A stretch of 64,000 nt of DNA, taken from Escherichia phage sutha. Each line of letters begins with the position of its first letter. Positions within the stretch are counted from its first letter, which is position 1. The stretch is taken from sequence record PV245934.1; one strand, 5' to 3'. This document shows, one piece after another, positions 1-64,000 of the stretch. A program made the position numbers and the translations under genes. The notes beneath the pieces were generated by a model. That model saw only the letters and a program-made list of their open reading frames with translations, searched no databases and was not told where the DNA came from.

Positions 1-153
1 TTGACTTGATAAGAATCAACCCACACTTTCATATTAGGGTCTGCTTTTACAATAGGAGGATTAACTTCTTTAATTGAACTATCATGGTATTCTTTTTCAG
101 AAATTTTCACACAAAGATGACCATTCAAAGATTCAGTAAATCCTGCATTAATT

Positions 154-471
154 TTAAGACGCTTGAATTTTACGTGTGTAAGCATCAATCATATCCTCAA
201 TCTGTGATCTAGTAGTCTTCCAAAGAATACTAATGAGTTCATCGTTATATGGCTGTTTTAGAATATCCCGACTTTTCTTGATAGCATATTCGTATTGAGC
301 AAAATTATTGTTTTCAGCTGCAATCTGAGCGTGTTTATAAAGACGGTTCAGTTCGCGTTTGTTTTTAGACAATAACTTATTTGCTTTTCTTTCTGCTTCA
401 AGACGGTTCTTTTCTTCAATAGAAGAAATAAGCTTTTCCACTTCATCATTAATTTCGGGTTTATCAGTCAT
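154..471 (-). CDS. hypothetical early protein
   Basis: 105-aa ORF downstream of gene 55 on minus strand; coiled-coil-like, no recognised motif. Confidence 0.45.
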   Translation of the reverse strand: MTDKPEINDEVEKLISSIEEKNRLEAERKANKLLSKNKRELNRLYKHAQIAAENNNFAQYEYAIKKSRDILKQPYNDELISILWKTTRSQIEDMIDAYTRKIQAS

Positions 472-472
472 A

Positions 473-691
473 TTATTTCTCTAATATAAAATAAAAATCA
501 TCATCTGTTAAATGATACCGATAGTTTAATTCTACACCATTAGATTTAAAAGCGGTATCATACGGATTTTCTGGATCAATATCAATGTCAAGAGCTAAAA
601 CTTCCCTGAGATACATTTTAAGTAAATAGGGAATAGCTTCAACTTCAGGTATTTCTTCCAAGAATCCGGAGAGGTTAATCGTTAGCCTCAT
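473..691 (-). CDS. hypothetical protein
   Basis: 72-aa ORF, tightly packed after gene 55. Confidence 0.4.
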
Positions 692-1232
692 ATAAAAAAT
701 CCAAACTAGGAGAATCGTCTACAACACTTTTCTTTTCAGCCCCCGGTGTTCTATAGGTTGATTCTTCGTAATGCGTCATTTTATCGTAGATGTCTTGAAT
801 AAAAGTTTCATCTACTAACGCAACCATATCGTCGTCACGACTGTCATAGACATTGTGAACGAAGTAACTATATTTCTTTGCAACTTCCTTACGTTCTTTT
901 TTAATACGTTGGACGAATGCATTAAAACAAGCTTGAGTTATATATGCATGTGGGTTTTTATATTTCGTTTCATCAAAATTATGAAGTCCCTTAATAGAAG
1001 CTTCTATACCATCTGCAATCATTTCTTGTTTCCAAGACTGGGTGTATCCTGAAAAGTTGAAACGTTTAGATAAGCCTTCTGCAATAAGCATAATGGCTAA
1101 TCCGATAGTATCATTCTGACGAACTACTTTATTTGGGTCTTTATTATTTGCTAATTCTGTTTTCCAATCAATAATAGCTTGTAAAAGCTCTTTATTGTTT
1201 ACGTAATTATATTTAGGCTTAGTTTCTGACAT
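675..1232 (-). CDS. 55: late-transcription sigma factor gp55
   Basis: Protein [23 protein letters not shown]... matches my recollection of T4 gp55 (185 aa); track ORF extended by two codons. Confidence 0.9.
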
Positions 1233-1310
1233 TTTCACCTCTTAGCTCAATTCATAGATCTATTATATCATAATATTTGAAGATCTATCTTAAAGCATAG
1301 AGGATATCAG

Positions 1311-1580
1311 TTATCTAAGTAAACAGTATGCTTGGAATACTTTCTCCATCATCTTTTTAAATTCATGAATATCTATATAATGACTAGTTAAATCAGCATG
1401 ATATAAAAAGTCTAAAAACTTTTCATGTGTGCTAACATATTCGCTTTCATTTAATTCAGAAACATGACTTTCCCAATATCCAACACCAGTCTTATTTGGG
1501 AAAAATGAAATTTTCATATATTGGTCAACATAGAAAATTCCATAATTTTCAATAGTAATAGAAATATTAATAAATTTCAT
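1311..1580 (-). CDS. hypothetical protein
   Basis: 89-aa ORF in early-gene string. Confidence 0.4.
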   Translation of the reverse strand: MKFINISITIENYGIFYVDQYMKISFFPNKTGVGYWESHVSELNESEYVSTHEKFLDFLYHADLTSHYIDIHEFKKMMEKVFQAYCLLR

Positions 1581-1792
1581 ACATTCATCAACTTAGCCGC
1601 TTCAAGAGCTACATCTAACGAATCAAATTGATCGACATATTCAATCAGTTTGCCGTAATTAGCATATAACCACCATTGGCTAAATTCATACTCAAGGATA
1701 AATCCATTTCCTTCAATTTGAGTTAAACCAATGCCATTTGTATTTACTTCATATCCGGCAAGACGTAAATCGTTAATAAGAGCTTCGTTCAT
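1577..1792 (-). CDS. hypothetical protein
   Basis: 71-aa ORF, start/stop overlap with neighbours. Confidence 0.4.
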   Translation of the reverse strand: MNEALINDLRLAGYEVNTNGIGLTQIEGNGFILEYEFSQWWLYANYGKLIEYVDQFDSLDVALEAAKLMNV

Positions 1793-1794
1793 AA

Positions 1795-2121
1795 TTATGC
1801 CTTAGTAATTTTCAGGTCAGCAAATTTTTTCTTGCGTTGATTTTTCATACGACGAATAGTTTTATCGGAAATTTCATGCTTTTGATAAGCTTTAGATTCT
1901 ACGCCAAAAGCTTTAACATCAAATTCTGACAAGATATATTGAACCAACAATTCACGGACAGTGTTGCGTCCAATCTTCTGATCATTCTGTTTCATCATTT
2001 GATGAAGCTCTTTTTCCCATTTATCCAAAATTTGAGGAGTTACAATATCGCCTTTTTCTAGCAAAGAAACTACTTTATCATATGCGTAAGAATTAATGAC
2101 GTTTTTAATTTGAATAGTCAT
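1795..2121 (-). CDS. hypothetical protein
   Basis: 108-aa ORF, basic C-terminus. Confidence 0.4.
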   Translation of the reverse strand: MTIQIKNVINSYAYDKVVSLLEKGDIVTPQILDKWEKELHQMMKQNDQKIGRNTVRELLVQYILSEFDVKAFGVESKAYQKHEISDKTIRRMKNQRKKKFADLKITKA

Positions 2122-2152
2122 ACATTATCCTCAATTGCGTTAAAATTTTATT

Positions 2153-2174
2153 ATCCAAAAAGGGCCGAAGCCCT
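2153..2174 (-). terminator. rho-independent terminator (minus strand)
   Basis: Hairpin agggc-cgaa-gccct with U-run on the transcribed strand. Confidence 0.5.
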
Positions 2175-2374
2175 TAGCTAAACTGTTTGGCTCCCTTCCA
2201 GCCTTCGTACATCATTGCGGCTGATATTAATATTGCTCCTGCGCATTTTGAATATTTGTGATTCCAAAACCAGTTCAGAAAAACTTCGTCATCAATACCT
2301 TGGGCTATCATATTTTCAAAGAACTGACGACGAGCTTCGGCAATTCGTTGCGATAATTTAGATTCAGGATTCAT
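2174..2374 (-). CDS. hypothetical protein
   Basis: 66-aa ORF followed by hairpin terminator. Confidence 0.4.
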   Translation of the reverse strand: MNPESKLSQRIAEARRQFFENMIAQGIDDEVFLNWFWNHKYSKCAGAILISAAMMYEGWKGAKQFS

Positions 2375-2590
2375 TTAAATTTTCCAGTTACCGTTTTCAT
2401 CAATAAATTTAATCCAGTCATTTACTGACCACTTGGTCGTATCGCCTTTTGGAGCAACATTTAAAGTGTATAATCCTTGTTTAAAAAGCATGCGTTTGAT
2501 ATTCATATTTTCCTCAGCTATAACGATAACACTCGTTTGATTTGCGCTTAGCAACTCGTTGAGAAGTATTGTAATCAAAATCATCGTCAA
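2375..2590 (-). CDS. hypothetical protein
   Basis: 71-aa ORF. Confidence 0.4.
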   Translation of the reverse strand: MTMILITILLNELLSANQTSVIVIAEENMNIKRMLFKQGLYTLNVAPKGDTTKWSVNDWIKFIDENGNWKI

Positions 2591-2853
2591 TGTAAACTGA
2601 TTTTTTTCAACTTTCTTACTTCACTACGTAATTGACGATTTAGCTCATCTTTAACTTCTGAATCAATGCCTTTCATTCTACGCCATTTATCAGAGCGAAA
2701 AATGTTTTCAACCATATCTTTATGACTTACACCATCAGGAGCTTTACGCTTTCCGAAATAGTCATAATCACGTACTTTTAAATCTTTACGACGATACGTT
2801 TTACCCATGGAGTTTAATTTCCTTAGCAACTGAACTAAATACAGCACGATCAC
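2587..2853 (-). CDS. hypothetical protein
   Basis: 88-aa ORF, basic. Confidence 0.4.
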   Translation of the reverse strand: MIVLYLVQLLRKLNSMGKTYRRKDLKVRDYDYFGKRKAPDGVSHKDMVENIFRSDKWRRMKGIDSEVKDELNRQLRSEVRKLKKISLH

Positions 2854-2983
2854 AAATCATCTGTTTATGTAACTTGAGTATAAGATAATAAACTTCAAAA
2901 CCGTTTACATAAGTAACACGAACAACATTACCATTAATAAAATAATATTGTCCCTTTTTAATCTCTTTATCAACCACAACCAT
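2801..2983 (-). CDS. hypothetical protein
   Basis: 60-aa ORF immediately downstream of an early promoter. Confidence 0.35.
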   Translation of the reverse strand: MVVVDKEIKKGQYYFINGNVVRVTYVNGFEVYYLILKLHKQMICDRAVFSSVAKEIKLHG

Positions 2984-3013
2984 ATCAAATCCTCAAAGGC
3001 AATTCATATGTTA

Positions 3014-3043
3014 ATAATACCACAGTTTGAACTTGTTGTAAAC
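3014..3043 (-). promoter_or_regulatory. early (sigma70-type) promoter
   Basis: Minus strand GTTTAC, ~18-nt spacer, TATTAT. Confidence 0.5.
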
Positions 3044-3111
3044 AACTTTGTGAAATTATTTTAGGGAATGATAAGAAGGGAACGATAGCTTAGAATGGTA
3101 ATATACAGAAT

Positions 3112-3136
3112 GTGAGAAAGAAAGGCCCAGAGGGCC
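3112..3136 (-). terminator. rho-independent terminator (minus strand)
   Basis: Hairpin ggccc-aga-gggcc followed by U-rich tract. Confidence 0.5.
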
Positions 3137-3140
3137 CGTC

Positions 3141-3593
3141 TTAGTCTTCTATGATATCTCTATCATATCCAAGTGAAATGAGAGTTTCTTTGAAGTGTTT
3201 AATGTTCTTTTGTCTAGAATCATTGATGAAAATGACTGGATAACGAATGTTAAGAGATGTGAATCCAGCACGTTTAGCAAGAGATACAATCAGTGGACGA
3301 TCATACTCAATCTTACCATTATTTGTAAGAACTTTATAGAAAGTAAAAGGAGCATTGAGCTCCTTTAGAAGTTTTGTAACTGATTGACATCCAGGACAAC
3401 GACCTACTTCATCTGGAATTCCATAGACTTCAATCTTATTCTTTGAGTTCGAGTTTTGTTCCACGAGAAATAATTCCTTGATAAGCCCAGTATGGCGGGT
3501 TAACAGAATCATCGCCAGAATTTTCTTCAGGAAAATAAACCTGGATAACAAATCCAGATGCATCAAAGGTAAAATAAACCGTAGGTAATTCAC
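3141..3593 (-). CDS. thioredoxin-fold (glutaredoxin-like, CPGC) protein; NrdH-like position
   Basis: CPGC redox motif in ...KIEVYGIPDEVGRCPGCQSV...; true start probably internal/non-ATG because the upstream ORF 3436..3747 overlaps in another frame. Confidence 0.5.
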   Translation of the reverse strand: MNYLRFILPLMHLDLLSRFIFLKKILAMILLTRHTGLIKELFLVEQNSNSKNKIEVYGIPDEVGRCPGCQSVTKLLKELNAPFTFYKVLTNNGKIEYDRPLIVSLAKRAGFTSLNIRYPVIFINDSRQKNIKHFKETLISLGYDRDIIED

Positions 3594-3749
3594 CTAACAA
3601 TTCAGCACGGTTATTAATTTCTTCAAGTTCTCGTTCTCGTCCAGCCCAAAAACTAGGATTTAGACTACATTCATAGAAATAATAGTCATTACCGAACATA
3701 TCAAAACCCTTCCAACTCTCTACCACATATCGCTCAAAACTAATCATAA

Positions 3750-3965
3750 TTAGGCCTTTTTATCAAGAACAGCATTTAGTTTGTTAGTAATTTTATCCAG
3801 ACGCTCATTGAACTCGCTAGAAGATAAGCCTTTTTCTGGAGAAATTAAGCTAATCACGAAAAATATAGCAATAAAAGGAATAAGGAAAATAGCTCCAACT
3901 GCCATAAACAGAAAGAATGTTACAGTTGTAAGAAAATCAGCTAAACCTTTACGAAATTTATACAT
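3750..3965 (-). CDS. small membrane protein
   Basis: 71 aa with a long hydrophobic segment. Confidence 0.4.
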   Translation of the reverse strand: MYKFRKGLADFLTTVTFFLFMAVGAIFLIPFIAIFFVISLISPEKGLSSSEFNERLDKITNKLNAVLDKKA

Positions 3966-4080
3966 ATTTTACCCTTAATTGATTAACCAAGCATTGATAA
4001 GCACTAAACTATACTGTGAATAAAATTCTGGACCAAAATGAAAAATCATATCATTTATAGTATCCATAATGTAATTCAAT

Positions 4081-4551
4081 TTAATCATGTTTCCACACCC
4101 CATCGGTATTTGACCAAAGTCGCTGATTATCTGATCCTCGCCACAGCTTTTTGGTCGGAAGATTTTTCTCATACTTCCCATCAATAATAACATCAACATA
4201 TTTAAGCATTTCTAGTTGTTTAATATCTTCAAACTTATATCCTGTCCACAACCAAATGCTTTTATTGGGATAAAGATTTTTTACTGTTTGAACAATGCAA
4301 TGAATAACATCTCGGTTATCAGGATAGAGAGGGTCTCCTCCAGTTATAGTTAATCCTTCTATATAATCATTATTCAAACATTCAATTAATTGTTCTAGTG
4401 TTTCACCAGTGAATGGAACGCCATTTCTAGCATTCCATGTTGATTTATTATAACACCCTTCACATTTATGCAAACAACCTGTAACGAAAAGAACGACCCT
4501 GCATCCAGGACCATTAACAAAGCAGCAAGGGTATATTCTGTCATAATTCAT
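4081..4551 (-). CDS. nrdG: anaerobic ribonucleotide reductase activating protein (radical SAM)
   Basis: Radical-SAM Cys cluster CCFVNGPGCRVVLFVTGCLHKCEGC; immediately downstream of nrdD; start taken at MNYDRIYP. Confidence 0.9.
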   Translation of the reverse strand: MNYDRIYPCCFVNGPGCRVVLFVTGCLHKCEGCYNKSTWNARNGVPFTGETLEQLIECLNNDYIEGLTITGGDPLYPDNRDVIHCIVQTVKNLYPNKSIWLWTGYKFEDIKQLEMLKYVDVIIDGKYEKNLPTKKLWRGSDNQRLWSNTDGVWKHD

Positions 4552-5282
4552 AATAATATCCAATTTTTCCAAGCTTCATCAGTAGAATTACAGCGTTTTA
4601 GTATAAGATGTCTAGAAACTTTTATGGCATTTGAGCACTTTTTAATTGAATCATATTTAATACCGTCAACTGAAACGGTTTTGCTAGTTGGAGAAATTTT
4701 TCCATACATTGGATTTTTTGAACCAACTTGAAGTCCTTTTAAAGCTTTTGAAAGCTTTTGTCTAGATTCCAATGACATGGGAGAATTCTTTTTACCTTCA
4801 ATAATTCGCTTGCGATGAAGTTCGCGTTCTTCTTCACTCAAAGAATTGTAATATTTTTTAACACCGTTTGATATAGATAATTTATCTTTCTCAGACCGCT
4901 CTCCAGCTAATTTACTTCTAACATCTTTTCGCTTCATAGCTATGCTTACGGCTTTATTTAAATTTGCTTGATGCTCTGGCGTACGTTTATATTTCTTTAA
5001 AGCACGTGAAATAGCTATTTTAGTTTCTTCTGTTCTCTTTTTACCTTTATTTGCTAAACTATTTTTGCGGCGATGTTCAAGTGTCTGTTCATAGGCAGTT
5101 CCACCTTTTCCACCAGGTTTAATATTATATGTATTTTCTTTTAGACAATACTCTTCGGTTACAAGTTCAGCTTCTTTATCATACATTTGTTTTTCATTAT
5201 CAAAAACATGTAAAATTTCTTTATTAAAATTTTTTCTACCATGTTTTAATAAAGCGGCACGAATCAATGTTCCTGACCCCAT
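4548..5282 (-). CDS. GIY-YIG family homing endonuclease, C-terminal portion (NUMOD-like DNA-binding repeats)
   Basis: Repeated basic helix motifs (RKNSLANKGKK.., SRQKLSKALKG..) typical of Seg-type DNA-binding domains; N-terminus begins mid catalytic domain (GSGTLIRAALLKHGRKNF). Confidence 0.7.
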   Translation of the reverse strand: MGSGTLIRAALLKHGRKNFNKEILHVFDNEKQMYDKEAELVTEEYCLKENTYNIKPGGKGGTAYEQTLEHRRKNSLANKGKKRTEETKIAISRALKKYKRTPEHQANLNKAVSIAMKRKDVRSKLAGERSEKDKLSISNGVKKYYNSLSEEERELHRKRIIEGKKNSPMSLESRQKLSKALKGLQVGSKNPMYGKISPTSKTVSVDGIKYDSIKKCSNAIKVSRHLILKRCNSTDEAWKNWILL

Positions 5283-5292
5283 ATAACCGTCA

Positions 5293-5382
5293 TTTATTTA
5301 TGTTATCGGTGCTATGCGCACCGATATATTCCTTTGAATTAATTATATTTGTTATTTTATAAATTATATAATACCTATGCAT
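5293..5382 (-). pseudogene. N-terminal GIY-YIG motif fragment in a different frame (frameshifted or split homing endonuclease gene)
   Basis: Manual translation from ATG at 5382: MHRYYIIYKITNIINSKEYIGAHSTDNINK*, carrying the GIY...YIG signature; ends at TGA in an A-rich run; the 244-aa ORF continues one frame over. Confidence 0.55.
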
Positions 5383-7192
5383 GTTTTACTCGTTTTACCA
5401 TTTCTTTCATTTTACCTAAATTCCATGGAACAACGCTAGGAGTTCCAAGATATCCGCATGTTCTTCTTATTGTATTCATCTTTTTAGGATCAGTTTCTCC
5501 ACAAATAGAACAAACAAATCCGTTTTCAGTAGGAGTCATTTCATGGGTACTTCCACACGTAAAACATTTATCTACTGGCATATTAACACCAAAATAATCT
5601 AAATGTTGTGCAGCATAATCCCATACAGCCTCAAGACCTTTTAGGTTATTTTTCATATCAGGAAGTTCAACATAAGAAATGTGACCACCTGTCGCAATGA
5701 AATGATACGGTGCTTCGCGAGAAATCTTTTCAAACGGAGTAATATTTTCTTCTACTGAAACGTGGAAACTATTAGTGTACCAGCCTTTATCGGTAACATC
5801 TTTTACACTTCCATATTTTTCGGTATCAAGTTTACAGAAGCGATAACACAGGTTTTCAGCAGGAGTAGAATACAAGCTAAAAGCAAATCCGGTTCTTTCA
5901 GTCCACTGTTTAAGACGAGCATTCATTTTAGTCAAAATTTCTTGCCCAATATCACGACCGACAAGAATATTCAATTCGTGAATACCGATGTATCCCAGGG
6001 ATACTGAACTTCTACCGTTTTTAAATAACTCAATTATATCATCATCGGGTTTAAGACGAACCCCGAATGCACCTTCTTGGTAAAGAATAGGAGCAACAGT
6101 AGCTTTAACTCCTTTTAATGAACTAATTCTACACATCAATGCTTCAAAACATAAATCCATTCGCTCATTGAACAATTCGGCAAATTTCTGTTCATTGAAT
6201 TGTGTTCCAATATAAGAATCTAACGCAATGCGAGGAAGATTCAGTGTTACAACGCCAAGATTATTACGTCCATCAAGAATTTCATTACCAGTCGAATCTT
6301 TCCATACGCTCAAGAAACTACGGCAACCCATTGGAGAAACAGGAATAGATGAACCTGTGATAGCTTTATTGTTCTTAGCCGAAATGATGTCAGGATACAT
6401 TCTTTTGCTTGCGCATTCTAAAGCAAGCTGCTTAATATCATAGTTCGGATCGTCTTTATAAAGATTAACACCTTCTTCAACAAACATAACAAGTTTAGGG
6501 AAAATAGGAGTTATCCCATCACGACCAAGGCCTTTAATACGATTTTTCAGAATTGCTTTCTGAATCATTCGTTCAGTCCAGTCAGTTCCCGTACCAAATG
6601 TAATTGTTACAAAAGGCGTTTGTCCGTTTGAACTAAAGAGAGTATTTACTTCATATTCATAAGCTTGGAATGCATCGTATACATCTTTTTCTGTTTTAGA
6701 TTGGGCATAATTCAACGCATCAGCGATTTGCCATTTTTCTGCGTCCTCAATATGTTTTGCATAGGTGCGTTTAACATAAGGAGAAAGGACTTTATCTACA
6801 TTCGCAAAAGTCGTTCCACCGTATTGATGGGAAGCAACCTGTGCAGTAATTTGTGCCATAATTGCAGTAGCAACACCGATTGATTTAGGAGTTTCAATCT
6901 GTGCATTACCGAGCTTAAATCCGTTCTCAAGCATTCCTTTTAAATCTACTAAACAGCAATTAGTAAATGGAAGAGCAGGGGAATAATCAATATCATGGAA
7001 ATGAATAATTCCGCTTTCATGCGCTTTCATAATAAAAGACGGGACCATATTTTTGGCAATGTGTTTAGACACAATACCAGCCATAAGGTCCCGTTGAGTT
7101 GGAAAAACACGAGAATCTTTATTAGCATTCTCGTTTAAAAGGTCTTTATTAGTTTTATGAATCAATCCTTCAATTTCTTTTTCAATTGTCAT
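5375..7192 (-). CDS. nrdD: anaerobic ribonucleoside-triphosphate reductase
   Basis: 605 aa; C-terminal glycyl radical motif RRTCGYLG; N-terminus MTIEKEIEGLIHK as in T4 NrdD; continuous, no intron. Confidence 0.95.
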   Translation of the reverse strand: MTIEKEIEGLIHKTNKDLLNENANKDSRVFPTQRDLMAGIVSKHIAKNMVPSFIMKAHESGIIHFHDIDYSPALPFTNCCLVDLKGMLENGFKLGNAQIETPKSIGVATAIMAQITAQVASHQYGGTTFANVDKVLSPYVKRTYAKHIEDAEKWQIADALNYAQSKTEKDVYDAFQAYEYEVNTLFSSNGQTPFVTITFGTGTDWTERMIQKAILKNRIKGLGRDGITPIFPKLVMFVEEGVNLYKDDPNYDIKQLALECASKRMYPDIISAKNNKAITGSSIPVSPMGCRSFLSVWKDSTGNEILDGRNNLGVVTLNLPRIALDSYIGTQFNEQKFAELFNERMDLCFEALMCRISSLKGVKATVAPILYQEGAFGVRLKPDDDIIELFKNGRSSVSLGYIGIHELNILVGRDIGQEILTKMNARLKQWTERTGFAFSLYSTPAENLCYRFCKLDTEKYGSVKDVTDKGWYTNSFHVSVEENITPFEKISREAPYHFIATGGHISYVELPDMKNNLKGLEAVWDYAAQHLDYFGVNMPVDKCFTCGSTHEMTPTENGFVCSICGETDPKKMNTIRRTCGYLGTPSVVPWNLGKMKEMVKRVKHA

Positions 7193-7662
7193 TTTAAACT
7201 CTTTCTAAGCTGCTTCTTAAATGAAGTTATTAATTGTGTTTTGGTGTCAGATTCATTATATTCAAATCCTCTTTGAAGCATCTCAGCCATCATTTCCTCT
7301 TTTCCTAAACGAGAAAATTCCTTTGATTTATCTCCAACAAAGTTAGGGTGAATATTATTTTGGGTGTAATCGGATTTTAAATAAGTAAGTAAATTTTCTA
7401 ACCATTCAAGATAATCAACACCTTGCCCCTTTAAGCCAGAACGATTAAATTTATGTTTCATTTGACCTTCTGCAGCATTGCAGAGATTACATAGCAACCC
7501 ACGTACCTTTCCTGCTTTTGGTCCATTTAATTCATGGTCATGGTCAAGGTGATTAGCTTGAACATCAGGATTTAGTTCTCGTTGGCAAATTAAGCATTTA
7601 CCGCTTTGTGCATCATAAAATTTCTGTTTTTCTTCTTTGTATAATTTGCCAGTCAATAACAT
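7189..7662 (-). CDS. 49: endonuclease VII (Holliday junction resolvase)
   Basis: 157 aa MLLTGKLYKEEKQKFYDAQ...CLICQRELN... matches recalled T4 gp49. Confidence 0.9.
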   Translation of the reverse strand: MLLTGKLYKEEKQKFYDAQSGKCLICQRELNPDVQANHLDHDHELNGPKAGKVRGLLCNLCNAAEGQMKHKFNRSGLKGQGVDYLEWLENLLTYLKSDYTQNNIHPNFVGDKSKEFSRLGKEEMMAEMLQRGFEYNESDTKTQLITSFKKQLRKSLK

Positions 7663-7710
7663 AATAAACCCTTACCTTAAATAGATAAGGGTATTTATTA
7701 TTTTCAAGTA

Positions 7711-8175
7711 TTAAAATGCTCGTTCAGAAAAAGAAATTTGAGTTTCAAGCCATTCAATATATTCTGCTGCAGCTTGCATCAAATTTCCTTCATAGCCATC
7801 GTTATTTTCTTGTGCAGCTAATTTAGCTAATGCATATGAAATACGTTCACCCTGAAAAGCGGCTTTAGGTTTATGAATAGCTTGATCAACTCGTTCTACA
7901 ACTTCTTCAATTTCGCCATTTTCTACTGATTCAGTATTCCACAAGCACCAATACGTAATTGGCTTATCATAGATGTTAATAATCTTTCCATCAGAAAGTT
8001 CAATTTCAATAATTCCAGTATCAGGTTCTATATCATCTTCACATTCTTTTGCAAGTTCACGAACTTTAAAGACAGTACCTGCACTAAGTTCCGGCCAGTA
8101 ATTACACAGCCCTTTATCAGCACGATTAATTCTAAACCACTTATCTACTGTAATCATGTCCCATCTCCATATCAA
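7711..8175 (-). CDS. hypothetical protein (occupies the position pin has in T4; not verified)
   Basis: 154-aa acidic protein between gene 49 and the nrdC cluster. Confidence 0.45.
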   Translation of the reverse strand: MIWRWDMITVDKWFRINRADKGLCNYWPELSAGTVFKVRELAKECEDDIEPDTGIIEIELSDGKIINIYDKPITYWCLWNTESVENGEIEEVVERVDQAIHKPKAAFQGERISYALAKLAAQENNDGYEGNLMQAAAEYIEWLETQISFSERAF

Positions 8176-8280
8176 TTATGTCATTTATTGTAGGTTCATT
8201 ATATACTGTTTCTTCATCAGTGTAAACCGGTTCTTCCGGTTCTGGCTCTACTGTTTCCCATCTAGCCGCCCACCAAGGTT

Positions 8281-8601
8281 TTATAGCGTAATCCATTCTC
8301 GTATTGTCTGAGTTACTACACGTTCACGGGGCTCGACTAGTTCAACAGTCGGAACTGCATAATACCAGTCAGAATGGTAAGAACCTGAGCGAGATTCATT
8401 TACAGACACATGAACGTTATGTTTTGGACTAAAATAAACGCACTGCCGATACTGGCATTTGCCATCTTGTACCCAATCTTCTATTTCGACAGGTTTAAGA
8501 TAATCCGAAAAATCGAAATCATAATTTTCTGAAAATGCATCATGGTCTTCGATGATTTCACTCAGAACTGCATCAACATCTAATTTATTTTCAATATTCA
8601 T
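8281..8601 (-). CDS. hypothetical protein
   Basis: 106-aa ORF. Confidence 0.45.
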   Translation of the reverse strand: MNIENKLDVDAVLSEIIEDHDAFSENYDFDFSDYLKPVEIEDWVQDGKCQYRQCVYFSPKHNVHVSVNESRSGSYHSDWYYAVPTVELVEPRERVVTQTIREWITL

Positions 8602-8611
8602 TTTTCACCAA

Positions 8612-8821
8612 TTAATTTCGCAATTTATTAAGTTCTTCATAATCAATCCAGGATTCTAGTCCTGATGGCAAATCAGATTCAATTTCCCAAAGAAGTTCTT
8701 CAATTTTCTGAAGACGATCTAATTCTTCAGCAGGAATAGTAACCATTGACGGAGTTCTTGATACACTAATATCGTAAATCATATTTATCCCAGTTTGACC
8801 ATACAATCGCCGTATTTCCAT
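8612..8821 (-). CDS. hypothetical protein
   Basis: 69-aa ORF. Confidence 0.4.
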   Translation of the reverse strand: MEIRRLYGQTGINMIYDISVSRTPSMVTIPAEELDRLQKIEELLWEIESDLPSGLESWIDYEELNKLRN

Positions 8822-9000
8822 TTAGAAATAGACTTTTCACCATTAGAATAGTAAACTTCGAGTTTAGCACGATTATTTTTAATTTGAATAACCTTTGCTG
8901 TCATCAAAGTTCCATACCCGTAATAAACTGCAACCTCATCACCTACATATACCGCGCTTCCGCGGTAGTCATGGATATAATCAGTTCCTTCGAGCATCAT
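8785..9000 (-). CDS. hypothetical protein
   Basis: 71-aa ORF. Confidence 0.4.
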   Translation of the reverse strand: MMLEGTDYIHDYRGSAVYVGDEVAVYYGYGTLMTAKVIQIKNNRAKLEVYYSNGEKSISKWKYGDCMVKLG

Positions 9001-9260
9001 TTAAAGTATTCCCGCAATTGGTCAAATCCACCAATATGACTTCCATCAGGAGCAAATACTTGTGGCATTGTCAACCCAATTTGAGTATCACGACCTAGTT
9101 TCGCCAGAAGCTCAGCGATTTTCTCATCATCAAAAACACCTTTTTCCGGCATAATGTTGATAAATTCAAACGGCTGTTTCTTCACAGTCAAGAGACGTTT
9201 TGCATTATCGCAATATACGCATTTGTGGATGTTGCTATCATAACCATATACTTTAAACAT
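8997..9260 (-). CDS. nrdC: glutaredoxin/thioredoxin
   Basis: 87 aa with CVYC active site (MFKVYGYDSNIHKCVYCDNAKRL...), as in T4 NrdC. Confidence 0.85.
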   Translation of the reverse strand: MFKVYGYDSNIHKCVYCDNAKRLLTVKKQPFEFINIMPEKGVFDDEKIAELLAKLGRDTQIGLTMPQVFAPDGSHIGGFDQLREYFK

Positions 9261-9261
9261 A

Positions 9262-9504
9262 TTATTCCTTAATTCCTAGTACTTGTTTAAAAGTCTCGTC
9301 GTAATCAAGACTTTGACCTGTTTGTTCTTTATGTTTGTATATAATATCACTTACTTCTGATAGCATATTTTTATATGAACGAGTTAAAGCAGATTTAAGT
9401 ACGCTGTATCTATCAGGAAATTTACCGTGTTCATTATAATACGCTATTGCTAATTCACGGACTGCCTTTTCAGCAATCTCCATATATTCTTTACGCTTTG
9501 TCAT
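9262..9504 (-). CDS. hypothetical protein
   Basis: 80-aa ORF. Confidence 0.4.
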
Positions 9505-9809
9505 TTTTTTTCTCGGTTAAATCGGTGTTTGCAATGACGGCATTTATAACGAAGATTACTAGTCTGCCAATGAACTAATTGAACCTGTTCAGTACCGCAT
9601 TCAGGACAATTAGGAACGTTTTTAGAAGCCCTTTCGCGGCGTTCAACCATAGCCATAATGGCATCCCAAGCAGGAGGTTTAAAGTCTAGATCGTCACAAC
9701 CATGAATCTTTCCACGCATTTCTAAATCGTCTTCTTCACCAGCCATAATAATTTTAATTAGACTGGAATTACTTGAAGCTGCAATATCTTCTAATAGACG
9801 CTTTTTCAT
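9501..9809 (-). CDS. zinc-ribbon protein
   Basis: CPECG...CRHCKH paired CxxC motifs. Confidence 0.45.
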
Positions 9810-10717
9810 TTCAATACCTCAATAGCATTACGTAAACCATTTGCTTTTGCATTAAGAGCTTTTAACAATTTAGTGTGTTCGGCAATCTGAGCTTCAACTT
9901 CAACTAGTCGAGATTTGAGGTATTCACGTTCTTCACTCAGATTATCAACCTTTTCTGCTTTAGGTTCTTTTACAACTTGCTTATATGTATTAGGGTTCTT
10001 CAGTTTAATTAGAATGCGTGAACTGTATAACATTGAACCATTATCTTCGGTTTCATCATACATTTCCACCATCGTGCAGAGTTTATAAGACAACGAACGA
10101 ATAGTTTTGTTATGCTTATTAATTTCTCTAGCTGTCATGGTGCCGAGATTACGTGAGTAATAATAAGGAACCTGGATATTAATTAATACTGATGAACCAC
10201 CTGGCTTGTGTGTTACTTCATCAGCAATAACCCAATCCTTAACATGAACTGTATTTGTACGGTCATCGCCTGCGGTAAATAGTTTGCGAGCATGCTTAAA
10301 AAGCATATTCACTTGGTCATTGAATTGACAAGCAAATTTATCAGCAAATTTAGTTTCAGGAATGGTAGATAACCAATCAGCCAAATGGGTCTTTTTAACA
10401 TCGTTAACAATAGTAAATTCAACCAAATCAGTTATAGATGTCTCAGATTTAATAAAGCTCGGCTTCATAAAGTTTTTAATGTTATCACGAGCTATCACAG
10501 AAGATAGTAATCGGGAACGTTTGAACCACTCTAGCAAAGAACCAAGAGAATGTGAATACGCGTTTTGTGTATCTTTACAAATATGGTTTTCCCATCCAAT
10601 ATAGTCTAAAAAATCACGAAGAATATTATTGATTACTGCTCTGTGTCCTATCTGATAATTACGATGTTTAGTAATAAGACTATCAAAATAATCAATATAA
10701 TGTTTACGAGTTTTCAT
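9806..10717 (-). CDS. hypothetical protein, member 1 of tandem paralog family (C-terminal coiled coil)
   Basis: 303 aa; MKTRKHY N-terminus and C-terminal heptad-rich tail shared with the next three ORFs. Confidence 0.5.
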   Translation of the reverse strand: MKTRKHYIDYFDSLITKHRNYQIGHRAVINNILRDFLDYIGWENHICKDTQNAYSHSLGSLLEWFKRSRLLSSVIARDNIKNFMKPSFIKSETSITDLVEFTIVNDVKKTHLADWLSTIPETKFADKFACQFNDQVNMLFKHARKLFTAGDDRTNTVHVKDWVIADEVTHKPGGSSVLINIQVPYYYSRNLGTMTAREINKHNKTIRSLSYKLCTMVEMYDETEDNGSMLYSSRILIKLKNPNTYKQVVKEPKAEKVDNLSEEREYLKSRLVEVEAQIAEHTKLLKALNAKANGLRNAIEVLK

Positions 10718-10769
10718 GTTCTTCTCACTTGGTTAATGATTTATGCTCCGAACCATCCTTGGCTTTAAA

Positions 10770-11822
10770 TTACTTAATTAACTGTAAAGCTTGTTCCAAA
10801 CGATCAAGGCGATTAACAGATTCTTCCCAAATCCTTTTAGCCTTCTCATATTCTTTCTGCGCTTTATTAGAAATTTCTAGAACTTCTTTATAAGCTTTTT
10901 CTAGTGCAATAACTTCTGGACGAATTTCTATCGGTTCAGGCGAATCATCAAGATTATCCATTAGTTCCTCAAGTGTAGTTTCTTCTTTAGGAGTATTCAC
11001 AATTTCATCACATTTTTGTTGGTAAATTTCTTTATCAGTCGGTGAATAAGCACATTTCACTTCACGAAGACTAACTACAATTTTGTATCCTTCCCAACCA
11101 CACGTATTTTTAAAAGGATAAGTATGAATATTTTCTACCGTTTCCATACAAAGTAATGCAGTCTCTAATTGCCAAGTTATATCACTAGCAATTGAGAAAA
11201 ATTTATTAATGTTCTTTTGATTAGTTTCTGGTGTAAAAAATCTGTAATTAATAAAAATAGCTACTTTGTTTTTATCAAGCTCATATTCTTCTGCTATAAT
11301 CATATCATCAGCTAATGGATGAATTTGACGATAACCGCCATAGCATAATTTAGAAGCTGATTTTAGAATTTGCTTCGTAAAACTCCTAAATTCACTAACC
11401 CAACGACGAGTAAAAATATTCTCAGGGTCTTCTTTATTATTGAGATGATAAGAATTAACATCACCGAACCAATTATATCCTACTACATCTTTAGTTCGTT
11501 TAATTTCTTTCCCAAATTTACCAAGAATATCTCTGTTGACTAAGTATGAAAGAAGACGAGACCCTTTAAAGGTTTTCTTAATGTCATCTTTATCTGTACG
11601 ACTAGAAATTTCACGAACTTCATGAATAAATTTGCCAGAAGAAACAATGCTTACATCAATATTATTGAGCCATTGATTGATAATAGAAAGAACACTATTC
11701 TGACTAGACATAGGTTTAACTTTATCATCAATAACACTGTTGAATGATTTGATATATTCGTTACGAGTCATATTAATCTCCTCAGTAGAAAGTAAGAACA
11801 TTATACCACATCCTTGTGGCAA
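10770..11822 (-). CDS. hypothetical protein, paralog family member 2
   Basis: 350 aa; FxxQ(I)LKSASKL motif and C-terminal coiled coil shared with 11829..12857. Confidence 0.5.
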   Translation of the reverse strand: MPQGCGIMFLLSTEEINMTRNEYIKSFNSVIDDKVKPMSSQNSVLSIINQWLNNIDVSIVSSGKFIHEVREISSRTDKDDIKKTFKGSRLLSYLVNRDILGKFGKEIKRTKDVVGYNWFGDVNSYHLNNKEDPENIFTRRWVSEFRSFTKQILKSASKLCYGGYRQIHPLADDMIIAEEYELDKNKVAIFINYRFFTPETNQKNINKFFSIASDITWQLETALLCMETVENIHTYPFKNTCGWEGYKIVVSLREVKCAYSPTDKEIYQQKCDEIVNTPKEETTLEELMDNLDDSPEPIEIRPEVIALEKAYKEVLEISNKAQKEYEKAKRIWEESVNRLDRLEQALQLIK

Positions 11823-11829
11823 AGTAAAC
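11801..11829 (-). promoter_or_regulatory. early promoter
   Basis: GTTTAC -35 with GTATAA -10-like hexamer. Confidence 0.4.
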
Positions 11830-12857
11830 TAGTTCAGTGCATTTAGTGCATTGTTCAGTTTAGAACGTTGCTTCGTAAGATTTTTGACTTTTTCTTGAGC
11901 TTTTTCTAGTATCTTTTCAGCTTCTAGCACTTCATTAGTTGCTTTAACGAGTTCATCATCTACTGCCTTGATAGACTTCTCAATCGCATCCGCGTGCCAT
12001 TTTTCAACAGGTTTAAGACTCGGATTTTCAACAGGAAGAAAATTCACTTTATTGAATTTCCATGCATCATTATTACCTGAACTATACATCCAAAATTTAG
12101 GATCGTTTGATGAGTAATTGGATAAATTTAAATTTAAGTTATCTTGCACTTCTTGCTTTTTCTCTTGCGGGACTTCGTCCTTTCTCAAAAAATCGTATTT
12201 AAATGAAACGATCATATCAAGTTCATACGTTGTTGTGTCTAATTTAAATCGTTCAAAACGAGGTAAAATCTTAGATTGAACAGCAGCAACAACATCCATA
12301 TACTTAAATGCTTCTGTCAACTGCGATTTAAGGCATTCGCAAATTGAAAGAGAATTTTTTGTATTAGGTTTAAAGCTAATTCGTGCAGTTCTATTATTTT
12401 CTTTTAATGGTCTTACTTCCATCTGAAGAGTATAACCATCAAATTTCAGATTCTTTAAGTTAATATCAGAACCTTTTAACCGACTCGCAGTTGATAAAAT
12501 TTGCTTTAATTGTCTACGGAACAGAGCAATAAATCTCCATTCAATACGATAATGATTTGGATTGAAAAATCCAGATGATAAATCGACCTTACTTTGACCA
12601 ACGCCTTGAACAAATAGAGGATTTTTATAATCAATAGTTTTACAGAAATCGGTGAGCTGCTCACGGGCCGTCATTTGTGTAATATACCCTGCTTTACTAA
12701 AATTACGCACCCATTCACTGCTATTCGTATACTTAAAGTGATGAATAACACGATTAACTTTATCAGGGTCTAAATTATTTTCACACAAAAATGTCATAGC
12801 ATCACGAGTATAGCTGGCATTACGAACCATATCTTCAATTTGAGAACGAGTTTTCAT
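11829..12857 (-). CDS. hypothetical protein, paralog family member 3
   Basis: 342 aa; MKTRSQIEDMVRNAS..., RRQLKQILSTASRL, C-terminal coiled coil. Confidence 0.5.
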   Translation of the reverse strand: MKTRSQIEDMVRNASYTRDAMTFLCENNLDPDKVNRVIHHFKYTNSSEWVRNFSKAGYITQMTAREQLTDFCKTIDYKNPLFVQGVGQSKVDLSSGFFNPNHYRIEWRFIALFRRQLKQILSTASRLKGSDINLKNLKFDGYTLQMEVRPLKENNRTARISFKPNTKNSLSICECLKSQLTEAFKYMDVVAAVQSKILPRFERFKLDTTTYELDMIVSFKYDFLRKDEVPQEKKQEVQDNLNLNLSNYSSNDPKFWMYSSGNNDAWKFNKVNFLPVENPSLKPVEKWHADAIEKSIKAVDDELVKATNEVLEAEKILEKAQEKVKNLTKQRSKLNNALNALN

Positions 12858-12865
12858 GGTATTCC

Positions 12866-13774
12866 TTAAGATTTAAGTAAATCAACAATTTTAATTAACT
12901 TTTCACGCTCAGATTTAGCTTTACTACTCAGTCCAGATAGTCTGAAAATTTCATCATCATATTGTTGAATAGAAATATTCAGCTCTTCAATCTGCTTATT
13001 AAAATAATCAATTTGTTCAGAATGTTTTTCGTTACTACGAACTGGTACAGGTTTTGCAGGCAATGTAGTTGAACTGGATTCATCCGGGCGATAAATTAAA
13101 ATACAACTTGAACCAATAGGGCATTTTGCACCAGATGAATATTCTAATGTTCCAGCTTCTTTTAAAACTTCAAAAGCTAAACAGAGATGATGCCCCATAT
13201 TAACATAATCTGTAGAGTGAGCTCTGATGTAATAATCATCTCCACGAGTACTAAATTTAAAGCATTTAAGGTCTTCTGTATTATTGGTCTTAAAAATCAT
13301 TTGTTTATCTAGACCTTTAGCTAATCGAGCACCTAATGCTAATAATCGTCGTTGATTTTCCCACAAATCTGCGATCATTTGGTCAAATGATAATTTCGGC
13401 ATTAGTCGACCATAAAGGTCATATCCTTTATTATAATTGCGAAGGATTTCACTCGCATTAATACGAGACAACGCTCCAATTTTATTAAGGGCTTTCATAA
13501 TGCGATTAGATAAAAGCATTCCAGACCCGTTTGTTCGTTGTAAATGTTTTTCTAATCCAAATCCAATATCAACTTTAAACTTATCTAAAATTTCGGCGTG
13601 AACATCTTTATCAATAACATTTAAATTTAGTACTGGGTTAAATTTATGAAAAAATTTATCTGACTCGTCGTGTTGAAGTACAGTCCATTCATTTGATTTT
13701 TTATTAACTAAAGATTTAATTACTGCATTGACATTATTAATTGCTACTGACATATTTTCCTCACTCAATTTCAA
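12866..13774 (-). CDS. hypothetical protein, paralog family member 4
   Basis: 302 aa; NQRRLLALGARLAKG motif and C-terminal coiled coil. Confidence 0.45.
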   Translation of the reverse strand: MKLSEENMSVAINNVNAVIKSLVNKKSNEWTVLQHDESDKFFHKFNPVLNLNVIDKDVHAEILDKFKVDIGFGLEKHLQRTNGSGMLLSNRIMKALNKIGALSRINASEILRNYNKGYDLYGRLMPKLSFDQMIADLWENQRRLLALGARLAKGLDKQMIFKTNNTEDLKCFKFSTRGDDYYIRAHSTDYVNMGHHLCLAFEVLKEAGTLEYSSGAKCPIGSSCILIYRPDESSSTTLPAKPVPVRSNEKHSEQIDYFNKQIEELNISIQQYDDEIFRLSGLSSKAKSEREKLIKIVDLLKS

Positions 13775-14168
13775 TTTTACTAAATATACAGAATAAGATG
13801 GAACAGACTATATAAGCACCACACACAGATTGAACTAATACCATTCCAAAGAACCAAACAATATTATCAAACAGTGTCTGTTTTACGTCGAAAGGACGTA
13901 AACTTACAGTAATATTATCACCTTTTTCTATTGAAGAATACATCTCTGGGGAAATATATTCACTAAATCTATAACCGTCTTTGAGTTCATATACGGCAAT
14001 AAACGATAAACTAGACCCTTTTCCTTGTGTTCCTGTAATGGTATTAACTACAGTAACATCATAATCTTTATAATGCATATAATCATTAATAGCATAATAA
14101 CCGTATGCAACTACTACGCATAAACAACATATCAATAAATTCAATCTTTTAATTATCAACTGTTTCAT
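13761..14168 (-). CDS. membrane protein
   Basis: N- and C-terminal hydrophobic helices. Confidence 0.4.
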   Translation of the reverse strand: MKQLIIKRLNLLICCLCVVVAYGYYAINDYMHYKDYDVTVVNTITGTQGKGSSLSFIAVYELKDGYRFSEYISPEMYSSIEKGDNITVSLRPFDVKQTLFDNIVWFFGMVLVQSVCGAYIVCSILFCIFSKIEIE

Positions 14169-14223
14169 AATAATCTCAATTAAAAGGGCTTAGAACCATT
14201 ATACCATCCTTGGTATAAAGCGG

Positions 14224-14751
14224 TTATGCGAGTACCGTCTTTAACCGTTCTTCAAACTTCCGAAGAGTATTTTGGCGTTCAGCTCTTTGCTTTTTGTAAG
14301 TTTCAATACGCTCTGAAATGAGAGTGTATCGTTCATTTACTGATTCTTTCATAAAATCAGGAATTTCACGAGAAGCTTTAATCTCATCAAATTTATCAAT
14401 AACAGCTTGCTCTTCAGCAATTAAGTTATCATACATCAAAATATCTTTCTTGATGAACTCAATATCTTCTTGAGTTACACGAGATAATTTAGATGCTTTA
14501 TCCTTTTTGTACTGTTCGTTAGTATCACGAGACCAGTGTAATGTACGATTTTTATTCGTATTCTTGTAAATTTCTACAATACCAATCTCATCAATAATAA
14601 CGATCCAATTCCAACGGGATTTGTAAATTTGTCCTCCATCAACAGTGATTTCACCTCCGATTGAGATGTCATTAAAGAACTTGCTTTGTGCTTCAGATTT
14701 AAATTTACCATCGTTGTAATTTACCAAGTTGAAAATATCTTTAGCGTTCAT
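14224..14751 (-). CDS. hypothetical protein
   Basis: 175-aa ORF downstream of an early promoter. Confidence 0.45.
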   Translation of the reverse strand: MNAKDIFNLVNYNDGKFKSEAQSKFFNDISIGGEITVDGGQIYKSRWNWIVIIDEIGIVEIYKNTNKNRTLHWSRDTNEQYKKDKASKLSRVTQEDIEFIKKDILMYDNLIAEEQAVIDKFDEIKASREIPDFMKESVNERYTLISERIETYKKQRAERQNTLRKFEERLKTVLA

Positions 14752-14779
14752 TTTCTGTTCCTCCGTAGTTGATAGTTGT

Positions 14780-14809
14780 ATAGTACCACAGAGGAACAGT
14801 CTTGTAAAC
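14780..14809 (-). promoter_or_regulatory. early promoter
   Basis: GTTTAC, 18 nt, TACTAT inside conserved block gatagttgtatagtacca. Confidence 0.5.
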
Positions 14810-14811
14810 CA

Positions 14812-15126
14812 CTAAAAGAAACTTCTTTCACAATTTTTTCCACTGAACCAAGCGCTCACTGCTTTCTTAGTCTCAGGAGCAGTGTTATCCATAAACCATT
14901 CAAAGGCAGCCTTTTTATGATTCTGGAGGGCTTCTCGGGCTTTAATCTGCTCACGGTCTATTAACACTAACATATGAGCCTTTCTTGTCACCAGGGGCTT
15001 CTTATGATTTTTTGAATATTCCCAATCATTTGTCCATCGCATCGTTGTTGCGAACTGAAATACTGCTTCTTTAATTTTAGTTTCGTAAATTTCACGAGCC
15101 TTTGAGTATAACATCATTACCTCCAT
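14812..15126 (-). CDS. hypothetical protein
   Basis: 104-aa ORF. Confidence 0.4.
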   Translation of the reverse strand: MEVMMLYSKAREIYETKIKEAVFQFATTMRWTNDWEYSKNHKKPLVTRKAHMLVLIDREQIKAREALQNHKKAAFEWFMDNTAPETKKAVSAWFSGKNCERSFF

Positions 15127-15216
15127 TTACCAGTTTAATTCTAGTCATCTTTTTAACGGCAGTCCATATAATCTATTTCTGAACTGCCTTTTTGTCTTAG
15201 AAGGCCTCTTATGAAT

Positions 15217-16185
15217 TTATTTCAGAAGAGTAACCTCAGCGATTTCTTGCCAACCGTTTTTGTCGGTCATAATAAAGTCAGCAAGATACAGAGCAGTACG
15301 CAGTGAAACATTGCGTAAACGATTAACATTGACTTTCATCCATGATAATGCTTTATAAGTTTCTTCATCAGAAAGACCGCGCTTTTGCATCATGTCGGTT
15401 GAAAGAATAACATCTTCAACCCTGACCATAATTTCTTCATTAGTGTGAACACCCAAATCCAAATAAACTGAGCGGGACACTAATGCTTGTAAATGTGGAG
15501 CAAGTTTAGTACCACGGTCTAATTCGCGGTCAATGTCAACGTTTGTGATAAAAACAATCGTTCCTTTAAATTCAAACTCACGCTCAATGCCTTTTTCTTC
15601 TAAGTAAGAAGATGCGGTGCTCCAGCAGACTTTACGGGTCTCTCCAGTGTCCAGAGCAGCTTTCAGAAGATTAAGAATGTCCATATCAGAGAAAACATCC
15701 ACATCATCAATCAAAAGGACAGAATTCTCTTCACGATTATTCCAAAGCTGTTCATAAAGACCGATACCAGAGATTTTACCATTAATGCTTTTATATTCAA
15801 TGTATCCATTATCATTTGCTTTATTCAAAGCTTTATCTAAAGAATACGTTTTACCAATACCCGCCGCACCAGAGATAATCAATGAACGAATATTTCCGTT
15901 AATAATACCATTCGTCATCATTCCCATAACATTAAATCTTTTATTAATGCGGGTTTTCATATCTTCATATGATTCTTTAACTTCTTCAACTTTTACACCA
16001 TCATATGAAATATCTGATTTGTAAACCCAAACACCGCGACGTTTACCGTCAATTTCAACAAAAACTTTACCATCTCCTTGTGCATCTACCGGAGCATTAT
16101 CTGGGAACCATTCGCCTAAGAGCTCAAAAGTTCCAGAGATTTCTTTACCGAAGTAGATACCCTTATTGATAGTTACAGTTTTCAT
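15217..16185 (-). CDS. AAA+/P-loop ATPase
   Basis: Walker A GAAGIGKT and Walker B-like LLIDDVD; track start is TTG, ATG at MKTV preferred. Confidence 0.55.
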   Translation of the reverse strand: MKTVTINKGIYFGKEISGTFELLGEWFPDNAPVDAQGDGKVFVEIDGKRRGVWVYKSDISYDGVKVEEVKESYEDMKTRINKRFNVMGMMTNGIINGNIRSLIISGAAGIGKTYSLDKALNKANDNGYIEYKSINGKISGIGLYEQLWNNREENSVLLIDDVDVFSDMDILNLLKAALDTGETRKVCWSTASSYLEEKGIEREFEFKGTIVFITNVDIDRELDRGTKLAPHLQALVSRSVYLDLGVHTNEEIMVRVEDVILSTDMMQKRGLSDEETYKALSWMKVNVNRLRNVSLRTALYLADFIMTDKNGWQEIAEVTLLK

Positions 16186-16221
16186 TTTATTCTCCAATTT
16201 TACATTTGTTTTGATAGGGTA

Positions 16222-16251
16222 ATAGTATCACACTACTACCCTGCTGTAAAC
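16222..16251 (-). promoter_or_regulatory. early promoter
   Basis: GTTTAC, 18 nt, TACTAT; 6-bp inverted repeat agggta/taccct flanks the -10. Confidence 0.5.
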
Positions 16252-16254
16252 AAT

Positions 16255-16518
16255 TTATTTTAATGTTTGCCAAATTTTTACTGCTTCGCGACGAGATACT
16301 TCTACGGCGCCAAGTTCTATAGCTTTTTGGCGTCGCCGAGCGTGTAAGTCATAATGTTTAATGCGTTTATCTTGAAACCAAGAACGTTTCATTCCTATTG
16401 CTTCTGCCATTTCGTGAAGCTCTTCAATATCTCCATCAGTGAACATATGACAATTTTTAGTTGGATGACCGCGAAGTTTCCATCCATGATTCATTAAAAC
16501 ATCTACGTAAACTGTCAT
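16255..16518 (-). CDS. hypothetical protein
   Basis: 87-aa basic protein. Confidence 0.45.
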   Translation of the reverse strand: MTVYVDVLMNHGWKLRGHPTKNCHMFTDGDIEELHEMAEAIGMKRSWFQDKRIKHYDLHARRRQKAIELGAVEVSRREAVKIWQTLK

Positions 16519-16700
16519 TGATTCTTCTCCAAATAAGTTTCGATAATTTTCTGGGCGAGATAAACCGCGTTATCTTCAGTTGCGTCTTCTAAGAAACTTT
16601 CAAAACACTCTGAAATTTCTTCTGTATCAATCAACTTTTTTACTTCAATTGGTGTAATTTTCATTTTGTTTTCCGTTTAAGTGTTTGTTTTGATAGTTGT

Positions 16701-16730
16701 ATAGTACCATAAAGCTTTATGCTTGTAAAC
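16701..16730 (-). promoter_or_regulatory. early promoter
   Basis: Same conserved block gatagttgtatagtacca ... gtaaac. Confidence 0.5.
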
Positions 16731-16750
16731 CATTTTGTGAAAAAATTTTG

Positions 16751-16778
16751 AAATAAAAAAAAGGAGCCCGAAGGCTCC
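16751..16778 (-). terminator. rho-independent terminator (minus strand)
   Basis: Hairpin ggagcc-cgaa-ggctcc followed by 8+ U; just downstream of the nucleotidyltransferase gene. Confidence 0.65.
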
Positions 16779-16781
16779 CTA

Positions 16782-17795
16782 TCATTTATAATAACTTCGG
16801 TGGTTTTCAAGATAAACCCTCTCAAGGAAGTCATCCCAGAAACCCATGTCTACTTTTTGCTGCATACCGTTCTTAGAAGCTTCAATGGATGCTGCTTCTA
16901 CTTGATCGACCACATCTTCCAAAAACTCTTGAACAGTTTTAAATGGATGCTTACCCAGCTTCACGTCGAGAATAAATGGAGCATCTTGGAGTGGATAAAC
17001 CAAGTCACCAGTTTTGTAAATTTCCAATAGTTGAAGTCCACCACGGCAGGCATGGCTCAGAGCTTTCCAGTCAATGCCTTCGTTGGCTTCGGCCTTACGA
17101 GCACGTTCACCGTATTCAGCATCTAATTTGTTCAGTGACTGCTTAAGCTCAATAAGAGAAAGCGTTGTCTGATATTTACGACCCAACACAGTGTAGAACG
17201 TTTGCGGGCCTGTTTTCTCATGATTATGGAACACCCATTCACAGAATTCGTTTTCTGGAAGACGATGCTTAATATCTTCAACTTTAGTACGACGCTGCTT
17301 AATGGAACCGTCTTCTTGGTAATCAACCCATTGCTCAGGGATTTGATTAACTACTTTCAATACATCGCGTAATGCAGCCAAACGAGAACCCTTGACACCG
17401 TATTTAGAAGCTTGCTTGCGGACATATCCTAAATAGGATTTCATGTTAGTCGTATAAAAACGAGAACGGTTGTCTTGAATAAACTTCCACACATCAGGCA
17501 AATCAGATTTAACCACTAGCTCAGGTGGAGTGTGGAGCATATCCAATGCTACAGTTTCACCATCTGCTGCTAATTTAAAGAAATATTTAAGACTGTATAG
17601 TTCATGGTCAATATCATCTTTAGTGTTTTTAGATGATGTGTTGTTAGTGTTTTTACTCATATGCTCTTTAACATTTCCGATAAGAATATCGCGAGCAGGA
17701 GGAACAAAGATTTCTTTAAAATCTACATCAGATTCTGGAGTAGAAGTTCCATAAAGATGACTACCAAAATAGCTTTTCATTACTGTTTTCATCAT
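16782..17795 (-). CDS. predicted nucleotidyltransferase (pol-beta superfamily)
   Basis: GSHLYGTSTPESDVDF matches the GS...DxD nucleotidyltransferase signature; hairpin terminator follows. Confidence 0.55.
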   Translation of the reverse strand: MMKTVMKSYFGSHLYGTSTPESDVDFKEIFVPPARDILIGNVKEHMSKNTNNTSSKNTKDDIDHELYSLKYFFKLAADGETVALDMLHTPPELVVKSDLPDVWKFIQDNRSRFYTTNMKSYLGYVRKQASKYGVKGSRLAALRDVLKVVNQIPEQWVDYQEDGSIKQRRTKVEDIKHRLPENEFCEWVFHNHEKTGPQTFYTVLGRKYQTTLSLIELKQSLNKLDAEYGERARKAEANEGIDWKALSHACRGGLQLLEIYKTGDLVYPLQDAPFILDVKLGKHPFKTVQEFLEDVVDQVEAASIEASKNGMQQKVDMGFWDDFLERVYLENHRSYYK

Positions 17796-18262
17796 TCAGC
17801 CTTATATTCAATAACAGGACATACTTTAGCTTTACGCGCTTTTAAAAATTCGACGATAATAGACTTCTTGGGTTGAATAGGAGGTAAACCTTTATACGCC
17901 CTATCAATATTTTCTACATGTAAAGCATAATCCTTTTTCCATTTATAATCTTTATAATCTTTATATTTTTCATGCAGTTGTGCAGGAATAACAAATGAAC
18001 CAATAATAAGTAAAACAAGCAAAATAGCAAGTATAAATGCTGATGGAATAAGAGTCCATAAACTACCAAAAATAAGCCATTTCTGCATGATTTCTGCGCA
18101 GATGATAGTTAGACCTGCTAGTATAGTACATCCGAAAAAAGAAACGAAAAATGTAGGAATAACAATAGACCAAAAATACGCGCACAGTGTCTTAGGTCGT
18201 TTCCATTCATCATTAAACATTTTGAATAATTTATAGTGCCAAGAGCTTTCATTAATAATCAT
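17792..18262 (-). CDS. integral membrane protein
   Basis: Three to four hydrophobic helices. Confidence 0.45.
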   Translation of the reverse strand: MIINESSWHYKLFKMFNDEWKRPKTLCAYFWSIVIPTFFVSFFGCTILAGLTIICAEIMQKWLIFGSLWTLIPSAFILAILLVLLIIGSFVIPAQLHEKYKDYKDYKWKKDYALHVENIDRAYKGLPPIQPKKSIIVEFLKARKAKVCPVIEYKAE

Positions 18263-18264
18263 AA

Positions 18265-18786
18265 TTATCCTTTCATTGAAGGTGTAACAGTTGTTAAATA
18301 CTTAATCATAGCTTCAGCTTCTGATTTTGATAATGAAATTTCTCCATTGTTTTGACGAATAGAAATAAAATCCGGATGACGGTCACCACCAGCTTTTAAA
18401 ACACACATATAAGTATCAGTTTCATCTTCAATATCTGAAATGATTGAAGCAGTTCCACATGAATGTGGTTTTTGATAAATCAATGCAGCTTTTCTTCCAC
18501 CGTTTGACTGCTCATAGGCTTTTAATACATCAAGCAAATCAGTTCTTTTATCAATAGCTAAGATGTTGTTTTCATCTTCAATGTTAAATCCTTCGGATAC
18601 TTCATAAAGTGTCACCCATAAATCGCCAATATCAATGACAGCATTCACCTTTCCATGATTTTCAAGAGCATTACAAATTTTCTTGATTTCGTCATAACTC
18701 ATTTTAATAATATCATCTCCTTGAATAAGGAAGATGTCATTTTTAAATTTAACACGAATTAAACCACTTTCACTTGAAATAAACAT
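18265..18786 (-). CDS. hypothetical protein (paralog of 18793..19347)
   Basis: Shared GFNIE(D/S)E and C-terminal (K/T)YL(T/D)(T/S)V(T/I)P(S/T)M motifs. Confidence 0.45.
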   Translation of the reverse strand: MFISSESGLIRVKFKNDIFLIQGDDIIKMSYDEIKKICNALENHGKVNAVIDIGDLWVTLYEVSEGFNIEDENNILAIDKRTDLLDVLKAYEQSNGGRKAALIYQKPHSCGTASIISDIEDETDTYMCVLKAGGDRHPDFISIRQNNGEISLSKSEAEAMIKYLTTVTPSMKG

Positions 18787-18792
18787 ATTTCC

Positions 18793-19347
18793 TCACTTTG
18801 AAATCATAGTTGGAATGACAGAATCAAGATAAGTCTTTAGCGCAATAGCTTCGTCTTTGGTAAATGTGACAATATGCGATCGAAAATCATCAATTTGGCG
18901 AATAGTTAAGACATCTCCCTCTTCATAGCATTTTGATACATTTAAAAGAGTTTCATCATTCTGATTGCAAGCGTTAGTAATAATAGCATTGCAATTTTTA
19001 AGCCATTTTAAACTACGTTTTCTTTCATTAGAATAATAAAAATATTTAATCTTAGCTATAAAACTATCCCAATGGATAACTGATAAGCATATTGACTCGC
19101 TTTCAATATTAAATCCTGGGCATGAAGAATAAAAATGAATTTTATGCTCATCATTAATGCTTACAATTTTATCAGTATAAGGATTTTCAATTTGGGTTAA
19201 ATGAATGATTTCACTAGGCGTAAAATATAGCATATCGTCTTCTTGTGTCAAACGATACATATTATTTACTTTTTCTATAGCCAATTCACCAAAAAGTGAA
19301 CTAACTTCTAATACTAATCGTTTCATATTAATCCTTTTTATTGGCAC
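18793..19347 (-). CDS. hypothetical protein (paralog of 18265..18786)
   Basis: See paralog motifs. Confidence 0.45.
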   Translation of the reverse strand: MPIKRINMKRLVLEVSSLFGELAIEKVNNMYRLTQEDDMLYFTPSEIIHLTQIENPYTDKIVSINDEHKIHFYSSCPGFNIESESICLSVIHWDSFIAKIKYFYYSNERKRSLKWLKNCNAIITNACNQNDETLLNVSKCYEEGDVLTIRQIDDFRSHIVTFTKDEAIALKTYLDSVIPTMISK

Positions 19348-19606
19348 GAATTTGTTCTAAAATTTTAGAGTATTCCTTTGTATCAGATTTACGTACAATC
19401 GATACACAATAAGGCATACTGTCGGTGTCTTTTATAAAGCGTTCCAAATGACACTCTAATAAAATTTCTGGATTATAAATCGTGTACATCAAATTACCTG
19501 TTGCTCCACGATATTGACAGATTTCTACTGATTGAACACCATTCCATAATTTTGTTAAGACCAAATCACCTACTTCTAATTTAGGAAAGCCCATGTTATT
19601 CACCAA
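19328..19606 (-). CDS. hypothetical protein
   Basis: 92-aa ORF. Confidence 0.4.
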   Translation of the reverse strand: MVNNMGFPKLEVGDLVLTKLWNGVQSVEICQYRGATGNLMYTIYNPEILLECHLERFIKDTDSMPYCVSIVRKSDTKEYSKILEQIRANKKD

Positions 19607-19781
19607 TTAAAGTTTCAATATAAGAATCAAGATTTACTTTAGCTTCTTCCATAAGAGTTTTGTATTTAATCTTGTTAGCATGTCCGGAGAAAGCTGATTC
19701 ATCAATAATTGTTGATGTATGAACAGCTTTACTATACGTCTCAATTAATTCTCTTAATTTAAAAGCCTGCTCACTTGTCAT
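19596..19781 (-). CDS. hypothetical protein
   Basis: 61-aa ORF downstream of palindromic early promoter. Confidence 0.4.
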   Translation of the reverse strand: MTSEQAFKLRELIETYSKAVHTSTIIDESAFSGHANKIKYKTLMEEAKVNLDSYIETLIGE

Positions 19782-19901
19782 TACATACTCCTCTGAATCA
19801 TATCAATAATGTTGTTCACCAGATTATAAGTAAACAAAGGATAATTATATTGAATCATCACATACACAACAAACAAAATTTTCATTCTCTTCTCCTTGGC
19901 A

Positions 19902-19943
19902 GTTGACAAGATTACTATACCATAACCTTGTCAACTTGTAAAC
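19902..19943 (-). promoter_or_regulatory. early promoter embedded in 9-bp inverted repeat
   Basis: gttgacaag ... cttgtcaac arms around the -10; GTTTAC -35. Confidence 0.45.
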
Positions 19944-20108
19944 CGTTAAATGACGTTTTCAATAAAATTCTGGAGTTTTGTGTGAGCATCAACCATGATT
20001 TTCATTTCTTCTTTTGCGAAAGCTGTACCTCTTTCCCGAGCAGAATACTCATAGTCAGAAACTGCATTAGCATATTCTTCAATTAGCTTCATTAAAAACA
20101 TCTGCTTT

Positions 20109-20303
20109 TCAGTTTTCATTATTCCACCTAATCATTTCAAGATATTGAACTAACTTAGCTTTAGATTTATCCAAATCCTTTTTAGCTGCTGCTATACCTT
20201 CGTATGAATATCCTTCACAATGCTCAACTGCCAATTGGTATGAATCTATTTCAACATCACGTACTAATTTAATGATTTTTTCAAACTGTTCGCGTGTCAG
20301 CAT
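20109..20303 (-). CDS. hypothetical protein
   Basis: 64-aa ORF. Confidence 0.35.
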   Translation of the reverse strand: MLTREQFEKIIKLVRDVEIDSYQLAVEHCEGYSYEGIAAAKKDLDKSKAKLVQYLEMIRWNNEN

Positions 20304-20305
20304 AC

Positions 20306-20545
20306 TTAAACTCTCGTATTGTGATCGATAATTTCATCAAGAAACATATCTAACGCTTCTAAAGCATTATCAACTTTAGCTTCAAGTTCTTCAGCGCCTT
20401 TATTTGCAATGCCTGTCGAAAACCAAGCAAAGTCACTAAGTTCCTCGTCTGCTTTGCGAATTAAAGCTACCAATTCTTTAATTTTATCTGCTTGTTCGAT
20501 ACTAATCATTATTCCACCACATATGAAAGAGAGAATATTGCACAC
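20306..20545 (-). CDS. hypothetical protein
   Basis: 79-aa ORF. Confidence 0.35.
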
Positions 20546-20742
20546 GCCATATGAGTTGCAGCTTCATCACACATATCATAACGTTTCTTAAGAAGTTCTA
20601 CAAGTTCTTCACTGGTAACTTCATCCATGTCGACGAAAAAATCACCATTAATGATGACGTAGATATTTCCTTCTTGATTAAGTGCTTCAATTTTCATGAT
20701 GTTCTCCTCTTTATCTGATAGTTGTATAGTATCACAGCTCAA
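20509..20742 (-). CDS. hypothetical protein (track start is TTG inside promoter; ATG at MKIEAL near 20697 more likely)
   Basis: ORF N-terminus is translated from the early-promoter consensus. Confidence 0.35.
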
Positions 20743-20755
20743 ATGGAAAGTAAAC
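20726..20755 (-). promoter_or_regulatory. early promoter
   Basis: GTTTAC, 18 nt, TACTAT. Confidence 0.5.
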
Positions 20756-20765
20756 CGGTAAAATG

Positions 20766-20788
20766 AAAAAAGTCTCCCGAAGGAGACT
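20766..20788 (-). terminator. rho-independent terminator (minus strand)
   Basis: Hairpin agtctcc-cgaa-ggagact followed by U-run. Confidence 0.6.
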
Positions 20789-20792
20789 AATG

Positions 20793-21179
20793 TTATTCGA
20801 GGGAAAGAAGATATTTACTTTGATAAAACATTCCAGTAATATCATCTATCGTACTTTGAATGGCTGGAGGCATTTCTTTGTAAATGCTGTTAGATTGGTC
20901 TAGTATGCGATCAATCATTTTAATTGTGTCGGTAGGAAGTTTACTGGCATCTGGAATAGAAGGTGTGTATTTTCTACCAGAATACCCCAAATATTGCTCA
21001 CCAAATTTATCAATCAAATCTGGCAACTCAGAGAAAATAAAATCGTATGCTTTGTGTCTAGCATAACTTTTAGTTTCAAAATGCGCAGAATGAAAATAAG
21101 CTTGTGCAGCCATTAATAAACCTAAGTATTCATCTGCCTTTGAAGGTTTTCCACTTTGTGAAAAGTCGCTGAATTTCAT
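20793..21179 (-). CDS. hypothetical protein
   Basis: 128-aa ORF followed by hairpin terminator. Confidence 0.45.
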
Positions 21180-21469
21180 TCAGTCTCCAATTTAATGTTC
21201 ATAATTCTAGCGTATGATTGTGCCATCTCCGCGCCTCGCTCTATACATTCAAAATCGGAAGAGCACGGGTCATTTTTATAGGTCGTTCGCATAAAACTAT
21301 AGAACTGTTCAGATGATTCTACGCTTTTATTTTCAAAAAGCATATAAACGTGTCTAATACCAGATTCCATAAATTTATCAAAATGAGGATCGACATTCGC
21401 TTCAATCGGTGGAGATAAAGCAAACGCTAATCCTAGCATGGCAAATAGTGCCGTTGCTTTTAAGGCCAT
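21176..21469 (-). CDS. rI: lysis inhibition regulator RI
   Basis: 97 aa with signal-anchor MALKATALFAMLGLAFALSPPIEANVD...; matches recalled T4 RI and sits next to tk. Confidence 0.85.
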   Translation of the reverse strand: MALKATALFAMLGLAFALSPPIEANVDPHFDKFMESGIRHVYMLFENKSVESSEQFYSFMRTTYKNDPCSSDFECIERGAEMAQSYARIMNIKLETE

Positions 21470-21481
21470 AAAGGCCTCCTA

Positions 21482-21694
21482 TCATTTTTGTCCTGTATTT
21501 ACTTTGTGCCGGTGCACGGCCTTAACTTTATCAAGGTATTTTTCAAAATTTCGCAATCTAGTATAGTCTGCCGGAGATTGGTTGAGTGATACTTCTCGAC
21601 GCAAAGCTGAAATGATATTTCCAACTTCCCTACGAATTTCATCTAATTGAAGAACAGTAAGATTGCGAAGTTGCTTTTCAGTTAATTGTAGCAT
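21482..21694 (-). CDS. hypothetical protein
   Basis: 70-aa ORF between tk and rI. Confidence 0.4.
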
Positions 21695-21736
21695 ATATAC
21701 CCCTTTAGTTAGATAAACCTATTTATAACTTTTGCA

Positions 21737-22318
21737 TTAACCGAGCTTTTTAGTTAATTCATTCCAATGTTTTCTACACAAAGAAACATAAATTTCATCA
21801 CCAATACAGATTTGATCACCTTCTTTAACTGGTGTTCCATCTTCCATTAATCGAGCCGTCATAATCGTTTTTTTACCGCAATGACAAACTGCCTTTAGTT
21901 CAATAAGTTTATCTGCAATCGCCAAAAGTTCTTTAGAACCTTCAAATAATTTTCCGGCGAAATCAGTCCTTAGACCATAAGCCATAACAGGAACATTATA
22001 TGTATCAACAATTCGACTTAATTGATGCACCTGTTCAGTTTTTAAAAACTGGGCTTCATCTACAAATACACAATGAATATCTTTTTGTGCTTCAGCCCAT
22101 TTATAGAACTCAAAAATATCCATATCATCCGTAATAATATTCGCTTCCTGCTTAATTCCAATGCGAGAAACGACTTCACAGACAGAATCGCGAGTATCAA
22201 TAGCAGGTTTAAGAACTAATACACCCATTCCGCGTTCTTTATAATTATGCGCAGCAGTCAAAAGAGAAGCAGATTTTCCAGCATTCATTGCTGCATAAGT
22301 AAAAATTAAACTCGCCAT
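21737..22318 (-). CDS. tk: thymidine kinase
   Basis: 193 aa; P-loop AAMNAGKS; C-terminal zinc-binding CHCGKK...C..H of type II thymidine kinases. Confidence 0.9.
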   Translation of the reverse strand: MASLIFTYAAMNAGKSASLLTAAHNYKERGMGVLVLKPAIDTRDSVCEVVSRIGIKQEANIITDDMDIFEFYKWAEAQKDIHCVFVDEAQFLKTEQVHQLSRIVDTYNVPVMAYGLRTDFAGKLFEGSKELLAIADKLIELKAVCHCGKKTIMTARLMEDGTPVKEGDQICIGDEIYVSLCRKHWNELTKKLG

Positions 22319-22327
22319 ATCACCTTC

Positions 22328-22534
22328 TTAAAGCGTATTCACATAAGCTATTAATTCGTTTTCTTTCTTATCAAACCGGTCAGCAAATTCTTCTTGCTGT
22401 TCGGGAGATAGCGGGCCGTATTCATCATAAAAGGTGTTTGCTTCTGTATGCTCATCTAGAAGTTCATGGATAAGCTCAAACAATTTATCTTTTTGTTCTT
22501 TACTCAGACTCATAACCATGTAACCTTTAAGCAA
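22328..22534 (-). CDS. hypothetical protein
   Basis: 68-aa acidic ORF. Confidence 0.35.
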   Translation of the reverse strand: MLKGYMVMSLSKEQKDKLFELIHELLDEHTEANTFYDEYGPLSPEQQEEFADRFDKKENELIAYVNTL

Positions 22535-22722
22535 TATTCTTCTACATGTTGTTTACGACCTTTCCTATCAATAAAGGTATATTCAACGAATGTTCCAATA
22601 TAGTCTTTATCTACATCATGAGGACTATTAATTGGGCATTTAGTACGGCAAATGCGTTCCCATTGACGAATAATTTCTGCTTTGTTTTTAGGATCAAACG
22701 GATGCGGGTAATGTGCTTTCAT
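22510..22722 (-). CDS. hypothetical protein
   Basis: 70-aa ORF. Confidence 0.35.
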   Translation of the reverse strand: MKAHYPHPFDPKNKAEIIRQWERICRTKCPINSPHDVDKDYIGTFVEYTFIDRKGRKQHVEEYCLKVTWL

Positions 22723-23173
22723 AATCCACCACTATTAAATCAATATCAGGAGTAAACATGTCGATTAATTTAGAAACCTTATCCCAATCACCGCCAGCAA
22801 TACCGCAACCTATGCGTGGAATGTAAATTACTGGTTTAAACAAAAGGGTCTCTGCCTGTAGATTTAATTCTATCATGCAGTTTACTAAAGCACCATAATC
22901 AAGATTAGGACCCGGTTCGTATTGCGTATACAGGTTATAGCATATACCAAATCCCGTAGGACTATGTTTAAAAACAATAGACATATCGCCTAATTTATCG
23001 CGAGAACCGTACTCGGTAGTAGTTTTATCTATTTCTAAAATTTTAGGATAGGCCCTCGCTAATTGACCCGCTACACCTGAACCCATAGTATGAAAGCAGT
23101 TGCACCCGTGCGCAATAATATTACCTTGAAGAAATAGGGCGACAATATCGCCCTTGATATATTTTACAATCAT
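22694..23173 (-). CDS. macrodomain protein (ADP-ribose binding/processing)
   Basis: GDIVALFLQGNIIAHGCNCFHTMGSGVAGQL resembles the macrodomain core (GDIT...NAAN...GGGV). Confidence 0.6.
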   Translation of the reverse strand: MIVKYIKGDIVALFLQGNIIAHGCNCFHTMGSGVAGQLARAYPKILEIDKTTTEYGSRDKLGDMSIVFKHSPTGFGICYNLYTQYEPGPNLDYGALVNCMIELNLQAETLLFKPVIYIPRIGCGIAGGDWDKVSKLIDMFTPDIDLIVVDYESTLPASV

Positions 23174-23511
23174 CTAGTACTCAATCCTCGATTATAAGAA
23201 TCTACCAAACGGTCAACCATTGAATGACAAGCGGCTTTATCTTTCTCCTCCGCAACTGAACATTCTAAGGTATTCCACTTTTTAGCATATCGTTTTAATA
23301 AAGTATCGTTCTTGTATCTGCTTGATTTATCTCTTTCTCCGTCTTTATATGCATATATTAATTTCTGCGCAAATTCAGCTTGGCATGCTTTATTTTTCCC
23401 ACAATAATCCGCGGCAGTACGGTTTACATACTCTCTAATTTCAGTATATGATGTATTTGCTAACGCAGAAAATGAAATTAATCCTATACATAAAACCAAA
23501 ATTTTAGTCAT
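23170..23511 (-). CDS. secreted small protein
   Basis: Signal peptide MTKILVLCIGLISFSALA; several Cys. Confidence 0.45.
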   Translation of the reverse strand: MTKILVLCIGLISFSALANTSYTEIREYVNRTAADYCGKNKACQAEFAQKLIYAYKDGERDKSSRYKNDTLLKRYAKKWNTLECSVAEEKDKAACHSMVDRLVDSYNRGLSTR

Positions 23512-24049
23512 TTACTATTTCCAAAAGTTTATTATTTTTAAGGTAGTTAGCCTTTTCTAGGACTTCAGAAGCATATTTAGAACCTGCTTTAACATTCCAT
23601 CCCGAATTATAAGAGGATATCGCCTTTCTTATATCGCCCTTATGTATATTTAACCAATAAGAAAGTTCAATGTACGCCCAGGAAGCTGAATTGGACCGTT
23701 TATTCAACATTCTTTTTATTTCGGCATCGGTCATATTATAACCAAGTTCCTTAACTCTTGCTCGCATAGTTGGCAAATAATTTTGGAACATTCCATAGGC
23801 ATGATGTTTTGGTTTAGATTTTAAATTAACTCCGGCAGAGCTTTCTTGCCATAAAATAGCAGCCATTATATGACCTAATCCGCTCTTGTGGATATTTTTA
23901 TGTGTTTTATATTTTCCATCCTTAGAAAATTGTTCCCCGAATTGATACGCGTAACGCATGTTATCGAGTTGGACATTACTGAAAGTATGCTCGGAGCTAT
24001 GTGCCATCATTGAAATGGCCAATAGACCAGCGAGTAGTGCTTTTCTCAT
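23504..24049 (-). CDS. periplasmic lytic-transglycosylase-like protein
   Basis: Signal peptide, then ILWQESSAGVN and AYGMFQ motifs resembling the SLT/family-1 catalytic ES...GLMQ pattern. Confidence 0.5.
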   Translation of the reverse strand: MRKALLAGLLAISMMAHSSEHTFSNVQLDNMRYAYQFGEQFSKDGKYKTHKNIHKSGLGHIMAAILWQESSAGVNLKSKPKHHAYGMFQNYLPTMRARVKELGYNMTDAEIKRMLNKRSNSASWAYIELSYWLNIHKGDIRKAISSYNSGWNVKAGSKYASEVLEKANYLKNNKLLEIVND

Positions 24050-24056
24050 GCTTACC

Positions 24057-24518
24057 TCATTGAGTTTTAATTACTGCTTTAGAAGCCTTTCCCGGTAAAC
24101 GACGACTATTGATAATTGCCATCCTGCACTGAAGTGACGGGTCTTTGAACTTCGCATTAGGTTTACAAACTGTAAATCCAAGCCAAAGATTTCCATCTGT
24201 GATTTCTAAACGTCCAGGACGATATTCAACCCCATCAATAAAATCCTCGTCAATGTCAGGACGCGGAGGCATACTCAGGAATTCATTAACTTCTAAAACA
24301 TGGTCTTTTATTTTGTGGAATAATTCAAAAACATATGTCTCATCAATCTCCCGTTGAATTGCACGATCAAGAAGATGCTGAGAATATTTTAGATGAAACG
24401 ATGAGACCCCTGCTGCTTTTGATGCCTCACGAATCTCATTGTTAATTTGACGAAACTCCGACTCAAAGTGACGACGGAGCTTATTTCGACGGATAAAAAC
24501 TTCTGTGTTGATAGTCAT
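24057..24518 (-). CDS. regB: RegB-like endoribonuclease (by size, position and recollection)
   Basis: 153 aa, preceded by a perfect early promoter (GTTTAC N18 TATAAT); lies between tk and e as regB does in T4. Confidence 0.55.
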   Translation of the reverse strand: MTINTEVFIRRNKLRRHFESEFRQINNEIREASKAAGVSSFHLKYSQHLLDRAIQREIDETYVFELFHKIKDHVLEVNEFLSMPPRPDIDEDFIDGVEYRPGRLEITDGNLWLGFTVCKPNAKFKDPSLQCRMAIINSRRLPGKASKAVIKTQ

Positions 24519-24545
24519 GTTATTCTCCTCTTAACTGATAGAAAA

Positions 24546-24575
24546 ATTATACCACAGTCAAGAGGAAAAGTAAAC
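24546..24575 (-). promoter_or_regulatory. early promoter upstream of regB-like gene
   Basis: GTTTAC, 18 nt, TATAAT (consensus -10). Confidence 0.55.
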
Positions 24576-24577
24576 AG

Positions 24578-24898
24578 TTATTCTTTAAATCTAATCAATT
24601 TATTCATAGACTTTGTAACTTCTGCACGAACCTCATGTAGATTTTTGAGCTGTTCAAGACGTTGCTCATAGTAAGCAATTTCATCTTCTTCGAGACAGTC
24701 CTGCGAATCTTCTTTAAGATAACGTGCATAGTCCTGGAAAGCTTTACGGACTACTTCCTGGAAGTCATCAAGACTTTGAATTTTCTTAGGAGCAACAGAT
24801 ACACGACGAGGGGCAGTATAATACTCATAACCAAACCCTGCGCTTAATTGAGCCATTAATATTTTTCCTCTGGTTGGAACACAGCACGACAAGCCCAC
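24578..24898 (-). CDS. hypothetical protein
   Basis: 106-aa ORF. Confidence 0.4.
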
Positions 24899-25122
24899 AT
24901 ACTGGCTTCTTTGAGTTTCGTTTTAGCAATAGTTAACTGATCAAGACTTTCAGCATAATTCTTCGCGAATTCACAGTCTTCACAATTATCTAGTGCTTCC
25001 CAGAATTCATCATATAAAGCATCAAAGATAAGTCCTAAACGAACTTCAGCATCTTTGATAGCATTCACTTTACCGATTTTCTCTTCAGTATGTGGATTAT
25101 AACCCTTAATATCTTCAATCAT
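24856..25122 (-). CDS. hypothetical protein
   Basis: 88-aa acidic ORF. Confidence 0.4.
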
Positions 25123-25336
25123 ATTTTACTTCCTCACCAGTACCCAAATCATATTCAACTAAACGAATAGGTTCATGAATGCCATATCCCTGAACAGAAA
25201 TTTCTGTCGTAGGATAAATTCCACTAATATCACCCATGTTCCATGCTTCATTAAATTGCTGTTCGCCTGAATTACTAAACCACTCGGCGAAAGCATTTAG
25301 CACATCTTTAGAACCTTCAATAATTATCTTTGCCAT
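25115..25336 (-). CDS. hypothetical protein
   Basis: 73-aa ORF. Confidence 0.4.
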   Translation of the reverse strand: MAKIIIEGSKDVLNAFAEWFSNSGEQQFNEAWNMGDISGIYPTTEISVQGYGIHEPIRLVEYDLGTGEEVKYD

Positions 25337-25710
25337 TACAGACTCTCAGTAAAGGTACGAGCGATAACGTCGCGCTGCTGTTCCGGAGTCAGAGAGTTAA
25401 AGCGAACTGCATAACCGGATACACGGATGGTCAGCTGCGGATATTTTTCCGGATGCTTAACTGCATCTTCCAGAGTTTCACGACGCAGAACATTAACGTT
25501 CAAGTGTTGACCACCTTCAATTTTAACTGTAGGTTGTGTTTCAATTTCAATTTCACGGGCATGCAAACCGTAGAAAATTTCTGGGTCTACAAAAGAGTCC
25601 TCTTTAAAGGTTTTAGAGACAATAATTCGTGCTTGAATACCGTCTTCAAAATAAATAGTACCTTTATGCGTGCCTTCAAGAATTTGATATGCTTTCATAT
25701 AACCTCTCAA
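25336..25710 (-). CDS. autonomous glycyl radical cofactor (GrcA/YfiD-like)
   Basis: C-terminal ...[59 protein letters not shown] with glycyl-radical RVSGY motif; this half is GC-rich with E. coli-like codons. Confidence 0.85.
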
Positions 25711-26087
25711 TTAGAAAATAAATTTATCCAAGATTGCTCTTTAATTAAAAATGGCTCAGAATCATATGCCATTAAACTTTGGGTGATTAGTCCTTTAAAA
25801 GGTCCATCAATAAATTCCATGGTAAAATATGGAATTTTATTCATTAATCTTGCATTAGGAGCAGTGCACAAAACTCTGCATCCTTTGAATACGCCTTTTT
25901 GTAATTTGTATTGCTTAGGATAAAATTCGCTCAAGACGTTGTTATTTGCCAAAATTTCAAAATGATTCACCAATTTATTTTTAATAGTTTTTGGCGAAAA
26001 ATAAAGATATTCGAAAAGTTGCGTATCTGTCATCATTGCATTCCGATTACGAAAAACTGTGGACGAGTAATACCACCAGTACAGCAT
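25707..26087 (-). CDS. hypothetical protein
   Basis: 126-aa ORF. Confidence 0.4.
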
Positions 26088-26623
26088 TTACTATTGCAGC
26101 AGTGTTGCACAGTTTCAATATGAATATCGTAAATTTTATCCATATCAGGAGATTTAACAGGCTCATCGATTATATACAAAATTCGAGAAAGCGATAAACC
26201 TCTGAACTTGCTACCTCTATTACCAACAAAACTACGGACAGAATCAGTAAATAAGCGGAATCGAATATCATCATTAGAATAACGCGAAAATTCTTTTTTA
26301 ATGCGGCCCGCAGAAATTTTAGCGTAAGCTGAAGTATTAGAAAGAACAATAACTGTTCCACCGTCATATAACCAATTAGCGGCAAAATTAGTTACTGCAG
26401 TTGATTTACCGGATTGACGTCCACCATCTAAACGAAGTGTACAATATTCTTTAAATAAATGCGACGAATCAGGTACATAAAATCCACTATTACAAATTTC
26501 TTCTACTCTAGCATCAGAATGGTGTGTAAAAGCATTCATCAGGGATAGATAAGGACCAGTTAAAAATGTTCTCATTTTATTCTCTCTAAATTTGGGCCAT
26601 TCCATGGCGCATGAATTGTCCAT
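26033..26623 (-). CDS. P-loop NTPase-like protein
   Basis: Walker A-like GGRQSGKST. Confidence 0.5.
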   Translation of the reverse strand: MDNSCAMEWPKFRENKMRTFLTGPYLSLMNAFTHHSDARVEEICNSGFYVPDSSHLFKEYCTLRLDGGRQSGKSTAVTNFAANWLYDGGTVIVLSNTSAYAKISAGRIKKEFSRYSNDDIRFRLFTDSVRSFVGNRGSKFRGLSLSRILYIIDEPVKSPDMDKIYDIHIETVQHCCNSKCCTGGITRPQFFVIGMQ

Positions 26624-26716
26624 TTCTGTATTTACCCATTACCGCACTTGGGCTCGACCTTATTACAGGTTGGCGGGAATCCCTCACAGAATCATGAGGT
26701 CCAGGTTGTTCCCATA

Positions 26717-27190
26717 TTATTTGAATGATTTGACGTACTGAATAGAACCTTTACTATTCACGAAAGCGATTTTACCATTCTTATTATACATGGTAGCAGT
26801 ACGCTGATAGCCATAAGTTTGCTTACCAGATTGATAACCAACTAATGCGAAATTATCTTCGCCCATTTTATTCTGTTTAGCGCGAATACGTTCATGACCG
26901 TGTGCCATAAGAACCTTAGCATCGCCAGTTGCAATGGATCTACGAGTTTTTTCATCTTCAACTGTATTAACAAAGTCGTCAAATGAATCAAATTTAGCGT
27001 GAGATTTATTATACAGTTTTCCATCTACTGCATAATTGTATCCTTGTACATCCATCTCAACTTCTGTACCATCATCCAATACAGCAGTGATTTTCTGTCC
27101 TTTTTTAAATTTCAAAAGATCAGTAAAAGATTCAGCAATAATTTGAGAATTAATAGCTGCTTCAGTAATAAATTCTTGATATGTTTTCAT
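26717..27190 (-). CDS. head internal protein with capsid targeting sequence (ipIII-like position)
   Basis: N-terminal MKTYQEFITEAA, the T4 internal-protein capsid-targeting leader; second gene downstream of e. Confidence 0.6.
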   Translation of the reverse strand: MKTYQEFITEAAINSQIIAESFTDLLKFKKGQKITAVLDDGTEVEMDVQGYNYAVDGKLYNKSHAKFDSFDDFVNTVEDEKTRRSIATGDAKVLMAHGHERIRAKQNKMGEDNFALVGYQSGKQTYGYQRTATMYNKNGKIAFVNSKGSIQYVKSFK

Positions 27191-27205
27191 GTGTATCCTT
27201 TAATT

Positions 27206-27523
27206 TTATTCTTTAGGGAAGTTTTTAGAATATGCATCATAAAGCTTATTTCCAATACGGCGGAAAACTTTAGCCGCAAAACGATTTTCTGGGTTTTTAA
27301 TCATGATTTGCATCATATAAGTACCCGCGTCAGAAAGAGCTTCTTCATAGTACCCGTTAATTTCTTTAAGAGTCCTACGTTTACCACCAGGACCATCAAC
27401 AGTGATTTTCCATTTACCCGTAGAAGTGCGACTTGGCGGCTCAATTTGTTCAATCCAGATATAACCACCTTCTACACGTTGTCCTGCAGCAGATTCTGCA
27501 ATAAATTCTTTATAGGTTTTCAT
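27206..27523 (-). CDS. head internal protein with capsid targeting sequence (ipII-like position)
   Basis: N-terminal MKTYKEFIAESA leader; early promoter upstream. Confidence 0.6.
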   Translation of the reverse strand: MKTYKEFIAESAAGQRVEGGYIWIEQIEPPSRTSTGKWKITVDGPGGKRRTLKEINGYYEEALSDAGTYMMQIMIKNPENRFAAKVFRRIGNKLYDAYSKNFPKE

Positions 27524-27560
27524 GTGTTTCCTTTAAATATTTTAATTAGTAATTGTGAAT

Positions 27561-27590
27561 ATACTATCACAGTTTTAGGAGAAAGTAAAC
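27561..27590 (-). promoter_or_regulatory. early promoter upstream of ipII-like gene
   Basis: GTTTAC, 18 nt, TAGTAT. Confidence 0.5.
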
Positions 27591-27594
27591 AACT

Positions 27595-28125
<531 letters not shown>

Positions 28126-28581
28126 TTAAAAGAGGCTGTTCATTATTCGGTAAAGTGAAGGACCCATCACATATTGCCACTGGGTACGAGGAATAAGAGC
28201 AAAAGCGTCCATCTCTGGAATCATAACGCCATCTTTATTTTCAAAATAAGACTCACAATGGCAATTTCTAAACATCTCATGCTCTACTGGAATCGTATAA
28301 TAAAACAACTGTAAGTCTTTATTACTAGAATATTTAAATACACCTAGGTCTTCTAGAAGGTCTGGATTATAATTGCTAAAGCCAGTCTCTTCTAAGCATT
28401 CTCTTTTTGCAGCTTCCAGTGCATTCAAATCAAAACTTTCTACGCGGCCCTTTGGAATATCCCAGCGATGTGCTATCATTCCGGGCTTACGAGAACCAGT
28501 AACTCGTCCCATAAATAAATCTTTATCTTCTGTCATAAAGATAATACCAGCTGATAGTGTTTTCATTTTAATTTCCTGCAT
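28126..28581 (-). CDS. nudE: Nudix hydrolase
   Basis: Nudix box GRVESFDLNALEAAKRECLEETG; directly upstream of e as T4 nudE (e.1). Confidence 0.8.
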   Translation of the reverse strand: MQEIKMKTLSAGIIFMTEDKDLFMGRVTGSRKPGMIAHRWDIPKGRVESFDLNALEAAKRECLEETGFSNYNPDLLEDLGVFKYSSNKDLQLFYYTIPVEHEMFRNCHCESYFENKDGVMIPEMDAFALIPRTQWQYVMGPSLYRIMNSLF

Positions 28582-29051
28582 TCAGTGATAAAGTTATTTA
28601 AATTTTGAGTATATTTCTTTTCATCAAAAATCTTTTGCTGCCTACGTAACCGCCATGGCATTTCAATGAACACGCACCATATTCCTGATAGTACTGCTGC
28701 TGTAAAAATATTAACAAGTATAATTAAAAGAATCCAATCTTCCGTTCTGCCTACTGGACTTTCTCCAAAGAAGCAAAATACAAATGATGTCACAGGAAAA
28801 CTAATGATATACCACAGAATAACCTTCTTATCTGTGAACCAATCAGCGTTCGTTAATTTAGCGCGACCATTATAAATACACACGAATTTATCATCTGTTG
28901 CAGTAGATGGCTTAACTGGTTGATATCCCATTCTAAACTCCCTAATTAATCGTTTCTTTGTATCTTCAGAACAGCCGCTCCAGTCAACTCTATCGACTGA
29001 AATGCCATCGTCCCCATCATCTAAATCATACCAGCGAGTTTTTAAAATCAT
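28563..29051 (-). CDS. membrane protein
   Basis: Two to three TM helices. Confidence 0.45.
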   Translation of the reverse strand: MILKTRWYDLDDGDDGISVDRVDWSGCSEDTKKRLIREFRMGYQPVKPSTATDDKFVCIYNGRAKLTNADWFTDKKVILWYIISFPVTSFVFCFFGESPVGRTEDWILLIILVNIFTAAVLSGIWCVFIEMPWRLRRQQKIFDEKKYTQNLNNFITECRKLK

Positions 29052-29422
29052 TTGATTTTCCTACAATCATTCACGAATTCTTTCATTGATTCATTTTCAA
29101 TATAAGACATGTAGTTATTATATTCTTTTAATTGTATTTTGTAATCCTTTTTTCTTTGCCAATTTATTTTAAAATTATCATAATGAAAATATAAAATAAT
29201 ACTAAAGAATGAAAATAATGAAATCGCTATAGTATAATGAAGTTCACTCCAAACTTCTATTATATCTACTATACCGCTGACGTTACTGCGGATGTTTAAA
29301 ATAATACAGTCAATCGTTAATCCAATAAGACTACCAGCAAGAGCTGCAGCCAACGCCACAGCAAAAATTAAAAATGACTCAGAAAAAGAATATTTGACTT
29401 TATTTAGTTTTGGCTTTTGCAT
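29048..29422 (-). CDS. membrane protein
   Basis: Hydrophobic helices. Confidence 0.45.
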   Translation of the reverse strand: MQKPKLNKVKYSFSESFLIFAVALAAALAGSLIGLTIDCIILNIRSNVSGIVDIIEVWSELHYTIAISLFSFFSIILYFHYDNFKINWQRKKDYKIQLKEYNNYMSYIENESMKEFVNDCRKIK

Positions 29423-29817
29423 CGTGATTCCTTAACAAATTTCATAATTTCATTAAATTCATACATATTTAGTTTAAGCTGGTGTTCCTTTTTAATCTTT
29501 TTACACTGAGCTTTCCATTCACGTACACGTTTACGATAATGCCTTCCTTGATACCAATATCCTACCCAATTTACAGGTACCAATAAAAATGGAACTACTA
29601 ATGGAAGAATTAATACTAACAAAAATATTACGCCAGATTCAATATCAGTCATAAAGTCTATAACCATTCCAACAATCAATAGAATTACAAATGATATAGC
29701 TGTCACAGGACCTATTAATACATCAGTAGGAATTAGCTGACGCTTTAGTTCATACTTCACAGGTTTACTTGGAAGGTATAGTGATGGCTTTGACATATTC
29801 TCTACATTCCTTAACAA
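29404..29817 (-). CDS. membrane protein
   Basis: Hydrophobic helices. Confidence 0.45.
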   Translation of the reverse strand: MLRNVENMSKPSLYLPSKPVKYELKRQLIPTDVLIGPVTAISFVILLIVGMVIDFMTDIESGVIFLLVLILPLVVPFLLVPVNWVGYWYQGRHYRKRVREWKAQCKKIKKEHQLKLNMYEFNEIMKFVKESRCKSQN

Positions 29818-30373
29818 ATTTTTCTAATAATAAATCGCTTTCAAAATTAGGATTTTCCACGAATTTATCAAAAAGATCATCAACGATAGTTAAGATATTC
29901 TTTTTACTAAGAATACGCTTATTTTCATATTTTGTTTCAGAGTCAACTATAAGAGTAAAGAAATATTTCTTTCCCTGAAATTTTACCGTAGTATCAATAT
30001 AGAACAAATTTGACTTTTGTAAATTACGTTTAAACCATGCGTCACTTAAACTATAAACGCCAAGATAATCATAATCGTCATTTAAATAACAAACTGTCCA
30101 TTCAGGAGAAATGAAATCAGTAAATTCAACATCAAAATCACACGTCAATGAATGAATTGATTCAATACTTTTAATGAGTATTCCAGGACGTATTAAAGAC
30201 TTTTTACCTCTACAAAATCTTCCAGAAAGACTTTCATCAGTTTCATATGAAGACCCCCAATAGTAATTACGTCCTTCTGCCATACGTTTAAGAGCATTTA
30301 ATAATTGATCTGGAACATCAACCTGTCTTTGGAACTCTTCAAACATTGAATTGAAATCACTTTGCATTTTCAT
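29765..30373 (-). CDS. hypothetical protein
   Basis: 202-aa ORF. Confidence 0.45.
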   Translation of the reverse strand: MKMQSDFNSMFEEFQRQVDVPDQLLNALKRMAEGRNYYWGSSYETDESLSGRFCRGKKSLIRPGILIKSIESIHSLTCDFDVEFTDFISPEWTVCYLNDDYDYLGVYSLSDAWFKRNLQKSNLFYIDTTVKFQGKKYFFTLIVDSETKYENKRILSKKNILTIVDDLFDKFVENPNFESDLLLEKFVKECREYVKAITIPSK

Positions 30374-30414
30374 TCCTATTTACTCCAAGTAATAGGGGCC
30401 GAAGCCCCTTATCA

Positions 30415-31008
30415 TTATTTCAGAGAATTAATGTATTCCTGAACATCGGCAGAGGTAGTTTCAACCCCGGAAATATTACCATTAAAGGTTTCAACTCGAG
30501 CAAGGGTATCTTCAATATCAACCTTAGTCAGTGCTGCAATTTCAACTACATCATCGGCAGTACTAATTCCAAGGGCATTTGCCGCACGAGTTTCACGGAT
30601 ATATTCCAATTTAACTGCAAGTTCTTGACGAGCATCATCTAACTCAACTACTTTCTTGGCGATTTCAATTCGCATTTCAGCATAACCATCAGCTTTAGTA
30701 GTCAACTGCTCAGCTGTTCGACGATATAGTAAACCGAGCTTAGCATGCATTGTTACATCTTGACCTTCGGAAAGAAGTTTGCGAATTTCACGCTCTTTTG
30801 ATTCGGCTTGTCGATTCTTTTCGATAACAAGTTCACGAATACGTTTTTCTTCATTAATAGATTTAACAGAAGCAGTTTTTAGGTCTTTAATTTTATCAAG
30901 AAGTTTTGCTGCTGCAGCAGTATACTGTTCTTCAACAGATAGATTTTTAGCCATAGCAGAACCAAGTTTAGTGCGAATAAACTCAACAATTTTCTTCAGT
31001 GTGTTCAT
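30415..31008 (-). CDS. coiled-coil protein
   Basis: 197 aa, heptad-rich throughout. Confidence 0.45.
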
Positions 31009-31051
31009 AGTATTTCCTTAGGTTGATTAAAAATTAAAATCTGTGGAAGAA

Positions 31052-31582
31052 TTATATCATGCTATTTAAGAGATGTAAACTATTTTTAATTTTACAAATT
31101 CGTTCAGCTTCTTCAACAGCGGCGGCGATAATGCTTTTAGCTATAGGAGTACTAATACTAGTAGCTTTTACACTTAACACGATTTCTTTATCTTTACCAG
31201 GCCAACCCCACGATTTTTCACCGTGAGTGCCTTTAATTACAGCAGACACCTCAAGTGAGCATCCATTATCATATGTTTTTACATTGACAACCCAAGGTTC
31301 ACTTTTCTCAATCGGTTTCTCAATCGGTTTATCCCAGTAAATATTAAGAATACGTGGGACATCAAATTTGGCAGGACAAATCTTAACTGTAAGACCTTCG
31401 CTTTCTAGCCAATTAATAAGAGGGCGTTCATACAGGAGACGATGTGGGCTTGGGATTCGACAAGCCTTATGTCCGTTGCTTGCGGCTTCACTAAGCTGTT
31501 CTAATACCTGCTTTTGCATTATTGATAAGATACCATCAAAAGATTTTTCGGAAGTTTCATTCAGTTCGGTATAAAGAGACAT
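31052..31582 (-). CDS. hypothetical protein
   Basis: 176-aa ORF. Confidence 0.45.
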   Translation of the reverse strand: MSLYTELNETSEKSFDGILSIMQKQVLEQLSEAASNGHKACRIPSPHRLLYERPLINWLESEGLTVKICPAKFDVPRILNIYWDKPIEKPIEKSEPWVVNVKTYDNGCSLEVSAVIKGTHGEKSWGWPGKDKEIVLSVKATSISTPIAKSIIAAAVEEAERICKIKNSLHLLNSMI

Positions 31583-31637
31583 AACAGTTTCCTCAAATTA
31601 TAGGCTCATAATATCTCAATCATGAGCCTATGTAAAC

Positions 31638-31901
31638 TTATTTCATATTATTAAAATATTCTTCTGCGATTTCGTCGTTATCATGGTAAACTTTAGAAGA
31701 CAGTTTAACATAACCTTCAGCAGTGAACATGTTAATCACAACCTTTACAGTATACCACTGACCATCTTCATTACCCATTACTGCGTAAGTTTCAAACATC
31801 GGATGATCAGGACCGATAACTTTAATATCATTCACTGTACGACCGAAATCTTCTGAAACGCATTTCATAAAGAAGTTGAACAGTTCGCCGTAATTATCCA
31901 T
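31638..31901 (-). CDS. hypothetical protein (start trimmed to MDNYGELF; track N-terminus overlaps an early promoter)
   Basis: Internal ATG preceded by GGAG Shine-Dalgarno; longer track ORF reads through the promoter. Confidence 0.45.
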   Translation of the reverse strand: MDNYGELFNFFMKCVSEDFGRTVNDIKVIGPDHPMFETYAVMGNEDGQWYTVKVVINMFTAEGYVKLSSKVYHDNDEIAEEYFNNMK

Positions 31902-31945
31902 TTCATTCTCCAAGTTGTTTTTCTGTATCAGTAGTTGATAGTTGT

Positions 31946-31975
31946 ATAGTACCATGGAAGAACGGGGATGTAAAC
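31946..31975 (-). promoter_or_regulatory. early promoter
   Basis: GTTTAC, 18 nt, TACTAT in conserved block. Confidence 0.5.
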
Positions 31976-32108
31976 CGTTTTGTGAAAAAATTTTTTAAAA
32001 AGTTTTAGGGAATTCTAGGGCAGGGATGGGCAATTAAAGGATAGGATAATATATTATAAAGGGTATAAACTAAATGATGCCTAGAGAGGTCCAGAAAGGC
32101 CTAGATAT

Positions 32109-32139
32109 CAAAAAGCCCCAACCTTTCGGTCGGGGCTAA
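32109..32139 (-). terminator. rho-independent terminator, copy A of 30-bp direct repeat
   Basis: GC hairpin (ccccaacc/ggtcgggg region) followed by U-run on minus strand; identical copy at 32666..32696. Confidence 0.55.
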
Positions 32140-32143
32140 AATG

Positions 32144-32617
32144 TTATTTGATTTGTTTAGCAGACCAAATGCGGTCTTTAATAATTTTTTGGATGTCTTC
32201 AACATACTCTAGGTCATGAGCATGTGGGTTGTCTTTGAAACTATAAGCACGGGCTAACTTTTGGCCTTCGGTTTTGATTACTAAAAGCTCTTTAAGGATA
32301 GCTTCATATTTAGCGATAATTCCTTTAACAATATTTTTTTCTTGTGCAGCTTTAGGATCTGCTTTAGGAGCAGGTTTACCGGAAGGTTTTTCGAAAGCCG
32401 CACCAGTAGCAACCAGGCTTTTCCAGGCGGTGGTAACATAGTTACCCACAAAGCCTTCAGCTCTCATATCGTCGTAGAACTTGTACCGGGATTCATCAGA
32501 AGCATCTTTATAAGAATATTTACCAGCTTTAATAGCAGCAGTTGCTACAGCGCGAACATCTGAAGCGGATGCTTCATTTAACGCCACTTCATTTAAAAAT
32601 TGAGCATATGATTTCAT
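32144..32617 (-). CDS. head internal protein-like, with capsid targeting sequence
   Basis: N-terminal MKSYAQFLNEVA leader; TATAAATA late promoter about 40 nt upstream; flanked by identical terminator repeats. Confidence 0.6.
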   Translation of the reverse strand: MKSYAQFLNEVALNEASASDVRAVATAAIKAGKYSYKDASDESRYKFYDDMRAEGFVGNYVTTAWKSLVATGAAFEKPSGKPAPKADPKAAQEKNIVKGIIAKYEAILKELLVIKTEGQKLARAYSFKDNPHAHDLEYVEDIQKIIKDRIWSAKQIK

Positions 32618-32656
32618 CTTATTTCCTGTTTTAATTCGTGATTTAATATACTACTA

Positions 32657-32664
32657 TATTTATA
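32657..32664 (-). promoter_or_regulatory. late promoter (TATAAATA) upstream of CTS internal-protein gene
   Basis: tatttata on plus about 40 nt upstream of start at 32617. Confidence 0.5.
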
Positions 32665-32665
32665 C

Positions 32666-32696
32666 CAAAAAGCCCCAACCTTTCGGTCGGGGCTAA
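32666..32696 (-). terminator. rho-independent terminator, copy B of 30-bp direct repeat
   Basis: Identical to copy A. Confidence 0.55.
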
Positions 32697-32745
32697 GCCT
32701 TGCGGCAACCTTGTCGGGGTTCCACCTGCTAAGGCAAGTGTTTGT

Positions 32746-32837
32746 ACGAAACGCCGGGATTCGAACCCGGTTATTAAGCAGTTGACGCTACTCAATATTT
32801 TTAAAAGGCCATATCTCGACCATATCCGAACGTTCCG
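32746..32837 (-). ncRNA. tRNA-like structured RNA (possible stable small RNA or degenerate tRNA)
   Basis: T-arm-like CCGGG-TTCGAAT-CCCGG with pairable acceptor ends; no clean anticodon arm. Confidence 0.3.
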
Positions 32838-32978
32838 TCAAAAACGCTACTCGGCTTACGGCAAAGATATTTCCTCGAATCGATAATTCGGTGCGCCGTT
32901 TCAGCTGTGATAGTAAAGAACCAGAACACAGTAAAACTGTGGGAGGAACTATACTCCAGGGAACATCAGTCCGACGAC

Positions 32979-33533
32979 TTACCGGTAGCGACCCGGTTTC
33001 TCATTTGGTATTTCAAATTGTGTAGATTTAGTATCTAATTTTTTAACTATGGAACTTATGTCATGAAAGAAAAACCATTCACTATTTATATGGTCCTGAT
33101 TATAAATGCTGTGCATATATTTTTCAAGTTCTACTGCATCCTGGGAATATCTAAATGATACTATTTTAAAACTTTTAAACGGTGAAAATGTATTTGCTGT
33201 TATAACTCTAACATCAGGTTCTATACTTCTTCCTATTTTATAATAATTAGGATTTGTAGTATCTACCATTATGTATACGAAAGCCTGTCGATAGCTTTTT
33301 TCTATATCAAATTCATCTTTAAATTTCAAAAGATTTAGGGCGGCAGTCCTACAAAATACTTTCCATTTTGACAAGCGTTTGGCTTTAGTCATAGAAAAGA
33401 ATTTTTTCTTATCTGTTATTTTAAGAAAAGCAACATTTTCAATTAGTTCTTGTGTTATTTCAAAATTACCATGGTATATTAATCCAGCTTTTATAGCCAA
33501 ATTAATTTGGTCCCAGTCTACATCACTTCTCAT
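32979..33533 (-). CDS. hypothetical protein inside the tRNA region (weak GIY-YIG/T5orf172-like motif)
   Basis: 184 aa; NYYKIGRS motif mid-protein; between tRNA-like RNA and tRNA-Arg. Confidence 0.45.
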   Translation of the reverse strand: MRSDVDWDQINLAIKAGLIYHGNFEITQELIENVAFLKITDKKKFFSMTKAKRLSKWKVFCRTAALNLLKFKDEFDIEKSYRQAFVYIMVDTTNPNYYKIGRSIEPDVRVITANTFSPFKSFKIVSFRYSQDAVELEKYMHSIYNQDHINSEWFFFHDISSIVKKLDTKSTQFEIPNEKPGRYR

Positions 33534-33554
33534 AATATTATTCTCTCAATAATT

Positions 33555-33631
33555 TGGCCAGGGTGAAAGGATTCTAACCTTTAACCTGCGGTTTAGAGGA
33601 CCGCTACTCTATACAATTGAGTTACACCCCG
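33555..33631 (-). tRNA. tRNA-Arg (anticodon UCU)
   Basis: Manual cloverleaf: acceptor CGGGGTG/CACCCTG, T-arm AAAGG-TTAGAAT-CCTTT, anticodon loop CCUCUAA, encoded CCA. Confidence 0.75.
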
Positions 33632-33757
33632 TAATTAGTTCACAGCAATACCTACTCCAACAATCAAGATGTCTTCACACGAAATTAAGAGAAGAGTGAT
33701 CAGTTCAACCCCTATAACCGCGTCAAGTAGATATTAATGTGACAATTGTCACAAATT

Positions 33758-33832
33758 TGGCGGACGTGATAGGATTCGAACCTATAACCAATCGCTTAAC
33801 AGGCGATCGCTCTGCCATTGAGCTACACATCC
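33758..33832 (-). tRNA. tRNA-Asn (anticodon GUU)
   Basis: Clean cloverleaf: D-arm GCTC-AATGGCA-GAGC, anticodon arm ATCGC-CUGUUAA-GCGAT, T-arm ATAGG-TTCGAAT-CCTAT, encoded CCA. Confidence 0.75.
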
Positions 33833-33836
33833 AAAT

Positions 33837-33923
33837 TGGTGGGGAGTGGTGGAGTCGAACCACCCGAGTCGCAATGACAATGGATTTACAGTCCACACCG
33901 CTACCTCTACGGGATAACTCCCC
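33837..33923 (-). tRNA. tRNA-Tyr (anticodon GUA), long variable arm
   Basis: 87 nt; anticodon loop CUGUAAA; T-arm GTGG-TTCGACT-CCAC; acceptor GGGGAGT/ACTCCCC; encoded CCA. Confidence 0.7.
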
Positions 33924-33932
33924 TAATTAATT

Positions 33933-34009
33933 TGGTGACCCAGACCAGATTTGAACTGATAACCTTTCCCTTATGAGGGGACTGCTGCTAACCATTGAGC
34001 TACAGGGCC
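33933..34009 (-). tRNA. tRNA with CAU anticodon (Met or Ile2)
   Basis: Anticodon loop CUCAUAA; T-arm ATCAG-TTCAAAT-CTGGT; imperfect acceptor and D stems; encoded CCA. Confidence 0.6.
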
Positions 34010-34010
34010 T

Positions 34011-34086
34011 TGGTGCTGATTGACGGAATCGAACCGCCGACGTCCTCATTACAAGTGAGGTGCTCTACCTACTGAGCTAAATCAGC
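34011..34086 (-). tRNA. tRNA-Thr (anticodon UGU)
   Basis: Acceptor GCTGATT/AATCAGC, D-arm GCTC-AGTAGGTA-GAGC, anticodon loop CUUGUAA, T-arm GGCGG-TTCGATT-CCGTC, CCA. Confidence 0.8.
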
Positions 34087-34091
34087 AAAAC

Positions 34092-34181
34092 TGGCGGAGG
34101 CGATAGGATTTGAACCTATGAGTCGCCGGAGCGACTGCCGGTTTTCAAGACCGGTGCATTAAACCACTCTGCCACGCCTCC
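34092..34181 (-). tRNA. tRNA-Ser (anticodon UGA), long variable arm
   Basis: 90 nt; anticodon arm CCGGT-CUUGAAA-ACCGG; T-arm ATAGG-TTCAAAT-CCTAT; CCA. Confidence 0.8.
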
Positions 34182-34183
34182 AG

Positions 34184-34257
34184 TCTCCGCGGCAGGATTT
34201 GAACCTGCGACATTCTGCTCCCAAAGCAGACGCTCTACCAAACTGAGCTACACGGAG
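34184..34257 (-). tRNA. tRNA-Pro (anticodon UGG)
   Basis: Anticodon arm TCTGC-UUUGGGA-GCAGA; T-arm GCAGG-TTCAAAT-CCTGC; CCA not encoded. Confidence 0.8.
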
Positions 34258-34267
34258 TAAATTAAAT

Positions 34268-34341
<74 letters not shown>

Positions 34342-34346
34342 AAATT

Positions 34347-34433
34347 TGGTGCGAGAAGTGGGACTCGAACCCACAAGGAAATCATTCCGCAGCATTTTAA
34401 GTGCTGTGCCTTTACCAATTTGACCATTCTCGC
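34347..34433 (-). tRNA. tRNA-Leu (anticodon UAA), long variable arm
   Basis: 87 nt; anticodon arm CAGCA-CUUAAAA-TGCTG; T-arm GTGGG-TTCGAGT-CCCAC; CCA. Confidence 0.8.
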
Positions 34434-34434
34434 G

Positions 34435-34507
34435 CTGGGAATAAAGGACTCGAACCTTTGCATCTAGCAGTCAAAGTGCTATGCCTTACCAACTTGGCTA
34501 ATTCCCA
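34435..34507 (-). tRNA. tRNA-Gln (anticodon UUG)
   Basis: Acceptor TGGGAAT/ATTCCCA, anticodon arm TAGCA-CUUUGAC-TGCTA, T-arm AAAGG-TTCGAGT-CCTTT; CCA not encoded. Confidence 0.8.
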
Positions 34508-34604
34508 ATTATTAACAAAGGCTCTCAAGCAAGAACCCTTGATGATAGAGGGTATTAATCAGTGCGATATGAGTTAATAATAACAAATAATTCTTAAAGC
34601 ATAT

Positions 34605-34898
34605 TTACCATTTATGATAATACATGTTTACGATGCATTCAAGACCCAAAGGATTCTTGAAAATATCATATTCAAGAGGACCTTTTTCTGTTTCAATAAA
34701 GAAATCAAAGTTAACTGTGTTAAATTTACGGTCTTCCTTAACTAATTTAACCTGAGAAGATGAACGGTCAATATAAACCTTTTCAACTTCAAAGTATGTT
34801 AAAATGCCATAATCATCAATCAAGGCTTTAGCCGCGTCTTGATCATATTTATATCCATTTTCAATGGATGATACTTTCGCGTAAAGAATCATTATCAA
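34605..34898 (-). CDS. hypothetical protein
   Basis: 97-aa ORF. Confidence 0.4.
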   Translation of the reverse strand: MIMILYAKVSSIENGYKYDQDAAKALIDDYGILTYFEVEKVYIDRSSSQVKLVKEDRKFNTVNFDFFIETEKGPLEYDIFKNPLGLECIVNMYYHKW

Positions 34899-35314
34899 CC
34901 TTCATCAACAATAGTATGCGTATTGGCATTTACAATTTGCCACCAATCAAAGCGATTAGAACCATACATCAGTTTGTTTTCATTTTCTTTGATAATATCA
35001 CGGAGTTCATCTTCAGTGGCGGCTTTCGCGATTAAATCAGCATATCCACCACGAGGATAATAATTATCACCTGCAAAAAGTAAAAAGTTTGGTTTAATGT
35101 TATTGAACTCTTCAAGAGTAATAACTTTTCCTGACGGTTGAACAATCTCTACATATTTATATCCCAATTTTTGAGCAGCATCTACTGCTTCAAGCAAAGT
35201 ATCATGAGCCCATCCAATTTGACAACCTGGCTTTTCAGATGGATTAGCCTGATAATCCGCATACACTTTGTACATTCTATTCACCTTTAGAAATTTTATC
35301 CATAACGATAGCAA
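34895..35314 (-). CDS. hypothetical protein
   Basis: 139-aa ORF. Confidence 0.45.
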   Translation of the reverse strand: MLSLWIKFLKVNRMYKVYADYQANPSEKPGCQIGWAHDTLLEAVDAAQKLGYKYVEIVQPSGKVITLEEFNNIKPNFLLFAGDNYYPRGGYADLIAKAATEDELRDIIKENENKLMYGSNRFDWWQIVNANTHTIVDEG

Positions 35315-35462
35315 TTAAACCAATTAAAAATGCTACTACAAGTGAAAACACATTTTCTGCTGTAGTTAATAATCCGCATATAAATCCAACAAACATTGAA
35401 AAACTAAAAGCGGAAGCAGAAATTGCAATAGCAACATTTCGAATTAATTCACAACGTTTCAT
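35277..35462 (-). CDS. small membrane protein
   Basis: 61 aa, mostly hydrophobic; palindromic early promoter upstream. Confidence 0.4.
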   Translation of the reverse strand: MKRCELIRNVAIAISASAFSFSMFVGFICGLLTTAENVFSLVVAFLIGLIAIVMDKISKGE

Positions 35463-35481
35463 TTTATTCTCCTCAGTAGTT

Positions 35482-35520
35482 GATAGGGTAATAATATCAC
35501 TACCCTATCTAAAAGTAAAC
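35482..35520 (-). promoter_or_regulatory. early promoter embedded in 9-bp perfect inverted repeat
   Basis: gatagggta ataatatcac taccctatc, then GTTTAC -35. Confidence 0.5.
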
Positions 35521-35793
35521 TCATTTTAAATAAATTGCGTATTTTTTATAGCCACCAGGCTCGTGTCGAAGACCCTTATCATTAGCAAAACGCTCAATGT
35601 TGTTAATTTGATTCTGGTCAAGTTCAGAGATGTCAAACACGAAATAGTTACGTTTGTTACCAACTGTTACATAGTCAGTTAAATCAATACCATATAGGTA
35701 ATTGATGTTATCAATCATAGTCTTGACAGCTTTGCTAATTTTTACTTCTTCATTAAGAGCAGATTCAACGATAAACTCTTTAAATGTTTTCAT
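35521..35793 (-). CDS. head internal protein with capsid targeting sequence (ipI-locus position)
   Basis: N-terminal MKTFKEFIVESA leader; immediately downstream of 57B; palindromic early promoter upstream. Confidence 0.6.
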   Translation of the reverse strand: MKTFKEFIVESALNEEVKISKAVKTMIDNINYLYGIDLTDYVTVGNKRNYFVFDISELDQNQINNIERFANDKGLRHEPGGYKKYAIYLK

Positions 35794-35813
35794 TTTATTT
35801 TCCTAATTAATTT

Positions 35814-35853
35814 TGATGAGGTAATAGTATCACTACCTCATCAGTATGTAAAC
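35814..35853 (-). promoter_or_regulatory. early promoter embedded in 10-bp perfect inverted repeat
   Basis: tgatgaggta atagtatcac tacctcatca, then GTTTAC -35; upstream of ipI-locus gene. Confidence 0.5.
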
Positions 35854-35865
35854 AACTTTGTGAAA

Positions 35866-36562
<697 letters not shown>

Positions 36563-36563
<1 letters not shown>

Positions 36564-37276
36564 TATAGTACCTTTAGTGTATTTTTAATTTTAGAAAAAA
36601 GTTCTTCAAGAGAACCATCGTTTGTAATTACTAAATCGCCATCACGAATTGGCAATCCAGCTTCTGTAATATGTGTATCATTGGATTTTTGACCAGGACG
36701 AACTACATGAATTACTGTAGCACCCATCGCCCTAGCCGCATCCATTTCATGATCTTGACGAGTATCAGGAACGATATAGTAATCATAGCCTGAGTTAAAT
36801 TTATCAAGATAATCTAAAGCAAATAATTTTACCCAATACATGCGGTCGAAGTTATTAACAATCAAATCCGTACCTAGGGCTTGCATCAGACGACGGACTG
36901 ACCATTGATCTTCAATATTATTTATAACGTCAGCAATCTTGTTAAATGCTACGAAATTAACTGCGTCATCAAAAACAAACACACCTTTAATTGGGCTTTT
37001 ACTATTAAGATAGCAAAATGCTTGTTCCATAATCGTAATTACTTCTAATTTAGTCAGATTTAAATTAGTTTCACGATCATAGTCAATTCCTTCAAACTCT
37101 TTACGAGTTAAGCAAGGATAGTCAGTGTTTGCTGCAAATACACCCCATGCATAAGCCAATGCATCCTTAATAGGACCAGCAAGTTGATATTTAACTGCAG
37201 AATAATTATTCATAATAAAATCTGCAGTAGTATCTTTTCCACTACGCTTTACACCACTTAAAAAGATTAATTTCAT
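36563..37276 (-). CDS. 1: deoxynucleoside monophosphate kinase
   Basis: P-loop GVKRSGKDT; 237 aa between 57A and gene 3. Confidence 0.9.
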
Positions 37277-37325
37277 ATGTTTCTCCTCAAATTTAGTTAA
37301 GATTATAACACATGAAACTGAAGCA

Positions 37326-37856
37326 TTAAACTTTTGCTATAATTTTTCCATCTTTTTCTACTTGAAAATACGTATAAGGAATCGTTGCTGTGCATACTAA
37401 GGCTGGGTCTGAATCTTCTGTGTAGCTAAATTCTACTTCAGACAGGTCAGAAACCCAGGGCTTATAAAAATTTATTGACATCACGATTTCAGTTTTACTA
37501 TTATCTAAAATGTAAAGCGTAATGTATTCAGGACCTGTTTTTTGGGCAGTATTTTCGCCTGTAAGATAGTTACTAGTTCCTAGCATCCATTCATACATTC
37601 CTATCCATGACTTAAGCTCTTCATCAACTATAAATCTCACGATGAGTGGGTCGTACTCAAATGTAACACCTGGACGTTGTGCTCGGCCTAGTCCAAACGG
37701 CCCAGTCACGGTATCAGTAACAGGTATCCTAATTCCTGGAATAGGAACTGACTGAGCATTTAAAGTAAAAGCAGATGTAGTATTACTATGCGGTATTGAT
37801 ACTACAAAGTTAGTTGTATTTGCTTGGTTAAAAATTTGTTGCAATGCTTGCGACAT
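37326..37856 (-). CDS. 3: tail completion / sheath stabilizer gp3
   Basis: 176 aa from MSQALQQIF; track ORF over-extended upstream. Confidence 0.85.
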   Translation of the reverse strand: MSQALQQIFNQANTTNFVVSIPHSNTTSAFTLNAQSVPIPGIRIPVTDTVTGPFGLGRAQRPGVTFEYDPLIVRFIVDEELKSWIGMYEWMLGTSNYLTGENTAQKTGPEYITLYILDNSKTEIVMSINFYKPWVSDLSEVEFSYTEDSDPALVCTATIPYTYFQVEKDGKIIAKV

Positions 37857-37962
37857 ATATTCCTCATAATGCTTCATAAATGTTGGTGGTATAATGGGTC
37901 TAAGTCCCTTCCATTCAATTCCAATTAGAACAAACAATAGAAAAGAATGGAAGATAATAGAA

Positions 37963-38787
37963 TTAGATATTTGACCAGACTTTGTTTGCAGAGAAACGTT
38001 TTCCTTTTGAAACGAACTGCTGAAGTGGCATTAACACAACGTTCGCCCAGTCTTTCGGGGCGATTTCAACAAGGCTACCCATAATATTACCAGGTATATA
38101 TGCCTTAATCATTTGGTCTGCACCCCTAAATCCTTTCACTTGACTCCAATCAATTTTTAATTTCGTTTTATTAGTAATAGTAGGTGTATTCGAATATTGC
38201 TTTAAAAGCTCTTCTAGAAATTGCTGACGAGCTTTAGGTGGAATATAGTGCAAGTTCAATCCGTACATTAAATTATGTTTACCTAAACCGAGGTAAATTA
38301 TCAAAGGAAATTTATCCCAGTAAGGAAGAGTTTCTTTGTGTTTAGCATCGTAAGCAAAAGCATATATTCGTCCCGGCTGCGGGCGAACAACTTTATGTCC
38401 TTTTACCTGCTTAATAGTTTCAGCAAACCACTTTCTGGTTTTATTATTAATTGCTGCACCTTCATTACGAATTTTATCGCGCAATGTTTGTCTGAATGAA
38501 TTTATCATAAGCAGTTGTCTTTCTTGCTTATTGAGTTTATTCATTGGTTTTGATTCAAGCTTTTGAATCTTTTCAGCCGTTTTAATTCCTGAAGCATATT
38601 TTGACATTGCCGAAGTAAACGTAGAGTATTTGATTCCTCTTTCTTCAGCAAATTGCTTTCCTGTCATTCCTTTTGCTTTGGCCTTTCTGTATTCAAGACC
38701 TATTTGAATCCATTTCTTTTCGTTTAATGATTGCTTAACCTTTGGAACTTGGGGAGTGCTTTCATTAATTATTTGAAAAATAGCCAT
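37963..38787 (-). CDS. 2: DNA end protector gp2
   Basis: 274 aa, basic; between genes 3 and 4. Confidence 0.9.
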
Positions 38788-39239
38788 TATGCCCCCTTAA
38801 AGCCAAGAGCTCTTAATCCATCTTCTGTTAGAATTCTAAATTTTATTCCACGCTTTTCAGCTAAAGCTTGAGCTGCTTTCCATTTGTCAGTATTAACGGA
38901 ATATGTATAAATTTCATTCATAAATCTTTTCTTCGCTGCAGTTGTTAGATGTGCTGGTTTAACTGGTGGTTGTGTTTCTTTTTTAGGTTTTATTTCAATA
39001 AAAAATTCTTGCCCAGAAGAATCTTTCATCCAAATATCCATGAAGTATCTACGTTTTTTCCCTTCTGCATTACAAAAATAAGGAATTACTGCTGTTTCAC
39101 TACCCCATGCAATAATTTCTGGATTTTTATCTAACCATTCAAAAAAGAATTTTTCCCAATTTGATCTATACGTAATTTTTTTAGGGTCACCTCTATATTT
39201 TGATATATTTTTAGGAACCCATTTTCCAGAATATGCCAT
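38787..39239 (-). CDS. 4: head completion protein gp4
   Basis: 150 aa; divergent from gene 53 across a late-promoter region. Confidence 0.9.
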
Positions 39240-39250
39240 TGGATTCTCCT

Positions 39251-39258
39251 TATAAATA
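39251..39258 (+). promoter_or_regulatory. late promoter (TATAAATA) for gene 53 operon
   Basis: Exact TATAAATA 29 nt upstream of gp53 ATG. Confidence 0.65.
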
Positions 39259-39265
39259 GATAATA

Positions 39266-39273
39266 TATTTATA
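39266..39273 (-). promoter_or_regulatory. late promoter (TATAAATA) for genes 4/2, divergent from the gene 53 promoter
   Basis: tatttata on plus, about 27 nt upstream of gp4 start. Confidence 0.55.
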
Positions 39274-39286
39274 AACAGGAGGGCCC

Positions 39287-39877
39287 ATGCTCTTTACATT
39301 TTTTGATCCGATTGAATATGCGGCCAAAACAGTGAATAAAAACGCGCCGACTATTCCTATGACAGATATTTTTAGAAACTATAAAGACTATTTTAAACGC
39401 GCTCTTGCGGGATACCGCTTACGTACTTATTATATCAAAGGTTCACCACGCCCGGAAGAATTAGCAAATGCTATATATGGAAATCCGCAGTTGTATTGGG
39501 TTTTATTGATGTGTAATGATAATTATGATCCGTATTATGGATGGATTACTTCGCAAGAAGCTGCTTATCAAGCATCTATACAAAAATACAAAAACGTAGG
39601 TGGAGACCAAATAGTATATCATGTGAATGAGAACGGTGAAAAATTCTATAATTTAATATCATACGATGATAATCCATATGTTTGGTATGACAAAGGCGAT
39701 AAAGCTAGAAAATATCCTCAATATGAAGGAGCACTTGCTGCGGTCGATACGTATGAAGCTGCTGTTCTTGAAAATGAAAAACTTCGTCAAATAAAAATAA
39801 TAGCAAAATCAGACATCAATTCATTTATGAACGACCTTATACGTATAATGGAGAAATCTTATGGAAATGATAAGTAA
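39287..39877 (+). CDS. 53: baseplate wedge protein gp53
   Basis: 196 aa; TATAAATA late promoter upstream. Confidence 0.9.
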   Translation: MLFTFFDPIEYAAKTVNKNAPTIPMTDIFRNYKDYFKRALAGYRLRTYYIKGSPRPEELANAIYGNPQLYWVLLMCNDNYDPYYGWITSQEAAYQASIQKYKNVGGDQIVYHVNENGEKFYNLISYDDNPYVWYDKGDKARKYPQYEGALAAVDTYEAAVLENEKLRQIKIIAKSDINSFMNDLIRIMEKSYGNDK

Positions 39878-41633
39878 TAACCTCAATTGGTTTGTTGGTG
39901 TTGTTGAAGATAGAATGGACCCATTAAAATTAGGTCGTGTTCGTGTTCGTGTAGTTGGTCTGCATCCACCTCAAAGAGCGCAAGGCGACGTAATGGGTAT
40001 TCCAACCGATAAATTACCATGGATGTCAGTTATTCAACCTATAACTTCTGCAGCAATGTCTGGAATTGGAGGCTCCGTTACTGGTCCGGTAGAAGGAACT
40101 AGAGTTTATGGTCATTTTTTAGACAAATGGAAAACTAACGGAATTGTCCTTGGCACATATGGCGGAATAGTTCGCGAAAAGCCTAATAGGCTTGAAGGAT
40201 TTTCTGACCCAACTGGACAGTATCCTAGACGTCTAGGAAATGATACTAACGTATTAAACCAAGGCGGAGAAGTAGGATATGATTCGTCTTCTAATATTAT
40301 CCAAGATAGCAATCTAGACACTGCGATAAATCCCGATGATAGACCACTATCAGAAATTCCAACTGATGATAATCCAAATATGTCAATGGCTGAAATGCTT
40401 CGCCGTGATGAAGGATTAAGACTAAAAGTTTATTGGGATACTGAAGGATATCCGACAATTGGTATTGGTCATCTTATCATGAAGCAGCCAGTTCGTGATA
40501 TGACTCAAATTAATAAAGTTTTATCAAAACAAGTTGGTCGTGAAATTACCGGAAATCCAGGTTCTATTACAATGGAAGAGGCGACAGCTTTATTTGAACG
40601 CGATTTGGCTGATATGCAACGTGACATTAAATCACATTCTAAAGTTGGCCCAGTTTGGCAGGCAGTTAATCGTTCTCGTCAAATGGCATTAGAAAACATG
40701 GCATTTCAGATGGGTGTTGGTGGTGTAGCTAAATTTAACACATTGTTAACTGCTATGTTAGCAGGAGATTGGGAAAAAGCATATAAAGCTGGTCGTGATT
40801 CATTGTGGTATCAACAAACAAAAGGACGTGCATCCCGTGTTACTATGATTATTCTTACGGGAAATTTGGAATCATATGGTGTTGAAGTGAAAACCCCAGC
40901 TAGGTCTCTATCAGCAATGGCGGCTACTGTAGCTAAATCTTCTGACCCTGCTGACCCTCCTATTCCAAATGACTCGAGAATTTTATTCAAAGAACCAGTT
41001 TCTTCATATAAAGGCGAATATCCTTATGTGCATACAATGGAAACTGAAAGCGGACATATTCAGGAATTTGATGATACCCCTGGGCAAGAACGATACAGAT
41101 TAGTTCATCCGACAGGAACTTATGAAGAAGTATCACCATCAGGAAGAAGAACAAGAAAAACTGTCGATAATTTGTATGATATAACAAATGCTGATGGTAA
41201 TTTTTTGGTAGCCGGCGATAAAAAGACTAACGTCGGTGGATCAGAAATTTATTACAACATGGATAATCGTCTCCACCAAATAGATGGAAGCAATACAATA
41301 TTTGTGCGTGGCGATGAAACGAAAACTGTTGAAGGTAATGGAACTATCCTAGTTAAAGGTAATGTTAAAGTAGTTATTCAAGGAACAGCAGATATAACTG
41401 TTGAACAGGAAGCATACATAACTGTTGAAAAAGACACGACTGTTAATGTTAACCAAAACGCAGACATAAGTGTTAAAAATAAAGCAACTGTTAATGCTGA
41501 AAATATGGATGTCAACGTTGAGCAAGATTTAAATTTTTCAGCGACAAATATTAATTTAAGTGCATCTAATACTGTTCATATGGATGGCGGGGTTCTTTCT
41601 AAAGTATCAGGTGGAAACGTACAGGTTGGTTAA
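39861..41633 (+). CDS. 5: baseplate hub / tail lysozyme gp5 (variant C-terminal beta-helix region)
   Basis: N-terminal MEMISNNLNWFVGVVED..., internal lysozyme domain MAEMLRRDEGLRLKVYWDTEGYPTIGIGHL; 590 aa versus 575 recalled for T4, with a different last ~100 aa. Confidence 0.9.
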   Translation: MEMISNNLNWFVGVVEDRMDPLKLGRVRVRVVGLHPPQRAQGDVMGIPTDKLPWMSVIQPITSAAMSGIGGSVTGPVEGTRVYGHFLDKWKTNGIVLGTYGGIVREKPNRLEGFSDPTGQYPRRLGNDTNVLNQGGEVGYDSSSNIIQDSNLDTAINPDDRPLSEIPTDDNPNMSMAEMLRRDEGLRLKVYWDTEGYPTIGIGHLIMKQPVRDMTQINKVLSKQVGREITGNPGSITMEEATALFERDLADMQRDIKSHSKVGPVWQAVNRSRQMALENMAFQMGVGGVAKFNTLLTAMLAGDWEKAYKAGRDSLWYQQTKGRASRVTMIILTGNLESYGVEVKTPARSLSAMAATVAKSSDPADPPIPNDSRILFKEPVSSYKGEYPYVHTMETESGHIQEFDDTPGQERYRLVHPTGTYEEVSPSGRRTRKTVDNLYDITNADGNFLVAGDKKTNVGGSEIYYNMDNRLHQIDGSNTIFVRGDETKTVEGNGTILVKGNVKVVIQGTADITVEQEAYITVEKDTTVNVNQNADISVKNKATVNAENMDVNVEQDLNFSATNINLSASNTVHMDGGVLSKVSGGNVQVG

Positions 41634-41634
41634 T

Positions 41635-43671
41635 ATGAATTATAACGAAATTGTTGATGAATTAGTTGATACCATACAATCAGCTTGTTCAATTATTCCC
41701 GAAGGTTATTATAGACGAGTTAAATGGGAATTATACAATCCCAATAAAGAAATGATTCAACCCGATAATGGGGTTGAATGGGACACTGAAATTATTAAAT
41801 TAGATACCCATCTTTACACCGAAAATCCATTTGGTCATTCTTCTGATACATTTACTGAATCATCTGATGGAGAAACCCAAACTGGTGTTTTTTGTCATAA
41901 AATCGGCGTGTATTTTCCAACTCAAACTGCGTTAGAAGATTACGTTGAACAAATTGGTGCAACTTTACTTCCAGGTAATACTTGGTATGGTGCTGATTTA
42001 TCGAAACGTGAATTTTTTAAAACTGAAATTGAATATGATATGTATCGCATTGAAAATCGCGGAGGTACATGGCATCATACGGGTCCTAGAATAGATGCTA
42101 GGACAATGATCGGTGTTAACAATGACTATACAATGTATGTTAACTTTAACGGTTTAGGAGATTATCGAAGAGCATATTTAAAATATTATGAAGATAAACC
42201 ATGCACATATGTCGGTTTAACACTAAATTTAAATATAGATACATCAATTCCCGGTATTCCTTATTCACCTCCATCAATTATTGGAGAGCTTCCACTTAAT
42301 GCAATTTCATGCGTTAATTTTACTGCCCAATTTCCATACAATGGCTTAACAACTGCAATTATTGAGGCTTGGAACACCTCAAGAGATTCATTTAAACTAT
42401 ATTGGGATATGTTGCCTGGTATGCCGGCAATTAGCGGAAGTGATTTTGAAAAATATTTTAATTCGGCATATACACATTTATCTGTAGCAATGGAAGAGCT
42501 TGGAAATTCGGCAATTGCCATGTGTCAATATGTTCAGCAACAAGCCTTTATGGTTTTTAAAAATTCTGTTTCACAAGTTCTAAATATTGTCGGTGGCGGA
42601 TGGGATTTATTAAAAAGTTTTTTACCTAAAATAACAATAATGGGCATATCTATTGATATTGAAGATTTATGTACATCAACAGATGGTGTTCAAAAATTGA
42701 AGGAAACCTTTGAAAATTTTAATCTGGAAGATACTATTAGTTCAATTTATTCTGCAATGGGTTCTGCATATGACTATTCTATAGAACGCGTTAAAATGTA
42801 TTCGCGGGATTTAGTTGATGCAATAACAGATTTATATGATTGGGCCTGGTCAAAATTAATGATGGCCGGTGTCGCTTTATCAAAATTATGTGTTGATTTA
42901 GCACAAATCTGGAGCATGCCACCAATTATTCCAAATCCAGTGTGGTCTGTTATCACTTTAGTGAAGGAAATGATGAAACAAATTCCTCCATTAGATATGA
43001 TTATGTCAGGTAATTTTCCTGGATTTACTGCTTCTGATGTATATCAGATGGTTATGTCTATCGTATCTGAAAAAATTAAACAAGTTTATAATGAAATAGA
43101 ATCATTAAAAACCCAAGCATTGGATGTATGGAATGAAATTAAACTAAAAACACAGGAATATAAAAAGCAAACGATTGAATTTAAACAATATTTATCAGGA
43201 ATGGCTGAAAAGGTTGAAGATGAAATAACTATAGCAAAAAAGAAAGCGTTACAAGAAGCTGAATCCGCTTTAAATGTTTTAAAGGATAAATATAACAGTA
43301 TTAAAGACTTGATAAAAAATAAACAGATTTCTGTGTCTGATGTATTAGATTTAGCTTTGACTGAATTTCGAAAAATTCCATTAATTTCACAAATGGAATC
43401 ATTATTATCTTTAGCTGGAGCATCTATCGATGATATAATGAAAGTATATGAAAATAGCGTTACTAAAGCAAAATCATTATATCACGAATTCACCGATGGC
43501 GCTCGGTCAATGAAAGATCTATGCAAATCATTATACAATCAAATTTCGACTTTATGTTTGAGTAAGGTTGTGCAATGGATTAATAAAATGCTTGGAATAT
43601 TTGGATTAAGTATTACATTTCCAACAGTATCAATATGCATTCCATGCTTAAAAACTCCTATGAGGAATTAA
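41635..43671 (+). CDS. large protein of unknown function between gp5 and gp6
   Basis: 678 aa from ATG one nt after the gp5 stop (MNYNEIVDELVD...), ends 1 nt before gp6; central coiled coil, hydrophobic C-terminal segments; no motif I recognise. Confidence 0.7.
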   Translation: MNYNEIVDELVDTIQSACSIIPEGYYRRVKWELYNPNKEMIQPDNGVEWDTEIIKLDTHLYTENPFGHSSDTFTESSDGETQTGVFCHKIGVYFPTQTALEDYVEQIGATLLPGNTWYGADLSKREFFKTEIEYDMYRIENRGGTWHHTGPRIDARTMIGVNNDYTMYVNFNGLGDYRRAYLKYYEDKPCTYVGLTLNLNIDTSIPGIPYSPPSIIGELPLNAISCVNFTAQFPYNGLTTAIIEAWNTSRDSFKLYWDMLPGMPAISGSDFEKYFNSAYTHLSVAMEELGNSAIAMCQYVQQQAFMVFKNSVSQVLNIVGGGWDLLKSFLPKITIMGISIDIEDLCTSTDGVQKLKETFENFNLEDTISSIYSAMGSAYDYSIERVKMYSRDLVDAITDLYDWAWSKLMMAGVALSKLCVDLAQIWSMPPIIPNPVWSVITLVKEMMKQIPPLDMIMSGNFPGFTASDVYQMVMSIVSEKIKQVYNEIESLKTQALDVWNEIKLKTQEYKKQTIEFKQYLSGMAEKVEDEITIAKKKALQEAESALNVLKDKYNSIKDLIKNKQISVSDVLDLALTEFRKIPLISQMESLLSLAGASIDDIMKVYENSVTKAKSLYHEFTDGARSMKDLCKSLYNQISTLCLSKVVQWINKMLGIFGLSITFPTVSICIPCLKTPMRN

Positions 43672-43672
43672 A

Positions 43673-45652
43673 ATGACAACTCCTGTAAATTATCAATTAA
43701 CAAGAACAGCAAATGCTATTCCCGAGATATTCGTCGGGGGTACATTTGCTGAAATAAAACAAAACCTCATTGAATGGCTTAATGGTCAAAATGAATTTTT
43801 GGATTATGATTTTGAAGGCTCAAGATTAAACGTTCTGTGCGACCTTTTGGCTTATAATACATTATACATTCAGCAGTTTGGTAATGCTGCCGTATATGAA
43901 AGCTTTATGCGTACTGCTAACTTACGTAGTTCAGTAGTTCAAGCGGCACAAGATAATGGATATTTACCTACTTCAAAATCAGCTGCTCAAACTGAAATTA
44001 TGCTAACTTGTACAGATGCATTGAATAGAAATTACATTACTATTCCTCGCGGTACTCGCTTTTTAGCATATGCAAAAGATACTTCTGTTAATCCATATAA
44101 CTTCGTTTCTACTGAAGACGTTATTGCTATTCGTGATAAAAATAACCAATATTTTCCGCGTTTAAAATTAGCCCAGGGGCGTATAGTAAGAACTGAAATC
44201 ATTTATGATAAATTAACACCTATTATCATTTATGACAAAAATATAGATAGAAACCAAGTTAAACTATATGTTGATGGAGCAGAATGGATTAACTGGACAA
44301 GAAAGTCAATGGTTCATGCTGGTTCTACATCAACAATTTACTACATGCGTGAAACTATTGATGGAAATACTGAGTTTTATTTTGGTGAAGGCGAGATTTC
44401 TGTTAATGCGGCAGAAGGAGCATTGACTGCTAATTATATTGGAGGTCTTAAACCTACCCAGAACTCTACGATTGTTATTGAGTACATCAGTACTAACGGT
44501 GCAGATGCGAATGGTGCAGTCGGATTTTCATACGCAGATACATTAACAAATATAACTGTCATCAACATTAATGAAAATCCAAACGATGACCCAGATTTTG
44601 TTGGGGCAGATGGCGGCGGCGATCCAGAAGATATTGAGCGTATTCGCGAATTGGGTACTATTAAACGCGAAACCCAGCAACGCTGCGTAACTGCGACTGA
44701 CTATGATACATTCGTTTCAGAGAGATTTGGTTCTATTATTCAAGCAGTTCAGACTTTCACTGATTCTACTAAACCTGGTTATGCATTTATTGCTGCTAAA
44801 CCTAAATCAGGGTTGTATTTAACTACTGTACAACGCGAAGATATTAAAAATTATCTCAAAGACTATAATTTAGCTCCTATTACGCCATCAATTATTTCTC
44901 CTAATTATCTTTTTATTAAGACTAATTTAAAAGTCACATATGCTTTAAATAAGCTACAAGAATCCGAACAGTGGCTCGAAGGTCAAATAATTGATAAAAT
45001 TGATCGTTATTATACCGAAGACGTAGAAATTTTTAACTCATCTTTCGCTAAATCTAAGATGTTGACATATGTAGATGATGCAGATCATTCTATCATTGGT
45101 TCATCAGCGACAATTCAAATTGTTCGTGAAGTACAAAACTTCTATAAAACGCCTGAAGCAGGTATTAAATACAATAATCAAATAAAAGATCGTTCTATGG
45201 AATCTAATACGTTTTCATTTAATTCTGGACGAAAGGTTGTAAATCCTGATACTGGTTTAGAAGAAGATGTATTATATGACGTTCGCATAGTATCAACAGA
45301 CCGAGATTCTAAAGGAATTGGTAAAGTTATTATTGGTCCATTTGCTTCTGGCGATGTTACAGAAAATGAAAACATTCAGCCGTATACAGGCAACGATTTT
45401 AACAAATTAGCAAATTCTGATGGACGCGACAAATACTATGTTATCGGTGAAATAAATTATCCAGCTGATGTGATTTATTGGAATATCGCTAAAATTAATT
45501 TAACATCTGAAAAATTTGAAGTTCAGACTATTGAATTATATTCTGACCCAACCGATGATGTTATCTTTACTCGCGATGGTTCACTGATTGTATTTGAAAA
45601 TGACTTACGTCCACAATACTTAACTATCGATTTGGAGCCTATATCACAATGA
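43673..45652 (+). CDS. 6: baseplate wedge protein gp6
   Basis: 659 aa; size and order. Confidence 0.9.
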   Translation: MTTPVNYQLTRTANAIPEIFVGGTFAEIKQNLIEWLNGQNEFLDYDFEGSRLNVLCDLLAYNTLYIQQFGNAAVYESFMRTANLRSSVVQAAQDNGYLPTSKSAAQTEIMLTCTDALNRNYITIPRGTRFLAYAKDTSVNPYNFVSTEDVIAIRDKNNQYFPRLKLAQGRIVRTEIIYDKLTPIIIYDKNIDRNQVKLYVDGAEWINWTRKSMVHAGSTSTIYYMRETIDGNTEFYFGEGEISVNAAEGALTANYIGGLKPTQNSTIVIEYISTNGADANGAVGFSYADTLTNITVININENPNDDPDFVGADGGGDPEDIERIRELGTIKRETQQRCVTATDYDTFVSERFGSIIQAVQTFTDSTKPGYAFIAAKPKSGLYLTTVQREDIKNYLKDYNLAPITPSIISPNYLFIKTNLKVTYALNKLQESEQWLEGQIIDKIDRYYTEDVEIFNSSFAKSKMLTYVDDADHSIIGSSATIQIVREVQNFYKTPEAGIKYNNQIKDRSMESNTFSFNSGRKVVNPDTGLEEDVLYDVRIVSTDRDSKGIGKVIIGPFASGDVTENENIQPYTGNDFNKLANSDGRDKYYVIGEINYPADVIYWNIAKINLTSEKFEVQTIELYSDPTDDVIFTRDGSLIVFENDLRPQYLTIDLEPISQ

Positions 45653-48600
45653 CAGTAAAAGCACCTTCAGTCACTAGTCTCAGAATTTCCAAGTTATCCG
45701 CAAATCAGGTGCAAGTACGCTGGGATGACGTTGGTGCTAATTTCTACTATTTTGTAGAAATCGCTGAGACAAAAACAAACTCGGGGGAAAATCTCCCGAG
45801 TAATCAATACAGATGGATTAACTTAGGATATACTGCAAATAACAGCTTCTTTTTTGATGATGCTGACCCATTGACATCATACGTTATTAGAGTAGCTACA
45901 GCTGCACAAGATTTTGAACAGTCTGATTGGATTTATACCGAAGAGTTTGAAACTTTTGCTACAAATGCTTATACATTTCAAAACATGATTGAAATGCAAT
46001 TAGCTAATAAATTCATTCAGGAAAAATTTACTCTTAATAATTCTGATTATGTCAATTTTAATAATGACACTATAATGGCTGCATTAATGAATGAATCATT
46101 TCAGTTCAGCCCATCATATGTTGACGTTTCATCAATAAGCAATTTTATTATTGGTGAAAATGAGTATCATGAAATACAAGGTTCTATTCAGCAAGTATGT
46201 AAGGATATTAACCGAGTTTATTTGATGGAATCGGAAGGGATTTTATACCTTTTTGAGCGTTATCAACCTGTAGTTAAAGTATCCAATGATAAAGGACAAA
46301 CTTGGAAAGCTGTAAAGCTCTTCAATGACCGCGTAGGATATCCTTTATCTAAGACAGTATATTACCAATCTGCGAACACAACATACGTTCTAGGATACGA
46401 CAAGATTTTCTATGGCCGCAAATCGACTGATGTTAGATGGTCAGCTGATGATGTCAGATTTAGTTCTCAGGATATAACATTCGCTAAACTTGGCGACCAA
46501 TTACATTTAGGATTTGATGTAGAAATTTTTGCTACTTACGCGACTTTACCGGCGAATGTATACCGTATTGCAGAAGCTATTACTTGCACCGATGATTACA
46601 TTTACGTTGTCGCCAGAGACAAAGTTAGATACATAAAAACTAGTAATGCACCTATAGATTCTGATCCATTATCTCCGACATATTCGGAAAGACTTTTTGA
46701 ACCTGATACAATGACTATAACCGGAAATCCTAAAGCAGTATGCTATAAAATGGATTCTGTCGGTGATAAAGTTTTTGCTCTTATTATTGGTGAAGTTGAA
46801 ACACTAAATGCTAATCCTAGAACATCAAAAATAATTGATTCTGCTGATAAAGGAATATATGTTTTAAATCATGACACAAAAACATGGAAAAGAGTTTTTG
46901 GCAACACTGAAGAAGAAAGAAGACGTATTCAACCAGGGTATGCGAATATGTCAACTGATGGTAAATTAGTTTCTCTATCATCGAGTAATTTTAAATTTTT
47001 AAGTGATAATGTTGTTAATGACCCTGAAACTGCAGCAAAATATCAGTTAATCGGTGCCGTTAAATATGAATTTCCTCGTGAATGGCTAGCTGATAAGCAT
47101 TATCATATGATGGCATTTATAGCAGATGAAAAGTCTGATTGGGAAACTTTTACTCCTCAGCCGATGAAATACTACGCTGAACCATTCTTTAACTGGTCTA
47201 AAAAATCTAACACACGTTGTTGGATAAACAACTCTGATAGGGTTGTAGTAGTTTATGCTGATTTAAAATATACTAAAGTTATAGAAAACATTCCTGAAAC
47301 ATCACCAGATAGATTAGTTCATGAATACTGGGACGATGGCGATTGTACTATAGTAATGCCAAATGTTAAATTCACTGGATTTAAAAAATATGCATCTGGG
47401 ATGCTTTTCTATAAAGCCTCTGGTGAAATAATTTCTTACTATGATTTTAACTATCGTGTTAGAGACACTGTCGAAATTATTTGGAAGCCAACTGAAGTAT
47501 TTTTAAAAGCATTTTTACAAAACCAAGAGCATGAAACTCCTTGGTCGCCTGAAGAAGAGCGTGGATTAGCTGACCCTGATTTAAGACCGTTGATTGGCAC
47601 AATGATGCCTGATTCTTATTTGTTACAGGATTCGAATTTTGAGGCATTTTGCGAAGCATATATTCAATATCTTTCTGATGGATATGGAACTCAGTATAAC
47701 AATTTACGAAATTTAATTCGTAACAAATATCCACGAGAAGAGCATGCATGGGAATATTTGTGGTCAGAGATATATAAAAGAAACATTTATTTAAATGCTG
47801 ATAAACGTGATGCTGTTGCGAGATTCTTTGAATCACGTAGCTATGATTTTTATTCTACTAAAGGAATTGAAGCATCATACAAGTTTCTTTTTAAAGTTCT
47901 TTATAATGAAGAAGTTGAAATTGAAATCGAATCTGGGGCTGGTACTGAATATGACATAATCGTTCAATCTGATTCTTTGACTGAAGATTTAGTAGGACAA
48001 ACGATTTATACAGCTACAGGAAGATGTAATGTTACTTATATAGAAAGAAGCTATTCTAATGGTAAATTGCAATGGACCGTAACTATTCATAATCTTTTAG
48101 GAAGATTAATTGCTGGTCAAGAAGTTAAAGCAGAAAGACTCCCTAGTTTTGAAGGCGAAATTATTCGCGGGGTTAAAGGGAAGGATTTGCTTCAAAACAA
48201 TATAGACTATATTAATAGAAGTAGATCATACTATGTAATGAAAATTAAATCCAATTTGCCTTCTTCCCGCTGGAAATCTGACGTTATTCGTTTTGTTCAT
48301 CCAGTAGGATTTGGATTTATAGCAATTACTCTTTTAACAATGTTTATTAATGTTGGTTTAACTCTTAAACATACAGAGACTATAATTAATAAATACAAAA
48401 ACTATAAATGGGATTCTGGATTGCCTACTGAATATGCTGATAGAGTAGCTAAATTAACTCCAGCTGGTGAAATTGAACATGATCCAGTAACAGGCGAAGC
48501 AATTTATGAGCCTGGCCCAATGGCTGGCGTAGAATATCCTCTTCCTGATGACTATAATGCTGAAAATAACAATTCAATATTTCAAGGTCAATTGCCATCT

Positions 48601-48747
48601 GAACGACGTAAATTAATGAGTCCTCTATTTGATGCATCTGGAACAACATTTGCACAATTTAGAGATTTAGTTAATAAACGTCTAAAAGATAATATAGGAA
48701 ATCCAAGAGACCCTGAAAATCCAACACAGGTTAAAATAGATGAATGA
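45649..48747 (+). CDS. 7: baseplate wedge protein gp7
   Basis: 1032 aa, as T4 gp7. Confidence 0.9.
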   Translation: MTVKAPSVTSLRISKLSANQVQVRWDDVGANFYYFVEIAETKTNSGENLPSNQYRWINLGYTANNSFFFDDADPLTSYVIRVATAAQDFEQSDWIYTEEFETFATNAYTFQNMIEMQLANKFIQEKFTLNNSDYVNFNNDTIMAALMNESFQFSPSYVDVSSISNFIIGENEYHEIQGSIQQVCKDINRVYLMESEGILYLFERYQPVVKVSNDKGQTWKAVKLFNDRVGYPLSKTVYYQSANTTYVLGYDKIFYGRKSTDVRWSADDVRFSSQDITFAKLGDQLHLGFDVEIFATYATLPANVYRIAEAITCTDDYIYVVARDKVRYIKTSNAPIDSDPLSPTYSERLFEPDTMTITGNPKAVCYKMDSVGDKVFALIIGEVETLNANPRTSKIIDSADKGIYVLNHDTKTWKRVFGNTEEERRRIQPGYANMSTDGKLVSLSSSNFKFLSDNVVNDPETAAKYQLIGAVKYEFPREWLADKHYHMMAFIADEKSDWETFTPQPMKYYAEPFFNWSKKSNTRCWINNSDRVVVVYADLKYTKVIENIPETSPDRLVHEYWDDGDCTIVMPNVKFTGFKKYASGMLFYKASGEIISYYDFNYRVRDTVEIIWKPTEVFLKAFLQNQEHETPWSPEEERGLADPDLRPLIGTMMPDSYLLQDSNFEAFCEAYIQYLSDGYGTQYNNLRNLIRNKYPREEHAWEYLWSEIYKRNIYLNADKRDAVARFFESRSYDFYSTKGIEASYKFLFKVLYNEEVEIEIESGAGTEYDIIVQSDSLTEDLVGQTIYTATGRCNVTYIERSYSNGKLQWTVTIHNLLGRLIAGQEVKAERLPSFEGEIIRGVKGKDLLQNNIDYINRSRSYYVMKIKSNLPSSRWKSDVIRFVHPVGFGFIAITLLTMFINVGLTLKHTETIINKYKNYKWDSGLPTEYADRVAKLTPAGEIEHDPVTGEAIYEPGPMAGVEYPLPDDYNAENNNSIFQGQLPSERRKLMSPLFDASGTTFAQFRDLVNKRLKDNIGNPRDPENPTQVKIDE

Positions 48748-49744
48748 TTCAAGTGTTATCTATCGTGCGATAGTTACTTCAAAATTTAGAACAGAAAAAA
48801 TGTTGAATTTTTATAATTCAATTGGAAGTGGTCCGGATAAAAACACTATCTTTATCACATTTGGAAGATCAGAACCATGGTCATCAAATGAAAATGAGGT
48901 GGGATTTGCCCCACCTTATCCCACCGATTCTGTATTAGGTGTAACTGACATGTGGACTCATATGATGGGAACTGTAAAGGTTCTTCCATCTATGCTCGAT
49001 GCAGTTATTCCTCGTAGAGATTGGGGAGATACTAGATATCCGGATCCATACACATTTAGAATTAACGATATTGTAGTATGTAACTCAGCTCCTTACAATG
49101 CTACCGAATCAGGCGCAGGCTGGTTAGTATATCGCTGTTTAGATGTTCCTGACACAGGAATGTGTTCAATTGAGTCTTTAACTAATAAGGATGAATGCCT
49201 TAAGTTAGGTGGAAAATGGACTCCTTCTGCTAGGTCAATGACTCCTCCTGAAGGTCGAGGAGACGCGGAAGGAACAATCGAACCTGGAGACGGGTATGTA
49301 TGGGAATATCTTTTTGAGATTCCGCCTGATGTATCTATAAATAGATGTACGAATGAATATATCGTGGTTCCTTGGCCGGAAGAATTAAAAGAAGACCCGA
49401 CTAGATGGGGGTATGAAGATAACCTCACTTGGCAACAAGATGATTTTGGATTAATTTACCGTGTTAAGGCAAATACTATCCGTTTTAAAGCATATTTAGA
49501 TTCAGTTTATTTTCCTGAAGCTGCACTGCCGGGAAATAAAGGATTTAGGCAAATATCAATAATCACGAATCCTCTTGAAGCTAAAGCTCATCCAAATGAC
49601 CCAAACGTTAAAGCTGAAAAGGATTATTATGATCCGGAAGATTTAATGAGGCATTCGGGCGAAATGATTTATATGGAAAATAGGCCACCTATTATCATGG
49701 CAATGGATCAAACAGAAGAAATCAATATTCTGTTTACATTTTAA
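48740..49744 (+). CDS. 8: baseplate wedge protein gp8
   Basis: 334 aa; terminator follows. Confidence 0.9.
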   Translation: MNDSSVIYRAIVTSKFRTEKMLNFYNSIGSGPDKNTIFITFGRSEPWSSNENEVGFAPPYPTDSVLGVTDMWTHMMGTVKVLPSMLDAVIPRRDWGDTRYPDPYTFRINDIVVCNSAPYNATESGAGWLVYRCLDVPDTGMCSIESLTNKDECLKLGGKWTPSARSMTPPEGRGDAEGTIEPGDGYVWEYLFEIPPDVSINRCTNEYIVVPWPEELKEDPTRWGYEDNLTWQQDDFGLIYRVKANTIRFKAYLDSVYFPEAALPGNKGFRQISIITNPLEAKAHPNDPNVKAEKDYYDPEDLMRHSGEMIYMENRPPIIMAMDQTEEINILFTF

Positions 49745-49749
49745 CTTAA

Positions 49750-49772
49750 GGGAGCCCATGGGCTCCCTTTTT
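49750..49772 (+). terminator. rho-independent terminator after gene 8
   Basis: Hairpin gggagccc-at-gggctccc followed by TTTTT. Confidence 0.7.
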
Positions 49773-49775
49773 CTT

Positions 49776-49783
49776 TATAAATA
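49776..49783 (+). promoter_or_regulatory. late promoter (TATAAATA) for gene 9
   Basis: Exact TATAAATA 25 nt upstream of gp9 ATG, just after the gp8 terminator. Confidence 0.65.
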
Positions 49784-49807
49784 CTATAAACTCATAAGGA
49801 AACCGCT

Positions 49808-50674
49808 ATGTTCATTCAAGAACCAAAGAAATTGATTGATACCGGCGAAATTGGTAACGCTTCTACTGGTGATATCTTATTCGACGGTGGTAATAAAATT
49901 AATAGTGATTTTAACGCAATTTATAATGCGTTTGGCGATCAACGTAAAATGGCAGTAGCAAATGGAACTGGAGCAGATGGCCAAATTATCCATGCTACTG
50001 GATATTATCAAAAACACTCTATTGCAGAGTACGCAACTCCAGTAAAAGTTGGCACTAGGCACGATATTGATACTTCTACTGTAGGTGTTAAAGTTATCAT
50101 TGAAAGAGGCGAACTTGGCGACTGTGTTGAATTTATTAACTCAAATGGATCAATATCAGTTACTAATCCTTTAACAATTCAAGCCATTGATTCAATTAAA
50201 GGTGTTTCAGGTAATTTAGTAGTAACTAGGCCATATAGTAAAGTAACTTTACGTTGTATTTCATCTGATAATTCTACATCGGTTTGGAATTATTCTATTG
50301 AAAGCATGTTTGGACAAAAGGAATCACCAGCTGAAGGTACATGGAATATTTCTACATCTGGATCAGTTGATATTCCACTATTTCATCGTACTGAATACAA
50401 TATGGCTAAATTGTTAGTTACGTGCCAATCAGTAGATGGAAGAAAAATTAAAACAGCAGAAATAAATATTCTTGTGGATACTGTTAATTCAGAGGTCATT
50501 TCTTCTGAATATGCTGTCATGCGAGTTGGGAATGAAACCGAAGAAGACGAAATCGCTAATATTGCATTTAGTATTAAAGAAAATTATGTAACGGCGACTA
50601 TAAGTTCTTCAACTGTCGGTATGAGAGCAGCAGTTAAAGTTATCGCTACGCAGAAAATCGGGGTGGCTCAATAA
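49808..50674 (+). CDS. 9: baseplate protein gp9 (long tail fiber socket)
   Basis: 288 aa; late promoter upstream. Confidence 0.9.
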   Translation: MFIQEPKKLIDTGEIGNASTGDILFDGGNKINSDFNAIYNAFGDQRKMAVANGTGADGQIIHATGYYQKHSIAEYATPVKVGTRHDIDTSTVGVKVIIERGELGDCVEFINSNGSISVTNPLTIQAIDSIKGVSGNLVVTRPYSKVTLRCISSDNSTSVWNYSIESMFGQKESPAEGTWNISTSGSVDIPLFHRTEYNMAKLLVTCQSVDGRKIKTAEINILVDTVNSEVISSEYAVMRVGNETEEDEIANIAFSIKENYVTATISSSTVGMRAAVKVIATQKIGVAQ

Positions 50675-52482
50675 TGAAACAAAATATTAATATCGGTAAT
50701 GTTGTAGATGATGGTACCGGTGACTACCTGCGTAAAGGTGGTATAAAAATAAATGAAAACTTTGATGAGCTTTATTATGAACTCGGTGATGGTGATGTTC
50801 CATATTCAGCCGGTGCCTGGAAAACTTATAATGCTTCATCAGGACAAACATTAACAGCAGAATGGGGAAAATCATACGCTATTAATACCTCTTCTGGAAG
50901 AGTGACTATAAATCTTCCAAAAGGAACTGTCAATGATTACAACAAGGTAATTAGAGCTAGAGACGTATTTGCTACATGGAACGTTAACCCAGTTACATTA
51001 GTAGCTGCTTCTGGTGATACGATTAAAGGGTCTGCAGTACCAGTTGAAATTAATGTTCAATTCAGTGATTTGGAATTAGTGTATTGCGCTCCAGGACGTT
51101 GGGAATATGTCAAAAATAAGCAAATTGACAAAATTACCAGTTCAGACATTAGTAATGTAGCTCGTAAAGAATTTTTAGTCGAAGTCCAAGGACAAACAGA
51201 CTTTTTAGATGTTTTCCGTGGAACTAGCTATAATGTAAATAACATCAGAGTAAAACATCGCGGTAACGAATTGTATTACGGTGATGTGTTTAGCGAAAAC
51301 AGCGATTTTGGCTCTCCGGGTGAAAATGAAGGAGAGCTAGTTCCTCTTGATGGATTTAATATTCGATTAAGACAGCCTTGTAATATTGGTGACACTGTTC
51401 AAATTGAAACATTTATGGATGGTGTATCGCAGTGGAGAAGTTCATATACAAGACGTCAAATTAGATTGTTAGATTCAAAATTAACGTCAAAAACTTCTTT
51501 AGAAGGAAGCATTTACGTTACTGATTTATCAACAATGAAATCAATTCCATTTTCTGCTTTTGGATTAATTCCAGGAGAACCTATTAATCCTAACTCTCTT
51601 GAGGTTCGTTTTAACGGGATTTTACAGGAATTGGCTGGCACAGTTGGAATGCCATTATTTCATTGCGTTGGTGCCGATTCAGACGATGAAGTAGAATGCT
51701 CTGTTTTAGGTGGAACTTGGGAACAATCTCATACCGATTATTCAGTTGAAACTGATGAAAATGGCATACCAGAAATTTTACATTTCGATAGAGTATTTGA
51801 GCATGGCGACATTATCAATATCACCTGGTTTAATAATGATTTAGGCACATTATTAACAAAAGATGAGATTATTGATGAAACTGATAATCTCTATGTATCG
51901 CAAGGACCAGGAGTAGATATTTCCGGTGATGTAAATTTAACAGACTTCGATAAAATTGGTTGGCCAAATGTAGAAGCAGTTCAATCTTATCAACGCGAAT
52001 TTAACGCTGTTTCAAATATCTTTGATACGATTTATCCTATTGGAACTATATATGAAAACGCTGTTAATCCAAATAACCCTGTTACATATATGGGATTCGG
52101 CTCATGGAAATTATTTGGGCAAGGAAAAGTTTTAGTTGGATGGAATGAAGATATTTCGGACCCTAACTTTGCTCTAAATAACAACGATTTAGATTCGGGT
52201 GGAAATCCTTCACATACTGCGGGCGGAACAGGTGGTTCTACTTCTGTTACATTGGAAAATGCTAATCTTCCTGCAACTGAAACAGATGAAGAAGTTCTAA
52301 TAGTTGATGAAAATGGATCAGTCATTGTTGGTGGGTGTCAATACGATCCAGATGAATCCGGTCCAATTTACACTAAATACCGTGAAGCTAAAGCATCTAC
52401 TAACTCTACTCACACTCCGCCAACATCAATAACTAACATTCAACCATATATTACAGTTTATCGTTGGATAAGGATTGCATAA
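50674..52482 (+). CDS. 10: baseplate wedge protein gp10
   Basis: 602 aa. Confidence 0.9.
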
Positions 52483-53141
52483 TGAGTTTACTTAATAATA
52501 AAGCGGGAGTTATTTCCCGCTTAGCCGATTTTCTTGGTTTTAGACCTAAAACTGGCGACATCGATGTAATGAATCGTCAATCAGTTGGGTCAGTGACAAT
52601 TTCTCAATTAGCGAAAGGATTTTATGAACCAAACGTAGAATCAGCTATTAATGATGTTCATAATTTTTCTATAAAAGACGTTGGTACAATTATTACTAAT
52701 AAAACTGGTGTTTCTCCTGAGGGTGTTTCTCAAACTGATTATTGGGCATTTTCAGGAACTGTGACAGATGATTCGCTTCCTCCTGGTTCTCCTGTTACTG
52801 TATTAGTATTCGGTCTTCCAGTTTCAGCAACAACCGGAATGACAGCTATTGAGTTTGTCGCCAAAGTTCGTGTTGCCTTGCAAGAAGCTATTGCGTCATT
52901 TACTGCTATCAATTCATATAAAGACCATCCAACCGATGGTAGTAAATTAGAAGTTACTTATTTAGATAATCAAAAACATGTATTAAGCACATATTCTACA
53001 TATGGAATAACTATTTCCCAAGAAATTATTTCCGAATCTAAGCCTGGATATGGCACATGGAATTTGCTTGGTGCACAAACTGTAACTTTAGATAATCAGC
53101 AAACTCCAATAGTACTTTATCATTTTGAGAGAACAGCATGA
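52482..53141 (+). CDS. 11: baseplate protein gp11 (short tail fiber attachment)
   Basis: 219 aa from ATG overlapping the gp10 stop (TAATG). Confidence 0.85.
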
Positions 53142-54721
53142 GTAATAATACATATCAACACGTTTCTAATGAATCTCGCTATGTAAAATTTGATCCAACT
53201 GGCACAAATTTTCCGGCAGAGATTACTGATGTTCAGGCTGCTATAGCAGCCATTTCTCCTGCTGGTGTAAATGGAGTTCCTGATGCATCATCAACAACAA
53301 AAGGAATTTTATTTCTTGCCACTGAACAGGAAGTTATCGACGGAACTGATAATACCAAAGCAGTTACACCAGCAACGTTGGCAACAAGATTATCTTATCC
53401 AAACGCAACTGAAACTGTTTACGGATTAACAAGATATTCAACCAATGATGAAGCGATTGCCGGAGTTAATAATGAATCTTCTATAACTCCTGCTAAATTT
53501 ACTGTTGCCCTTAATAATGCCTTTGAAACTCGTGTTTCAACTGAATCAAAGAATGGAGTTATTAAAATTTCATCTCTACCGCAAGCATTAGCTGGCGCAG
53601 ATGATACTACTGCAATGACTCCATTAAAAACGCAGCAGTTAGCTATTAAACTAATTGCGCAAATCGCTCCTTCTGAATCCACAGCTACCGAATCGGCCCA
53701 AGGTGTTGTTCAATTAGCGACAGTAGCTCAAGTTCGTCAAGGAACTTTAAGAGAAGGCTATGCAATTTCTCCTTATACGTTCATGAATTCTACTGCTACT
53801 GAAGAATATAAAGGCGTAATTAAATTAGGAACACAATCAGAAGTTAACTCGAATAATGCTTCTGTTGCGGTTACTGGTGCAACTCTTAATGGTCGTGGTT
53901 CTACAACGTCAATGAGAGGCGTAGTTAAATTAACTACAACTGCCGGCTCACAGAGTGGAGGCGATGCTTCATCAGCATTAGCTTGGAATGCTGATGTTAT
54001 CCACCAAAGAGGTGGTCAAACGATTAATGGAACACTTCGCATTAATAATACGCTTACAATAGCTTCAGGTGGAGCAAATATTACCGGAACAGTTAACATG
54101 ACCGGTGGTTATATTCAAGGTAAGCGTGTTGTAACACAGAATGAAATAGATAGAACTATTCCTGTTGGAGCTATTATGATGTGGGCGGCAGATAGTCTTC
54201 CTAGTGATGCTTGGCGCTTCTGTCATGGCGGAACTGTTTCAGCATCAGATTGTCCGTTATATGCTTCTAGAATTGGAACAAGATACGGCGGAAGCTCATC
54301 AAATCCTGGATTACCTGATATGCGTGGCCTTTTTGTTCGCGGCTCTGGTCGCGGCTCTCACTTAACAAATCCAAATGTTAATGGTAATGACCAATTTGGT
54401 AAGCCTAGATTAGGTGTAGGTTGTACTGGTGGATATGTTGGCGAAGTGCAAAAACAGCAGATGTCTTATCATAAACACGCTGGCGGATTTGGTGAATGGG
54501 ATGATTCTGGAGCATTCGGTAATACCCGTAGATCAAATTTTGTTGGTACACGTAAAGGACTTGACTGGGATAACCGTTCATACTTCACCAATGATGGATA
54601 TGAAATTGACCCAGCATCACAACGAAATTCTAGATACACACTAAATCGTCCTGAATTAATTGGAAATGAAACACGTCCATGGAACATTTCTTTAAACTAC
54701 ATAATTAAGGTAAAAGAATGA
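53138..54721 (+). CDS. 12: short tail fiber gp12
   Basis: 527 aa. Confidence 0.9.
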
Positions 54722-56181
54722 CAGATATTGTACTGAATGACTTACCATTCGTTGACGGCCCTCCTGCAGAGGGCCAGAGCCGCATTTCCTGGATTAAAAA
54801 CGGCGAAGAAATATTAGGAGCTGACACACAATATGGAAGTGAAGGCTCAATGAATAGACCTACAGTTTCTGTACTAAGAAATGTTGAAGTTCTTGATAAA
54901 AACATTGGAATACTTAAAACATCTTTAGAAACCGCAAATAGTGATATTAAAACAATTCAGGGCATCTTAGATGTATCTGGTGATATTGAAGCTTTGGCCC
55001 AAATAAGTATCAATAAAAAGGATATTTCTGACCTTAAAACGCTAACCAGTGAACATACAGAAATATTAAATGGAACTAATAGTACAGTTGACAGCATTCT
55101 TGCTGATATTGGTCCATTTAACTCCGAGGCTAACTCTGTATACAGAACGATCAGAAATGATTTACTGTGGATAAAGCGTGAACTTGGACAATACACAGGC
55201 CAAGATATTAATGGTCTTCCTGTTGTAGGAAATCCTAGCACAGGAATGAAGCATCGCATTATTAATAATACTGATGTCATCACTTCACAGGGAATACGTT
55301 TAAGCGAATTAGAAACAAAATTTATTGAATCTGATGTAGGTTCTTTAACTATTGAAGTTGGTAATCTTCGCGAAGAGCTTGGACCTAAACCACCGTCATT
55401 TTCACAAAATATCTACAGTCGTTTAAATGAAATTGACACTAAACAGACAACAGTTGAGTCTGACATTAGTGCTATTAAGACCTCAATAGGATATCCAGGA
55501 AATAATTCGATTATCACGAGTGTTAATACAAACACTGATAATATTGCATCTATTAATTTAGAGCTAAATCAAAGTGGAGGTATTAAACAGCGTTTAACCG
55601 TTATTGAAACTTCTATTGGTTCAGATGATATTCCTTCGAGTATTAAAGGCCAAATCAAAGATAATACAACTTCAATCGAAGCTCTAAATGGAATCGTCGG
55701 TGAAAACACTTCATCTGGTTTAAGAGCGAATGTTTCGTGGTTAAACCAAATTGTTGGAACTGATTCTAGCGGTGGACAACCTTCTCCTCCTGGGTCTCTT
55801 TTAAACCGAGTTTCTACAATTGAAACTTCTGTTTCAAGCTTGAACAACGATGTTCAGAACCTACAAGTAGAGATTGGTAATAACAGCACAGGAATTAAAG
55901 GGCAAGTTGTAGCGTTAAATACTTTAGTAAATGGAACTAATCCAAACGGTTCAACTGTCGAAGAACGTGGATTAACCAATTCAATAAAAGCTAACGAAAC
56001 CAACATTGCATCAGTTACACAAGAAGTGAATACAGCCAAAGGTAGTATATCTTCTCTGCAAGGTGATGTTCAAGCTCTACAAGAAGCAGGTTATATTCCT
56101 GAAGCTCCAAAAGATGGTCAAGCTTACGTTCGTAAAGACGGCGAATGGGTATTACTTTCTACCTTTTTATCACCAGCATAA
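54718..56181 (+). CDS. wac: fibritin (whiskers)
   Basis: 487 aa; C-terminal foldon [27 protein letters not shown]. Confidence 0.95.
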
Positions 56182-56184
56182 CAT

Positions 56185-56211
56185 GGGGCCGCAAGGCCCC
56201 AAAGGATTTTT
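56185..56211 (+). terminator. terminator-like hairpin after wac
   Basis: Hairpin ggggcc-gcaa-ggcccc, T-run a few nt downstream. Confidence 0.5.
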
Positions 56212-56213
56212 AA

Positions 56214-58724
<2,511 letters not shown>

Positions 58725-58765
58725 TAAATATTATAAACTAATTAAAGCCCAGATTAGGAGAAATC

Positions 58766-61903
<3,138 letters not shown>

Positions 61904-61934
61904 ATATATTAAAGCATATTAAAGAGGATTAAAA

Positions 61935-63914
61935 ATGACTTTATTATCTCCGGGCATTGAGCTCAAAGAAACTACGGTTCAAAGCACCGTGGTTAATAAC
62001 TCTACTGGTACAGCAGCTCTGGCCGGTAAATTCCAGTGGGGTCCTGCTTTTCAAATTAAACAGGTTACAAATGAAGTAGATTTAGTTAATACTTTTGGTC
62101 AACCTACAGCTGAAACTGCTGACTATTTTATGTCTGCAATGAATTTCTTACAATACGGAAATGATTTACGAGTTGTGCGTGCTGTCGATAGAGATACCGC
62201 TAAAAACTCATCTCCGATTGCCGGTAATATTGAATACACTATTTCTACCCCAGGTAGTAACTACGCGGTTGGAGATAAAATCACGGTTAAGTATGTTTCA
62301 GAAGACATTGAAACAGAATGTAAAGTTACCGAAGTAGATGCTGATGGAAAAATTAAGAAAATTAATATTCCTACCGCAAAAATTATCGCTAAAGCGAAAG
62401 AAGTAGGCGAATATCCAGCATTAGGTTCTAACTGGACCGCGGAAATTTCTTCGTCTTCCTCTGGTTTAGCTGCAGTAATAACTCTTGGAAAAATTATTAC
62501 TGATTCTGGTATTTTATTAGCTGAAATTGAAAATGCCGAAGCTGCTATGACAGCTGTTGACTTTCAAGCAAATCTCGAAAAATATGGAATTCCAGGAGTA
62601 GTAGCTCTTTATCCAGGCGAGTTGGGCGATAAAATCGAAATTGAAATCGTATCTAAAGCTGACTACGCAAAAGGTGCTTCTGCATTACTTCCAATTTATC
62701 CAGGCGGCGGCACACGCGCATCTACTGCCAAAGCAGTGTTTGGATACGGACCACAAACTGATTCACAATACGCTATTATAGTTCGTCGCAATGATGCTAT
62801 TGTTCAAAGCGTTGTTCTTTCAACGAAGCGTGGTGAAAAAGATATTTACGATAGTAACATCTATATTGATGACTTTTTCGCAAAAGGTGGTTCAGAATAT
62901 ATTTTTGCAACTGCACAAAACTGGCCAGAAGGCTTCTCTGGAATTTTAACTCTGTCTGGTGGATTATCGTCAAATGCTGAAGTAACAGCAGGAGATTTGA
63001 TGGAAGCTTGGGACTTCTTTGCTGACCGTGAATCTGTTGATGTTCAGTTGTTTATTGCGGGTTCTTGCGCCGGCGAATCTTTAGAAACAGCATCTACTGT
63101 CCAAAAACACGTCGTCTCAATTGGGGATGCTCGCCAGGATTGCTTAGTACTGTGCTCTCCACCGCGTGAAACTGTAGTTGGAATTCCTGTAACTCGTGCT
63201 GTTGATAACTTAGTCAACTGGAGAACTGCAGCAGGTTCATACACTGATAATAACTTTAATATCAGTTCAACCTACGCAGCAATTGATGGTAACTACAAGT
63301 ATCAGTATGACAAATATAATGATGTGAATCGTTGGGTTCCATTAGCAGCTGATATTGCTGGTTTGTGTGCAAGAACTGATAACGTTTCTCAGACTTGGAT
63401 GTCTCCAGCTGGTTATAATCGTGGCCAGATTCTTAACGTTATTAAACTTGCTATTGAAACTCGCCAGGCGCAGCGCGACCGTTTATACCAAGAAGCTATC
63501 AACCCAGTAACTGGTACAGGTGGTGATGGTTACGTATTGTATGGTGATAAAACAGCTACTTCTGTTCCTTCTCCATTTGATCGTATTAACGTTCGTCGTC
63601 TGTTTAATATGTTAAAAACGAATATCGGACGTAGTTCAAAATATCGTTTGTTCGAATTAAACAACGCGTTTACTCGTTCATCGTTCCGCACAGAAACTTC
63701 CCAGTACTTGCAGGGAATTAAAGCTCTCGGTGGAATTTATGAATATCGTGTAGTTTGCGATACAACAAATAACACTCCATCAGTAATTGATAGAAATGAG
63801 TTTGTTGCAACATTCTACATTCAACCGGCTAGAAGCATTAACTACATTACCTTAAACTTCGTAGCAACTGCTACTGGTGCAGATTTCGATGAGTTAACTG
63901 GTCTTGCAGGTTAA
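61935..63914 (+). CDS. 18: tail sheath protein gp18
   Basis: 659 aa MTLLSPGIELKETTVQSTVVNN..., near-identical to recalled T4 gp18. Confidence 0.97.
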   Translation: MTLLSPGIELKETTVQSTVVNNSTGTAALAGKFQWGPAFQIKQVTNEVDLVNTFGQPTAETADYFMSAMNFLQYGNDLRVVRAVDRDTAKNSSPIAGNIEYTISTPGSNYAVGDKITVKYVSEDIETECKVTEVDADGKIKKINIPTAKIIAKAKEVGEYPALGSNWTAEISSSSSGLAAVITLGKIITDSGILLAEIENAEAAMTAVDFQANLEKYGIPGVVALYPGELGDKIEIEIVSKADYAKGASALLPIYPGGGTRASTAKAVFGYGPQTDSQYAIIVRRNDAIVQSVVLSTKRGEKDIYDSNIYIDDFFAKGGSEYIFATAQNWPEGFSGILTLSGGLSSNAEVTAGDLMEAWDFFADRESVDVQLFIAGSCAGESLETASTVQKHVVSIGDARQDCLVLCSPPRETVVGIPVTRAVDNLVNWRTAAGSYTDNNFNISSTYAAIDGNYKYQYDKYNDVNRWVPLAADIAGLCARTDNVSQTWMSPAGYNRGQILNVIKLAIETRQAQRDRLYQEAINPVTGTGGDGYVLYGDKTATSVPSPFDRINVRRLFNMLKTNIGRSSKYRLFELNNAFTRSSFRTETSQYLQGIKALGGIYEYRVVCDTTNNTPSVIDRNEFVATFYIQPARSINYITLNFVATATGADFDELTGLAG

Positions 63915-63930
63915 TACGGTGCATTCTAAA

Positions 63931-63948
63931 GGCCTGTTTCGGCAGGCC
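63931..63948 (+). terminator. hairpin after gene 18
   Basis: ggcctg-tttcgg-caggcc stem-loop after the gp18 stop; no strong T-run. Confidence 0.4.
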
Positions 63949-63949
63949 A

Positions 63950-63957
63950 TATAAATA
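63950..63957 (+). promoter_or_regulatory. late promoter (TATAAATA) downstream of gene 18
   Basis: Exact TATAAATA right after the post-gp18 hairpin; presumably drives the next late gene beyond the window. Confidence 0.55.
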
Positions 63958-64000
63958 CACTATATCCTTAATTCTTTAATTCTATATGCCCTAGGTTAAA

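Follow-up and report, generated by a model that had tools for sequence, protein, structure and literature searches.

The window, i.e., the whole stretch of 64,000 nucleotides of Escherichia phage sutha (PV245934.1) that was analysed, carries on its minus strand the two genes of the anaerobic ribonucleotide reductase system and between them a free-standing GIY-YIG homing endonuclease gene that is out of frame. Upstream lies nrdD, coding for the reductase large subunit, which is uninterrupted (5375-7192, 605 aa) and whose 3' end reads AAA CAT GCA TAG; downstream lies nrdG, coding for the reductase activase (4081-4551). The segH locus in between (4548-5382) comprises 835 nt in the window, as compared to 831 nt in intact alleles. 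Its ATG (5382-5380) overlaps the stop codon of nrdD (ATGCATAG). At the other end, the last stop codon of the locus (TGA, 4550-4548) overlaps the nrdG start (ATGA; nrdG ATG at 4551-4549), a 4-nt overlap that is likewise present in the annotation of KIT06, and the translation of nrdG may be coupled to that of segH.

The split of this gene into two frames, described in the earlier note, is borne out by the sequence and the list of ORFs, which place an ORF of 30 codons at 5382-5290 and an ORF of 244 codons at 5282-4548 on the minus strand. The short ORF, which indeed begins with the ATG overlapping the nrdD stop, encodes MHRYYIIYKITNIINSKEYIGAHSTDNINK and comprises beta-1 and beta-2 of the nuclease domain together with the GIY (YIIYKI) and YIG (EYIGAH) motifs. 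It ends at a premature TGA of the original frame (5292-5290, context AAU AAA UGA C) that falls within ATAAATAAATGA, and it holds 30 sense codons instead of the 29 counted before. The +1 frame is open already from 5297, and its first ATG, at 5282, stands 7 nt past the premature TGA, corresponds to Met33 of SegH and sits within the conserved DGYMGSG motif. The resulting 3' ORF (4548-5282, 244 aa) contains the remainder of the GIY-YIG domain (helix alpha-1 onward, with E69 and N85), a helical linker, a NUMOD3 motif (4692-4778, residues 201-229 of the repaired protein) and a C-terminal module resembling the I-TevI DNA-binding domain (4557-4700, residues 227-274).

Judged by its sequence, the locus is segH, an already named and characterised homing endonuclease gene of T4-like phages. 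When 50,697 phage records were searched with the region by megablast, 70 of them, all of Tequatrovirus, matched the query over its full length at 97-99% identity. Between nrdD and nrdG, the matching records, PP01 among them, have a gene annotated as segH/SegH or as "homing endonuclease", and the matches labelled segH/SegH include the original GenBank entries of RB3 (AY262138), T6 (AY262137) and LZ2 (AY262139). The order nrdD-segH-nrdG, the strand and the start/stop overlaps are the same in the annotations of RB3, T6 and KIT06. SegH was reportedly described by Sandegren, Nord and Sjoberg in 2005 (Nucleic Acids Res 33:6203), who are also said to have reported biochemical activity for it, and it is the GIY-YIG endonuclease that replaces mobC at the nrdD-nrdG junction in some T-even phages. 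The identity with segH was absent from the earlier note. The phage of the window itself belongs to Tequatrovirus and has no identical record, its best match being KIT06 (96.5% over 25 kb).

Once 4 nt are deleted, the locus encodes a repaired protein of 276 aa, which over residues 1-276 shares 99.6% identity with SegH of RB3, 99.3% with that of LZ2 and 97.5-97.8% with that of T6. The repaired allele differs from segH of SYGD1 by a single nucleotide, T136C (Y46H), the sole substitution of the window that none of five reference alleles shares, and this substitution affects a position at which both Y and H are common in the wider family according to the homolog alignment; with one substitution only, dN/dS is without information. 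With PHROG 314 (homing endonuclease), the repaired protein aligns in one stretch over residues 1-274 (E=5e-60), and the 30-aa fragment alone matches the adjoining positions 175-204 of the same profile (E=6.7e-7). On these profile matches, the two halves are parts of one gene, beyond chance. The NUMOD3 assignment of the repaired protein is well above threshold (PF07460, 33.9 bits versus a cut-off of 20.4, E=3e-8), and its matches to PF20987 (21 bits versus a cut-off of 27, E=3e-4) and PF19835 (SegE_GIY-YIG, 19 bits versus a cut-off of 25) stay below the respective cut-offs. Among the homologs on the precomputed list, the close relatives P0003 and P0004 carry PF20987, and many carry PF19835 or PF01541. 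The PHROG and Pfam matches and the homologs thus agree with the earlier view that a single Seg-type GIY-YIG/NUMOD gene lies between nrdD and nrdG and that joining the two frames gives a full-length enzyme.

The alignment with SYGD1, RB3 and T6 revealed the nature of the break. At this place, GATAAC-ATAAAT-GACGG (D N I N D G) of the intact alleles is replaced in the window by GATAAC-ATAAATAAAT-GACGG, with flanks identical to those of the three reference alleles. The unit ATAA has become ATAAATAA, so that 1.5 copies in intact alleles correspond to 2.5 copies at 5301-5292 of the window, a net gain of 4 nt that moves the reading frame by +1. The insertion lies between codons 29 and 30, and its deletion restores a continuous frame of 831 nt. 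The full-length megablast matches span 1197 nt of the 1201-nt query, the 4 nt by which they are shorter being accounted for by the duplication. The single frame of 276 codons that characterises SegH is interrupted in the window by TGA after codon 30, and the window therefore holds a disrupted allele of segH and no functional member of the family. The A-rich or homopolymeric run which had been proposed for the place of the split is not found there, since the longest run of A at the lesion is 3. Directly 5' of the duplication is a perfect 9-bp hairpin (5304-5326, TATCGGTGC-GCATA-GCACCGATA, codons 19-27), which is present in intact alleles too.

The position of the break was compared with the conservation and the fold of the family. 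Alignment of the fused protein to 34 and 60 diverse homologs (33-99% identity) revealed a gap-free and largely invariant segment, Y19-I-G21-x-H23-x-T25-x-x-x-x-D30-x-Y32-M-G-S-G36, of which the part crossing the junction, T25 to D30-x-Y32-M-G-S-G36, is invariant and without gaps. Hence, one uninterrupted frame represents the ancestral state, and the N-terminal motif is part of segH, as the earlier note had supposed, and of no other gene. Residues Y8, Y19-I-G21, E69/E71 and Y84-N85 of the repaired protein are invariant or nearly so in both sets of homologs, and the family-invariant Y8, Y19, G21, H23 and T25 are all located in the 5' fragment. In the family profile, Y8, Y19-I-G21, the Glu and the Asn of SegH align with Y6, Y17-V-G19, the E75 region and N90 of I-TevI. 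The order of motifs typical of the GIY-YIG superfamily (GIY, YIG, Glu, Asn) is seen on the repaired conceptual protein; in the allele of the window, these motifs are distributed over two polypeptides.

Intact SegH (P0001), as modelled by AlphaFold2, reaches pLDDT above 95 over residues 1-90 and displays the beta-beta-alpha-beta-alpha core of the GIY-YIG fold, with beta-1 at residues 4-12, beta-2 at 18-25, alpha-1 at 37-46 and beta-3 at 51-59; its DNA-binding region forms separate modules in the model. Among PDB structures, Foldseek ranks the I-TevI catalytic domain (1MK0, 1LN0) in the first three places, with a probability of 1.0 and a TM-score normalised to the target of 0.62-0.67. A single-sequence search of the PDB returned only noise; I-TevI was reached with the family profile, which matches 1MK0 by sequence (E=0.024), and with the fold search. 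In the model, the break falls past the beta-1/beta-2 hairpin and ahead of alpha-1, in a loop of fixed length across the 60 homologs. The GIY and YIG tyrosines thus reside on the 30-aa peptide, whereas the +1 frame codes for D30, Y32 and the GSG motif, for the Glu and Asn of the active site and for the DNA-binding modules. As neither product would have a complete active site, the allele is best described as a loss-of-function allele, i.e., a nascent pseudogene, in which the endonuclease activity has probably been lost.

The related phages, in which the nrdD-nrdG site was compared as had been advised earlier, provide no second example of the lesion. The tblastn search with the repaired protein returned 70 phage records at no less than 90% identity, each of which covers 80% or more of the query length, and among the matches listed (60 of 70) each is a single piece over residues 1-276 without frameshift. 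The duplication was found in 0 of the 71 phage records that hold the corresponding 91-nt stretch, with a best identity of 95.6% (87 of 91 bases). An exact 33-mer with the duplication had no match in IMG/VR, the JGI metagenomes or the one-per-species GTDB genomes, the duplication allele was not matched in complete E. coli genomes, and no record has the identical 244-aa product. The related loci in IMG/VR are only distant Seg-like genes of at most 53% identity. As far as the sequence records extend, the duplication is private to the phage of the window.

The earlier note had offered three causes for the split: a recent inactivating frameshift, a sequencing error at a homopolymer, or ribosomal slippage. 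The last of these is not supported, the 70 relatives all matching the whole gene. Leaky or programmed +1 frameshifting at AAU AAA UGA C, also referred to as compensatory frameshifting, would restore SegH with one extra Lys (…NINK-DGYMGSG…) and yield little enzyme. A +1 shift between 5297 and 5290 is the only one that joins the frames, and the stop of the 0 frame, UGA followed by C (5292-5289), is a weak termination context. Low-level compensatory frameshifting over indels is known, e.g., for herpesvirus TK (PMC5009743), and very little protein might suffice in the case of a homing endonuclease. However, the site is conserved in no relative, the frame being continuous in all those listed (60 of 70) and the duplication being absent from all 71 records, and therefore nothing appears to have evolved to use it. 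The 20 nt upstream (GCACCGAUAACAUAAAUAAA) have no GGAGG- or GGGGG-like Shine-Dalgarno stimulator, the re-pairing of Lys-tRNA from AAA to AAU would leave a wobble mismatch, and the product would be one residue longer in a loop that does not vary in length among 60 homologs. The nearby RNA is structured (z = -4.2 for a 131-nt region including the hairpin), but it is identical in intact alleles, and no Rfam match was obtained. The geometry bears a superficial similarity to the prfB (RF2) site CUU UGA C, namely a sense codon, UGA-C and a continuing +1 frame. When the window is compared with this site, the slow A-site codon of the 0 frame (UGA-C) is present, whereas conservation, the upstream Shine-Dalgarno stimulator and a P-site codon that re-pairs well are missing, and the window site was made by a private insertion. 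UGA-C at 5292-5289 arose incidentally from the ancestral AAT GAC. A programmed ribosomal frameshift was rejected for want of conservation, stimulators and an Rfam match, and so was transcriptional slippage, which needs a run of A/T of roughly 7-9 nt or more. Frameshifting as a source of some functional SegH is consequently considered very improbable.

Nearly as improbable is termination followed by reinitiation, by which the 244-aa SegH without residues 1-32 would be made, catalytically dead and with NUMOD3 and the C-terminal DNA-binding modules retained. When isolated, the DNA-binding domain of I-TevI is able to bind DNA, and I-TevI is in addition an autorepressor; in the SegH model, the DNA-binding region consists of separate modules. 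The truncated protein might serve as a site-specific DNA binder, e.g., as a shield of the SegH target or a transcription repressor, and its translation would keep nrdG translationally coupled, a role to which we assign an equally slight chance. Nothing interrupts the 3' ORF, whose stop codon overlaps the start of nrdG, and the AUG at 5282 lies within the reinitiation range of terminating ribosomes (PMC2988022), reinitiation for overlapping endonuclease genes being discussed in the same review of T4 mobile elements. Against this stand the lack of a recognisable Shine-Dalgarno sequence upstream of that AUG, the truncated nuclease domain without beta-1 and beta-2, which according to the model would probably misfold, and the private nature of the allele, which is too young for visible selection. 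Taken together, trace frameshifting and reinitiation at AUG 5282 are given a probability well under one in ten. A variant that joins the two, in which a real duplication acts as a dampening indel and rare +1 shifts at AAA_UGA_C and/or reinitiation yield trace SegH or a nuclease-dead DNA binder, is again very unlikely; if it were true, some homing or target protection would be kept and self-cleavage or toxicity escaped.

A serious rival to a real mutation is an artefact of sequencing or assembly, in which case the phage would carry an intact segH of 831 nt and the extra ATAA would have come from base-calling, polishing or consensus building in an AT-rich context of short repeats. The duplication is found nowhere else searched, every segH is intact among the matches listed (60 of 70 relatives), and the gene is without decay apart from the indel. 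A listing of every indel between the window and RB3 (over 50 kb) or KIT06 (over 35 kb) gave, besides segH, two uncompensated frameshifting differences within annotated genes, which appear in both comparisons and break otherwise conserved frames. One is an extra A in gene 55.5 (A6 to A7, window 2601-2607), which occurs in 0 of 437 related records; the other is a +1 change in the A8 run at the 3' end of nrdC.2 (GAGAAGAAAATG to GAGAAAAAAAATG, window 9504-9511), which occurs in 0 of 91 related records. These two runs are among only 7 homopolymers of at least 7 nt in the whole 64 kb. As such private +1 changes in A runs look like homopolymer sequencing errors, they lower the trust in the indels of this assembly.

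Several observations argue in the opposite direction. Sequencing errors usually concern homopolymers, unlike a 4-nt tandem duplication, and with an A run of only 3 nt a homopolymer error was rejected for segH; of the second cause proposed earlier, the homopolymer does not stand and an artefact of another kind remains as the rival. From gp5 to gp18, the large late genes are uninterrupted ORFs with the sizes expected of them, and each of the 10 tRNAs is intact as well; the assembly is therefore not riddled with indels. Where the RB3 comparison extends into the late genes, it shows no frameshift, and the late structural genes (about 28 kb) are frameshift-free despite 27 homopolymer runs of at least 6 nt. 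The resulting contrast, three private insertions that shift the frame within the first 10 kb versus none in 28 kb of late genes, is suggestive and not significant (Fisher p=0.5), and it does not discriminate between a mutation and an artefact. All three private indels are in dispensable genes, as expected of real mutations filtered by selection, although this point is weak. As the contrast between early and late genes is not significant, we set a real mutation no higher than about 0.6 and consider an artefact about half as probable.

The preferred explanation, with a probability of about 0.6, is thus a real and very recent loss-of-function slippage mutation of segH; among the three causes proposed earlier, a recent inactivating frameshift is best supported by an otherwise intact allele that differs by the indel and one substitution. 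Tandem duplication at a short repeat is the classic outcome of slipped-strand mispairing. In segH, slipped-strand mispairing during replication at the 1.5-copy ATAA repeat would have generated the duplication, and the adjoining 9-bp hairpin may have favoured the slippage. Ribosomes starting from the segH ATG would stop after 30 codons and leave a short GIY/YIG peptide. Without a product that has the whole active site, endonuclease activity would be lost, and translational coupling into nrdG might be reduced unless ribosomes reinitiate at the AUG at 5282. The rest of segH is untouched, with one substitution at a site that tolerates Y and H, and the event would therefore be very recent. A real disruption is uncommon a priori, since none of the 70 records is disrupted.

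Compared with SegH of T6, RB3 and LZ2, the allele of the window shares the locus, the orientation, the start/stop overlaps and, with the 4 nt removed, the 276-aa protein; it differs from them in the private 4-nt duplication after codon 29, which leaves ORFs of 30 aa and 244 aa, and in Y46H. With the intron-encoded I-TevI of T4 (1MK0, 1LN0), SegH has in common the catalytic fold, the motif order GIY, YIG, Glu, Asn and the modular arrangement of N-terminal nuclease, linker and C-terminal DNA-binding modules. The identity between the two is approximately 22-25%, and SegH differs from I-TevI in being free-standing, in having a longer helical linker with NUMOD3 and in being disrupted in the window. 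A closer parallel for the event is I-TevIII of T4, which is inactive through a large deletion and has a functional ortholog in RB3 (PMC2988022). In both cases, a homing endonuclease gene is inactivated in one phage while orthologs are intact in relatives, as expected for the decay phase of the life cycle of such genes (PMC2988022). In contrast to I-TevIII, segH of the window bears a 4-nt duplication and virtually no other sign of decay, a lesion that would correspond to the very first step and could be an artefact.

Both the gene and the class of event are already known, and the only new item is the private disrupted allele, which may not be real; the significance beyond annotation is small. 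The locus is appropriately annotated as segH, disrupted (pseudogene or frameshift), and neither as a "homing endonuclease" of 244 aa nor as a site of recoding. If the duplication is an artefact, it flags, along with the two private A-run insertions, indel errors in the assembly. If it is real, this would be the first disrupted segH among about 70 sequenced carriers and would capture the initial step in the decay of a homing endonuclease gene, and the phage would be a natural segH-null phage that may serve as a control for homing or marker-exclusion crosses.

The four-nucleotide duplication that splits segH is accompanied in the window by two other private changes, both in A-runs, which bear on whether a real mutation or an assembly artefact is seen at segH. 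The homolog of gene 55.5 (ORF 2587-2853, minus strand) carries a +1 insertion (2601-2607) that lengthens an A6 run, as read on the gene strand, to A7 and shifts the frame of the C-terminal third of the gene. None of 437 related phage records shared this insertion, which reflects either a genuine mutation or a sequencing error in the homopolymer. The altered A-run at the 3' end of nrdC.2 and the start of nrdC.1 (9504-9511) reads GAGAAAAAAAATG versus GAGAAGAAAATG in relatives, i.e., a G to A substitution plus one additional A that brings the run to 8 nt. This change, found in 0 of 91 full-length matches, would shorten nrdC.2 by 3 codons, and it also alters the spacer 5' of the nrdC.1 ATG.

In segH itself, a perfect 9-bp inverted repeat, TATCGGTGC-GCATA-GCACCGATA (5304-5326, within codons 19-27), lies directly upstream of the duplication and is conserved in intact segH alleles as well. 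On the minus strand, which is the gene strand, the duplication converts CATAAATG to CATAAATA (5295-5302). The T4 late-promoter consensus is TATAAATA, with which CATAAATA agrees at 7 of 8 positions; the exact consensus occurs at 15 sites elsewhere in the window, and the promoter-like sequence at the duplication is probably a coincidence. Public records of the intact gene are inconsistent in annotation, both in its start and in its name. Some genome annotations call segH from an internal ATG, giving 735 nt as against a true length of 831 nt, as in the RB3 genome record KM606994 (L022, 4717-5451) and the SYGD1 record (L001, 615-1349). The gene is named 'segD' in records of the RB3 group, whereas AY262138 names it segH.

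The neighbouring nrdD (5375-7192) is a single uninterrupted ORF of 605 codons without a group I intron or I-TevII insertion, in contrast to T4 nrdD, which has a group I intron/I-TevII insertion (table, PMC2988022). At the 3' end of the pin homolog (7711-8175) and in the gp49-pin spacer, 32 nt are missing relative to RB3, in gaps of 2, 22 and 8 nt. As pin is annotated as shorter in KIT06 too, the difference looks like natural allelic variation.

Two further regions of the window differ from RB3. Between gp5 and gp6, an ORF of 703 aa (41560-43671, plus strand) returned no match in a Pfam search; since RB3 holds only about 1 kb in this interval, with genes 5.1 and 5.4, the region is a replacement of about 2.2 kb relative to RB3. 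Adjoining the tRNA cluster, a 184-aa ORF (32979-33533, minus strand) matches T5orf172/MUG113 domains (E=1e-8 and 3e-6) and may represent another nuclease-like mobile gene, inserted in a tRNA region whose arrangement differs from both RB3 and KIT06.

Follow-up and report, generated by a model that had tools for sequence, protein, structure and literature searches.

Ancient, strongly diverged tandem paralogs related to the anti-Dsr1 gene nrdC.5 in a T4-like phage

Four consecutive minus-strand genes in Escherichia phage sutha (sequence record PV245934.1) were found to be ancient, strongly diverged tandem duplicates of one Straboviridae-specific gene, the link to nrdC.5 and nrdC.6 depending on intermediate homologues. 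The window, a stretch of 64,000 nucleotides, is part of a Tequatrovirus (T4-like) genome, and sequence identity and synteny identified the four open reading frames (ORFs) as orthologues of T4 nrdC.3, nrdC.4, nrdC.5 and nrdC.6. They make up a genuine but unremarkable family of accessory genes, with a probable role in counter-defence.

The gene order in the window is that of T4 (nrdC,.1,.2,.3,.4,.5,.6,.7). As listed, the ORFs lie at 9806–10717, 10770–11822, 11829–12857 and 12866–13774, and although their order and strand had been given correctly in the initial annotation, the lengths of 350 and 302 aa for the second and fourth had not; both are over-extended and begin at upstream TTG codons. The start of nrdC.4 was placed at the ATG at 11771 (MTRNEY...) and not the TTG at 11822, based on the T4 annotation, alignments of homologues and the GAGGAG ribosome-binding site that lies 7 nt ahead of it. 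For nrdC.6, the T4 annotation and alignments of homologues, all of which begin MS.AIN, identified the ATG at 13753 (MSVAINN...) as the start. The true sizes of the nrdC.3, nrdC.4, nrdC.5 and nrdC.6 products are 303, 333, 342 and 295 aa (Table 1). An N-terminal MKTR, previously ascribed to all four, is literally present only in nrdC.3 and nrdC.5; nrdC.4 begins with MTRNEY, and nothing comparable is seen in nrdC.6.

The earlier placement of the array in a variable early region was supported by its accessory-region setting, by the description of nrdC.5 as an early gene (Srikant et al., PMC9391042), and by a promoter-like site before nrdC.4 (Table 1). Across the region, the number of promoter-like sites detected in a consensus scan was not above the shuffled expectation.

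Table 1. Features of the nrdC.3–nrdC.6 array, with positions in the window
Feature	Coordinates	Strand	Basis
nrdC.3 orthologue, 303 aa (paralog A)	9806..10717	-	T4 synteny and annotation; phrog_1435 E=3.8e-110
nrdC.3 conserved core (~aa 66-145; approximate limits), block 1 and motif helix	10283..10522	-	Superfamily alignments; block 1 at aa 71
nrdC.3 C-terminal coiled-coil tail (aa 265-303), ends LRNAIEVLK	9809..9925	-	Heptad scan; fixed ending pattern
nrdC.4 orthologue, 333 aa (paralog B)	10770..11771	-	T4 nrdC.4 also 333 aa; phrog_1435 E=6.6e-164; homologous to nrdC.3
nrdC.4 conserved core (~aa 70-150; approximate limits)	11322..11564	-	Superfamily alignments; block 1 located
nrdC.4 C-terminal coiled-coil tail (~aa 283-333), ends LEQALQLIK	10773..10925	-	Heptad scan; alignment
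Promoter-like site in nrdC.5-nrdC.4 gap, before nrdC.4	11800..11828	-	TTTACT-17 nt-TATAAT, extended TG; 10/12 consensus matches; pattern match only
nrdC.5 orthologue, 342 aa (paralog C), Pfam DUF7235	11829..12857	-	PF23882 match; 96% identity to T4 NrdC.5
nrdC.5 conserved core (~aa 56-128), block 1 helix, β-hairpin and motif helices	12474..12692	-	Alignments; AF2 helices 47-69, 105-115, 117-127
nrdC.5 C-terminal coiled-coil tail (aa 286-342), ends LNNALNALN	11832..12002	-	One AF2 helix 286-341, pLDDT 80-91; heptad scan
nrdC.6 orthologue, 295 aa (paralog D)	12866..13753	-	phrog_2257 E=2.5e-150, full length
nrdC.6 conserved core (~aa 91-146), block 1 helix and motif helices	13316..13483	-	Alignments; AF2 helices 94-106, 123-132, 134-144
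nrdC.6 C-terminal helical tail (aa 241-295), ends LIKIVDLLKS	12869..13033	-	AF2 helices 241-271, 277-294; heptad scan

In the architecture common to the family, an N-terminal helical segment that varies is followed by a conserved α/β core (block-1 helix, motif helix, β-β-α-β-β, in that order), then by a disordered linker and finally by a coiled coil of ~40–60 residues at the C terminus, which has a fixed ending. The internal helix block already recognised in the initial annotation was seen in all four proteins (FNDQVNMLFKHARKL, FRSFTKQILKSASKL, FRRQLKQILSTASRL, WENQRRLLALGARL), as was a second common block that had been missed (LSSVIARDNIKNF, LSYLVNRDILGKF, ITQMTAREQLTDF, LSRINASEILRNY). The heptad-rich tails reported previously were also recovered in all four proteins by a heptad scan, with long helices in the AF2 models of nrdC.5 and nrdC.6, and the tail ending was positionally fixed in 14 of 18 family members compared with 2 of 223 decoys. 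T4's own nrdC.6 lacks the C-terminal tail due to a frameshift, an observation that counts against the preferred reading given below.

The AF2 models of nrdC.5 (pLDDT 67.5 overall, 80–93 in the core) and nrdC.6 (pLDDT 77.6) have the same order of secondary-structure elements, followed by the linker and the long C-terminal helix. DSSP assignments for the two models agreed at 66% of 190 aligned pre-tail columns (38±8% in shifted controls). Foldseek searches of BFVD with these models returned non-overlapping lists of Straboviridae proteins.

Direct similarity was significant between nrdC.3 and nrdC.4 (BLASTP E=2e-6; hhalign probability 96.9%), whereas nrdC.5 and nrdC.6 gave no significant BLASTP match to the other paralogs (E>0.6) or to each other in a direct profile-profile comparison (hhalign E=0.11). 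The pairwise and profile alignments that had been suggested as a check were sufficient for the first pair, but not for nrdC.5 and nrdC.6 without bridging homologues. The paralogs are less than ~25% identical to one another. Leave-one-family-out HMMs were built with the coiled-coil tails removed and the bridging homologues included, using decoys from 347 ORFs. These recovered nrdC.5 (E=2.8e-5), nrdC.6 (1.8e-8 to 1.9e-4) and both nrdC.3 and nrdC.4 (1.7e-9 to 2.8e-5), while the best decoys were at E=0.02–0.7. When the bridging single-copy homologues were omitted, the left-out families were not recovered. A superfamily HMM gave no decoy matches at E<=10 in the 347 ORFs.

The bridges to nrdC.5 and nrdC.6 are single-copy relatives that other Straboviridae carry at the same genomic position. 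Klebsiella F48 gp57 matched the HMMs for nrdC.5 (4e-15), nrdC.4 (2e-7) and nrdC.3 (6e-4), and Enterobacter ZX14 orf142 matched those for nrdC.5 (2e-11), nrdC.6 (2e-9) and nrdC.4 (7e-4). A chain of BLASTP matches links F48-like proteins to ZX14 (4e-15) and ZX14-like proteins to nrdC.6 (4e-9 to 7e-9), and P0213 to the globular part of nrdC.5 (4e-5). Alignments to the bridges run from end to end of these proteins and are not confined to the tail. The earlier proposal of diverged tandem paralogs was therefore borne out, directly for nrdC.3 and nrdC.4 and via the bridging homologues for nrdC.5 and nrdC.6.

In PHROGs, the genes belong to three separate families, with phrog_1435 matched at full length by nrdC.3 and nrdC.4 and not matched by nrdC.5 or nrdC.6. 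The nrdC.5 product matched PF23882 (DUF7235) over its full length with 421.5 bits (gathering threshold 30 bits), and no match to this family was found for nrdC.3, nrdC.4 or nrdC.6 at E<=1. Only nrdC.5 was assigned to a family in the Pfam search, for which the set used did not include PF26899, the family carried by all nrdC.6 homologues in a precomputed table. The precomputed families of relatives differ (PF23882, PF26897 and PF26899).

The superfamily is tiny, with 36 matches in 1.84 billion (1.84e9) representatives, and every named match is from Straboviridae. Copy number, for which a comparison across related phages had been proposed, varies from 1 to 4 among relatives, and many genera hold a single copy. 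The genomic position of the genes is shared by many genera, in several of which the paralogs persist as distinct lineages of orthologues. Paralog chimeras and deletions also occur, with recombination swapping heads and tails. Salmonella phage Manna carries an in-frame gene made up of an nrdC.6 head and an nrdC.4 tail, and P0056 is a fusion of nrdC.5 and nrdC.3. The syntenic region of Aeromonas phage Aes012 and of Klebsiella phage phiKp_20 includes genes annotated as Nampt and NMNAT/Nudix (NAD+ salvage).

The array had been suggested to be under diversifying selection, but the dN/dS values give no support for this. Gene-wide values were higher for the array (0.17–0.35) than for flanking genes (0.02–0.10) but all below 1, and no 30-codon window exceeded 1 (maxima 0.92, with almost no substitutions, and 0.70). 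The core and tail are conserved, and the N-terminal segment, distal head and linker vary. In Tequatrovirus, entropy in the core was 0.00–0.10 over aa 61–180 of nrdC.5 (51 alleles), which is nearly invariant, and 0.02–0.05 over aa 81–160 of nrdC.6. The nrdC.3 product in the window is 63% identical to the T4 allele, 94–96% identical to other Tequatrovirus alleles and 76% identical to the Mosigvirus allele, and the presence of 63% and ~95% identical alleles in one genus indicates whole-allele swapping. The variation is due to relaxed constraint on peripheral segments, together with whole-allele swaps and recombination between paralogs.

The closest known system is T4 NrdC.5, which overcomes the SIR2-domain defence Dsr1 of E. 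coli ECOR17 (Srikant et al., eLife 2022, PMC9391042). On a host carrying Dsr1, plasmid-borne T4 nrdC.5 was enough by itself to rescue infection by the deletion phage (PMC9391042), though that phage may retain neighbouring genes. The ORF at 11829–12857 is the orthologue of this gene, found in the same genomic slot, 96% identical and differing at ~4% of residues, and is a candidate for the anti-Dsr1 activity recorded for the T4 allele. The other three ORFs encode remote paralogs that have the same architecture but differ in lacking a DUF7235 match and in being less than ~25% identical to NrdC.5. The host-takeover or anti-defence role suggested in the initial annotation thus stands for nrdC.5 on the published phenotype of its T4 orthologue, whereas nrdC.3, nrdC.4 and nrdC.6 may have such a role by inference. 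Among the four paralogs, a phenotype is on record for nrdC.5 only.

As no match to a catalytic family was found for the four proteins in Pfam, PADLOC or PDB, a binding role is favoured. The only match to PADLOC defence HMMs was a weak coiled-coil match of the nrdC.4 tail to BrxC (E=0.005, 12.8 bits), and no solved structure gave a confident match to the scaffold. The preferred reading, with a probability of roughly 0.6, is that these ancient paralogs of one Straboviridae gene form early accessory oligomers, the heads of which neutralise immune proteins and have been retargeted in each paralog. The proteins, probably expressed early, would oligomerise via the C-terminal coiled coil, as predicted from the heptads and AF2 helices, and their globular heads would probably neutralise immune proteins of the host by binding them directly. 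NrdC.5 would block Dsr1 ahead of NAD+ depletion, and in nrdC.3, nrdC.4 and nrdC.6 the one scaffold would have been retargeted to other defence proteins or Dsr1-like variants. The range in copy number, the chimeras and deletions, and dN/dS values above those of the flanks speak for accessory genes, and the NAD+-salvage genes of the syntenic region elsewhere also favour this reading. Against it, no segment had dN/dS above 1, and the near-invariant core in Tequatrovirus would fit a conserved common partner at least equally well. A modular platform, in which the core and tail provide oligomerisation and a common action, variable heads retarget the paralogs to different immune sensors, and recombination makes new head-tail combinations and shifts copy number with host defences, is proposed tentatively.

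It is rather unlikely that the four paralogs share one function against the same target class, such as Dsr1-type/SIR2 NADase variants or a host factor bound by the core, with the array providing breadth or dosage against variants of a single class of defence and not against different systems. Variation confined to peripheral segments around an almost invariant Tequatrovirus core and the sufficiency of a single copy in many genera are consistent with this possibility, and the NAD+-salvage genes in the syntenic region elsewhere hint at a common NAD+ theme. However, the low identity and the separate lineages across genera represent more divergence than variant tuning usually needs. The adjacent genes on one strand and the related tails with their fixed ending could also indicate subunits of one hetero-oligomeric complex joined by the coiled coils, but the range in copy number, the loss of the T4 nrdC.6 tail and the rescue by plasmid-borne nrdC.5 alone (of a phage that may retain the neighbours) make this improbable. 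A host-takeover or regulatory factor (e.g. in transcription or nucleotide metabolism) with an indirect effect on Dsr1, for example by preventing the trigger, is equally improbable. A separate origin of nrdC.5 and nrdC.6, with resemblance to nrdC.3 and nrdC.4 only in coiled-coil composition and chance motifs, as the non-significant direct comparisons, the failure of leave-one-out profiles without bridges and the distinct PHROGs and Pfam families might suggest, is very improbable and largely refuted by the tail-free recovery with bridges and its clear gap to decoys, the full-length bridges, the coinciding secondary structures and the shared slot in many genera.

DSAD1 of an SPbeta-like phage is described as inhibiting DSR2 by direct binding to the sensor (PMC10981675, PMC10973363, PMC11087589). 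As a phage protein acting against a defence-associated sirtuin NADase, DSAD1 is a functional analogue of NrdC.5, and a direct-binding mechanism for NrdC.5 is proposed by analogy. No sequence or fold similarity to DSAD1 was found in the nrdC.3–6 proteins. Genes such as dmd, tifA, adfA and ipIII are small and not known to be related, whereas in nrdC.3–6 one fold has up to four tandem copies and a common coiled-coil tail. Like nrdC.3–6, the genes of the anti-toxin-antitoxin island of T4 (dmd, tifA, adfA) and others such as ipIII are non-essential and cluster in accessory regions; each counters a strain-specific host defence, is easily deleted and varies among T4-like phages (PMC9391042). According to a preprint, NAD+ reconstitution by NARP1/NARP2 counters NAD+-depleting defences including DSR1 (bioRxiv 10.1101/2024.02.11.579819), the same class of defence as that countered by NrdC.5, and Nampt and NMNAT/Nudix genes are found at the syntenic region in some phages. 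However, the NARP proteins are enzymes whose catalytic domains can be recognised, whereas the nrdC.3–6 proteins match no enzyme family, and no Nampt, NMNAT, ADPR-PP synthetase or other NARP1/2 domain was found in the four ORFs using Pfam.

Common ancestry joins four genes kept apart in PHROGs, as three unconnected families, and in Pfam assignments. Shared descent with NrdC.5, the only known anti-Dsr1 factor, makes nrdC.3, nrdC.4 and nrdC.6 specific and cheaply testable candidate immune inhibitors. The map of conserved and variable regions guides mutagenesis and structural work on Dsr1 neutralisation, for which the natural chimeras are ready-made domain swaps, and in phage therapy with T4-like phages knowing which of these genes a phage carries may help to predict host range. 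If the modular platform is true, T4, the best-studied phage, would hold three further immune-system inhibitors, all from one scaffold.

All four of the long minus-strand ORFs, orthologues of nrdC.3, nrdC.4, nrdC.5 and nrdC.6, are annotated T4 genes, and a phenotype has been published for nrdC.5. What appears to be new is their membership of a single superfamily restricted to the Straboviridae, an architecture common to them, with a head, a linker and a coiled-coil tail, and evidence that heads and tails have been shuffled between paralogs. In existing classifications, PHROGs divides the four among three families, a local Pfam search matched only nrdC.5, and relatives are assigned in a precomputed table to different families, PF23882, PF26897 and PF26899.

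The window belongs to a T4-like phage; over the 5.1 kb surrounding the four ORFs, its DNA is ~95% identical to that of many Tequatrovirus genomes. The gene order is that of T4, with endonuclease VII, pin, nrdC, nrdC.1, nrdC.2, the four long genes and nrdC.7 to nrdC.11. The four consecutive ORFs of the initial annotation are present, but those for nrdC.4 and nrdC.6 had been over-extended to upstream TTG codons. The ATG of nrdC.4 has a GAGGAG ribosome-binding site, with a promoter-like TTTACT-17-TATAAT site preceding the gene, and the ATG of nrdC.6 is the start used by all nrdC.6 homologues; the real sizes are therefore those in the table.

Location of the genes and RNA matches in the window and of the comparison loci
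Feature	Coordinates	Strand	Size	Detail
nrdC.2	9501-9809	-		small Zn-ribbon-like protein (CPECG...CRHC)
nrdC.3 orthologue	9806-10717	-	303 aa	
nrdC.4 orthologue	10770-11771	-	333 aa	start, ATG at 11771
nrdC.5 orthologue	11829-12857	-	342 aa	
nrdC.6 orthologue	12866-13753	-	295 aa	start, ATG at 13753
nrdC.10	15217-16185	-		
DUF4031 ORF	16255-16518	-	87 aa	between nrdC.10 and nrdC.11
tRNA cluster	33558-34507	-		ten Rfam matches
T4 nrdC.6	L001:12067-12894		275 aa	
nrdC.4 position, Tequatrovirus IMGVR_UViG_2974742932_000001	L005:~11030-12140			
Acinetobacter phage ZZ1 p0124	L014:14620-15780		386 aa	
Klebsiella phage phiKp_20, NAD+-related	L015:6099-7160			
Aeromonas phage Aes012, NAD+-related	L017:12204-13676, 6636-7694			

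Elsewhere in the window, nrdC.2 and the nrdC.3 stop codon overlap by 4 nt. Mosaicism in nrdC.2 is as strong as in nrdC.3, with identities of 67-90% between Tequatrovirus genomes and a dN/dS of 0.25, and its Pfam zinc-ribbon matches are weak. The DUF4031 ORF (Pfam E=1.5e-21) lies where no T4 gene is annotated, and the same insert is found in phage ACG-C40, adjoining a ModB-like gene. Matches of nrdC.10 to P-loop/STAND-like NTPases (AAA_16, nSTAND3) are weak, with E ~1e-4 and all under Pfam thresholds. The lowest-scoring tRNA match has 30.3 bits against a threshold of 29; T4 has eight tRNAs and two small stable RNAs at this position, so one or two of the ten matches may be those RNAs.

The ORFs had initially been described as tandem, diverged paralogs, and pairwise and profile alignments bear this out, directly for nrdC.3 and nrdC.4 only and for the others via bridging homologues, with tails removed. 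The nrdC.3 and nrdC.4 products align by BLASTP across 182 residues (E=2e-6; hhalign probability 96.9%) and both fall in phrog_1435. The nrdC.4-nrdC.5 match was borderline (hhalign 47%, E=2e-4, collinear over 158 columns), and nothing significant was found between nrdC.6 and the other three by BLASTP or hhalign. A 20-sequence profile-profile comparison of nrdC.5 and nrdC.6 gave an alignment confined to the helix motif of the initial annotation (E=0.11). Pairwise BLASTP and this comparison link only nrdC.3 to nrdC.4, their sensitivity being too low for the rest, and an exact-word homologue search and viral-contig scan with nrdC.5 returned only close relatives.

More distant Straboviridae carry one gene of 315-340 aa in the corresponding position, immediately upstream of nrdC.2/nrdC. 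Klebsiella phage F48 gp57 matches the HMMs of nrdC.5 (4e-15), nrdC.4 (2e-7, aligned over the full length) and nrdC.3 (6e-4), and Enterobacter phage ZX14 orf142 matches those of nrdC.5 (2e-11), nrdC.6 (2e-9) and nrdC.4 (7e-4). With additional remote members from the search of 1.84 billion proteins described below, ordinary BLASTP completes the chain, connecting F48-like proteins to ZX14 (4e-15), ZX14-like proteins to nrdC.6 (4e-9 to 7e-9) and the member P0213 to nrdC.5 in its globular region (4e-5).

Because coiled coils give spurious matches, the final 65 residues were cut from every sequence for leave-one-family-out profiles, with 347 ORFs from all loci compared serving as decoys. With the bridges included, these tail-less profiles recovered nrdC.5 at 2.8e-5, nrdC.6 at 1.8e-8 to 1.9e-4, and nrdC.3 and nrdC.4 at 1.7e-9 to 2.8e-5, the best decoys scoring 0.02-0.7. 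When the bridges were omitted, nrdC.5 and nrdC.6 were not recovered. One superfamily HMM matched every candidate and none of the decoys at E<=10. At the level of sequence, the relationship of all four is therefore clear only via intermediates. The 175-aa nrdC.8 product, whose C-terminus is likewise helical, was rejected as a possible fifth member, as the superfamily HMM gave no match to it at E<=10. ZZ1 p0124 occupies the equivalent position immediately upstream of nrdC and has a helical C-terminus with an ending similar to that of the family (...ALSILRR). It scored E=0.019-0.46 in the leave-one-out tests, the lower value making it the top 'decoy' in one of them, and may belong to the family as an even remoter member.

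AF2 models of nrdC.5 (mean pLDDT 67.5; core 80-93; residues 224-284 disordered) and nrdC.6 (mean pLDDT 77.6) have an identical order of elements, namely a block-1 helix, two motif helices, β-β-α-β-β, a disordered linker and a long C-terminal helix. The internal motif noted initially lies on the two helices in both models. DSSP states agree in 66% of 190 pre-tail columns of the sequence-based alignment, compared with 38±8% (maximum 56%) for circular shifts. Shared blocks are an N-terminal (K)TR(K/N)EY-like start, absent from nrdC.6, followed by LSxxxAR(D/E)xLxNF, FxxQxxxΦLxxAxRLxxG, a (K/E)PΦ motif at the onset of the tail and LxxAΦxxLK, which ends at a fixed position. A loose pattern for this ending matched 14 of 18 family members and 2 of 223 decoys; a poorly designed search pattern for the motif helix matched only 5 of 18 members and was discarded as evidence. 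Within Tequatrovirus, the core is near-invariant (residues 61-180 of nrdC.5 and 81-160 of nrdC.6), and the N-terminal 20-60 residues, distal half of the head and linker are variable. Foldseek searches of BFVD gave no cross-match between the two models, each retrieving other Straboviridae proteins. PDB sequence-profile matches to Smc and a tape-measure protein (E ~0.06-0.08) were considered coiled-coil noise, and the only PADLOC match, to BrxC, a coiled-coil artefact.

The superfamily profile found 36 matches at E<=1e-3 among 1.84 billion representative proteins, nearly all of 280-348 aa or fragments of such proteins. The named matches were all from T4-like phages (Tequatro-, Mosig-, Dhaka- and Gaprivervirus, Klebsiella Marfavirus, Escherichia phage EcS1 and Pectobacterium phage PM2), and several of the other matches are on contigs of ~170 kb. 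The PM2 protein was retrieved independently by a fold search with the nrdC.6 model. Copy number differs between genera and inside Tequatrovirus, with four intact copies in the window and T4, three in Dhakavirus Bp7, Gaprivervirus VR7 and NHEP11, two in Mosigvirus p000v and Salmonella phage Manna, and one in Moon, F48, ZX14 and Tequatrovirus ACG-C40 (nrdC.6 only). The region was found in 743 records of a phage collection, with nrdC.6 in 741, nrdC.3 in 653, nrdC.5 in 581 and nrdC.4 in 553. Locus L005 has nrdC.3, nrdC.5 and nrdC.6 with no intact nrdC.4 ORF of at least 230 aa between, and its nrdC.4 may be a pseudogene. In a neighbour-joining tree, each paralog clade had 100% bootstrap support, nrdC.3 paired with nrdC.4 (68%), and nrdC.6 was sister to ZX14/PM2-type single-copy genes (78%); the deep nodes of this sequence tree (64-78%) are tentative.

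Recombination between paralogs is evident from the sequences. The homologous protein P0056 joins nrdC.5 residues 146-274 to nrdC.3 residues 129-303, with the junction at the motif helix; in Manna gp094, an nrdC.6 head is fused in frame to an nrdC.4 tail; and the ACG-C40 deletion runs from nrdC.5 codon 69 through to the nrdC.3 tail. The nrdC.6 product of Shigella phage Sf25 (P0090, 378 aa) contains an 83-residue internal tandem duplication (residues 176-258) spanning the distal head, linker and start of the tail. P0089 (173 aa; 803-nt ENA contig) has an unrelated 120-residue N-terminus (MEQRLDEWRRYFKDL...) preceding the last 53 NrdC.5 residues (98% identity); this could reflect either shuffling of the tail to a different gene or a chimeric assembly. 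Whole alleles are exchanged as well: the nrdC.3 in the window has 63% identity to that of T4, 94-96% to alleles elsewhere in Tequatrovirus and 76% to its Mosigvirus counterpart. T4 nrdC.6 departs from all homologues past ~residue 258 and is without the coiled-coil tail, which a frameshift has apparently removed; T4 may therefore carry a crippled nrdC.6.

The diversifying selection initially proposed was not demonstrated in a small sample, the window versus five Tequatrovirus genomes (Nei-Gojobori). Values of dN/dS were 0.35 for nrdC.3, 0.19 for nrdC.4, 0.17 for nrdC.5 and 0.20 for nrdC.6, and 0.02-0.10 for the flanks (nrdC, nrdC.1, nrdC.8-11 and endonuclease VII), the four genes thus evolving faster than their neighbours. 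In sliding 30-codon windows, ω was ~0-0.15 in cores and 0.3-0.7 in peripheries and never exceeded 1, a single value of 0.92 reflecting dN=0.011 and dS=0.012.

The sole experimental information in the searchable literature is that a T4 clone with large compensatory deletions became unable to infect E. coli ECOR17, and that T4 nrdC.5 overcomes the Dsr1 defence of this host (Srikant et al. 2022, PMC9391042); the NrdC.5 in the window is 96% identical to the T4 NrdC.5 of that study, and literature searches found no paper on the function of nrdC.3, nrdC.4 or nrdC.6. A non-enzymatic binder is the most economical reading of NrdC.5. By analogy with the phage protein DSAD1, described as blocking DSR2 by direct binding, NrdC.5 would bind Dsr1, the SIR2-domain defence protein, and so prevent NAD+ depletion, and the coiled coil may provide oligomerisation or avidity. 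In the more distant T4-like phages phiKp_20 and Aes012, the syntenic region from nrdC.11 to nrdC contains NAD+-related genes, with the annotations NMNAT/Nudix, nicotinamide phosphoribosyltransferase and cytidyltransferase. These resemble the NARP2 NAD+-salvage genes and lie in the neighbourhood that holds the anti-Dsr1 gene in Tequatroviruses, which suggests an island whose common theme is to counter the depletion of NAD+. Going one step further, family membership, accessory behaviour and neighbourhood suggest that nrdC.3, nrdC.4 and nrdC.6 may encode retargeted inhibitors. The four genes are accordingly filed among phage accessory counter-defence genes, and the main value of this placement is that three T4 genes, nrdC.3, nrdC.4 and nrdC.6, are made testable.

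Follow-up and report, generated by a model that had tools for sequence, protein, structure and literature searches.

Escherichia phage sutha carries an ortholog of the already named T4 gene nrdC.11, and the product of this gene almost certainly belongs to the RlaP family of pol-beta-type nucleotidyltransferases (NTases). The function of the protein, which a preliminary description of the same DNA had given as unknown, can probably be narrowed to RNA-end repair. Specifically, it is reasonably likely that NrdC.11 fills in nucleotides on RNA 3' ends between healing by Pnk and sealing by Rnl1, the mechanism being one that we infer.

The gene, the family and the hypothesis about its role have all been published previously, and a known candidate has been re-identified here rather than newly revealed. 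What the present analysis adds is the RNA-repair context and the full-length conservation of the T4-type clade.

The NTase gene and its transcription unit

The DNA analysed (the window) is a stretch of 64,000 nucleotides from sequence record PV245934.1. The open reading frame (ORF) of the NTase was found in it exactly as the preliminary description had given it. The gene and its associated signals are as follows.

16782..17795, minus strand: NTase coding sequence of 337 aa with an ATG start, from the ORF list; T4 NrdC.11 ortholog and RlaP-family pol-beta nucleotidyltransferase
16751..16780, minus strand: intrinsic terminator with an 8-bp G+C-rich stem and a UUCG loop (16761-16780), then a U tract (16751-16760), from sequence scan and folding
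16701..16729, minus strand: candidate sigma-70/T4-early-like promoter, TTTACA-17-TACTAT with TG, a pattern match from a consensus scan

In the ORF translation, the N-terminus of the protein is MMKTVMKSYFGSHLYGTSTPESDVDF. The TGA stop of the preceding ORF overlaps the first ATG of the NTase gene in the sequence ATGATGA. Most database annotations of the orthologs give 336 residues, the length that would result if translation began at the second ATG (17792). Judging from its matches to Pfam, PHROG, phage records and protein clusters, the ORF is no chance feature. Other candidate ORFs were rejected: the plus-strand ORFs within 16782-17795 are all of 76 aa or fewer and without support, and a minus-strand ORF of 57 aa (16661..16834) crosses the terminator and is probably spurious.

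The terminator hairpin begins 1 nt past the TGA stop codon. It consists of the stem AGGGAGCC, the loop UUCG and GGCUCCUU at 16780..16761 on the minus strand, and is followed by UUUUUUAUUU. The folding energy of the region is -15.7 kcal/mol (z = -2.9 relative to shuffles), and a terminator is annotated at the same site in phage vB_EcoM_G9062 (NC_054920.1). The earlier claim that the gene has its own terminator is thus borne out as a sequence feature. The promoter-like site at 16729..16701, just beyond the terminator, would be the start of the next transcription unit. In the consensus scan, the closest good upstream sigma-70-like sites on the minus strand lie at about 19250 and 19940. No MotA-box middle promoter was found upstream of the NTase gene, and the total number of MotA-box matches was at chance level. 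Because the upstream sites are early-type and no MotA box precedes the gene, it is probably the last of a unit that is read from an upstream early-type promoter and ends at its own terminator. Another hairpin resembling an intrinsic terminator, built like that behind the NTase gene with its UUCG loop and U tract, lies at 20771-20788 on the minus strand.

The neighbours of the NTase gene encode a small membrane protein, a DUF4031 protein and a P-loop ATPase, with no PADLOC match. The DUF4031 protein (87 aa; 16255-16518, minus strand; PF13223, E 1.5e-21) lies just downstream of the NTase terminator, and its gene is preceded by an ORF of 49 aa from a PHROG family without known function. The P-loop ATPase (326 aa; 15217-16197, minus strand) is assigned to phrog_1250 and has sub-threshold matches to nSTAND3, AAA_16 and AAA_14; its gene has its own TTTACA-17-TACTAT promoter-like site at 16250..16222. 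This ATPase was considered as a partner of the NTase and rejected, the same-sized neighbour in a distant phage-like locus being unrelated and no cluster of such ATPases recurring among the 85 loci analysed. Upstream of the NTase gene, tandem paralogs at 18265-18786 and 18793-19347 (minus strand) both match T4_y05I_N and T4_y05I_C ('putative transcription factor'). At 33555-34507 (minus strand), the window contains 10 tRNA genes, for Arg, Asn, Tyr, Met/Ile(cat), Thr, Ser, Pro, Gly, Leu and Gln. The 3' CCA is encoded in 8 of them and absent from the genes for Pro(tgg) and Gln(ttg), for which a CCA-adding activity is therefore needed.

Orthology and distribution in phages

The DNA of the window is 97% identical to many Tequatrovirus genomes. 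The NTase protein has 98.8% identity with T4 NrdC.11 across all 337 residues and 100% identity with a protein of Shigella phage SF2-1. By these sequence comparisons, the source phage is a Tequatrovirus and the gene is the nrdC.11 ortholog, since both the high full-length identity and the kept genomic position that mark the orthologous group were found. T4 NrdC.11 itself, a 38.9-kDa protein of the nrdC-mobD region, shares genomic position and terminator with the NTase of the window and differs from it in only a few residues. The window and NC_054920.1 likewise have the flanking genes and the terminator in common. The setting differs from that in T4 in other respects: the nearby small ORFs are unlike those of some T-even relatives, and no mobD homing-endonuclease gene was found between the NTase gene of the window and tk.

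The names given to the gene product in databases include NrdC.11, 'putative 38.9 kDa protein' and 'nucleotidyltransferase'. Many GenBank and UniRef entries, however, call the NTase 'thioredoxin', and one calls it 'putative HNH homing endonuclease'. These labels are systematic misannotations, apparently taken from the neighbouring nrdC and mobD genes.

Homologs of the NTase are present in 1517 phage records. In a library of 1.84 billion proteins, 3421 representatives of 50%-identity clusters match at E <= 1e-3, and the best 150 of these are mostly of about 320 aa and match over nearly their full length. Among Escherichia phage records, the NTase gene is found in 608, compared with 634 for baseplate gp6, 635 for Pnk and 636 for Rnl1. 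Nearly all T-even-like phages therefore have the gene, despite the variability of its surroundings, and the earlier placement of it in a variable early region describes the neighbourhood and not the gene itself. T4-like cyanophages are abundant among the gp6 matches (374 Synechococcus records) and absent from the top genera for NrdC.11, Pnk and Rnl1. This pattern suggests that the three proteins occur together in T-even-like phages and are missing together from cyanomyoviruses. However, their similar counts by phage genus may reflect mere shared ancestry.

RlaP family membership and conserved residues

The assignment to the RlaP family, which we regard as nearly beyond doubt, is based on a match to PF10127 with 43.8 bits, above the gathering cut-off of 23 (E = 3.3e-11). 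The protein also matches phrog_388, 'nucleotidyltransferase', with E = 7e-137. Conservation was examined in an alignment of 123 sequences, comprising T4-like phages and a set of about 30-37% identity, and all 123 match PF10127. The parts of the protein are listed below.

17391..17777, minus strand: N-terminal NTase region, residues 7-135, to which the match to PF10127 is confined (profile positions 23-142 of 249)
17721..17765, minus strand: catalytic motif G11-S12-x10-D23-V-D25 (hG[GS] ... DhDh), invariant in 123 of 123 aligned sequences
17607..17609, minus strand: D63, probable third metal-binding carboxylate (I62-D63-H64), invariant in the alignment and in model strand 62-68
17382..17405, minus strand: clade signature K131-Y-G-V-K135-G-S-R138, a basic loop after helix 119-131, with K131, Y132, G133, K135, G136 and R138 invariant or nearly so
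17160..17342, minus strand: middle, mostly beta-stranded segment, residues 152-212, of low sequence conservation and present clade-wide, with K/R at position 206
16785..17159, minus strand: C-terminal helical region, residues 213-337, with terminal helix 317-336
17043-17072, minus strand: signature D242-W-K-A-L-S-H248-A-C-R251, within the C-terminal helical region

The motif FGSHLYGTSTPESDVDF, residues 10-26 of the 337-aa protein, had been read as a pol-beta-type nucleotidyltransferase signature, and this reading proved correct. The hG[GS] element of the pol-beta superfamily (Pfam clan CL0260), followed 9-13 residues on by [DE]h[DE]h, is present as F10-G11-S12 and, after ten residues, D23-V-D25-F. 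No active-site residue is missing on alignment: G11-S12, D23, D25 and D63 are invariant in the 123 sequences. When bacterial homologs are included in the alignment, the G11-S12...D23/D25 motif is kept in at least 75 of 79 sequences, with S12 replaced by A in 10, and position 63 is D in 75 and E in 3 of the 79. Standard pol-beta NTase topology makes D63 the probable third metal-binding carboxylate. Additional invariant residues of the 123-sequence alignment are K27, K56, N57, Y228, G229, R231 and D242-W-K-A-x-x-H248-x-x-R251. The K131-R138 signature, used as a search pattern, retrieved 140 genomic relatives.

The match to PF10127 extends over profile positions 23-142 of 249 and does not reach the C-terminal helical half of the profile. 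The same partial coverage is seen in 10 bacterial homologs of the clade, and in the middle segment, 152-212, the median number of aligned residues among bacterial homologs is 51. The remaining 200 or so residues, including this beta-rich segment, appear to be clade-specific, and the substrates selected may not be those of the Pseudomonas enzymes. Searches of NCBIfam and PADLOC with the NTase protein gave no match, and the head domain of CCA enzymes and poly(A) polymerases, PF01743, gave none at E <= 0.1.

Predicted structure

The AlphaFold2 model built from the 123-sequence alignment has a pLDDT of 87.6 and a pTM of 0.75. It begins with the alpha/beta NTase core, which has strand 3-9, helix 12-15 and strands 24-31 and 62-68, continues with helices at 119-151 and a beta-rich part at about 155-210 (strands 158-160, 167-169, 185-192, 196-203 and 206-209), and finishes in a helical C-terminus. 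The best solved structural neighbours of the model are NTase-fold proteins only, and the unrelated fold that by the preliminary description would have refuted the NTase reading did not emerge. Within a library of viral structures, the model has its good matches among proteins from other phages and from giant viruses that are named 'nucleotidyltransferases'. The model supports an NTase alpha/beta fold with a helical substrate domain and without a close solved structure in the library searched. The aminoglycoside- and lincosamide-type enzymes KNTase, ANT(4'), ANT(3'')(9) and LinB have the same two-part plan as the model, a pol-beta NTase domain and then a helical bundle. No HEPN Rx4-6H nuclease motif was seen by eye in the C-terminal bundle.

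The nearest structural neighbour is HalB of the Hailong system (PDB 9dbh/9dbj). This protein differs from the NTase in length (217 versus 337 aa), is 15% identical to it and has no detectable sequence relationship with it. Searches of PDB sequences with the protein and with the 123-sequence profile gave no match at E <= 10, and no HalA-like partner is encoded. The product of HalB is reportedly long oligodeoxyadenylate, and the HalA channel is its partner.

RNA-repair genes beside bacterial homologs

The RlaPs whose activity has been characterized fall into a different sequence cluster from T4 NrdC.11, and the RNA-repair ties of the T4-type clade itself were therefore examined. Two signatures of the clade, KYG[IV]KGSR[ML] and DWKAxSHA, were searched for in 185,579 species genomes, and 80 loci were recovered. 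The neighbouring ORFs were clustered, and recurrent clusters were named by Pfam.

Pnkp (AAA_33 kinase, Metallophos and PNKP_ligase): 9 loci, 5 of which have it on the same strand with its end 0-44 nt upstream
Hen1 (Hen1_L and methyltransferase): 6 loci
RtcB (RtcB): 6 loci
Ro60 (TROVE): 3 loci
CCA-type enzyme (PolyA_pol and HD): 4 loci
phosphohydrolase (HD_4): 4 loci

Pnkp, Hen1, RtcB, Ro60 or a CCA-type enzyme occurs within 5 kb in 18 of the 80 loci, and such a neighbour occurs in 14 of the 49 loci that have at least 4 kb on both sides. About 70% of the bacterial loci have no recognisable RNA-repair neighbour. The RNA-repair-linked homologs align with the NTase protein over its full length at 32-41% identity and keep the catalytic and signature residues. 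The Pnkp/Hen1-linked and RtcB-linked bacterial members of the clade (loci L044, L047, L062, L067, L075, L021, L043 and others) are found in operons with healing, sealing and 2'-O-methylating enzymes. In contrast, the phage gene stands alone behind unrelated small genes. No RNA-repair gene lies beside phage nrdC.11: in a phage genome that is 96.7% identical at the locus, nrdC.11 is at 54 kb and Rnl2, Pnk and Rnl1 are at 106.6, 134.0 and 136.6 kb, or some 50-80 kb away.

Other arrangements were observed among the relatives. In several prophage-like or phage contigs (L003/L004, L021, L033 and L089; L005, L073, L008 and L009), the gene directly beside that of the NTase, often overlapping it or only a few bases away, encodes either an HD_4 phosphohydrolase or a small P-loop kinase of the AAA_33 type. 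Such a pairing with the NTase looks like a minimal, ligase-free 'heal and fill' pair for end repair. In the bacterial MAG contigs of L014, L015 and L021 (also L018 and L080), a protein of 516 aa combining a UDG-superfamily domain with a ResIII/DEAD helicase is encoded 0.5-2.8 kb after the NTase, and this trio recurs.

A probable role in RNA 3'-end repair

RNA repair was first discovered in T4, as a two-enzyme pathway in which Pnk and Rnl1 counter the anticodon nuclease PrrC. The T4 RNA ligases are 5'-phosphate ligases and need both a 3'-OH and a 5'-phosphate. The anticodon nuclease RloC removes the wobble nucleotide, leaving a lesion that 'could defy reversal' by T4 Pnk and Rnl1 (PMC2610378). 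The idea that RlaP restores nucleotides was already proposed by Burroughs and Aravind in 2016, as cited in a later preprint (PMC12776372). Additionally, a comparison of jumbo phages found that the distribution of RlaP mirrors that of RNA ligases and predicted that it restores nucleotides lost to RloC-like nucleases (PMC7824862).

The preprint, of December 2025, describes the RlaPs of P. fluorescens and P. aeruginosa, whose genes lie between rtcB and rtcA (PMC12776372). Among E. coli macromolecules, PfRlaP and PaRlaP labelled RNA only, leaving proteins unlabelled, and they required a 3'-OH (PMC12776372). They add 1-2 NMPs to this end with little base specificity, accept dATP, prefer Mn2+ or Co2+ and are inactive on DNA (PMC12776372). 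On a mimic of a cleaved tRNA, both clearly favour the anticodon-break end over the acceptor end, and treatment with RlaP before ligation partly restores the aminoacylation of a tRNA that is missing one nucleotide of the anticodon loop (PMC12776372). T4 NrdC.11 was placed in the RlaP family, in cluster 5 of the sequence network, the activity data being those of PfRlaP and PaRlaP only (PMC12776372).

Pseudomonas RlaP (PF10127, SSN cluster 1a) shares with the NTase of the window the GS...DxD...D arrangement (PMC12776372). Its plan, with an N-terminal NTase, a C-terminal helical domain and a final helix, matches the model of the window protein when likened by the description in the preprint, and relatives of both proteins occur in RNA-repair operons. 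Despite these similarities, T4 NrdC.11 stands apart in its own cluster, and T4-type proteins, at about 320-337 aa compared with a 249-position profile, have the beta-rich middle in addition. The genomic settings also differ, with Pseudomonas rlaP inside rtcB-rlaP-rtcA and phage nrdC.11 unlinked to ligase genes.

In the proposed mechanism, D23, D25 and D63 would hold two divalent metals, probably Mn2+, and NrdC.11 would move one or two NMPs from NTPs, without a template, to the 3'-OH of a broken RNA. Pnk would first take off the 2',3'-cyclic phosphate and phosphorylate the 5' end; NrdC.11 would then replace the nucleotide lost at the break; and Rnl1, as a 5'-phosphate ligase that needs a 3'-OH, would finally seal the nick. 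The outcome would be the rescue of tRNAs hit by base-trimming anticodon nucleases of the RloC type, which would be beyond the reach of Pnk and Rnl1 alone. Because of the ends that they need, the T4 ligases fit the product of RlaP and suit its 3'-OH better than does the RtcB linked to the Pseudomonas enzymes. RtcB does not fit this product, a difficulty raised by the preprint itself (PMC12776372). The segment from nrdC.11 to mobD.3 was lost in a viable genome-reduced T4, and this dispensability in the laboratory fits an accessory role in counter-defence (PMC9825161). Against a repair role, non-templated addition with low NTP specificity would give the right base in only some of the molecules, a point made by the authors of the preprint (PMC12776372).

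Other substrates have to be weighed against this mechanism. NrdC.11 might act on the acceptor ends of host or phage tRNAs, rebuilding damaged or missing 3' nucleotides such as part of the CCA. PfRlaP and PaRlaP do label full-length tRNAs, and indeed any RNA with a 3'-OH, yet their preference for the anticodon-break end and their little NTP specificity speak against this use (PMC12776372). The homolog adjoins a PolyA_pol and HD enzyme of the CCA type in four bacterial loci, but a site beside a CCA enzyme argues for a different, complementary job, and the NTase has no match to the PF01743 head domain. The two tRNA genes without an encoded CCA (Pro and Gln) among the ten of the window would provide substrates, but T4 tRNA maturation relies on the host CCA enzyme. 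Action on acceptor ends is thus considered rather unlikely. The protein could also tail RNA outside repair, marking or blocking host RNAs or phage transcripts in host shut-off or RNA turnover. Such a role would agree with the finding that, in total E. coli RNA, RlaPs use each of the four NTPs to label species of the size of rRNA and tRNA (PMC12776372). The clade-specific C-terminal 200 residues leave the substrate open, and the apparently early-type promoters upstream, with no MotA-box match, would also be compatible. However, the recurrent neighbours of the clade are healing and sealing enzymes (Pnkp, Hen1 and RtcB) rather than nucleases or decay factors, and an addition of 1-2 nt is a poor decay signal, which makes tailing unlikely.

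The structural resemblance to HalB raises the question of whether NrdC.11 could be an oligonucleotide synthase or nucleotide-signal enzyme, making short oligo(deoxy)nucleotides that would counter a host defence, for instance by holding a channel of the Hailong type shut. The likeness is at the level of the general NTase fold, with no PDB sequence match and no match to a PADLOC defence family, and the genomic context points to RNA repair. In addition, RlaPs act by lengthening RNA ends that are already there and go no further than the second nucleotide (PMC12776372). We consider a HalB-like enzyme most improbable, and the link to nucleotide signalling suggested in the preliminary description gained no support beyond generic fold resemblance. 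It is very improbable, too, that the 200 or so clade-specific residues direct the enzyme to another product, such as HalB-like short oligo(deoxy)nucleotides serving as a decoy against oligonucleotide-gated defences. Nucleotidylylation of a host protein, toxin or metabolite, in the manner of ANT/Lnu, MNT or DrrA/GlnE enzymes, is suggested by structural resemblances, but these are at superfamily level, the identities being 8-15%. Proteins of E. coli were left unlabelled by PfRlaP and PaRlaP (PMC12776372), no HEPN partner is adjacent, and the neighbours of the clade are RNA-repair enzymes; this activity is extremely unlikely.

Implications for T-even-like phages

If the role of NrdC.11 in filling RNA 3' ends is true, T4 would possess a third, nucleotide-restoring enzyme of RNA repair that is present in nearly all T-even-like phages, and tRNA repair by these phages would be extended to breaks that entail the loss of a base. 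Whether a phage can undo base removal of the RloC type is a question that has stood since 2008 (PMC2610378), and nrdC.11 would then answer it.

What the first reader, a model, noticed from the sequence alone, without database searches (positions are those of the whole stretch)
22694..23173. Macrodomain protein in the tk-proximal early region
The motif GDIV...QGNIIAHGCNCFHTMGSGVAGQ matches the macrodomain ADP-ribose-binding core. Phage macrodomains could remove ADP-ribose marks or degrade ADP-ribose-derived signals, which is relevant to host ADP-ribosylating defenses (for example DarT-type toxins).
Basis: partly seen in the sequence, partly recalled or inferred. Interest (0 to 1): 0.55.

Follow-up and report, generated by a model that had tools for sequence, protein, structure and literature searches.

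The report
Phage T4-type anti-DarT2 macrodomain (tk.4/adfM)

Summary
The ORF at 22694..23173 (- strand, 159 aa) is real and is a macrodomain. It passes the Pfam Macro cut-off, the AlphaFold2 model has pLDDT 93, and Foldseek places it with TARG1, Poa1p, BT1257, DarG and SCO6735. The window is a Tequatrovirus (T4-like) genome, and the gene sits in the tk.4 position between vs and tk.3.

T4 tk.4 has carried an 'A1pp/macro' annotation since at least 2006. A 2025 preprint (HIDEN-SEQ) found it to be the single T4 gene required for growth on a DarTG2 host and named it adfM.

The likely mechanism is removal of ADP-ribose from thymidines that DarT2 has modified in phage DNA. The protein has an invariant Gln84 where TARG1 and DarG have the catalytic Lys. 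Streptomyces SCO6735 has the same substitution and still cleaves dT-ADP-ribose.

One thing is not ordinary. This copy is only 58% identical to T4 Tk.4, although the neighbouring genes are 93-100% identical. It is therefore a second common allele, and that allele is untested.

Verdict: observation confirmed, interpretation supported, already known, low interest.

The parts
22694..23173 (-). tk.4 / adfM coding sequence, 159 aa, single macrodomain
   Evidence: ORF. Pfam Macro. AF2 model and Foldseek. 100% identical to phage HY01 AHK10962.1 'Macro domain-containing protein'. 58% identical to T4 Tk.4 NP_049723.
23066..23110 (-). Residues 22-36, HGCNCFHTMGSGVAG: first Gly-rich ADP-ribose/phosphate-binding loop. 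It includes invariant H22, G23, N25, C26, G33 and A35.
   Evidence: Invariant columns in 62 homologues. N25 occupies the position of the conserved macrodomain Asn (SCO6735 N27, DarG N22), according to PMC9411070 and PMC13309987. This correspondence is inferred by alignment.
22922..22924 (-). Codon CAA for Gln84, the residue that replaces the catalytic Lys of TARG1 (K84) and DarG (K80)
   Evidence: The profile alignment puts the family Gln on TARG1 K84 and on the Gln of BT1257. Gln84 is invariant in the family. SCO6735 Gln85 is the equivalent residue, and Q85A abolishes its activity.
22784..22819 (-). Residues 119-130, PRIGCGIAGGDW: second Gly-rich (diphosphate-binding) loop
   Evidence: P119, G122, G124 and W130 are invariant; A126, G127 and G128 are at least 90% conserved. 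Near-identical to PRIGCGLAGGKW in BT1257 and PRIGCGLAGGTW in SCO6735.
23170..23173 (-). ATGA overlap: the tk.4 start codon overlaps the vs stop codon (possible translational coupling)
   Evidence: Read directly from the sequence. T4 has the same arrangement.
23185..23189 (-). GAGGA, a likely ribosome-binding site 12 nt upstream of the ATG
   Evidence: Sequence. The same site is marked 'pot. rRNA binding site (ORF 60.5)' in T4 record X04567. Not tested.
24546..24574 (-). Sigma-70/T4-early-type promoter-like site (TTTACT, 17 nt, TATAAT, with TG) upstream of regB. It is the likely start of the regB-vs.1-vs-tk.4-tk.3-tk transcription unit.
   Evidence: Consensus scan, matching 10 of 12 positions. 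Promoter-like sites were not enriched over shuffled sequence, so this is only a candidate.

Best explanation
The gene is the orthologue, as a divergent allele, of phage T4 tk.4, recently named adfM (anti-DarT factor, macrodomain). It is a stand-alone macrodomain of the TARG1/DarG/SCO6735 (ALC1-like) class. It is made early in infection from the regB-vs-tk transcription unit.

It most likely acts as an orphan, antitoxin-like enzyme. When the host DarT2 toxin attaches ADP-ribose to thymidines in single-stranded phage DNA, the macrodomain binds the ADP-ribose through its two Gly-rich loops and hydrolyses the thymidine-ribose bond. This releases ADP-ribose and restores a template that can be replicated.

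The chemistry should follow SCO6735 rather than DarG. Gln84, held in place by Asn25, would position the distal ribose for a water-mediated reaction. There is no catalytic lysine.

Shown here: the ORF, the macro fold, its class, the conserved residues, the synteny and the orthology. Shown by others for T4 Tk.4: it is required for resistance to DarTG2. Inferred: that this allele has the same role, and that the mechanism is enzymatic.
For: - Pfam Macro is above the cut-off.
- PDB sequence hits are BT1257, TARG1, SCO6735, Poa1p and DarG, with profile E-values of 6e-19 to 1e-9.
- The AF2 model has pLDDT 93.3. The top Foldseek hits are TARG1, Poa1p, BT1257, DarG and SCO6735, with TM-scores of 0.66-0.83 (normalised by target length) and probability 1.0.
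- The best PADLOC and NCBIfam models are both DarG, covering the macrodomain half only.
- The gene order regB-vs.1-vs-tk.4-...-tk is conserved with T4, HY01, VR5 and JY1.
- BLASTP against T4 Tk.4 gives 58% identity at E=1e-70 over the full length.
- All 15 invariant family residues are present, and the window protein matches the family consensus in loop 2 better than T4 does.
- Literature: T4 tk.4 was the only significant HIDEN-SEQ hit on DarTG2, and its knock-out is DarTG2-sensitive. T2 and T4 lacking adfN, and T4 also lacking adfA, stay DarTG2-resistant.
- Literature: SCO6735 has Gln in place of Lys, cleaves DarT-made dT-ADPr, and Q85A and N27S abolish or nearly abolish that activity.
- Literature: the phiKZ macrodomain AdfM removes T-ADPr from oligonucleotides in vitro.
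Against: - The genetic evidence is for the T4 allele, which is only 58% identical. This allele has not been tested.
- No biochemical assay of any T4-type Tk.4 was found. The preprint itself says enzymatic removal 'seems likely'.
- The catalytic Lys of DarG and TARG1 is absent, so activity rests on the SCO6735 precedent.
- H22, which aligns with the Poa1p residue mutated as H23A, is invariant. A Poa1p-like phosphatase activity therefore cannot be excluded from sequence.
- SCO6735 also blocks DarT by binding, so protection need not be purely catalytic.
Confidence: 0.8

Rival explanations
1. It protects against DarT2 mainly by binding and blocking the toxin (antitoxin mimicry), not by hydrolysing ADP-ribosyl-DNA.
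For: Catalytically dead SCO6735 Q85A still inhibits DarT in vitro, more strongly than DarG or TARG1 mutants. ICP1 AdfB works by direct binding to DarT. The deep allelic divergence of tk.4 inside otherwise near-identical genomes would fit an interface in an arms race.
Against: The protein lacks the C-terminal DarT-binding domain of DarG: the HMM match covers only positions 3-144 of 329. The residues conserved across 62 homologues are the ADP-ribose-site residues, as expected for an enzyme. A hydrolase acts on the product whichever DarT made it.
Confidence: 0.08
2. It is a Poa1p-like ADP-ribose-1''-phosphate phosphatase or O-acetyl-ADP-ribose deacetylase that works on small nucleotide metabolites. 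This is the legacy 'phosphatase/A1pp' annotation.
For: RefSeq names it 'phosphatase' with an A1pp motif, and PHROG 335 is labelled 'phosphatase'. Poa1p is among the best sequence and fold hits. H22 aligns with the Poa1p His that was mutated in 6lfs and is invariant.
Against: The annotation is by domain transfer only. No phage pathway that produces ADP-ribose-1''-phosphate is known. The only phenotype reported for the T4 orthologue is sensitivity to DarTG2.
Confidence: 0.05
3. It erases ADP-ribose from proteins or RNA: either marks made by the phage's own Alt/ModA/ModB transferases, or marks made by other host defence transferases such as the mRNA ADP-ribosyltransferase CmdT.
For: TARG1 and SCO6735 also remove protein-linked (Glu/Asp) ADP-ribose. 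T4-like phages encode three ADP-ribosyltransferases, and CmdTAC targets T-even phages (abstracts).
Against: Alt and Mod enzymes modify arginine. From general knowledge, that linkage is not cleaved by this macrodomain class but by ARH/DraG-type enzymes. No phenotype or assay links Tk.4 to these substrates, and the CmdTAC paper does not mention a phage macrodomain counter-factor.
Confidence: 0.05
4. It degrades or sequesters NAD-derived immune signals (for example the cyclic ADP-ribose isomers of Thoeris), as the first reader also suggested.
For: Only the general fact that macrodomains bind ADP-ribose-containing ligands.
Against: No tool result or paper found here connects this family to signal degradation. 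The conserved site matches glycohydrolase-type macrodomains.
Confidence: 0.02

Closest known systems
Phage T4 Tk.4 = AdfM (NP_049723; HIDEN-SEQ preprint 10.1101/2025.11.20.689424)
   Same: Same genomic slot between vs and tk.3, with the same ATGA overlap with vs. Same length class (159 against 155 aa). Full-length homology (E=1e-70). The same invariant residues, including N25, Q84, G122 and G124.
   Different: Only 58% amino-acid and 64% nucleotide identity, while flanking genes are 93-100% identical at the amino-acid level. Loop 2 is PRIGCGIAGGDW here and PRIGAGIGKGNW in T4. There is a 4-residue C-terminal extension that overlaps tk.3 by 29 nt. This allele is untested.
Streptomyces coelicolor SCO6735 (PDB 5E3B) and Bacteroides BT1257 (2AFC/2FG1)
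   Same: Stand-alone macrodomains of the ALC1-like class, with Gln where TARG1 and DarG have the catalytic Lys and a near-identical PRIGCGLAGG(K/T)W loop. BT1257 is the best PDB sequence match. SCO6735 hydrolyses DarT-made dT-ADP-ribose on DNA.
   Different: Cellular rather than viral proteins. About 25% identity. SCO6735 and BT1257 have a longer 'mobile loop' after the Gln (insertion seen).
DarG antitoxin of DarTG2 (PDB 5M31, 5M3E, 5M3I; NCBIfam NF048014)
   Same: Same fold and class (TM-score 0.73-0.77), and DarG is the best NCBIfam and PADLOC model. Same presumed substrate, thymidine-linked ADP-ribose on ssDNA.
   Different: No C-terminal DarT-binding domain and no adjacent darT gene. Gln replaces the catalytic Lys80. 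The score of 27.7 bits is far below the 250-bit family cut-off.
PhiKZ gp104 AdfM (Cell Rep 2026, PMC13309987)
   Same: A phage-encoded stand-alone macrodomain that counters DarTG2. De-ADP-ribosylation of T-ADPr oligonucleotides was shown in vitro.
   Different: Only remotely related: hhalign probability 96% with 22% identity, and BLASTP E=0.001 over 23 residues. It keeps the DarG-type Lys (K78), is imported into the phage nucleus and is expressed late. It is a separate lineage that happens to share the name.
Human TARG1/OARD1 (PDB 4J5R/4J5S)
   Same: Top Foldseek hit (E=1.3e-9) and profile E=8e-17.
   Different: The TARG1 catalytic dyad K84/D125 is replaced by Q84/A126.

Membership tests
Macrodomain (Pfam PF01661) | Match to the family HMM above the curated gathering score | tested here: met
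   32 bits against a cut-off of 22, E=1.3e-7, profile positions 2-117 of 118.
Macrodomain (Pfam PF01661) | Three-layer alpha/beta/alpha macro fold | tested here: met
   AF2 model with pLDDT 93.3 and pTM 0.88, with alternating strands and helices. 155 PDB matches at E<=0.001, and the listed ones are macrodomains or macrodomain-derived designs.
Macrodomain (Pfam PF01661) | Two Gly-rich loops that hold the ADP-ribose diphosphate, plus the conserved Asn near the distal ribose | tested here: met
   HGCNCFHTMGSGVAG and PRIGCGIAGGDW. N25, G33, G122 and G124 are invariant in 62 homologues.
Macrodomain (Pfam PF01661) | Binds ADP-ribose | not testable with these tools
   Needs ITC, a thermal-shift assay or a co-crystal.
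TARG1/DarG-type catalytic macrodomain (ALC1-like class, Lys subtype) | Catalytic lysine (TARG1 K84, DarG K80) | tested here: not met
   The profile alignment places invariant Gln84 on TARG1 K84. TARG1 D125 aligns with Ala126.
SCO6735/BT1257 subtype of the ALC1-like class | Gln at the Lys position, supported by the conserved Asn; Gly-x-Gly in loop 2 | tested here: met
   Q84 aligns with the BT1257 Gln. N25, G122 and G124 are invariant. The roles of Q85, N27 and G128 in SCO6735 come from PMC9411070.
DarG antitoxin (type II TA, NCBIfam NF048014 / PADLOC DarG) | Full-length match, including the C-terminal DarT-binding domain | tested here: not met
   27.7 bits against a cut-off of 250, covering model positions 2-142 of 338 and 3-144 of 329. 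The protein is only 159 aa.
DarG antitoxin (type II TA, NCBIfam NF048014 / PADLOC DarG) | Encoded next to a darT toxin gene | tested here: not met
   The neighbours are vs and tk.3. A bacterial homologue (Pelagimonas) also has no DarT neighbour.
T4-type AdfM (Tk.4) | Orthology to T4 tk.4: full-length homology in the conserved vs / tk.4 / tk.3 position | tested here: met
   58% identity at E=1e-70. Synteny with T4, HY01, VR5 and JY1.
T4-type AdfM (Tk.4) | Required for phage growth on a DarTG2-expressing host | not testable with these tools
   Shown for the T4 allele only. It needs a knock-out or complementation with this allele.

The most novel reading that the evidence does not exclude
T4-like coliphages carry two (or more) deeply divergent adfM alleles of about 58% identity. 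In the phage collection, 275 records hold the window-type allele and 221 the T4-type (each at >=95% identity). The alleles are swapped as a cassette inside otherwise 93-100% identical neighbourhoods. The most novel reading is that this dimorphism is functional. The alleles could differ in which ADP-ribose linkage or which DarT family they neutralise. Alternatively, one could have diversified to escape a host factor that senses or inhibits the macrodomain.
Probability: 0.12. Interest if true: 0.5.

Novelty: already known. Interest (0 to 1): 0.2.

Why it matters
DarTG systems stop phages by ADP-ribosylating their DNA. T-even phages appear to stack several counter-measures: AdfA, the NADAR enzyme AdfN against DarT1, and this macrodomain against DarT2. 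Knowing that a therapeutic or model phage carries adfM predicts resistance to DarTG2 hosts.

For this window the value is mainly correct annotation. 'Phosphatase' and 'RNase III inhibitor', which appear in several GenBank records, are legacy labels. Two points remain open. The Gln-type active site has never been assayed in a phage protein. The common window-type allele has not been tested at all.

Tried and rejected
It was rerun with database homologues only.
- A literature search for 'AdfM' was swamped by 'adfm' journal DOIs. The first tk.4 and T4 queries failed on the minimum term length.
- Promoter and terminator scans showed no enrichment over shuffled sequence (15 found against 18.8 expected; 4 against 3.0). 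Only the strong early-type site upstream of regB was kept, as a candidate.
- The 'potential promoter' that the 1986 T4 record marks just upstream of ORF 60.5 has only a 14-nt spacer between TTGACC and TATAAT in this window. I do not rely on it.
- A terminator-like hairpin inside the 5' end of the gene was considered as an attenuator. It is conserved in T4 and VR5 but absent in JY1 and phi1_146010, so it may simply follow from the KGDIVAL coding sequence. It is left as an aside.
- Membership in DarG proper was considered and rejected: no C-terminal domain, no darT neighbour and no Lys.
- A bacterial homologue was checked for a DarT neighbour, and none was found.
- I did not obtain a residue-level alignment to DarG or SCO6735 around Gln84. 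The equivalence to DarG K80 and SCO6735 Q85 goes through the direct TARG1 K84 and BT1257 alignments plus the structure-based alignment reported in PMC9411070.

Full report
**Observation**

The window has an ATG-to-stop ORF at exactly 22694..23173 on the minus strand, encoding 159 aa. The neighbours on the same strand are, reading upstream to downstream:
- regB, 24057..24518
- vs.1, 23504..24049
- vs, 23170..23511
- the ORF itself
- a 70-aa tk.3 homologue, 22510..22722
- a 68-aa small ORF, 22328..22534
- thymidine kinase, 21737..22318

The start codon overlaps the vs stop codon (ATGA), and a GAGGA lies 12 nt upstream. The surrounding DNA is 98-99% identical to many Tequatrovirus (T4-like) genomes. 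The protein is 100% identical to phage HY01 AHK10962.1, which is annotated 'Macro domain-containing protein'.

**What it is**

- Pfam Macro (PF01661) matches above its curated cut-off, at 32 bits against 22 and E=1.3e-7, over almost the whole profile.
- Against PDB sequences, the single protein hits BT1257 (E=4e-10), yeast Poa1p, SCO6735, M. tuberculosis DarG (deposited as 'RNase III inhibitor') and TARG1.
- A profile of 62 homologues raises these to E=6e-19 (BT1257), 8e-17 (TARG1), 1e-15 (SCO6735), 1e-14 (Poa1p) and 9e-12 / 1e-9 (DarG).
- An AlphaFold2 model built on 62 homologues is confident, with mean pLDDT 93.3 and pTM 0.88.
- The best Foldseek matches in the PDB are the same set: TARG1, Poa1p, BT1257, Thermus and Mycobacterium DarG, and SCO6735. 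All have probability 1.0 and TM-scores of about 0.7-0.8.

The protein belongs to the ALC1-like (TARG1/DarG/SCO6735) class of macrodomains.

**Active site**

Fifteen residues are invariant across the 62 homologues, which range from 38% to 97% identity: H22, G23, N25, C26, G33, A35, D49, G62, N80, Y82, Q84, P119, G122, G124 and W130. They fall in the two Gly-rich loops and in the NLYTQ strand end.

The profile alignment puts Gln84 on TARG1 Lys84 and on the Gln of BT1257. TARG1 Asp125 aligns with Ala126. The Lys/Asp chemistry of TARG1 and the Lys of DarG are therefore absent.

The paper on SCO6735 (PMC9411070) reports four relevant points:
- SCO6735 Gln85 occupies the position of TARG1 K84 and DarG K80.
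- SCO6735 nevertheless removes DarT-made thymidine-linked ADP-ribose from DNA.
- Q85A abolishes this activity and N27S nearly abolishes it.
- A water-mediated mechanism with Gln positioning the distal ribose is proposed.

The window protein has both residues (Q84 and N25) and a PRIGCGIAGGDW loop nearly identical to PRIGCGLAGGTW in SCO6735. I infer an SCO6735-like mechanism. This step is inference, not a demonstrated result.

**Relation to DarG**

The best NCBIfam and PADLOC models are both DarG. However, only the N-terminal macrodomain half is matched (positions 2-142 of 338 and 3-144 of 329), and the score of 27.7 bits is far below the 250-bit cut-off. There is no DarT-binding C-terminal domain and no darT neighbour. 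The protein works like the DarG macrodomain but is not a DarG. A 40%-identical bacterial homologue in Pelagimonas is also a stand-alone gene without a DarT neighbour.

**What is already known**

In T4 this gene is tk.4 (NP_049723). RefSeq annotates it 'phosphatase; contains A1pp phosphatase motif'. It was ORF 60.5 in the 1986 sequence. Nolan et al. 2006 recorded the A1pp/macro match for tk.4 orthologues in T4-like phages (PMC1524935).

LeRoux-lab work showed that T2 and T4 lacking adfN, and T4 also lacking adfA, remain resistant to DarTG2. The authors predicted a further factor (PMC11825919).

The HIDEN-SEQ preprint (10.1101/2025.11.20.689424) then found tk.4 to be the single significant conditionally essential T4 gene on a DarTG2 host. 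A clean deletion sensitised T4, the authors noted the similarity to Mtb DarG, and they named the gene adfM. They state that enzymatic removal of ADP-ribose 'seems likely', and no biochemistry is reported there.

Independently, a phiKZ macrodomain also named AdfM was shown to de-ADP-ribosylate T-ADPr oligonucleotides and to be needed on DarTG2 hosts (PMC13309987). I compared the two. PhiKZ gp104 is only remotely related to the T4-like family (hhalign probability 96% with 22% identity; BLASTP E=0.001 over 23 residues). According to the paper it keeps the DarG-type Lys78. The two 'AdfM' proteins are thus different lineages of the same macrodomain class.

**What is not ordinary**

The window protein is only 58% identical to T4 Tk.4. 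The surrounding genes are far closer at the amino-acid level:

| Genes | Amino-acid identity to T4 |
|---|---|
| rI.-1, rI, rI.1, tk | 97-100% |
| tk.3 | 93% |
| vs, vs.1, regB | 96-99% |

A 30-nt sliding comparison confines the divergence to about 23157..22700, inside the ORF. Identity there falls to 33-60%, against at least 90% on both sides. The gene is an allelic cassette.

Both alleles are common. In the phage collection, 275 records carry the window-type at >=95% identity. The T4-type is found in 221 records at >=95%, and a further 159 records fall at 80-90%. The window allele is closer to that of Dhakavirus VR5 (73%) than to T4. In loop 2 the window allele follows the family consensus (IGCGIAGGDW), whereas the experimentally tested T4 allele departs from it (IGAGIGKGNW). 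This gives no reason to doubt that the window allele is active. Whether the dimorphism has functional meaning is open, and I give it a low probability.

**Expression**

The genes from regB to tk are tightly packed or overlapping on one strand. A strong early-type promoter-like site (TTTACT, 17 nt, TATAAT, with TG) lies upstream of regB at 24574..24546. Such sites are not enriched over shuffled sequence in this AT-rich region, so this is a candidate only. Early expression fits a factor that must act before or during DNA replication, but it was not tested here.

**Rivals**

- Protection by binding DarT2 rather than by catalysis is possible as a contribution, given the SCO6735 Q85A and AdfB precedents. 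The conservation pattern, however, is that of a ligand site.
- The legacy phosphatase or deacetylase role cannot be excluded from sequence, because H22 aligns with the Poa1p histidine that was mutated (H23A). It has no supporting phenotype.
- Erasing Alt/Mod arginine marks is unlikely for this macrodomain class, from general knowledge.
- Degradation of NAD-derived signals has no support.

**Verdict**

The feature is already annotated, and its function has been assigned in the closest model phage. Interest is low. The residual value lies in the untested Gln-type chemistry and in the divergent allele.

Noticed in passing
window 22700..23157 (inside tk.4) compared with flanks 20793..22318 and 23170..24518: tk.4 is an allelic cassette. 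It is 57-58% amino-acid and 64% nucleotide identical to T4, while neighbouring genes are 93-100% identical at the amino-acid level. Both alleles are common among T4-like phages (275 and 221 records at >=95%). The window allele is closer to Dhakavirus VR5 (73%).
   Followed up: partly
window 22319..22722: The interval between tk and tk.4 varies in small-ORF content among near-identical phages. This window has two ORFs (68 aa with a doubtful TTG start, and 70 aa), T4 has three (tk.1-tk.3), HY01 has four, and VR5 has an intron-like endonuclease there. tk.3 overlaps the 3' end of tk.4 by 29 nt here, against 4 nt in T4.
   Followed up: partly
window 23136..23154 (- strand): A GC-rich 8-bp hairpin (AGGGCGAUAUUGUCGCCCU) followed by a U-rich tail begins about 20 nt into the tk.4 coding sequence. 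It is identical in T4, preserved in VR5 with a change in the loop only, and absent in Klebsiella phages JY1 and phi1_146010. It could be an RNA element, or it could simply follow from the KGDIVAL codons.
   Followed up: partly
window 33555..34507 (- strand): A cluster of 10 tRNA genes: Arg, Asn, Tyr, Met(CAT), Thr, Ser, Pro, Gly, Leu and Gln. From memory, T4 itself has 8 and lacks Asn and Tyr, so this phage has an extended set.
   Followed up: no
window 23170..23511 (vs) and 23504..24049 (vs.1): Both proteins begin with signal-peptide-like sequences: Vs with MTKILVLCIGLISFSALA|N and Vs.1 with MRKALLAGLLAISMMAHS. For Vs, described as a modifier of the cytoplasmic valyl-tRNA synthetase, an export signal would be odd. 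Vs.1 has weak lytic-transglycosylase-like matches. The HIDEN-SEQ preprint reports that vs is the most strongly depleted T4 gene in minimal medium.
   Followed up: no
L009 12518..13006 (phiKZ gp104): The phiKZ protein published as AdfM and the T4 Tk.4 protein published as AdfM are only remotely related (22% identity by profile alignment). They differ in the key residue (Lys against Gln), so the shared name covers two independent macrodomain lineages.
   Followed up: yes
GenBank records matched: Annotation of this gene is inconsistent across near-identical phage genomes: 'phosphatase', 'RNase III inhibitor', 'macro domain protein', 'Poa1p-like family protein', 'leucine aminopeptidase' and 'hypothetical protein'. 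In HY01, several neighbours are labelled 'endoribonuclease RegB domain-containing protein', apparently by spill-over.
   Followed up: no

Follow-up and report, generated by a model that had tools for sequence, protein, structure and literature searches.

The vs.6 spare-part gene of T4-like phages as a probable chimera of a phage 5′ half and the glycyl-radical-domain tract of host grcA

The stretch of DNA considered here (hereafter, the window) is a 64,000-nt segment of Escherichia phage sutha (PV245934.1), a T4-like phage of the genus Tequatrovirus. The window carries a homolog of the T4 gene vs.6 (Y06I), which is annotated as vs.6 or autonomous glycyl radical cofactor in T4, RB69 and Escherichia phage 236Ecol005PP, and the 1.5 kb around it are 98.4% identical at the DNA level to the last of these phages and 97–98% identical to many other T4-like phages. 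The gene is tightly packed in an early gene array (Table 1); the order vs.7-vs.6-vs.5-acb2-regB is common to T4-like phages, and the position of vs.6 within the regB-ipIII early region is kept. The original prediction placed a GrcA-like gene at 25336–25710, and an open reading frame of that extent does exist on the minus strand, its TTG start codon overlapping the end of the gene upstream at the stop codon; the true start, however, is the ATG at 25698, as in T4, RB69 and related records, which yields a product of 120 aa. A scan for promoters and terminators around vs.6 returned 11 sites, with 12.4 expected, that is, no local signal above chance. Two genes downstream of vs.6, the vs.4 homolog (24856–25122, minus strand) is called anti-CBASS protein 2 (Acb2) in related phages, which places the spare-part gene within an early-gene block that mixes counter-defense and host-takeover functions. 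In the record of Escherichia phage ZCEC14 (OP168898.1), vs.6 is labeled "HNH homing endonuclease" and vs.4 "deoxynucleoside kinase", which are evident misannotations, and other records name vs.6 "pyruvate formate-lyase" or "2-ketobutyrate formate-lyase".

Table 1. Features of the vs.6 locus in the window (all coordinates refer to the 64,000-nt segment)
Feature	Position	Strand	Basis or remark
vs.5 homolog, downstream neighbor	25115..25336	-	start overlaps vs.6 stop (TAATG); no Pfam family
vs.6 / Y06I ortholog, 120-aa GrcA-like autonomous glycyl radical cofactor	25336..25698	-	ATG 25698, TAA 25338-25336; ORF, Pfam, PDB and PHROG matches
Right-edge mosaic (gene nt 354-363: GAG AGT CTG TAA)	25336..25345	-	phage-type alleles at 25345 and 25342
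E. coli grcA-derived tract (gene nt 179-353, residues E61-T117)	25346..25520	-	173/175 identical; mismatches at 25503 and 25492
Gly95 codon in RVSGY, glycyl-radical site (= YfiD G102 = PFL G734)	25414..25416	-	translation; alignment to 6owr and to PFL 1cm5/1h16
Phage-type, AT-rich 5′ part (gene nt 1-178, residues 1-60)	25521..25698	-	80/177 nt to grcA; GC 0.343; conserved among T-even phages
Shine-Dalgarno-like GAGAGG	25703..25708	-	4 nt upstream of ATG, overlaps vs.7 stop (25707-25709); read from sequence, putative function
vs.7 homolog, upstream neighbor	25707..26087	-	member of the conserved vs.7-vs.6-vs.5-vs.4 array; no Pfam family

The protein encoded by the window gene is an ortholog of T4 vs.6/Y06I, with 118 of 120 residues identical, which bears out its description as GrcA-like. 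It is a small (~14 kDa class) stand-alone protein with a C-terminal Gly_radical domain (PF01228, 2.2e-18, residues 60–101), as is characteristic of GrcA/YfiD. PHROG 1209, a family that still bears the label "unknown function", matches it over the full length (5.4e-63, residues 1–120 on profile positions 1–121) and matches the part encoded by the 5′ half of the gene taken alone (1.1e-15). The best match among solved structures is YfiD/GrcA (6owr_A, 4.6e-42), followed by the C-terminus of pyruvate formate-lyase (PFL), and the RVSG95YAVRF context of the radical glycine is identical to that of GrcA G102 and PFL G734, the latter being the radical and cleavage site of PFL (PMC8683613). In YfiD, residues 61–127 form a structured domain that duplicates PFL 693–759 including the glycyl-radical loop, and residues 1–60 are disordered, yet required for binding of cleaved PFL (cPFL) and efficient installation of the radical (PMC8683613). 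The two parts of the phage protein relate to YfiD differently. The C-terminal 60 residues (E61–L120, including RVSG95Y) are identical to E. coli GrcA E68–L127, so that the predicted identity through the RVSGY motif holds over a slightly longer stretch than the ~58 aa first proposed, whereas BLASTP and phmmer detect only weak similarity to YfiD in the N-terminal part, starting from residue 22 (residues 22–60 vs YfiD 28–67; ARxIVxK..F.ED), with residues 1–21 unaligned. The NCBIfam model of GrcA, TIGR04365, accordingly covers residues 20–120 only and gives 154.6 bits, below its equivalog cutoff of 170 (E. coli GrcA scores 233.9), because the N-terminal half is of the phage type.

The partition seen in the protein is much sharper in the DNA. 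The segment 25336–25520 of the window is identical to grcA at 181 of 185 nt (97.8%) in all 5,426 of 5,426 complete E. coli genomes; it breaks off exactly at 25520, the coordinate at which the host-like sequence had been predicted to end. The four mismatches are found at 25503 and 25492, near the left edge, and at 25345 and 25342, near the right edge, and direct alignment shows an exact run of 146 nt between them (25346–25491). In the 5′ part of the gene, identity to E. coli grcA falls to ~45% of the aligned nucleotides (Fisher p = 6e-32 relative to the tract). The maximum chi-square statistic (125.6) puts the breakpoint after gene nt 178, at 25521|25520 of the window, and was reached in 0 of 2000 permutations. 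The 3′ half is, as had been suggested, host-derived, and the N-terminal half is phage-like, being conserved across T-even phages, recognized by PHROG 1209 and only ~45% identical in DNA to any bacterial grcA. Because the last ~10 nt before the stop codon carry phage-type alleles, the copied tract probably does not quite extend to that codon, past which direct alignment shows no similarity to the 3′ flank of E. coli grcA. The copied tract (GrcA 68–127) is essentially the structured glycyl-radical domain, and it is the only chromosomal E. coli-like DNA across the 64 kb of the window.

Base composition changes at the breakpoint as well. The GC content steps from 0.343 in the 5′ half to 0.476 in the tract (0.50 in its core), the mean of the whole window being 0.352 ± 0.045, which puts the tract within the top 1% of all 185-nt intervals of the window; GC3 is 0.22 in the 5′ half and 0.41 in the tract, which also holds all five CTG codons (5/5) and both CGC codons (2/2) of vs.6, in agreement with the GC step and the E. 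coli-like codon usage noticed at the outset. The changes that the tract has undergone since the transfer are biased, 10 GC-to-AT vs 3 AT-to-GC, as would be expected of a slow drift toward the AT-richness of the phage. Several other 185-nt intervals with GC of at least 0.46–0.48 occur in this 35% GC sequence (17023–17225, 32651–33011, 54159–54373, 62976–63248 and 8205–8417); a megablast search of these against E. coli genomes yielded no match, so they are not recent host copies. The GC-rich block at 33.7–34.4 kb is accounted for by a cluster of 10 tRNA genes (Arg, Asn, Tyr, Met, Thr, Ser, Pro, Gly, Leu, Gln; 33555–34507, minus strand), a part of which (~33772–33926) is 83–90% identical to tRNA-Tyr/Thr regions in ~212 E. 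coli plasmid records of 92–110 kb, which are probably phage-plasmids.

The same junction with another donor is found in phages of Klebsiella. Among Klebsiella grcA sequences obtained via protein clusters named K. pneumoniae, K. variicola, K. oxytoca, K. michiganensis and K. aerogenes, where the species labels are those of the protein names and not of the assembly titles, the tract of the Jiaodavirus vB_KpnM_17-11 matches the K. pneumoniae type at 174 of 186 nt, with an exact run of 101 nt, and for JD18 the match is 171–172 of 186 against the K. pneumoniae and K. variicola types, with an exact run of 80 nt; against E. coli grcA, both phages reach only ~158/186. The Klebsiella-type tract starts at the same junction as the E. 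coli-type tract, and its last ~19 nt are of the phage type. In the phage database, identity to the K. pneumoniae tract is at least 95% in 45 records and 90–95% in a further 95; the best 30 matches are nearly all from Klebsiella or Raoultella phages, and one "Salmonella" phage carries a Klebsiella-type tract. There have thus been at least two independent host-matched replacements, from E. coli in Tequatrovirus/Mosigvirus and from the K. pneumoniae complex in Jiaodavirus. Not every related tract is matched to a donor: K. oxytoca was ruled out as the donor for PKO111, a phage with a K. oxytoca host (159/186), and none of ~90 bacterial grcA genes is a convincing donor for PKO111 or for the Slopekvirus KP5, phi1_146010 and Nando (best identity 84–88%), nor does the bacterial grcA panel contain a close donor for the Slopekvirus and Pseudotevenvirus tracts (84–88%). 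An unusual feature of JD18 is the Ser (TCG) of LTSEQQ, a position occupied by Pro in other phages and in most bacteria. K. variicola-type grcA variants share this TCG codon, which may be a trace left by a particular donor allele. Upstream of vs.6, vB_KpnM_17-11 has a gene unrelated to that in JD18 and PKO111, and similarity returns ~70 nt before the vs.6 start, which indicates a local gene replacement adjoining the mosaic gene.

Homologs of vs.6 are present in 1,504 phage records, and none of these (0/1,504) carries a full-length host-like grcA; 505 phage records are at least 95% identical to E. coli grcA, and only across grcA nt 200–384. In ~648 records, the 5′ half is at least 80% identical to that of the window gene (80–95% in 189 of these), and the tract is kept at 95% or more in 637 records. 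The aligned T-even phages show exact runs of between 65 and 175 nt against E. coli, the Tequatrovirus fFiEco06 and the Mosigvirus RPN187 being identical to the E. coli tract at 175/175; given more than 600 independent genomes, exact runs of 146–175 nt are unlikely to be assembly artefacts. Synonymous divergence between Tequatrovirus and Mosigvirus is 0.54 in vs.7, 0.70 in vs.5 and 0.32 in the 5′ part of vs.6, and only 0.12 in the tract, close to the ~0.08 seen within a genus, which dates the tract to after the two genera separated. Either the tract entered each coliphage genus separately from E. coli, or it entered once and then spread from phage to phage. Tequatroviruses isolated on Salmonella, Yersinia, Serratia and Citrobacter retain the E. 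coli-type tract; the tract follows the phage lineage more than the isolation host, which makes replacement an episodic and not a routine process. In RB55, a T4-species phage (KM607002.1) in whose record vs.6 is left unannotated, a 13-nt deletion (alignment columns 556–568) removes CGGTTATGCAGTT, including the codon of the radical glycine, and shifts the frame; either laboratory stocks can do without vs.6, or the deletion is an error of sequencing.

A host-like 3′ half could in principle arise without any transfer, if it were merely that part of a gene acquired long ago on which constraint is strongest, held by purifying selection and codon adaptation to the host, and the protein sequence of the C-terminal domain is indeed highly conserved in all homologs. 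Protein constraint, however, does not account for the DNA. Among 81 bacterial grcA genes, that of E. coli is the closest to the tract (0.973), followed by another Escherichia species (0.962), with all non-Escherichia genes at or below 0.898. Twelve bacterial species encode a C-terminal 61 aa identical to that of E. coli, and their DNA in the tract is only 0.84–0.925 identical to the E. coli sequence, save for another Escherichia species at 0.989; bacteria sharing the protein thus differ by 8–16% in DNA, whereas phage tracts match E. coli at 171–175 of 175 positions over the same stretch, an identity that goes beyond protein constraint and extends to synonymous sites across 146–175 nt. Homologs that lack the host tract (in T5-like phages, Karamvirus, Krischvirus, Winklervirus and Aeromonas phages) are only 0.72–0.80 identical to any bacterial grcA in the same domain, although some of these phages infect E. 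coli; the best E. coli match of the homolog from a T5-like coliphage, which serves as a negative control, is the 3′ end of pflB, at 77%. The phage tracts resemble the particular species that serves as host, with Klebsiella taking the place of E. coli as the match in Klebsiella phages. Between PKO111 and JD18, both Jiaodavirus, the 5′ half is nearly identical and the tract contains many synonymous differences (by eye, ~3% vs ~9%), the opposite of what constraint predicts. An explanation by selection alone is rejected on the synonymous-site identity and the T5-like control, and we give it next to no credence. The reverse direction, in which a T-even phage would have been the source of the 3′ half of E. 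coli grcA, is just as hard to credit, even though intragenic exchanges in both directions have been reported for cyanophage psbA (PMC1484495). In bacteria, the 5′ and 3′ halves of grcA diverge in parallel along the species tree (Citrobacter vs E. coli: 0.925 in the 3′ half, 0.884 in the 5′ half), the GC and GC3 of the tract are host-like and make it an outlier in the phage and not in E. coli, and the 5′ half of grcA has no phage counterpart. The congruent divergence of the grcA halves among bacteria leads to the rejection of a phage-to-host transfer, and, together with a composition that is normal in E. coli and aberrant in the phage, it sets the direction. At the level of sequence, then, the 3′ tract is a host-to-phage transfer with E. 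coli as the donor.

How many times E. coli sequence was captured is a more evenly balanced matter. A single E. coli-to-phage replacement, followed by spread between Tequatrovirus and Mosigvirus through recombination in co-infected cells, would dispense with repeated captures from E. coli, and we put its chance at somewhat less than even. T-even phages recombine freely; the left junction (nt 178|179) is identical in all 11 aligned T-even loci, which also have phage-type alleles near the stop codon in common, and the synonymous divergence of the 5′ half of vs.6 between the genera, well below that of the flanking genes, hints at exchange of the whole gene between phages. Yet in Jiaodavirus an identical left junction goes with another donor; its place is therefore set by where homology starts, and its sharing is no evidence for one event. 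At the right edge, E. coli-like and phage-like alleles are intermixed at nt 354, 357, 358 and 360 among the 11 phages, a mosaic that needs several events or recurrent mutation. A single event also leaves the Klebsiella-type tract unexplained, and at least two host captures remain in any case.

The interpretation that we prefer is that the vs.6/Y06I spare-part gene is a chimera of a phage 5′ half and a radical-domain tract of host grcA, brought together by recombination or gene conversion with two donors, and we hold it to be highly probable. An old phage homolog, ameliorated to AT-richness, would supply residues 1–60, the counterpart of the disordered, cPFL-binding N-terminal region of GrcA, and the DNA for residues 61 to ~117 would be overwritten by host grcA when phage and host DNA meet in the infected cell, by homologous recombination or gene conversion. 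The limits of the tract would be those of the only stretch similar enough for phage-host pairing, from the GAAGGTGGTCA (EGGQ) motif to the end of the gene, and the candidate enzymes are phage UvsX/UvsY or host RecA, working on fragments of host DNA; once copied, the tract would drift slowly back to phage composition. A single junction shared by two different donors supports such homology-limited gene conversion. That the tract coincides with a protein domain needs no selective explanation, because it is also the sole stretch fit for pairing, although exact identity to the host might carry some selective benefit. What counts against the proposed mechanism is that T4 degrades cytosine-containing host DNA, and host-to-T4 transfer is generally considered rare.

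As for the function of the product, both T4 Y06I and YfiD, once activated by PFL-AE, are reported to restore the activity of O2-cleaved PFL (Wagner et al. 2001, cited in PMC8683613), and no spare-part proteins other than these two have been validated. By analogy with T4, the window gene is probably a PFL spare part of the early gene array, in keeping with the role originally proposed for it. The host activase PflA would install the radical on Gly95, judging by orthology to the T4 protein; the radicalized protein would dock into oxygen-cleaved host PFL, replacing the lost C-terminal radical domain, and the repaired enzyme would sustain fermentative production of acetyl-CoA and formate in infected cells under microaerobic conditions. 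A different main role, as a spare part or regulator for the phage NrdD or as a decoy titrating host PflA or GrcA, seems improbable. It could draw on the anaerobic pair that had been pointed out in the same window and is present there, nrdD (5375–7192) and nrdG (4081–4572), on the role in nucleotide metabolism speculated upon by Nolan et al. 2006 (PMC1524935), and on the phage N-terminal region, which is unlike that of YfiD, the region that governs cPFL binding and activation. The radical domain, however, is identical to that of GrcA and closest to PFL 697–759 (9e-26), not to NrdD, and rescue of cleaved PFL by Y06I in vitro is on record (PMC8683613). Between nrdG and nrdD, the window also encodes a 244-aa ORF (4548–5282, minus strand) with NUMOD3 and I-TevI DNA-binding motifs, resembling the mobD homing endonuclease, and gp49 endonuclease VII is encoded at 7189–7662.

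Compared with its closest relatives, the window gene shares with T4 vs.6/Y06I the position between vs.7 and vs.5 and the chimeric structure with an E. coli-type 3′ tract, and differs from it in two amino acids (T54P, R73H) and a few synonymous sites; in T4, the tract is slightly longer on either side, being E. coli-like at nt 196, 207 and 354, and contains the R73H change. With E. coli GrcA (YfiD, 6OWR) it shares the radical domain in both protein and DNA, as described above, whereas its N-terminal 60 residues are only weakly similar and encoded by AT-rich DNA, the protein is 7 aa shorter, and the gene lacks the host promoter and flanks. Stand-alone Gly_radical proteins of 120–138 aa, with a conserved domain that includes RVSGYAVRF, are likewise encoded by T5-like phages (Tequintavirus), Karamvirus, Krischvirus and T4-like phages of Aeromonas; unlike vs.6, these genes have no host-identical tract, and several of their products end in TFTQ..M, as PflB does, and not in TFTESL. 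In the T5-like phage DaisyDussoix and in Aeromonas phage 31.2, the spare-part gene lies among tRNA genes and its product ends in TFTQAM or TFTQSL, PflB-like and not GrcA-like; the T5-like and Aeromonas genes may derive from the PFL C-terminus independently of grcA. The nearest precedent for the mosaic itself is provided by cyanophage psbA and psbD, in which patchy G+C content and segments swapped with the host gene have been ascribed to intragenic recombination (PMC1484495). As in those genes, the case concerns a metabolic gene of a T4-like phage with host-exchanged segments, and vs.6 displays three features of a psbA-type mosaic: a supported breakpoint, a coinciding composition step, and an identifiable donor with excess synonymous identity. 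In comparison, the vs.6 mosaic is much cleaner, with one sharp junction and an exact donor species, its tract coincides with a protein domain, there is a second donor in a sister lineage of phages, the bacteria infected are enterobacteria, and the cytosine of the phage is modified.

For T4 vs.6/Y06I, both gene and biochemical role are already established, and the supposed role of the protein is not altered by these findings. In Nolan et al. 2006 (PMC1524935), vs.6 figures merely as a conserved ORF with a Gly_radical match. The searchable literature contains no description of the host-identical 3′ half of vs.6, an earlier mention (e.g., in Wagner 2001 or Miller 2003) being possible, and a host-matched 3′ tract with two donors is apparently an under-reported evolutionary detail. 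It is a very clean case of a strictly lytic, cytosine-modified phage carrying a piece of a host chromosomal gene, with the donor known to the species and the junction to the nucleotide. Such a tract can be used as a marker of the recent host of a phage lineage, as a calibration for the drift of acquired DNA toward phage composition, and as a handle on recombination between host and virulent phage. It also raises a functional question, in that the phage keeps its own N-terminal region, which in GrcA controls activation as well as binding to damaged PFL, and takes the exact radical domain of the host. On balance, we lean toward regarding vs.6 of lytic T4-like phages as a standing target of host-matched gene conversion, the radical-domain half being overwritten upon each new enterobacterial host and the N-terminal half kept. 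If this is true, vs.6 would be a natural recorder of recent host history and a tractable system for measuring host-to-virulent-phage recombination that occurs despite host DNA degradation and cytosine modification.
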